The notes: a model not told the origin generated them from the sequence alone. 64,000 nucleotides of DNA from Dictyostelium discoideum (GCA_000004695.1 CM000154.2:832001-896000), one strand, 5' to 3'; numbered from the stretch's first letter, positions 1 to 64,000 are shown. Made by a program: numbers and translations.

Positions 1-27606: not shown

Positions 27607-29202
27607 AACATACAAATAATTTAAATAAAGTCAATGATAACATCAAACACAATGAAGATAATAAAAAAAAAGATTATGTTAATAATGAAAAAACAAAAGA
27701 AATAAACCCACACTCAATTATTCACACAAATACAAATACAAATACAAGCATACATACAAATACAAATACAAATACAAATACAAATACAAATACAAATACA
27801 AATACAAATACAAATACAAATACAAATACAAATACAAGCATTCATACAAATACAAATACAAATATACATACAAATACAACGACAACTGAAAAATTAAATA
27901 ATCGTCATAGTAATCATTATAGTGGTAATTTTATAATTGCACAATATCATATAATTGAAAGATATTTAAAGAATTTTGTACATGATGGTGTTGAGAGATG
28001 GAATTTAAAGATTCAACAAATTAGAGATATTATAAAAGAACTATATAAGAATCCAATTGATTTGGATTTCGGAGATCTTAATATTAGTATGGATGAAGAA
28101 TCATTGTATTCAAATTCATCCTCTGATAAATTATTAAACACTTATTCAATTGAAGAATTGGAATCCTATTTCGATAAATTTGGTATAAAACAACAATTAT
28201 CATCAAGAGGTTATAATCATCCAAAAATAATTGTAGATTTCACTGACCCATTCGTACATAGACTCGAAGTTACTGATTCAATATCAACAACAACAACCAC
28301 AACTACTACTATAAACTCACCAAATAGTAATAGTAATACAGATCATATTTTAATTGATATATTTATAAGAAGAAAAGAATTTTATATTTATGAATTATTA
28401 GAGGAGAAGAAAAAACATGATAATAGTAGTGATAGAAATATTGGACCACCTTCAAATGTTGATCAAAGATATGTACCAAATTTTAAGATGATGAATGGTA
28501 CTAAATTATTTGAATGGGTAGATTTACATCCAACTGAACCAGTTTTAAAACAAATTGATTATCCAATTAAATCAACAGTTATCGAATGGTTATGTTTACA
28601 AGATCCAAGTAAACCATTCTCTGAAACTAGACCACCTTTACCTGGTCAACAACATTCAGGTTTGGGTGTAACAAAACAAATTAATAATCTATTAGTACAT
28701 TTAGCAACTATTCAAAATAGGGATTGCCTATTAAATAAACCATTTAGATTTTATAATGCTTTCTTTTATCAAACAAGAGTAAATAATAATATAAATAATA
28801 TAAATAATATAAATATATATATTTTTTTATAATCTTTTTTCTAAAATTTTTTTTTTTTTTTTTTTTTTTATTTTTTAAAAATACTATTAATAGGAATACT
28901 TTTATATTGATCCAGGAGTTCAAGCAATATTTTTAAGTTTATTAAATGATATTGAAGAATCAATTAGTAAATTTGGATTAGCACCAATTTCATGGGCATT
29001 CGAGTTTGGTTGTGTTAAAGAGAAAGCAACTGGAAACACTGTTAAATGGGAATTCCATAAACAAATTAAACCAATCTCACCGAGAATGAAAAATTATTTT
29101 AAAAGTAAACTTTATATTAAATCAGTTCAAGATAATATGAGACCTATGGGTACTTTTTATATTGATTGGTCTGGTCATCCATCATTATCTCATTTTGTAT
29201 AA
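27603..29202 (+). CDS. conserved hypothetical protein with an N-terminal (Thr-Asn)n repeat, 2 exons (27603-28778, 28894-29202)
   Basis: ATG at 27603. An (ACAAAT)n hexamer at 27730-27880 encodes (TN)n. The non-repetitive body reads ...HPKIIVDFTDPFVHRLEV...LFEWVDLHPTEPVL...GLGVTKQINNLLVHLATIQNRDCLLNKPFRFYNAFFYQTR. Donor GTAAAT at 28779; acceptor attaatAG at 28892-93. Exon 2 is EYFYIDPGVQAIFLSLLNDIEE...GNTVKWEFHKQIKP...FYIDWSGHPSLSHFV*. No family recognised. Confidence 0.6.
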
Positions 29203-29261
29203 ATTTATAAATTAATTATTTATCATCATTTCCCTCCCCTCCTCTTCCTTTCCCCCTCCCC

Positions 29262-29292
<31 letters not shown>

Positions 29293-29719
29293 CCAAATCG
29301 AACAAAAAAAAAAAAAAAAAAAAAATATTAATAGATAAATAAATAATAATTAACTTTTAAATATATAATATATATTATTTTTTAAAAATAAAAATAAAAA
29401 AAAAATCAAACGTTTTATTTTTTTTTATTTTTATTTTTAAATCAAAGGGTGATAATTATTTTTAAATTTTAAAATTTTTTTTTTTTTATTTTTTTTGTGA
29501 GATTTGGAAGATATTTTTTTTTTTTTTTTTTTCCCAACAACAATAATGTTTAATTTTTTTTTTTTTTTTCTTCAATTTAAATTTTTAATTTTTTTATTTT
29601 TATTTTTTTTATTTTCACTTTCATTCTCCTATATGTATTTATAATAGATAAAGATAATATTTTTAATTAATTAGCTTTGTAAAAAAAAAAAAAAAATAAA
29701 AAAAATAAAAATAAAAAAA

Positions 29720-31096
29720 ATGTCAACACCAATGGAAATTAAAGAAAAAGAAGATAGAGGAGAATATTTATTTTTTAAAGTTTTTAGAAATAAAGTTATA
29801 AGAACAGTTATATTCAAATTTATAGAAGGTACAGGATGGAAATATTCAAATATTTTATCAGCATTATGGATGATGAATAATAAACATTTTGAATTATTTA
29901 AAGATAAATTAAGAACTCATAGTGATATTGATTATTCAATAGATTCATATATTAAAGTTGTGGAAATGATTGAAGATATGGATATTTTCTTATTGTTTAT
30001 GCAAGATGTAATCAAAAGGATTACAATAGCATCATTAGCATTTAAAGAGAAAGAAAAGTTGGTACCATTCATTGATTATTTAGCAAGTTTTGGTAAATTG
30101 GAATTCATTAAATACATTGAAACTCATTATGGAGATAATAAAAAAGTTATATATACAGAGAGTCCAATTGATTGCGCATGTTTATCAGGTTCACTTGAAT
30201 GTTTAAAATATTTAGAAGAGAAATATACCAAATGTACAACCAAAGCATTGGATAATGCTTCAAAGAATGGTCATTTAGAAATGGTTAAATATCTATTGGA
30301 AAATAGAACCGAAGGTGGTGAGCATGCTCTATCATTGGCAATTGAAAATGGTCATTTAGAGGTGGTCAGATATTTAACTGCCCACGATAGCACCTTAAAA
30401 ACTACTGAACAAAGTTGGAATAAAGCCGCAGAGAATGGTCTTTTGGAAATGTGTAAATATTTACATGAGAATAGAAAAGAGGGATTCACAGTATTCGCCG
30501 TTGATAAAGCAGCCCAAAAAGGTCATTTACAAGTGGTTAAATTCTTATTGGAGAATAGAGACGAGGGTTGCACTGCCACCGCATTAAGTTTGGCCGCAAA
30601 GTATAATCATGAAGAGATTTGTAAATATCTAATAGACGTAAATGCACCAATCAATAGTAACAGTATTTGTAATGCTGCTTTGGCTGGTAATACAAATTTG
30701 GTTAATTATATTCATTCTAAAACAAGTTATCGTGTCTCTGCAAATGCATTCAGTTATGTTTGTCTTAATGGTGATTTTGAAATGGTCAAATGTTTATCTC
30801 AATTGGATACTCCAATGACTTGTTCTGCCTATGAAAAAGCTGCTCAAAATGGTCATTTCAAAATCGTTGAATTCCTTCATTTCTCTCGTCCAAAAGATGT
30901 CTCTTCACCTCAAGCTGCAAATTTAGCTGCTCAATTCAATCACTATCAAACCCTTTGTTTCCTTATAAAATATCGTCCTGAATCCAATCTTCATACCGCT
31001 TTAAAAGCCGCAACTGATAATAAAAATGAAAAAATTATAAAATTCTTAAATAATGCAATTGCTGATCCAAAATCATTACAATCAATGGTTATTTAA
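29720..31096 (+). CDS. ankyrin-repeat protein, single exon
   Basis: 458-aa ORF. At least six tandem ~33-aa ANK-like units with the pattern A(L/A)xxAAxNGHLE(V/M)VK(Y/F)LLENR. Confidence 0.85.
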   Translation: MSTPMEIKEKEDRGEYLFFKVFRNKVIRTVIFKFIEGTGWKYSNILSALWMMNNKHFELFKDKLRTHSDIDYSIDSYIKVVEMIEDMDIFLLFMQDVIKRITIASLAFKEKEKLVPFIDYLASFGKLEFIKYIETHYGDNKKVIYTESPIDCACLSGSLECLKYLEEKYTKCTTKALDNASKNGHLEMVKYLLENRTEGGEHALSLAIENGHLEVVRYLTAHDSTLKTTEQSWNKAAENGLLEMCKYLHENRKEGFTVFAVDKAAQKGHLQVVKFLLENRDEGCTATALSLAAKYNHEEICKYLIDVNAPINSNSICNAALAGNTNLVNYIHSKTSYRVSANAFSYVCLNGDFEMVKCLSQLDTPMTCSAYEKAAQNGHFKIVEFLHFSRPKDVSSPQAANLAAQFNHYQTLCFLIKYRPESNLHTALKAATDNKNEKIIKFLNNAIADPKSLQSMVI

Positions 31097-31433
31097 TAAA
31101 AAAATAAAATAAATAAAAATAGAAATAATTTAAGTTATAACCCACTATTTTGGGAACTGGAATTTAAAAATATTATTTTTTTTTTTTTTTTTTAAAAAAT
31201 TTCACTTTTTTTTCTTTTTTCAGAACACTTTAGTTTTGTGATCACAAAAACATTCAATTTTTTTTTTTCTTCTTTCAAGTAAATATATATAAATAATAAT
31301 TTCATAAATGTAAAAAAAAAAAAAACAATTTCTTTTTTTTATTAAAAGATAGAAAAAAAAGATTTAAAATAAAATTATAAAAAAAAAAAGAAATTTCTTT
31401 ATTAATTTTCTTTTCTTTTCTTTTATAAAAGGA

Positions 31434-32128
31434 ATGATATAGATTATAATAAAGATTTATATAATTTAGAAGAATTATTAAGAAAAACTAAAAGTGAAGA
31501 TGATGATGATGATAATGATGATAATTTTGATGAAGAAATAAATAATTCAAAGATATGTAATGAAATTAAAAGATTATTATCAAAAAAAGAAGGTTCAAAA
31601 TTAATATATGTATTAGAAGAAATGGATTATAATGATGAAGATGAACCATTTAATTCATTGATTGGCATTGATAAATTAATTGGTGATAAATTAATTAAAG
31701 CTTCAAAACAATTAAATCTTTCATTATACATGTCAACTTTAGTAATTAAAGAGAATAGATTCATTGAGGATCCAAAAAATGTTGATTTTCAACAAGATCT
31801 AAAAGAATGGGATAATTATGATTTCGATTCATTCTTAATTAATTTCTTTGATTTAAATAATGAACTTTGGGAAGAAATGATAATGAATACATTGGAATTT
31901 GATGAAGTTTTACCTGGTGGTTCTTTAAGTGAAATAGAGAATCACTTGTATAAAAAAAAGTTACCGTTTCATTATCAATCTCAAATTACTCAACAATTAT
32001 TTTATAAAGTTTCAAGTTTTGTCTTTTTTAATTCTTCTGAAAAATCAACTATAATTGAAAAATATTGTTCAAAAAATTCAATAAAAGAAAGAGAATTAAA
32101 TAAATTAAAACAAGAAATAAATAAATAA
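31434..32128 (+). CDS. hypothetical acidic protein; annotated Met at 31622, but the frame is open from an acceptor-like site at 31433
   Basis: ORF-track CDS is 31622..32128 (168 aa). The in-frame upstream segment NDIDYNKDLYNLEELLRKTKSEDDDDDNDDNFDEEINNSKICNEIKRLLSKKEGSKLIYVLEE has coding-like codon usage. It is preceded by cttttcttttataaaAG, so upstream exon(s) are possible but were not found. Confidence 0.45.
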
Positions 32129-32290
32129 AAAAAAATAAAAATATATATTAAACTTTATTTTATTTATTTTTTCATTAATTTTTTATTTTATTTACATCAC
32201 TATTTTTTTTTTTTTTTTTTATACTTTTTTTTTGTACATTTAATTATATTAATAAAATAACACTTAAAATTATTAATAATAAATTATCAA

Positions 32291-34150
32291 TTATAGTAGA
32301 TCTTGATTAGATTCATATTGATTTGGGTGAATAATATTCCATTCTCCTTCTCTATTTAAATGTTCCAAGTTTTTAAACATATTTTTACCAGAGAGAGCAA
32401 ATGAGGTTGTTGTTGGTGGAGTGGTTGTAGTAGTTGTTGTGGTGGTGGTGGTGGTGATTTTTGATGGGGAAGTTATGGTTAAAGTTGGGGTTAAATTAGG
32501 TGATGGTGATGGTGATGTTGAAGATTGACCAATTTCACATACAATTCTTTCTTGTGGTGGTGATTCACATTGCATTGGAGATGAATTTGGAGTTGGTGAA
32601 TCACTTCTATACTTATTTGATCCAATTAATAATTTGGGTGAATTACTTAATGGTATATTGGGTGCTGATTGAGTCATATTAATACCTTTATACCAATAAA
32701 AGCTTGGGGAATTTTGAATTGGTGATGCACTAAATTCTCCATTACTTCCACTACTTATATTTGTGTTTGAGGTAGATGTTTTAATTAAAACTGGAACTGA
32801 TTGAGATGAAGAGTTTAATTGTTGTGGAGAGGTTGGTCTTTTATTTTTAAGGTATTGTTGTTTTTGTTTCTTCTTTACTTCTAATGGATCGTCGTTCTCT
32901 ACCAATATGAATTTATTCATACTCTTATCACCAAAATGAATATTAAACTTTTCTTTTACATATTTTTCAAATAGTTCTGGTATAACCTTTTCACCAGAAA
33001 TTGTTGAACCACCAATGATACCACTGGATGAATTATTATTATTGGTACCATTATTCATTTCTAAACTAAACATATTTAAACCAGAGAACCACATTTTATA
33101 TTGTTTTGAAAAATCTCCATGATTACTCTTTTTATATTGATTATATAAATCCTCACTAATAATTTGACCAATAATCTTTAAATTTCTTCCTGGAGCTCTT
33201 GGACTAATTATTCTTCCTATTAATGAATTTGTAAAAGTTGATATTTTTTCATACATAAATTGATTATATTCAAATGGTTCTCCTAAATTACTAAAATAAA
33301 GATATGATGTATCTTTTTTTTTTTTTTTTTTTTTTTTTTATTGGTAAAAAAAAGTTTTTTAAAACTTATAAATATAAATAAAAAAATCTTACTTTTACTT
33401 TCTTTAAATTGGTCCTCAACCTCTTTGGTATATTTTTTAAAGACAGGAATATATGGGTCAATTTGAGAGTCATCATTTAATCTACAACAGTCTAAGATGA
33501 ATAATTTTCTAAATGAAGCCTTTAAATCAAATAATTTCAAAGAACCACTTTCAATTTCTTTTTCTCTAATTTCTAACATTTCTACAATCTCATTCAAACT
33601 TAAATATAATTTTTTTGATTTACTTTTTAAATTATTTTCCAATTCAAATTCAATTCCATTTTCTAAATAAAATTAATTTGAATATTTTCAAATCATTTTA
33701 TTTTTATTTTTTTTTATTTTTTATTTAATTATTTAGTTATTTTTTTATTTGTTAAAAATAAATTTAATTTATAAATGTTTTATTTAAAATAAAAGAATAT
33801 ATTATTAGTATTGCTTGTTTAAAATATATTATGAAAAAAAAAATAAAATAAAAATAAAAAAATTTTACTTTTAGAAATAGAAAAACCACTATAATAAAAT
33901 ATGAAATCAATATTGGTGTCAGTGAATTTGAACGAGTTTAAATATTCTTGAAATTTCTTTTTTAAATTTTGTTCATTTAAAACTAAAGTGCATTGATAAC
34001 CACACTTGCTCTCAAGAGCTTCTGAAATTCTTTTTGCATCATTATCAAAATGTATTGAACCACTATAATTGTTTCCAACCACAAAAGCTTTTTTTATTTT
34101 AATATTTTTATAATTCTCCTATTATTATAATTAAATCCAATATTAATAAA

Positions 34151-34186
<36 letters not shown>

Positions 34187-34312
34187 CCTCTAATTTGTGA
34201 TTTATTTTCCAAAAAATTATTTTCGCCGGGGGAATTTTCAAAGAAATCCCACTCATCAGGAACATGTCTAGAAAATTGACGGTTTAAATTAATTTCATTT
34301 TTATTTATATCC
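32291..34312 (-). CDS. pcp: paracaspase-like peptidase C14 gene, at least 4 exons (?34312-~34186; 34118-33887; 33662-~33366; ~33263-32291)
   Basis: Exon B encodes [44 protein letters not shown]...[13 protein letters not shown]. Exon C encodes [11 protein letters not shown]...[25 protein letters not shown]. By recall these resemble MALT1 (KVALLIGNMNY... LLYYAGHGYENFGNSF... VFLLDMCRKRND). Exon D is a long S/T/P-rich tail ending in a T-run. Introns are AT-rich with tttAG acceptors. The donor of the first exon is not canonical. Confidence 0.6.
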
Positions 34313-35360
34313 ATTTTTTTTAATTTTTTTTTAAATTTTTTTTTTTTTGTCAATCCTTTTTTTTAAAATATATCCAATAAAAACCAACAAATAAAAAAAA
34401 AAAAGATAATTATTTCTATTACTTTATAAAAAAAAAAAAAAAAATGAAAATGATGGCAAATCAAAAAAAAAAAAAAAAAAAAAATCAATTTTATAGTTTT
34501 CAAAAAAAAAAAATGAAAATTCATTTATCTCTAAAAAAACAAAAATTTTGGTTTATTTCCTGAATTAAAAAATATCTTTTATTTGTTAGTGTTTTTTTTG
34601 TTTTTCTGGGTTTTGAAAATAATACCACTTCAAAAGATATTTATTGATGGTAAAGTTCCAAAAAAAAATTTTATTATTATTATAAAAACAGCAAATAACT
34701 GAAGAAAAAAAAAAAAAATAATATTAATAAAAAAAAAAAAAATTGAAAAATCATATGGAATTTGTCGTGGTAAAAAAAAGTGGCCAATTAAAAAAAATGA
34801 GCATGTGAGCTATTACTAAATTTAACAACAAATTATATTCAAAGTATTTGTGTTATGTACAAAAAACCTATTTTTTGGAAAATTTTTCCCCCTTTCTTAA
34901 TAAAAAAAAAAAATAATCTCATTTATAATTGTTAACACCAAAAAAAAAAAAAAAAATAAAAAAAATCCCTTTTAATTGGCGAATAATTATTTAAAATAAA
35001 AAAAATTATTAAAAAGGAAAATACTTTTAAAAAAACAAAAAAAAATAAAAAAAAAAAAAAAAGATTAACAAATATCTTTTTTTTTTTTTTTTTTAGTATA
35101 AAGCAACTTACACAAAGAAGGGTTATAATTTTAATGATTATTGTTAATATGAAAGATATTTTTATTTTTATTTTTTTGAATTAAATAAATTATTTTATTT
35201 TATTTTATTTTTTTTTATTTTTTTATTTTTTTTTTTTTCCAATCACTTTTTTTTTTTTTTCTTTGTAAATTTAGTTGGTTCAATTCAATTGGTAATTATT
35301 TATTATTTTGAATTTATTTTTTTTTTTTTTTGAATTTTTTTTTTTTTTTTTCTTTATAAA

Positions 35361-36495
35361 TTAAGTTGATTCATCCAATTGATCATTATCTTCAATTCGT
35401 AATTTTTGATCTAAATACATTGAAAACATAAGAGTTTTAGTGAATTCGTCAATCCATTGATGATGTTCCTCTTCAGGATATTCAGTGAACATGAAAGATT
35501 CTTTAACGAAAACTGAGATTGTTTTTTGATGAGTGACATTTCTAACACAATGTCTTTTAAAGTTATCGAATAAACCAGAGATATGATTATTGATTGCTGA
35601 TACAAAAGGTTGAAGTTTTAATTCTTGTTCTTCAGTTGGTATGAAAGAAGTTGTTGGAGATGAGAAACCCTTATTTTTATTTACAGTTAATGATGTTTTA
35701 ATATCTTTTTGAGCGATGGTCAATACATTCAATAGATCTTGCCAATGTGGGAATAACATTATTTTTTGATTACCTTGTTGTAGTTTTCCAGTATCAATAT
35801 CATATTGTACTATATCACTATAATCAACATCCTTTGGTACATCTGTTAACCCAATTATATATGGTACTGGTGCCGATAATAAATCAACAATTGATAATGA
35901 TGATACTGAATTTGGTAATAATGGTAAAATAACTGATTGATAATTAAATGGTGATAATAATGATAATACTGTAAATCTAAATAAATAATTAATTAATAAT
36001 TTAATGATTTAATAATAATTTAATAATTAGTACTCTAATTAAACTTACATAACAGAAGTTAATGACCTAATTGTTTTTGAATAAAATATAACTTTTTTCT
36101 CTAGTAAAATTGCATTTAAAATAACAATTAAAATTTTAGGTTGTACTAATTGAACCGTTGTAAATAAACCATATTTTAACATATAATCACTATAATCAAT
36201 CATTTGAGAATCTTGTTTAGTTTGTTTTGCACCTCTTTTAAAAGTGATCTTTTGTTCTAAACTTGAAATATTATATGAAATGGTTTCACCAATGTTTGGA
36301 ATTTGTTGATTATAGAAATATTCTATTAATTCTAAGATTGGTCTTTCTCTAACTTTAAAATTTGAATTATTAACTAATGGATCCTCAATAACATTTCCTG
36401 TTGGTAAAGTTTTATTTGGTGTTTTTACTTTTGCTAATGTTGTTGTATTATCATTTGAATCTGTAATTGTTAATGTTGTAACTCCTGAACTAATT

Positions 36496-36530
<35 letters not shown>

Positions 36531-37571
36531 TGTATTTGTATTTGTGGTAGTGGTAGTAGTAGTTGTTGTAGGTTTTTGTTGTAAAGGTGATGAACTTGAA
36601 GAAATTGATTGTTTTCTATTTTTTCTACTTGAAATTGACATTAAATTTTGAAATTTTGTAATTTCTTGCATATGTTGAAGTGATAGTACACCAGAGATAA
36701 TATCAAAATGTAATGGAAAGAAAGGATATTTAGTGAGTATACAAAAACATCTTGGTGAAGTATGAACTAAATCACCAACTTGTGGTATACTTTCATCGGG
36801 ACAAGGTTCATCATTAATGTCAACCTCAAATTTTTCACCCTTGATGATAGTGCCAATTGAAGATATTTTAGTAGTACAAACTCCGTAAAGAACATCTTTT
36901 TTCTCATCTGTTAACATGAAAACGAATGAATCCTCTGGTTGTTTTAAATGTTTCTGTGGGTATAATACTTGAAATAGATTGGTGTGTGATGCAGTTTGTG
37001 ATACTGAGCTTACAGCAACACCATTTGGAAATGGGAAAAACTCAACTGATAATCCATCCAATGGTTTATCAGGTGGATATTGGTACAGTATTTTTGGTTG
37101 TTCTATTTTATTAAATGTTGGTTGTGGTGGTGTTGGTGCTGATGTTGATGATGACGATACTGATGTTGATGATCCCGCTAAATTTGACGTTGGTGTTGAT
37201 GATGGTGGTGGTGTGGTAGACCCTATAGATGTTGGTAATGTTGTATTGGGTGAAGAAGATCTTAATAAAGGTGGTTTTGAACTTGTTAATGGTGGTGATG
37301 ACGATGATGATGCTAATGATGATGTTTGTGTCGGTGATGTTGATAAACCAACTGTACTTGTACCCTCGATTGGTGGTACTCCAATTATAATGAAAAATTC
37401 AAATAATCTTGGTCTATCTATATGTCCTGTTGATTTTCTTCTTACGCCACTATGTAAACTACGACTTAACTTTTCATCATTTGTAAGTGCTTCAACATCA
37501 ATCGTTATATCCATCTGTTTTCTACCTGATGGTGTCCTTCTATGACTTTTTACAAATGGTATTGATTGCAT
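35361..37571 (-). CDS. DENN-domain protein (uDENN-DENN-dDENN), 2 exons (37571-36049, 35976-35361)
   Basis: uDENN-like RLFEFFIIIGVPP; DENN core SPRCFCILTKYPFFPLHFDIISGVL and PKILIVILNAILLEKKVIFYSKTIRSLTSV. Donor GTAAGT at 36048; the 70-bp AT-rich intron ends ttatttAG at 35977-78. Exon 2 reads (I)FTVLSLLSPFNYQSVILPLLP...APVPYIIGLTDVP..., typical of the DENN/dDENN continuation. Confidence 0.75.
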
Positions 37572-37944
37572 TTTATTATTTATTATTTATAATTTATTTA
37601 TTTATTTATTATTTATTTATTATTATTTAATATTATTTTTATTACTTTTAGGATTTATTCCTAAAATATATATATTGTATTCTATAGTTTTATTTATATG
37701 TTACTATTTGAAAAAAAAAAATAAAAAATAATGATAATAAAATAATAATATATATTTTATTTTAATTTTTTTTATAATTTTTTTTTATTTTATTTTTTTA
37801 CTAGCTGTTAATGTGTCTGAAAATAATAATTAAAAGAATAAAGAAAAATTATTATAATAAAAACACAACAAAAAAAGCAAATTAATGTGTTATTTTGGGA
37901 ACATCTGAAATTTAAAATAATATGTGTTGTGTGTTGAGTTTGTT

Positions 37945-37978
<34 letters not shown>

Positions 37979-38462
37979 TTTTTTTTTATTTTTTTTATTT
38001 TTTTTTATTTTTTTTTTGTAAATTTTGATCGACTTTTTCTTTTTTTTTATTTTTGTTATTTTTTTTTTTTGTAGTTTTGAGATCTAGATCTCATAAAGCC
38101 AAAAAAAAAAAAAAAAATTTGATGTTTAATTCCAAACCATCTTAATTTAAAAATATTATCAAAAAAAAAAAAAAACCAATATTTTTTTTTAAACAAAATT
38201 TGAAATAATTTTTAATATTAAAAAAAAAATAAATAAAAAACTCAATTCAAATTAAAATTAATTAAAAAATAGATAATATTAGATAATTATTCATTTTAAA
38301 TTATTTTGTTAAAAAATGAATTATATCTCATATTATTATTATTTTTTTTTTTTTTTTTGGGTAATTTTTTTTTTTAAAAAAATAATAATAATAAAAACAA
38401 TAAATAATAATTTTTTTTTATTTTTTTAAAATTTGTATTTAAGATTGTTGTGATTTTAAAAT

Positions 38463-38732
38463 TTAAATTACTTTCAAAGATGCTTCAATGTGAGAAGTTG
38501 CACTTAACAATGCTAAATAAGTCATTAAATTAAATTTTACTACCCTTGTCAATAATAAATTTTTTACACCATATAATTTTTCAATTTCACCACCTTTATC
38601 ATTTGATAGAGTAAATGGTAATTTATATTTTGTTGAAAATTTAGAATGACTCTCAGAATCATCACTACTAATACCCACAACATCCACACCAACAACCTGG
38701 TGCTTGGTCTCCAATGTTTAATTTTTTTCCAT
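38463..38732 (-). pseudogene. peroxiredoxin Q / BCP-like fragment missing the catalytic core (probable pseudogene)
   Basis: ATG at 38732 encodes MEKKLNIGDQAPG (a PrxQ-like N-terminus). It is followed immediately, in a different frame, by VVGVDVVGISSDDSESHSKFSTKYKLPFTLSNDKGGEIEKLYGV (PrxQ-like C-terminal half). The ~60 aa that would carry the TPGCT peroxidatic Cys are absent. The C-terminus is also truncated. Confidence 0.45.
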
Positions 38733-39081
38733 AAATTTGACCTTATTAATATTTTTAAAAAAATAATTAATAGAAGCAAAGAAGCCAGGATTTTTACAAA
38801 TTTCTTTGAAGTTTAAAAAAAAAATGATTTAAAGTTGGACGAAATAAAAAAAATAAAAAAGATAAATAAAAATAAATAAAAATAAAAATAAAACATTTTC
38901 AATTCTTTTTTTTTTAAAATTTTTCAAATAATTTATTTATAAATCTAAGTATATATCTATAAAGATAAAAATGAATTTTTTAAAATTTTTATTTTTTTTT
39001 ATTTTTATTTTTTTTATTTTTTTTTATTATTTTTTTTTTTTTATTATTTTATTTTTTTTTTTTTAATAATTATTTATTAAA

Positions 39082-40062
39082 TTAATTATCAAAAACTGTA
39101 TCAACTTCACTTGGTTCAATGAAAGAGATTTTTTGTCTTTCTTCAGCTTTACCTTTTTGATATTTTCTTTTAATGTATTTATTTGCTTTTGAAAGTTTAT
39201 GATCGGAACGAGTATTATTTGGAGAGACATAATTTGGATTTGAGTAAAGAACACTACCACCGAAACCATCAGAGAAGATTTTATCGATATGCATGATCAT
39301 TCTTGGACCGATTTCAGTGAGTAAAGAATCCTTTTTAAATTCTTGATCAGAGATTTGATAATTTCTAAACCAAATACGACCATCTTGATAAAAGAAAGAG
39401 AAAACGTGGTCAAAGAAAGGTTTGGATTTGACATGTCCCTTTGGAGTGCTATAGATTTGAGTGATCAATTCTTTGATTAATTGGAGGTGTACCTCGGAAT
39501 CGAATGATTTATCGAAATGGAGGAATGGACGACTACCCTTCAAACAATTACCAGTCATTTGTAATTCGTCCAATGTGTGAACGTTGGTAATGTGGAATTT
39601 CACTGTTGGACCCAATGGTGTTTTTGCCATCCAAAGGAAACAATCTGTACCTTTTCTAACATCAAATAGTATTGCATAATTACATGATTTCATTTCACAT
39701 GTTTCATTAATTAATGATAATGTCTTTCTATCATCAATTTTATCCTCTTTCTTTGAATGTGGAATTAATGATATTAAATCTGCCATTAAATGACGATACT
39801 TTGATCCAATACCACGTGTTGATGTAAATAATACTCTTTTCTTTGTATAAATTGATTGATCTTTTTTATTTTCTTCTATATTTTTATTTTCCTCCTCAAC
39901 TTCTTCTTCTTCCTCCTCTGATTCCTCTTCTACAATTTCTTCTTCTTCCTCTGATCCTTCTTGTTCAATAATTTCTTCATCTGATTCTTCTTCAACAACT
40001 GGTTCAGCAACTGGTTCTGTTCTTTTTTTAATTTTTTCAAGAATTTTACTTGGTTTTACCAT
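39082..40062 (-). CDS. ribosome biogenesis protein BRX1 (Brix domain), single exon
   Basis: 326-aa ORF with an acidic N-terminus. Brix-domain hallmarks: RVLFTSTRGIGSKYRHLMADLISLIPHSKK, INETCEMKSCNYAILFDVRKGTDCFLW, LKGSRPFLHFD, DGRIWFRNYQI. Confidence 0.9.
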   Translation of the reverse strand: MVKPSKILEKIKKRTEPVAEPVVEEESDEEIIEQEGSEEEEEIVEEESEEEEEEVEEENKNIEENKKDQSIYTKKRVLFTSTRGIGSKYRHLMADLISLIPHSKKEDKIDDRKTLSLINETCEMKSCNYAILFDVRKGTDCFLWMAKTPLGPTVKFHITNVHTLDELQMTGNCLKGSRPFLHFDKSFDSEVHLQLIKELITQIYSTPKGHVKSKPFFDHVFSFFYQDGRIWFRNYQISDQEFKKDSLLTEIGPRMIMHIDKIFSDGFGGSVLYSNPNYVSPNNTRSDHKLSKANKYIKRKYQKGKAEERQKISFIEPSEVDTVFDN

Positions 40063-40200
40063 TTTTTTATTATTATTATTATTAGAGAGTTATATAAATA
40101 AATATAAATATATACAAATAAATAATAAATAAAAAAAAAAAAGTATTAAAAATAAAAAATAAAAATTAATGAAAAAAAAAAAAAAAAATTTTCAACTTTC

Positions 40201-40232
<32 letters not shown>

Positions 40233-40347
40233 CAAAAATAAAAAAACGACAAAAATTTTCAACTTTTGTTTTATTTTTATTTTTTTTTATTTTTATTTTT
40301 TTTTATTTTTTTTTAATTCTATTTTTATTTTTATTTTTAATTTATTA

Positions 40348-41521
40348 TTATTGTTTTTTAATTGAATCTAATTTATAAAGATCATCTCTTTTTTGTGAAT
40401 AAATTGGAATTGAAGATCTTGTTTCATTTAAAGTATTTAAATCTATATCAGAGTAAATTATAGATTGATGTTCATCAGTTGTTGCTAAAATTGTACCCCA
40501 TGAATTGACAATAGTTGAATGACCCCAAGCTTGATAGGTTGAAGAAGGATTTCTAGCTGGTGATATAGCAGCAACGAAAACTTGATTATCAACAGCTCTA
40601 CCTCTTTGAAGTAATTCCCAATGAGCTGGACCTGTAACCATATTGAAAGCACCTGGATAAATTAAGAATTTAGCACCCATCTTTGAATATAACATAGCCA
40701 ATTCTGGAAATCTAATATCATAACAAATTGCAACACCAATTTTACAATAACCAATATCAACAACACTAAAACTATCACCTGGTGTTAATGTTTCACTCTC
40801 TTTAAATCTAATTTTATTTGGTACATCAATATCAAATAAATGAATCTTTATAATAATAATAATAATAATAATAAAAAATAATAATATTAATATTATTATT
40901 ATTAATTTTAAATTATAAATAAATATATATTTACTTTTCTATGTTTTTTAACAACTTCACCTTTATCATTAAAAATGAAACAAGTATTATAAATTTTACC
41001 AGTTGCTTTATCAATTTCTGGAATTGAACCACCAACTAAAAAGATTTGATTTCTTTTTGCAGCTTCTGATAATTTTTTAACTGTTTCACCATCTTCTGTT
41101 TCACTATATTTTTCAAAGGTTGATGTTGAATATGGACTATTAAAACATTCCTATTTTTTTAAAAAAAAAAAAAAAAGGATTAATAATAATTTTTAAAAAT
41201 AATAATTAAAAATAAAAAAAAAATAAAATAAAAAAAAATAAAATTTACTGGTAATGAAATTAATTTTGCACCATTTTTAGCAGCTTCATCAATATGTTTA
41301 ATTGCATTTTGTACATTTTCTTCTTTATTATCACCACAGAGTAATTGAATACCTGCAAATTTGAATACCTTTTCTTTATCTGCCATTAAATGAACTTTTC
41401 TTAATTGTTGGGAAATATGTGTAAATGATTTTGTTGTTGTTGAACAGTTGTTATTATTATTAAATAATGATGTCGAAAATTTTGATGTGTTTTTAAATGA
41501 ATTAATTAAACCTCTATACAT
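40348..41521 (-). CDS. NIT2 omega-amidase (nitrilase superfamily), 3 exons (41521-41249, 41149-40925, 40848-40348)
   Basis: Near-collinear with human NIT2: ...[103 protein letters not shown]...[11 protein letters not shown]. Donors GTAAAT at 41248 and 40924. Acceptors aaaatAG at 41150-51 and tataaAG at 40849-50. Exon lengths 273/225/501 nt preserve the frame. Confidence 0.88.
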
Positions 41522-41780
41522 TTATAATTATCCAAACAAAAAAAAAGAAAAAAAAAAAAAAAAAAAAAAAAGTCAATGCAAATATGATTAATAAAAAAAA
41601 AAATTTTTTAATTTCATTTTTTTTTTTTTAAAAAAAAAAAAATAAAAATAAAAAGAAAAATAAAAATAATAAAAAAGATTTAAAAAATAAAATAAAATAA
41701 AAAATTTAAAAAATTTAAAAAATAGATATAGTTTTTATAAATATTAATTATTAAATTAATGATTATTTATTATTATTATT

Positions 41781-41907
<127 letters not shown>

Positions 41908-41967
41908 ACAAATTAGGTAATTGAGTTAGTCATATTACCAATAATTTTTATTTATTTATTTATTTTT

Positions 41968-42004
<37 letters not shown>

Positions 42005-42208
42005 CAAACTAATCTTTAAAGTTATAATAAAAATTGCTTTAAATTCTTAAGTGGTTAAAGAGGGGTTTGAAAGTTTAATGTGTGAAAGTAAAAAAGTGGT
42101 GTGGTTTGGAAGTTTTTTTTTTTTTTTTTTTTTTTTTTGTTTTTTTTTTTTTTTGTTTAACAAAAAAAAAAAAAAGAAAGAAAATTGAAAATTTTTAAAT
42201 TCTTTTTT

Positions 42209-42841
42209 TTAACGAACTGGATTTTCAGGATTTGATTTTGAAGCTTTATGAAATACATAACCAGCAATTAAAGCTATAGTCATTGCTAAAATAACGATTA
42301 CAATTACTTTGATAGCATGATATTTCATAAAGATTTTAAATTTTTCAGATGGAGTTTTATATTTTGTTGATCTTAGATCATTTAAATCTTCCTCTTCTTC
42401 ATAATCATCTAAATCCTCTTTTGCATTGATATGAATATCATCAAATCTAATTTTCTTTTGTTGCTGTTGATGTTGTTGTTGAATTTGGTTATGATTTAAA
42501 CCGATATCCAATACAGAATTTGAAGCTAAACTTTTTTGTTTCTTTTCACCAGTTACTTTCTCTAACCTTTTAATGTATTCTTGAATTTGTGAATTGTAAT
42601 TTGTAATTTTCGGTCTAAGTTGAGAGATTTCACCAGAATTTTGTGATGAAAATTCCAATTGTTGAGTGATTTCTTCTGCTTCTTCAATATAGTTTGTTGC
42701 TTGATTAACATAAACCAATATTTGATCAGTACTTATTCCACCTGGATTAGTTTGATTAAATTCTAATTGTGATAAATTATCTTCAATTGAATTAAATACA
42801 TCTGATAAATCTGATTCATAATGTGAATATACGTGTTCCAT
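42209..42841 (-). CDS. tail-anchored coiled-coil membrane protein (SNARE/Sec20/Use1-like topology; function unassigned)
   Basis: 210-aa ORF. The N-terminus has helical heptad character (ILVYVNQATNYIEEAEEITQQLEF...IQEYIKRLEKVTG). A single C-terminal TM, IKVIVIVILAMTIALIAGYVF, sits about 15 aa from the end. Confidence 0.5.
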   Translation of the reverse strand: MEHVYSHYESDLSDVFNSIEDNLSQLEFNQTNPGGISTDQILVYVNQATNYIEEAEEITQQLEFSSQNSGEISQLRPKITNYNSQIQEYIKRLEKVTGEKKQKSLASNSVLDIGLNHNQIQQQHQQQQKKIRFDDIHINAKEDLDDYEEEEDLNDLRSTKYKTPSEKFKIFMKYHAIKVIVIVILAMTIALIAGYVFHKASKSNPENPVR

Positions 42842-43077
42842 TTATTTTTATTTTTATTTTTATTATTATTTTTATTATTATTTTATTATTTTATTTTGTA
42901 AATCTTAAATTTATTAATAGATATAAATATATATATCTCTAAACCAAAAGGAAAATAAAAAGAAAAAAAAAAAGAAAAAAAGTAAAAAAAAAAGAAAAAA
43001 AAAAAAAAATAAAAAATTAAAATTAAAATTAGAAAAAAAAAAAAAATTAAAAAATTAATGATGAAATGTGGGGTTTA

Positions 43078-43120
<43 letters not shown>

Positions 43121-43203
43121 AAAAAAAACGACATTAAATTTTCATTTCACTTTTTTTTTATTTTTTTTTTTTTCCAACTCGATGTGTCAATAAAAAAAAA
43201 GAA

Positions 43204-44358
43204 ATGTTGAAGTCAAAAATATCATTTATTTCAAGATGTACCTATAAAATAATAGAAGCCCAAAAATTTGAGGCCCAATATCTAACGAAAATAAAACCAT
43301 CAAACCAAAATATAAATCCTAGGAAATCAAAATTTTTGAAATTTTTTAAAGACCAGCCCAAAATTACAAATAATACAAATAAAACAAAAACAAAAGCAAA
43401 AGCAAATGCAAAAGCAACACCATCAGAAACTACAGAAGCAACAACAAAAGAAAAAAATAAAGTTATGACATTTCTTGGTAAACCATTTGAATTCAACAGA
43501 TCTAGATATATTGAAATATCTAAAGAAAATCAAATTCAATTATTTTTTAGAGCATTAAAACATTGTGGTGGTTCATCGATTTCAGATATTTATAAAATTT
43601 CCTATAGAGAATTTACAAATTCACCAGAAGGTCAATCTATATTTTATTTTTTTGGTGGATCAATGGTTAGAATGTGTTATACATTATTTCCAGATTTCGA
43701 ATGGGCACCATGGTTATTTAAAAAGAATAGTGATTTATCAAAAATGAGAAGAGAAAAAGATTATGATTATAGTAGAGAAATTAAATGGTTCGCTGCAAAA
43801 CACAATATCAAAGATTCAAATTTAGATGACTGGTATAAAATGAAATTAACCGACCTTTTAAAGGAATGCAAGATACGAAATCTCTTTAGTATTGGTTTGG
43901 TAGATTTCATTCGAAAAGCGTACCCACATCATAAATTTTATTTATTTAAATTCCATAAAATTATATTGTGGTGGAAGTATCCAGACGGACTTGACGATTT
44001 CCGTCAATATTTACTCAAAGAAACACAATTCACTTCAATGGAACAATTTTATTTATTGTCAAAAACAAAATTCACTTCTTTGGGAGGTACCTCGCTTCTT
44101 TTATACTACAAATATGATTTACACCAAATCTATAGCATATTATTTCCAGATTATCCTTGGAATAAAGAATTACTAACACCAGAGGCCTTTCAACAACTTA
44201 CAAATCCAAAGTTTGAAAAAATAGAACCAATTTCCAAAAATTTCGATTTTCCAAAATTTAAAAAGAAAAAATCAAAATTTAAATATGAAACTTTTGCTCC
44301 GACTCAAATAGAAACTCAACAAGAATTACTCAATAAAATTAATGAAAATCTTAAATAA
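43204..44358 (+). CDS. hypothetical protein with an internally duplicated ~50-aa module and a basic N-terminus (possible organellar targeting)
   Basis: 384-aa single ORF. Modules SISDIYKISYREFTNSPEGQSIFYFFGGSMVRMCYTLFPDFEWAPW and TSMEQFYLLSKTKFTSLGGTSLLLYYKYDLHQIYSILFPDYPWNKELL share the pattern F..(L)GG(S/T)...Y..(L)FPD(F/Y).W. Confidence 0.55.
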   Translation: MLKSKISFISRCTYKIIEAQKFEAQYLTKIKPSNQNINPRKSKFLKFFKDQPKITNNTNKTKTKAKANAKATPSETTEATTKEKNKVMTFLGKPFEFNRSRYIEISKENQIQLFFRALKHCGGSSISDIYKISYREFTNSPEGQSIFYFFGGSMVRMCYTLFPDFEWAPWLFKKNSDLSKMRREKDYDYSREIKWFAAKHNIKDSNLDDWYKMKLTDLLKECKIRNLFSIGLVDFIRKAYPHHKFYLFKFHKIILWWKYPDGLDDFRQYLLKETQFTSMEQFYLLSKTKFTSLGGTSLLLYYKYDLHQIYSILFPDYPWNKELLTPEAFQQLTNPKFEKIEPISKNFDFPKFKKKKSKFKYETFAPTQIETQQELLNKINENLK

Positions 44359-44626
44359 CATATATCTTTTTTTTTTTTACAACTTTTTTTTTTATTTATT
44401 TTATTTTTATTTTTAGTTCACTTTATTCTTTTTATTGTGTCTTTCAATTATATTAATTTCATCACCATTATCGTTATTATTATTATCCATATTATCTATA
44501 TTATCCATATTATTATTATTATTATTATTATTATTTGTATTATCATTATTATTATCATCTGTATCAACAAATTCATTTGGTGATTGATCTTCAGATTCAC
44601 TAAAAATAATAATTAAAATAAAAAGG

Positions 44627-45241
44627 TTAGGAAAAAAAAGAAGTATTAGAAATTAGAAATGATGTAGAAAAGTTAAATACATACTTTTGTAACTGTTGTC
44701 TTTTTGTTACTCTTTTTACTGAAGTTTGTGTGGTTGGTGTTGGTGTTTGTGGTGGTGTTGGTGTTTGTGTTTGAGTAGGGGGTGTTGGTGTAATTAATTT
44801 TAAGGAAATTCTTAATTTTTCTCTTTGAGAGTCTGTATGTTGAGGGCATTTCAAAGTTTTTGTACACATTTTACCTGTATTGTTTGAAACAACACCACAA
44901 ATTCTACTTAAAAGTGATTGAATCTTTTCAAAAGATAGTGATTTAACAGCATCCAATGAATATGCTTTTGATTTGGTTTTTCTTTTCGATTTTGATTTTT
45001 TATTTGATGGATCATAATCATCATCTGAATCTTCCTCATTTTCAGAATTGATTGACCCACCACTAATATTTGTATTATTGTTATTGTTATTTACACCATT
45101 GGTATTGGTATTATTACCATTACCATTTATATTGTTTGTACTATTTGATCCATTATTAATATTAATATTGTTATTATTATTATTATTAGTTGGAGATTTA
45201 TTTATAATATTATTATTATTATTATTGTTATTAGTATTATT

Positions 45242-45280
<39 letters not shown>

Positions 45281-48200
45281 TCCATTAACATTGTTTAGTA
45301 ATGCTTTATTTTGTTTTCTTGCACTTCTAATAGTTCTACCAACACCCATACATTTCTCTAAATGTGGTGCATAACGTGATGAAATTACACTTCCATTACA
45401 TTTAATACACTCAAAAGTATCGGTTTGATTCTTTGTTAATTGACCAAATATATCCAAACCAGGTTTCTTTATAATTTCTGGTGGGGGTGAATAATCTTCA
45501 TCATTCAATAAACCAAGTTGAATATTTTTATGAACTTCAAAAACAATCTCTAATAACTCTTCCTCAAATAAATCTCTATAAATTTCATTAGCCATTTCAT
45601 CTTCAAATGTTTTATTTTCAACATCTGATAAATCTGGTTCCTCTTCTTCTTCTTCTTCTCCACCTCCTCTTCCTTCCTCTTCCATTATTTGATCTTGTTG
45701 CGGTTGTTGAGTTGGTGGTCGTGTTTGTGTTTGTTGTTTTTGCTGTTGATTTGGTGAAGAAGATGAAGATGATGAATTGGTAGTTTTTGTTGTTGTGTTT
45801 GTTGTTGTTGATTCTATTGTTGTTGGTATTGATGTTGATGTTGATGTTTGGGCACTTGTATCTTTTTCTGTTTCAGTTTGAAAAGTTGAAGCAGTAGTAT
45901 CATTTGGTTCACTCATAACAACATCTTCAACAGTCGATTGCACTATTTCTTTCTTATCTTTTTTACCATTTGATCTTGTTTTTTTAGTTGGTACCATTGG
46001 TTCTGGCGGTATTTTATCCTTTGATTTCTCTTTTTCTAATTTTTCTAATTTTTCTTTCTCTTTTTCCAATTTTTCTTGTTTCTCTTTTTCTAATCTTTCT
46101 TTTTCAGCTTGTTTCGCAGCTTGTTTCTCTTTTTCTGCTTGGGCTTTTGTTAATTTCTTTGCAACTGGTGGAGTGATTGCTGATTTTGGTTTTGTTGGTG
46201 CTGAAGTGGTTGTTGTCGTTGTTGTTGTTGATGAATTTGCAGCAGCGGCTGCAGCAGCAGATGATTTTGATCTTGATGATGGTGGTGGTGGTTGTTTTGC
46301 TTGTGATGCTTTTGAAATTTTGGCAACTGGTTGATGAATTTTAGATTTTGATTTCTTTGTACTTCCCAATGGTCTACCTCTACCAGTTGGTTTGGGTTTT
46401 TCATTACTACTACTAGCATTATCATCAGTATTTGTATCATCAGTTTCAATTTCTTCCTCATCAGATCCTGAACCTGATGTTGATCCTGTTTCTCCAGATG
46501 TATATTCATCACTTTCATCATCCCAATAACTATCACTTTCATCATAACTATAACTATCAGAATCTTCAGAATCTTCAGAATCATAATCAACAGTTTTTGT
46601 TTTTTTCTTATTATTATTATTATTATTGTTATTATTATTATTATTATTTATTTTTGATGATGATAATGATGCACTTGATTTCTTTGGTATTATTTTCTTT
46701 ATTGTTGTTGTTATATCTTTATCCTTATTACTACCAATACTGTCTTTATTGCTACTATTTACATTTTTTTTTAAATTTGAATTGGTAGTTGTTGATGAGA
46801 TACTGCTTGAAACCTTACCTCCACTGGACAAGGATGAAGAAGATTTTGATATTATATTTTTGGGTTTATCTTTTTCTTTGTCTTTATCTTTATCTTTTTC
46901 TTTTTCTTTTTCTTTATCCTTTTCCTTTTCCTTTTCTTTGTCTCTATCTTTATCTTTTTCTTTTTCTTTTTCTTTATCTTTATCTTTATCTCTTTCTTTA
47001 TCTCTTTCTTTCTCTCTATCTTTTTCTCTATCTCTATCTCTATCTCTATCCCTGTCACGGTCTCTTTCTCTATCTCTGTCTCTGTCGCGGTCTCTATCTC
47101 TGTCTCTGTCTCTATCTCGATCTCTGTCCCTGTCTCTATCTCGATCTCTATCTCTTTCTTTATCCTTTTCAGATAGTTTATAGTCTTTATAATCTTTGTA
47201 GTCTTTATAGTCTCTATCTCTGTCACGATCTCTATCTCTGTCTCTATCACGATCCCTATCACGGTCTCTATCTCTGTCTCTATCTCTATCGATTGATTTG
47301 TAATCTCTATCTTTTTCTTTGTAATCTCTATCTTTTTCTTTGTAATCTCTATCTTTATAATCTCTATCTTTATAATCCCTATCTTTATAATCTTTATCAG
47401 ATTTACCACTGACACCAATTGAAGAAGATGATTTTTTAATTAAGGAGGAGGTTGGTATACTTGATGATGAAGTTGAAACGTTTGATGTTGAAAGGATTGG
47501 ACTTGACCTTTCAGATTTACTCTCTGAACTAGTTGGTGAAGATAGATTTTTTGTATTACTACCACTATTAATTGATGAGGATGATGATGATATATTTGAA
47601 ACTGCGCTTGTATTTGAACTACTTGATGATAATTTATTTCTATCTTTACCTCTATCCCTATCTCTATCTCTTTCCCTTGATCTTGAACGATCTCTATCAC
47701 GATCCCTCGAACGATCTCTTGAGCGATCTCTTGATCTTGAACGATCCCTATCTCTCCTACGGTCTCTATCACGATCACGATCACGATCTCTATCCCTATC
47801 TAATCCACCACTACTTCCACCACTTCTACCTATATCTCTTTCTCTATCTCTATCTCTATCACGATCCCTATCACGATCCCTATCCCTATCCCTATAATAA
47901 CGATCACGATCTCTTGACCTTGATCTTGATCTATCTCTTACCCTATCACGTATTCTATCCCTTGATCTATCTCTATCACGTATTCTATCTCTACTTCTAT
48001 CACGTGATCTATCTCTATCTCTCATATATTTATCATCTTTTCCGCCGCCACCACCACCACCACCACCACCACCACTCTTTGATTTATCTTTTCCATCAGC
48101 ACCAATACCAATAATACCTGATGGTGGTGATTTATTTATATTATCGCTATTACTACCACCTCCAATTGAAGGTAAAAATGAAGGTAAAAATGAAGAAGTT

Positions 48201-48841
48201 GAAGAAGGACTTGTTTGCAATATCGGTGTTGTTGATGTTGATGATGATTTTTCAAGTTCTCTACTTGATTTTAATGAAGTTGAAGTTGAGGTTGATGATG
48301 TTGGAATTGATGTCGATGATGTTGAAATTGATGATTGTGATGTGGATAATGGTGATTTTAAAGGTTTTAAAGAAGATGAAGATGATTTACCATCTCTAAA
48401 TTTATCCCTATCTTTTCTATCTCTTGATCTATCTCTTGATCTATCTCTACTTCTATCACGTGCTCTATCTCTTGAACGATCTCTCGCTCTATCTCTTGAT
48501 CTATCTCTACTTCTATCACGTGATCTGTCTCTACTATCCCTAGATGATGATAAACTTGTTATATTGGATTTATTATTTTCTTTTAGTTGATCTTTTTTTA
48601 AAGAGGAAGAGAAAGAAGAGGAAGAAATTTGAAATGATGATGTATTATCTTTTGACCTGTTTAATGCATGTTGTTGTGATACAAAGGTTTGTGGTGAATT
48701 TGATGATGATGATGATGATGACGTTGGTGGAGGTGGTGGTGGAGGTGGAGGTGGAGGTGGGGGTGAATTACTACTATAACCACTACTACCACTATTATTA
48801 TTATTATTATTATTATTAGGATATGTCGGATCAAATGACAT
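44627..48841 (-). CDS. ataxin-7 / Sgf73-like protein (SAGA DUB-module subunit) with an enormous low-complexity RD/RS/KE-repeat N-terminal region
   Basis: The C-terminal third contains FECIKCNGSVISSRYAPHLEKCMGVGR (Sgf73/ATXN7-type zinc finger; compare ...SRFAPHLEKCLGMGR) and RICGVVSNNTGKMCTKTLKCPQHTDSQREKLRISL (SCA7 domain consensus CGV...G..C.RSL.CK.HS...R). Upstream is about 900 aa of (RDRS)n, (DYKDR)n, (DRDR)n, (KEKD)n, poly-S, poly-N, poly-P. A possible alternative terminal exon at 44599-44413 follows a GTATGT...tttttAG 85-bp intron (44684-44600). Confidence 0.7.
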
Positions 48842-49631
48842 AATTTAAAGTATATATACAAAAAAAAGTAAACACATAATATCAATTTCCCTTTTTTTAC
48901 TATTTATTTTAACTTTTACTAATTTTATAGTTTTTTCCTTTATTATTAATATTATTTTTATAATTATATAATGAGTTGAAATAGATATTTCGTGCTCTTT
49001 TTTTTGCTTATTTTTCGTTGAGTTTGCCAAACGTGCTGAATTTTTAGAAAAATAAAAAATAAAAAAAATAAAAAAAAAAATTAAAAACAAAAAAAAAAAA
49101 ATAAAAAAATAAAAAAAAAAAATAATTATATAGTTTTCAAAAAAATATTATAAATAAAATAAAATTTATTTATTTTTACTAAATAGGATTTTTTTAAATA
49201 AACTATTTCCATTTTTATATAATAAAAATTGAAAAAATAATAAAAAAAAAAAAAATAATAAAATTAAAAAAAAAATAATTGGGTCATTTGGACAAAAGGG
49301 GGTAATTTTATTTTTTTTTTTAAAACCCAATTTATTTTATTTAACTATAACCATTTCCAAAAAAAAAAAAAATTTAAAACTTTAAAAAATTATTTTTAAA
49401 TTGTGATCAGTTTCTTTTTTCCAATTATTTATTTAATCAAGAATAAAATAAAAAAAAAAAAAAAAGTTGGACTATTTATTTAAATATTTATTTTGAATTT
49501 TATTACATGTTTTTTAGAGTTTATTTTTATTTTATATTATTTTTTTTTTTTTTTGATTATTTATTTATAAATTTTTTGATTTTTTTTTTTTTTTTTTTAT
49601 ATATTTATTAAATTTTTTTATAAAAAGAGTT

Positions 49632-52600
49632 TTATTCAGTAAATTCAAATGGTTCTGGAGTTGAAGGTTCTGGAAGAGTTGGAGAAGTTGTAGTGGTAGC
49701 ATTTGGAAGTGAAGCAGTAGCAGTAGCAGTACCAGATTGATTTCCAACAGTTTCTTGTTTAGTTTCTGGTTTTTCTTTTACAACCAATTGTTCTGGTTCA
49801 TTTGGAGTTAAATCTCTCAACATAACGATACCAATGGCAGGACTCTTTTTAATTGGTTGATAACGAGCATCATCAAATTGAACATATTGTAATTGTCTTG
49901 GTACGATACGAGCAGGATTTGATTTTCTTTCAAAGAGTGGTTCTTTTTCTTCGGCTTTGGCAGCTTCTTTTTCTTCCTTTTCTTTGGCTTCTTTTTCTTT
50001 GGCTTCTTTCTCCTCTTTTTCTTTCTTTTCAACATCTTGATCAATATTCATAGCGGAACGAGAACTTTGAAGTTTATTCTTTCTACTGTAGGAGAGGATG
50101 GCTGTTTCAATTTTATTGGTTGAGCTTGTGGTGGATGGTTTGGTTTCAGGTGGATAAGCAAAGAGTGATGGTCTGCAATTGGATTTGAAAGTGAAAACTG
50201 GCATTTCCAAGTTTTTGTTGAGACCAATGATAGAGGTTGGAGTTAACGCTAAGCCCATAAAGTGAGTCATTGGGAACCAATACCAAAATTGAAGGAAACC
50301 AGCAATACCAACGATAGCATTCATATTCTTGTGACCACTTGGTGAATGTAATTGAATGGTAGAGTTTCTACCACCGGCATCAATGACACCAAATGCTAAT
50401 ACAGCACCAAACTTGGACATTGAATCCTCACGTTTATCACTGATACAAGTGGCGAATAATTTTCTGGCGGTTTCAGCCTCTGGTACCAACTCTTTACTGG
50501 TTTGAATCAATACCATAGCCATGGAGATCCAAGCGGCTTGTTTAACGTAACCAACACTATCGGTGGTGAGTGATTTTAAAATTTCCAAAGCATCTCTTTG
50601 ACCGGTACCAGCACATGCAATACCCAAAGCGAAAGCGGCACCATAACGAACGTGTGGGTTATAACTTTCGGCCAACAAAGCGATTGCCTTTGGACATTTC
50701 TCTGGTTGTCTGGACAAAACGAAACCAATACAAGTGACGGCAGCTCTTCTAACAGAGTCGGTACCATCAGAGACGGCGACATGTAAGAGTTTTCTCAAGG
50801 CATCATTGTGACCAGTTCCACAGTAAGCAAAGGCAATTGCATACATACCACCATATCTAATCAATGGATCTTTGTCACCAATCATTTGCTCGATCAAGGT
50901 GTCGGCACTCTCCTCCTTGCCATACATTAAGAATGCCAAACCCATGGATAAGGATCTGATGGTTTTCTCATGTTGGGTCTCATGAGCATATGCCAACATC
51001 TCTTCGATGGCCTTCTTTGCGCCACTGCCCAACATCACCAAACCCATAGCCAAACCAGCGGCCTCACCAGAGACGGCGTCATCGTTATAGAGCACACTTT
51101 TCAAATCTTCATACAAATCATCACGACCTGTTGCCATTGCAGCCAAACCCAAACCCAAGGATGCACCATGATGAAGGATGGCATTGTTGATGTGTAACTT
51201 CTCCACTAAATAATCGATGATCTCCTCGCCATGTGAAGCATGAATTAAACCGAGAGCATAAAGAGAACCAGATTCAGAGTATGGAGTTTGATTGACACTA
51301 GCACCTGGCAAATAAGTCTTCAAGAGTGATTTGCTCTCTTTGATATGACCCTTGTTAATTACACCCAAACTTGAGATTGCGCTAAACTTTGTCCAATGAG
51401 TTGATTTGTATAACCATTCAATATTACTTCTTAAAAATGTATCTCTAGTTGTACCAGCATGCATCAATGCATTGGCAAATAATGTACCAGAATAAAAGAT
51501 GGCACCCTTATGTAATTCACTGGTGGTTTTCATTGATTGTAAAATGTGCATATCAGTACTACAATTACGATAAAGAAATTCTAAATTCATACCAATTGAT
51601 ACATCTCCAATTAAAATTGAATGTAATCTTTCTAAACGTTGTTCAAAGGATGATGATCCTCCACTCTTTTCATTACCACTATCTATATCAATTTCCATAC
51701 TATCTGATGCTGGTGTTGTTGTTGTTGTTGTTGTTGATTTCTTTTCAACTGGTGGTAATCTATTACGAACATTTAATAAAAATTGTTGTGTACTATTTTG
51801 AAAAAGATCAAATCCAATTTGATATGCAAGTAATAATGATTCCTAAAAAAATATAAAAAAAAATGGTGTTAATAACACAAACACACACACTCACTTTTTT
51901 TTTATTTTTTTATTTTAAAAAAGTTTACTTACTTCATCTTTTTTAATTAATGATAATAAAATTGTAGCAACTTCAATATGGTTATCTAAAAAGATTAAAC
52001 ATTGAACAACACTAAGATAATCTGGTTTTTCTTGGGCTAAATGAAGATTAACCAAAATACCTAAAACACTATGACGGAAATGACGATTGTTTACTGAAAC
52101 ATTACAAATGTGAAGACAATAAGAGAGCATACTATTTACATTACCAGATTGTGAAATTGCTTTTTCAATTATATCTAATCTTCTTGCTTCAATAGCAATA
52201 CCTAATGCCTGTTTATATGATCCTTCCCTTTTTTATTAAAAATATGTTAGAATTTTATTATTATTAAAAAAAAAAAAAATAAAAAAATACATACTTGAAA
52301 CATCTATCAAACATTCCCATTACAATTGATTCGAGATGTGGATTGATAACAGTGTCTTTATTTGTGGATGTTCTTAATTTAATATATTCATCAATAAATT
52401 TATCTAATTTTTCCAAAAAAAAAAAATAAAAAAAAAAAATAAAGTTAGTAAAATTTGATAATTTTTATGGATTATAAAAAAAAATAAATATAATCAATTA
52501 ATTTGAAAGTTACATAAAAGTGTTTCAATGTATTCACTCTTTGATAAAACATTAAATAAAGAACCAGCTGATAACGCATATTCCATTGAATTTGGGAAAT

Positions 52601-52917
52601 CACTTAAATTGTAATATACTTTTGATAAAACTAATGATGCAAGTTCATGTTTTGGAAATTGTTTATTGACTGATAATGATTTTCTATTTTAATTTTTTTA
52701 TTTAGTTTTTTTTTTTAAATTAGTTTTAAAAGAGAATTATAAAAAAAAAATTAATAATAATAATTTATATATACATTTTATCGATTGAAGATGATGCAAT
52801 TTCTGACCAAAATTCATCAACACATGAATCTAATTTTTCTAATGAATATGATTTCAATTCTAATTGATCTTCATCCAATAATGATAGGTAATTAGAAACT
52901 GAATTAATTGCTACCAT
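49632..52917 (-). CDS. psmD1: 26S proteasome regulatory subunit RPN2/PSMD1, 5 exons (52917-52775, 52683-52514, 52403-52295, 52227-51933, 51842-49632)
   Basis: Collinear with human PSMD1 by recall. MVAINSVSNYLSLLDEDQLELK...; ASLVLSKVYYNLSDFPNSMEYALSAGSLFNV (compare [31 protein letters not shown]); DRCFKEGSYKQALGIAIEARRLD; LLLAYQIGFDLF; the PC-repeat region ...HGASLGLGLAAMATGR...YGGMYAIAFAYCGTG...HVRYGAAFALGIACAGTG; and a KEKE tail. Donors GTATAT, GTAACT, GTATGT, GTAAGT; all acceptors are (t)nAG. Exon lengths 143/170/109/295/2211 nt with phases 2/1/2/0 are consistent. Confidence 0.88.

Positions 52918-64000: not shown

Follow-up and report, generated by a model that had tools for sequence, protein, structure and literature searches.

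In the deubiquitinase module of yeast and human SAGA, a long helix is the ENY2/Sus1-binding element of the characterised Sgf11/ATXN7L3 homologues, and the basic residues after the zinc finger of yeast Sgf11 contact the nucleosome acidic patch. ATXN7L3/Sgf11 proteins are approximately 300-350 aa long and are composed of the helix, a PGLDIFGQ linker, a zinc finger with a G-x-G-R..R tail, a linker that is acidic and then basic, and an SCA7 domain, which is present in ATXN7L3 and absent from yeast Sgf11. In animal ATXN7L3, the helix starts within the first ~20 residues. Ataxin-7/Sgf73 is another subunit of the SAGA deubiquitinase module that has a zinc finger and an SCA7 domain, and low-complexity sequence enlarges ataxin-7 as well.

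Arginine-rich mixed-charge domains are defined by a length of more than 60 aa, a charged fraction of at least 0.7, a positive:negative ratio between 1:0.7 and 1:1.3, and arginine enrichment (Greig et al., bioRxiv 10.1101/771592). In that work, the entry of pure RD repeats into speckles depended on their length and was abolished by lysine substitution, and the lysine-based class did not condense. Precedents from the transcription machinery are Drosophila Sgf11, which binds Cbp80 and is required for mRNA export (PMC3510517), and TAF2, a disordered region of which targets nuclear speckles. Repeats are known to build up in the proteins of D. discoideum, where they act for the most part as sequence without function (PMC3460934; PMC3188802).

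The gene described here lies on the minus strand of a 64-kb stretch of D. discoideum DNA (the window), and all features given below are on that strand. Positions 44627..48841 form a single uninterrupted open reading frame (ORF) of 1404 aa, among whose 1405 codons the only stop is the terminal one, compared with 36-274 stops in the other five frames and a mean of 115 (minimum 84) in composition-matched shuffles; the ORF named in the preliminary description is genuine. It consists of exon 1 (44685..48841; codons 1-1385, the last split by an intron, as given by the ORF list, stop counts, and splice model) and a read-through to the stop at 44627, so that the last 20 codons of its 3' end (..QKYVFNFSTSFLISNTSFFS*) are probably intron sequence. 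The predicted intron of 85 nt (44600..44684; GTATGT...TTTTTAG, phase 2), read directly from the sequence with its in-frame GT..AG junction computed, would lead into a predicted exon 2 (44413..44599) that encodes a 62-codon N/D-rich tail, whose first codon is split with exon 1, and ends in a TAA stop. With this junction, the gene would reach 44413 and the protein would have 1447 aa. A collection of 15 billion proteins contained no exact match to either the 1447-aa or the 1404-aa form.

The GC content is 24-38% throughout the gene, and the sole stretch below 10% is the (AAT)n tract that encodes a poly-N linker (45171..45290). A gene fusion or misassembly was ruled out by this GC profile, which has no trough of the intergenic type except for the poly-N-encoding stretch. 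Since a single stop occurs among 1405 codons where shuffles average 115, and GC falls below 10% only at the poly-N tract, the N-terminal extension is coding and belongs to the same protein as the C-terminal module.

The last ~370 residues comprise a long helix, an Sgf11-type zinc finger, and an SCA7 domain of the ATXN7L3 type in canonical order, joined as in ATXN7L3 by the PGLDIFGQ linker and by a linker that turns from acidic to basic, and the gene encodes the D. discoideum orthologue of ATXN7L3 (yeast Sgf11). The helix FEDEMANEIYRDLFEEELLEIVFEVHKNIQLG (residues 1079-1110; 45512..45607) aligns with ATXN7L3 over the pattern EIYxDLxEExxLxxxFEVH and is modelled by AlphaFold over model residues 5-41 with a pLDDT of ~82. 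The zinc finger (C-x2-C-x11-H-x3-C with a G-x-G-R...R tail; residues 1143-1176; 45314..45415) matches Pfam PF08209, the Sgf11 zinc finger, with an E of 8.3e-10 and 38.5 bits against a cutoff of 26.4 in the whole protein, and with an E of 1.8e-10 in a second search by fragment scan; it was modelled in a beta-beta-alpha fold with a pLDDT of 76-86. C78, C81, H93, C97, G99, G101, R102, and R108 are invariant in alignments of 7 and 17 sequences; of these, R102 and R108 are the basic residues conserved behind the zinc finger. When the AlphaFold helix and zinc finger were used in a fold search, PDB matches 1-7 were Sgf11 chains from yeast deubiquitinase-module structures, including 3mhh, 4fk5, and 4zux, and the alignments to the yeast Sgf11 chains were full-length with a probability of 0.92-0.99. 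The zinc finger is followed by an Asn-rich linker (residues 1183-1262; 45056..45295), mostly encoded by (AAT)n, an insertion of ~80 residues between zinc finger and SCA7 domain that distinguishes the D. discoideum protein from ATXN7L3/Sgf11, and then by the SCA7 zinc-binding domain (residues 1303-1347; 44801..44935), whose C-x10-C-x5-C-x2-H motif is at residue 1315.

All 33 named homologues, down to an E of 1e-35, are ATXN7L3 or "SAGA-associated factor 11 homolog", with ~40% identity across 97% of the trimmed module; for vertebrate ATXN7L3 the identity over this module is 36-40%. An exhaustive HMMER search of 1.84 billion representatives gave 117 matches at E<=1e-10, of which those inspected share the architecture, with a top identity of 53% (51% at E<=1e-10). 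A metagenome scan with the helix and zinc-finger peptide gave 65 pattern matches, none of which was confirmed. In literature searches, no paper relevantly joined Dictyostelium with ATXN7L3, the Sgf11/Sgf73 papers found did not mention Dictyostelium, and Dictyostelium combined with "SCA7 domain" gave none.

The protein had been described in the preliminary description as an Sgf73/ataxin-7 homologue with ZnF-Sgf73 and SCA7 modules. On that reading it would be the subunit that anchors the module to SAGA, with a charged expansion analogous to the polyQ of ataxin-7. The outline of that description stands, as this is a SAGA deubiquitinase-module protein with an SCA7-type domain, enlarged by a charged low-complexity extension; the paralogue is ATXN7L3/Sgf11, and the place of ZnF-Sgf73 is taken by the Sgf11-type helix and zinc finger. 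The existence of the C-x10-C-x5-C-x2-H motif and a weak match to the ataxin-7 SCA7 structure (2kkr, E 0.23) speak for the anchor, but the same phmmer search against PDB retrieved human ATXN7L3 (2kkt) with an E of 6.6e-11, favouring ATXN7L3 by approximately nine to ten orders of magnitude, and the zinc finger is that of Sgf11 by Pfam. No Sgf73 chain was found at E<=1 in a library that includes 3m99, 3mhs, and 4fk5, the Sgf11 chains of which were retrieved in the same search; in the fold search an Sgf73 chain appeared only at rank 46 with a probability of 0.04; no ataxin-7 or Sgf73 is among the 33 named homologues; and the motifs of the helix and of PGLDIFGQ are characteristic of ATXN7L3. The protein therefore differs from ataxin-7/Sgf73 in the type of its zinc finger, in the marginal likeness of its SCA7 domain, and in the family of its homologues, and the anchor identity, hardly credible as a whole, is already refuted by the Pfam, PDB, homologue, and fold tests. 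The SCA7 model PF08313 gave no match on the full protein and 14-16 bits on fragments against a cutoff of 23, so the D. discoideum domain lies below the Pfam threshold for SCA7, unlike that of ATXN7L3. The preliminary description had named the absence of an SCA7 HMM match as its own refutation, which formally applies; the SCA7 domain is nevertheless present as the ATXN7L3 form.

The extension sets this protein apart from its homologues. Its zinc finger starts at residue 1145, whereas across 181 homologues the median start is residue 86 (90th percentile 151, maximum 265), and the homologues have a median length of 292 aa, the longest being 730 aa, compared with 1447 aa here; the length of the extension is exceptional among homologues. 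The ~1,080 residues that precede the helix are disordered, and Pfam identified nothing in them, the Sgf11 zinc finger being its sole match in the whole protein, while NCBIfam gave no match for residues 661-1040 or for the C-terminal module. The closest relative found is the orthologue of Physarum polycephalum (EukProt EP00026_P006845, P0038; E 6e-34), whose SCA7 core is identical in 22 of 23 residues over CGVVSN.TGKMCTKTLKCPQHTD, and which also has a mixed-charge N-terminal extension ahead of the helix (165 aa, 53% charged). The Physarum extension is approximately six to seven times shorter, E/R/G/K-rich, and devoid of RD/RS arrays, and the Asn-rich linker has no counterpart in Physarum. Its extension is similar in composition alone and not alignable, an observation that counts against a selected extension.

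Translation of the ORF yields arrays of the types (RDRS)n, (DR)n, (KDRDY)n/(DYK)n, and (KE/KD)n, and Tandem Repeats Finder (TRF) reported 6-nt periods (TCTCTA, TCTATC, and TTTTTC), 12-nt periods (TCTATCTCTTGA and TTTATCTTTTTC), and a 15-nt period (TCTTTATAATCTCTA, the reverse complement and rotation of the tataaagatagagat reported earlier), in addition to 30-nt and 60-nt periods. The RD/RS/DYK/KE arrays with 6-, 12-, and 15-nt periods of the preliminary description were thus recovered; they do not fill the N-terminal ~900 aa, as had been supposed, and amount to ~355 aa in three blocks within residues 101-660. Array 1 (residues 101-148; 48398..48541) is (RDRS)n with 22 R, 13 D, and 8 S, a net charge of +11, and 12-nt and 60-nt DNA periods. 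Array 2 (residues 271-399; 47645..48031) is made of RDRS/RDRI/(RD)n blocks broken by a short G/S spacer and has 58 R, 37 D, and 15 S, with a net charge of +21. Array 3 (residues 483-660; 46862..47395) is 92% charged with a net charge of +1 and runs from (KDRDY)n through (DR)13, (DYK)4, and (DR)22 with two E into a graded shift to (KE/KD)n, its last 50 residues being lysine-based. The three arrays together hold ~120 arginines, and RS dipeptides are confined to RDRS/RSRS units. The rest of the 64-kb window, read in all six frames, contains no further RD/RS array of this kind.

Between and around the arrays, the extension is composed of Ser/Thr-rich, poly-P, poly-G, poly-N, acidic, and K/E-helical low-complexity stretches. 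They include an acidic S/D/E/Y-rich stretch (residues 751-802; 46436..46591; net charge of approximately -20 over residues 745-806), a putative AT-hook-like motif KPKPTGRGRPLGSTKKSK (residues 815-832; 46346..46399), read in the translation and matched by no significant HMM, and a K/E-rich stretch seen in the translation (residues 895-943; 46013..46159), which is predicted to be helical and has TRF periods of 24/30 nt at 46024..46105.

Residues 265-661 fall within the definition of Greig et al., with 397 aa that are at least 70% charged, 152 positive residues (104 R and 48 K), and 126 negative residues, at a negative:positive ratio of 0.83. The likeness to RS/RD domains proposed in the preliminary description is therefore upheld at the compositional level, at which this region resembles the arginine-rich mixed-charge domains of U1-70K, CPSF6, NELF-E, FIP1L1, and the fungal SPA-5 (bioRxiv 10.1101/771592). 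It also shares with mixed-charge domains the near-pure (DR)n runs, here of 13 and 22 units, and its RDRS arrays resemble the phospho-tunable RS domains of SR proteins. In the described cases the domain belongs to proteins that bind or process RNA, whereas here it is attached to the adaptor of a chromatin enzyme, array 3 turns lysine-based towards its C-terminal end, and the host is an amoebozoan. An SR splicing factor, defined by an RS domain together with one or more RRMs, was considered and rejected, as Pfam detected no RRM or other RNA-binding domain.

Whether the arrays are maintained or merely tolerated can be approached through their codons. Among 223 array codons, 58 synonymous departures from AGA/GAT were counted against 11 amino-acid departures, where unconstrained single-base changes would be expected to be ~18% synonymous; these departures are not independent events, as the units were duplicated, and they were counted register-free within block boundaries picked from the amino-acid pattern. 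Codons other than AGA account for 36% of Arg in the arrays and 18% in the remaining gene, and GAC accounts for 17% and 4%, respectively. The longest perfect tracts in the RD/RS arrays are GATAGA x4.3 and a 12-mer x2.8, with frequent synonymous interruptions; no unstable pure-repeat tract of the polyQ-disease type was found in them, and the long pure tracts of the gene, (AAT)12, (AAT)9, and (GGT)9, all lie elsewhere. The excess of synonymous over amino-acid departures suggests that the arrays are old and constrained rather than fresh products of slippage. On these codon patterns, selection appears to have maintained the arrays as protein sequence despite drift in their codons, and the data argue against a recent pure-repeat expansion of the RD arrays.

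An extension that is mostly neutral, in which slippage in an AT-rich, repeat-prone genome inflated a tolerant disordered N-terminus and left harmless arrays of no specific function, seems somewhat unlikely, although it is consistent with several observations. Homologues elsewhere work without such an extension at their median of 292 aa, no alignable sequence is shared with the Physarum extension, TRF recorded duplication of units at the DNA level, including a 60-nt unit with 92% matches, and the pure (AAT)n, (GGT)n, and poly-P tracts of the gene are typical of such junk. Coding repeats of D. discoideum were found to vary like non-coding ones and were judged largely non-functional (PMC3460934), and its homopolymers are rarely conserved in position with D. 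purpureum (PMC3188802). Neutral inflation is opposed by the 58 to 11 departures, which indicate that R/D alternation was preserved as the codons diverged, by a codon diversity that is greater inside the arrays when young repeats are reported to be single-codon (PMC3188802), by a longest perfect hexamer tract of just 4.3 units, by the confinement of RD/RS arrays to one frame of the window, and by the mixed-charge extension that Physarum independently has at the same position. The extension might also be bypassed, so that the working subunit would be a protein of ~395 aa starting at an internal Met1053 and the 1447-aa form a minor or regulated isoform: Met1053 sits 26 residues before the conserved helix, where homologues begin, and just a handful of Met residues lie upstream. 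This is very improbable, as 1052 open codons upstream would not arise by chance at 24-38% GC when shuffles have at least 84 stops, the amino-acid constraint on the arrays implies their translation, and the gene has no AT-rich promoter-like island upstream of Met1053, the only stretch below 10% GC lying downstream (45171..45290).

We therefore favour, as fairly probable when taken as a whole, an ATXN7L3/Sgf11 orthologue with a selected charged extension that acts as a multivalent handle. By homology with the characterised subunits, the helix would be wrapped by ENY2/Sus1, and the zinc finger would sit beside a USP22/Ubp8-type active site, activating the enzyme and touching the nucleosome acidic patch, with the outcome that ubiquitin would be taken off histone H2B during transcription. 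By analogy with mixed-charge domains, the extension may serve as an electrostatic handle, possibly tunable by phosphorylation, that would gather the deubiquitinase module on nascent RNP or in nuclear condensates of an RNA-processing or speckle-like kind, and H2B deubiquitination could thereby be coupled to mRNA processing and export. The more specific proposition, that selection in eumycetozoan amoebae has given the deubiquitinase adaptor of SAGA an arginine-rich mixed-charge domain which places H2B deubiquitination inside speckle-like RNA-processing condensates, is doubtful at present. Without phosphorylation of their serines, arrays 1 and 2 carry a net positive charge, and the end of array 3 is lysine-based, features that speak against a handle role.

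For the reconstruction of amoebozoan SAGA, this gene accounts for the Sgf11/ATXN7L3 activator and not the Sgf73/ataxin-7 anchor, which therefore still has to be located or its absence demonstrated. The extension is among the longest natural RD/RS mixed-charge regions on a chromatin enzyme, and its codon pattern suggests selection on charge alternation where coding repeats are usually deemed junk. If the proposed role is true, the gene would offer a simple, genetically tractable case of a disordered charge array that steers a histone-modifying module to compartments of RNA processing; if the role is false, the extension would be an ordinary though extreme case of dictyostelid low-complexity inflation. 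Should the condensate reading be true, this would be a natural near-pure (RD)n protein, with the graded R-to-K shift as a built-in arginine-versus-lysine test outside animals.

The arrays are also overlapped by ORFs of 60-207 aa in other frames (e.g., 46626..47183 on the plus strand, "LSLSLS..."), which were rejected as repeat by-products because only one frame is open over the whole 4.2 kb. The coding strand is purine-rich (71-80%), a property that is reported for mixed-charge domains (PMC12629991).

The protein encoded on the minus strand at 44627..48841 is almost certainly an orthologue of ATXN7L3/Sgf11 and not of Sgf73/ataxin-7, an assignment based on Pfam, PDB, homologue, alignment and fold evidence. 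Its sole Pfam match over the full length is the Sgf11 zinc finger (PF08209, E 8.3e-10, residues 1140-1169). The SCA7 match named as a check in the preliminary description was not found when the full protein was compared with Pfam, and C-terminal fragments scored 14-16 bits against a gathering score of 23. Among all PDB sequences, human ATXN7L3 gives the top match through its SCA7 domain (2kkt, E 6.6e-11); Sgf11 chains from yeast and Komagataella SAGA structures match weakly, the SCA7 domain of ataxin-7 (2kkr) reaches E 0.23, and no Sgf73 chain is matched. A search of 5.8 billion proteins with the C-terminal module, queried without its Asn-rich linker, gave 33 matches that reach E 1e-35 and approximately 40% identity across 97% of the query, the named ones all being ATXN7L3 or "SAGA-associated factor 11 homolog". 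The alignment contains the ATXN7L3 signatures in order: the EIYxDLxEE..L...FEVH helix and PGLDIFGQ; C-x2-C-x11-H-x3-C with invariant ligands and G-x-G-R...R; then an acidic stretch, a basic stretch and CGV(V/I)S..T.KMCT..L.CPQHTD. In an AlphaFold model of residues 1068-1180, the helix spans 37 residues and the zinc finger takes a beta-beta-alpha fold (pLDDT about 76-86). When this model was compared with the PDB, the best seven matches were all Sgf11 and an Sgf73 chain came 46th. The E-values of these fold matches are weak (6e-3), since the free model does not fix how helix and finger sit relative to each other, but the ranking is consistent in favouring Sgf11 over Sgf73. The earlier placement of the protein in the SAGA deubiquitinase module stands, and it is the subunit that changes, the Sgf73/ataxin-7 reading having failed its defining tests on 2kkr, the PDB chains and the fold ranking.

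The gene is real and lies where it was first described. The ORF listing of the window contains an uninterrupted frame of 1404 codons, and GC content is 24-38% across the gene region and 6-14% in the flanking intergenic stretches. Only the terminal stop occurs in the gene's frame, compared with 36-274 stops in the remaining five frames and a mean of 115 (minimum 84) when this DNA is shuffled by mononucleotide, so all 4.2 kb is coding in a single frame. The final 20 codons of the ORF, YVFNFSTSFLISNTSFFS and the stop, open with GTATGT, and the sequence suggests an 85-nt T-rich intron at 44600..44684 that ends in TTTTTAG and is removable in frame. Its splicing would append a 62-codon N/D-rich tail with a stop at 44413, giving 1447 aa. 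This short AT-rich intron, the (AAT)n tracts and the base composition agree with a dictyostelid source, as assumed in the preliminary description. A short isoform might be initiated at an internal Met (residue 1053; 45638..45688, minus strand), located 26 residues ahead of the conserved helix, where canonical-size homologues start, but such an isoform leaves the maintained upstream frame unexplained.

The disordered extension ahead of the helix comprises approximately 1,080 residues and carries three charged arrays. In translation, array 1 (residues 101-148) is composed of (RDRS)n and array 2 (residues 271-399) of RDRS/RDRI/(RD)n, while array 3 (residues 483-660) runs through (KDRDY)n, (DR)13, (DYK)4 and (DR)22 with two Glu before a graded shift to (KE/KD)n. 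The three blocks sum to about 355 residues, far fewer than the ~900 aa of arrays originally estimated. Tandem Repeats Finder gave matching DNA periods of 6, 12, 15, 21, 30 and 60 nt, recovering the 15-mer repeat already noticed, and arrays of the RD/RS kind are absent from every other frame of the whole window. The non-array part includes Ser/Thr-rich sequence and P13, G11 and N13 runs. It also has an S/D/E/Y stretch that is strongly acidic (residues 751-802), followed by an AT-hook-like motif, KPKPTGRGRPLGSTKKSK (GRGRP; 46346..46399, minus strand, residues 815-832), and a K/E-rich probable helix (residues 895-943). Across residues 518-660 (46862..47290, minus strand), (DR)n grades into (KE/KD)n via EKDREKERDKERDK, and the period-6 and period-30 repeats span both parts (46865..47290). 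Owing to these common periods, the lysine section of array 3 seems to have arisen from the arginine section by AGA-to-AAA change, a G-to-A step that AT mutation pressure would favour.

HMMER, run exhaustively against 1.84 billion cluster representatives, gave 525 relatives, the best 150 of which span 86-730 aa. In 181 retrieved relatives with the zinc-finger motif, it starts at a median of residue 86 (90th percentile 151, maximum 265), and here it starts at residue 1145. No dictyostelid orthologue was found among these representatives, and the closest named relative found was from Physarum polycephalum, also a member of Amoebozoa (EukProt EP00026_P006845, 516 aa). Its residues 1-165 (53% charged, R/E/G/K-rich) form an N-terminal extension more highly charged than any other in the set. 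Alignment between the two proteins is confined to the C-terminal module (E 6e-34), their extensions being alike in composition but not in sequence. A metagenomic relative has an RGG-rich extension. As judged from the Physarum and metagenomic proteins, charged N-terminal extensions recur in the ATXN7L3/Sgf11 family outside animals, and the present architecture is a new variant within this known family, of modest interest.

The main alternative to a functional extension is neutral inflation, which would agree with the known repeat load of the organism and with the lack of alignable conservation between the extension and Physarum; we consider it less likely than not, and the codon evidence stands against it. 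A codon-by-codon count showed arrays that are near-pure in amino acids and mixed in codons: Arg is encoded by AGA 80, CGT 22, AGG 19, CGC 2 and CGA 2 (36% non-AGA vs. 18% elsewhere in the gene) and Asp by GAT 97 and GAC 20 (17% GAC vs. 4% elsewhere). Departures from AGA/GAT among 223 array codons comprise 58 synonymous and 11 amino-acid changes (three of the 11 a conservative D to E), counts that are not independent, as the 12-nt GAT-CGT-TCA-AGA and 60-nt units are themselves duplicated. The block limits, too, were chosen from the protein pattern, so the nominal P of 1e-32 is not to be read literally. Approximately 18% of single-base changes to AGA/GAT codons are synonymous. Both in direction and in size, the effect nevertheless indicates purifying selection, which would act on charge alternation. 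No perfect hexamer tract exceeds 4.3 units. In D. discoideum, many homopolymers use a single codon and are regarded as young (PMC3188802), whereas the RD arrays are codon-mixed. The purest nucleotide repeats of the gene are (AAT)12.3, (AAT)9.3 and (GGT)9.3 (45244..45280, 44508..44535 and 48048..48075), encoding poly-N and poly-G, and strain polymorphism has been documented for loci with such repeats (PMC3460934). These triplet tracts, not the RD arrays, are predicted to be the most slippage-prone and the likeliest sites of length variation between strains.

In the yeast and human modules, ENY2/Sus1 wraps around the helix, the zinc finger lies beside the USP22/Ubp8-type catalytic site, and the finger arginines touch the H2A-H2B acidic patch, so that ubiquitin can be removed from H2B. 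Every sequence element of such a deubiquitinase-module adaptor is present in this protein, and its fold-search matches include 3mhh, 4fk5 and 4zux; by analogy, its core would engage ENY2/Sus1, a USP22/Ubp8-type enzyme and the acidic patch in the same manner. Residues 265-661 are arginine-enriched and fit the mixed-charge domain definition of Greig et al. (bioRxiv 10.1101/771592). The arrays contain ~120 arginines, and the coding strand is 71-80% purine, a feature described for mixed-charge domains (PMC12629991). Nuclear speckle entry and condensation of pure RD repeats scale with repeat number from RD30 upward and are abolished by lysine substitution, RS domains are phospho-tunable versions of this behaviour, and the natural domains of U1-70K, CPSF6, FIP1L1 and NELF-E are sufficient for speckle targeting (Greig et al.). 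The extension may thus give the deubiquitinase module a multivalent affinity for nascent RNP or RNA-processing condensates, perhaps under the control of phosphorylation, a tentative proposal that we hold somewhat short of probable. Such a role would fit, by analogy, the link of Drosophila Sgf11 with Cbp80 and mRNA export (PMC3510517) and the disordered region of TAF2 that is reported to target speckles.

The gene is followed by a convergent ORF of 384 aa (43204..44358, plus strand) that has no Pfam match. Its stop and the predicted ATXN7L3-like stop (44413) are 54 bp apart, so the 3′ untranslated regions of both genes overlap or are extremely short. The upstream neighbour (49632..51698, minus strand) is the exon for the C-terminal part of Rpn2/PSMD1, a regulatory subunit of the 26S proteasome (RPN2_C E 1e-49, PC repeats); as this ORF begins mid-protein, at least one further exon lies beyond 51698.
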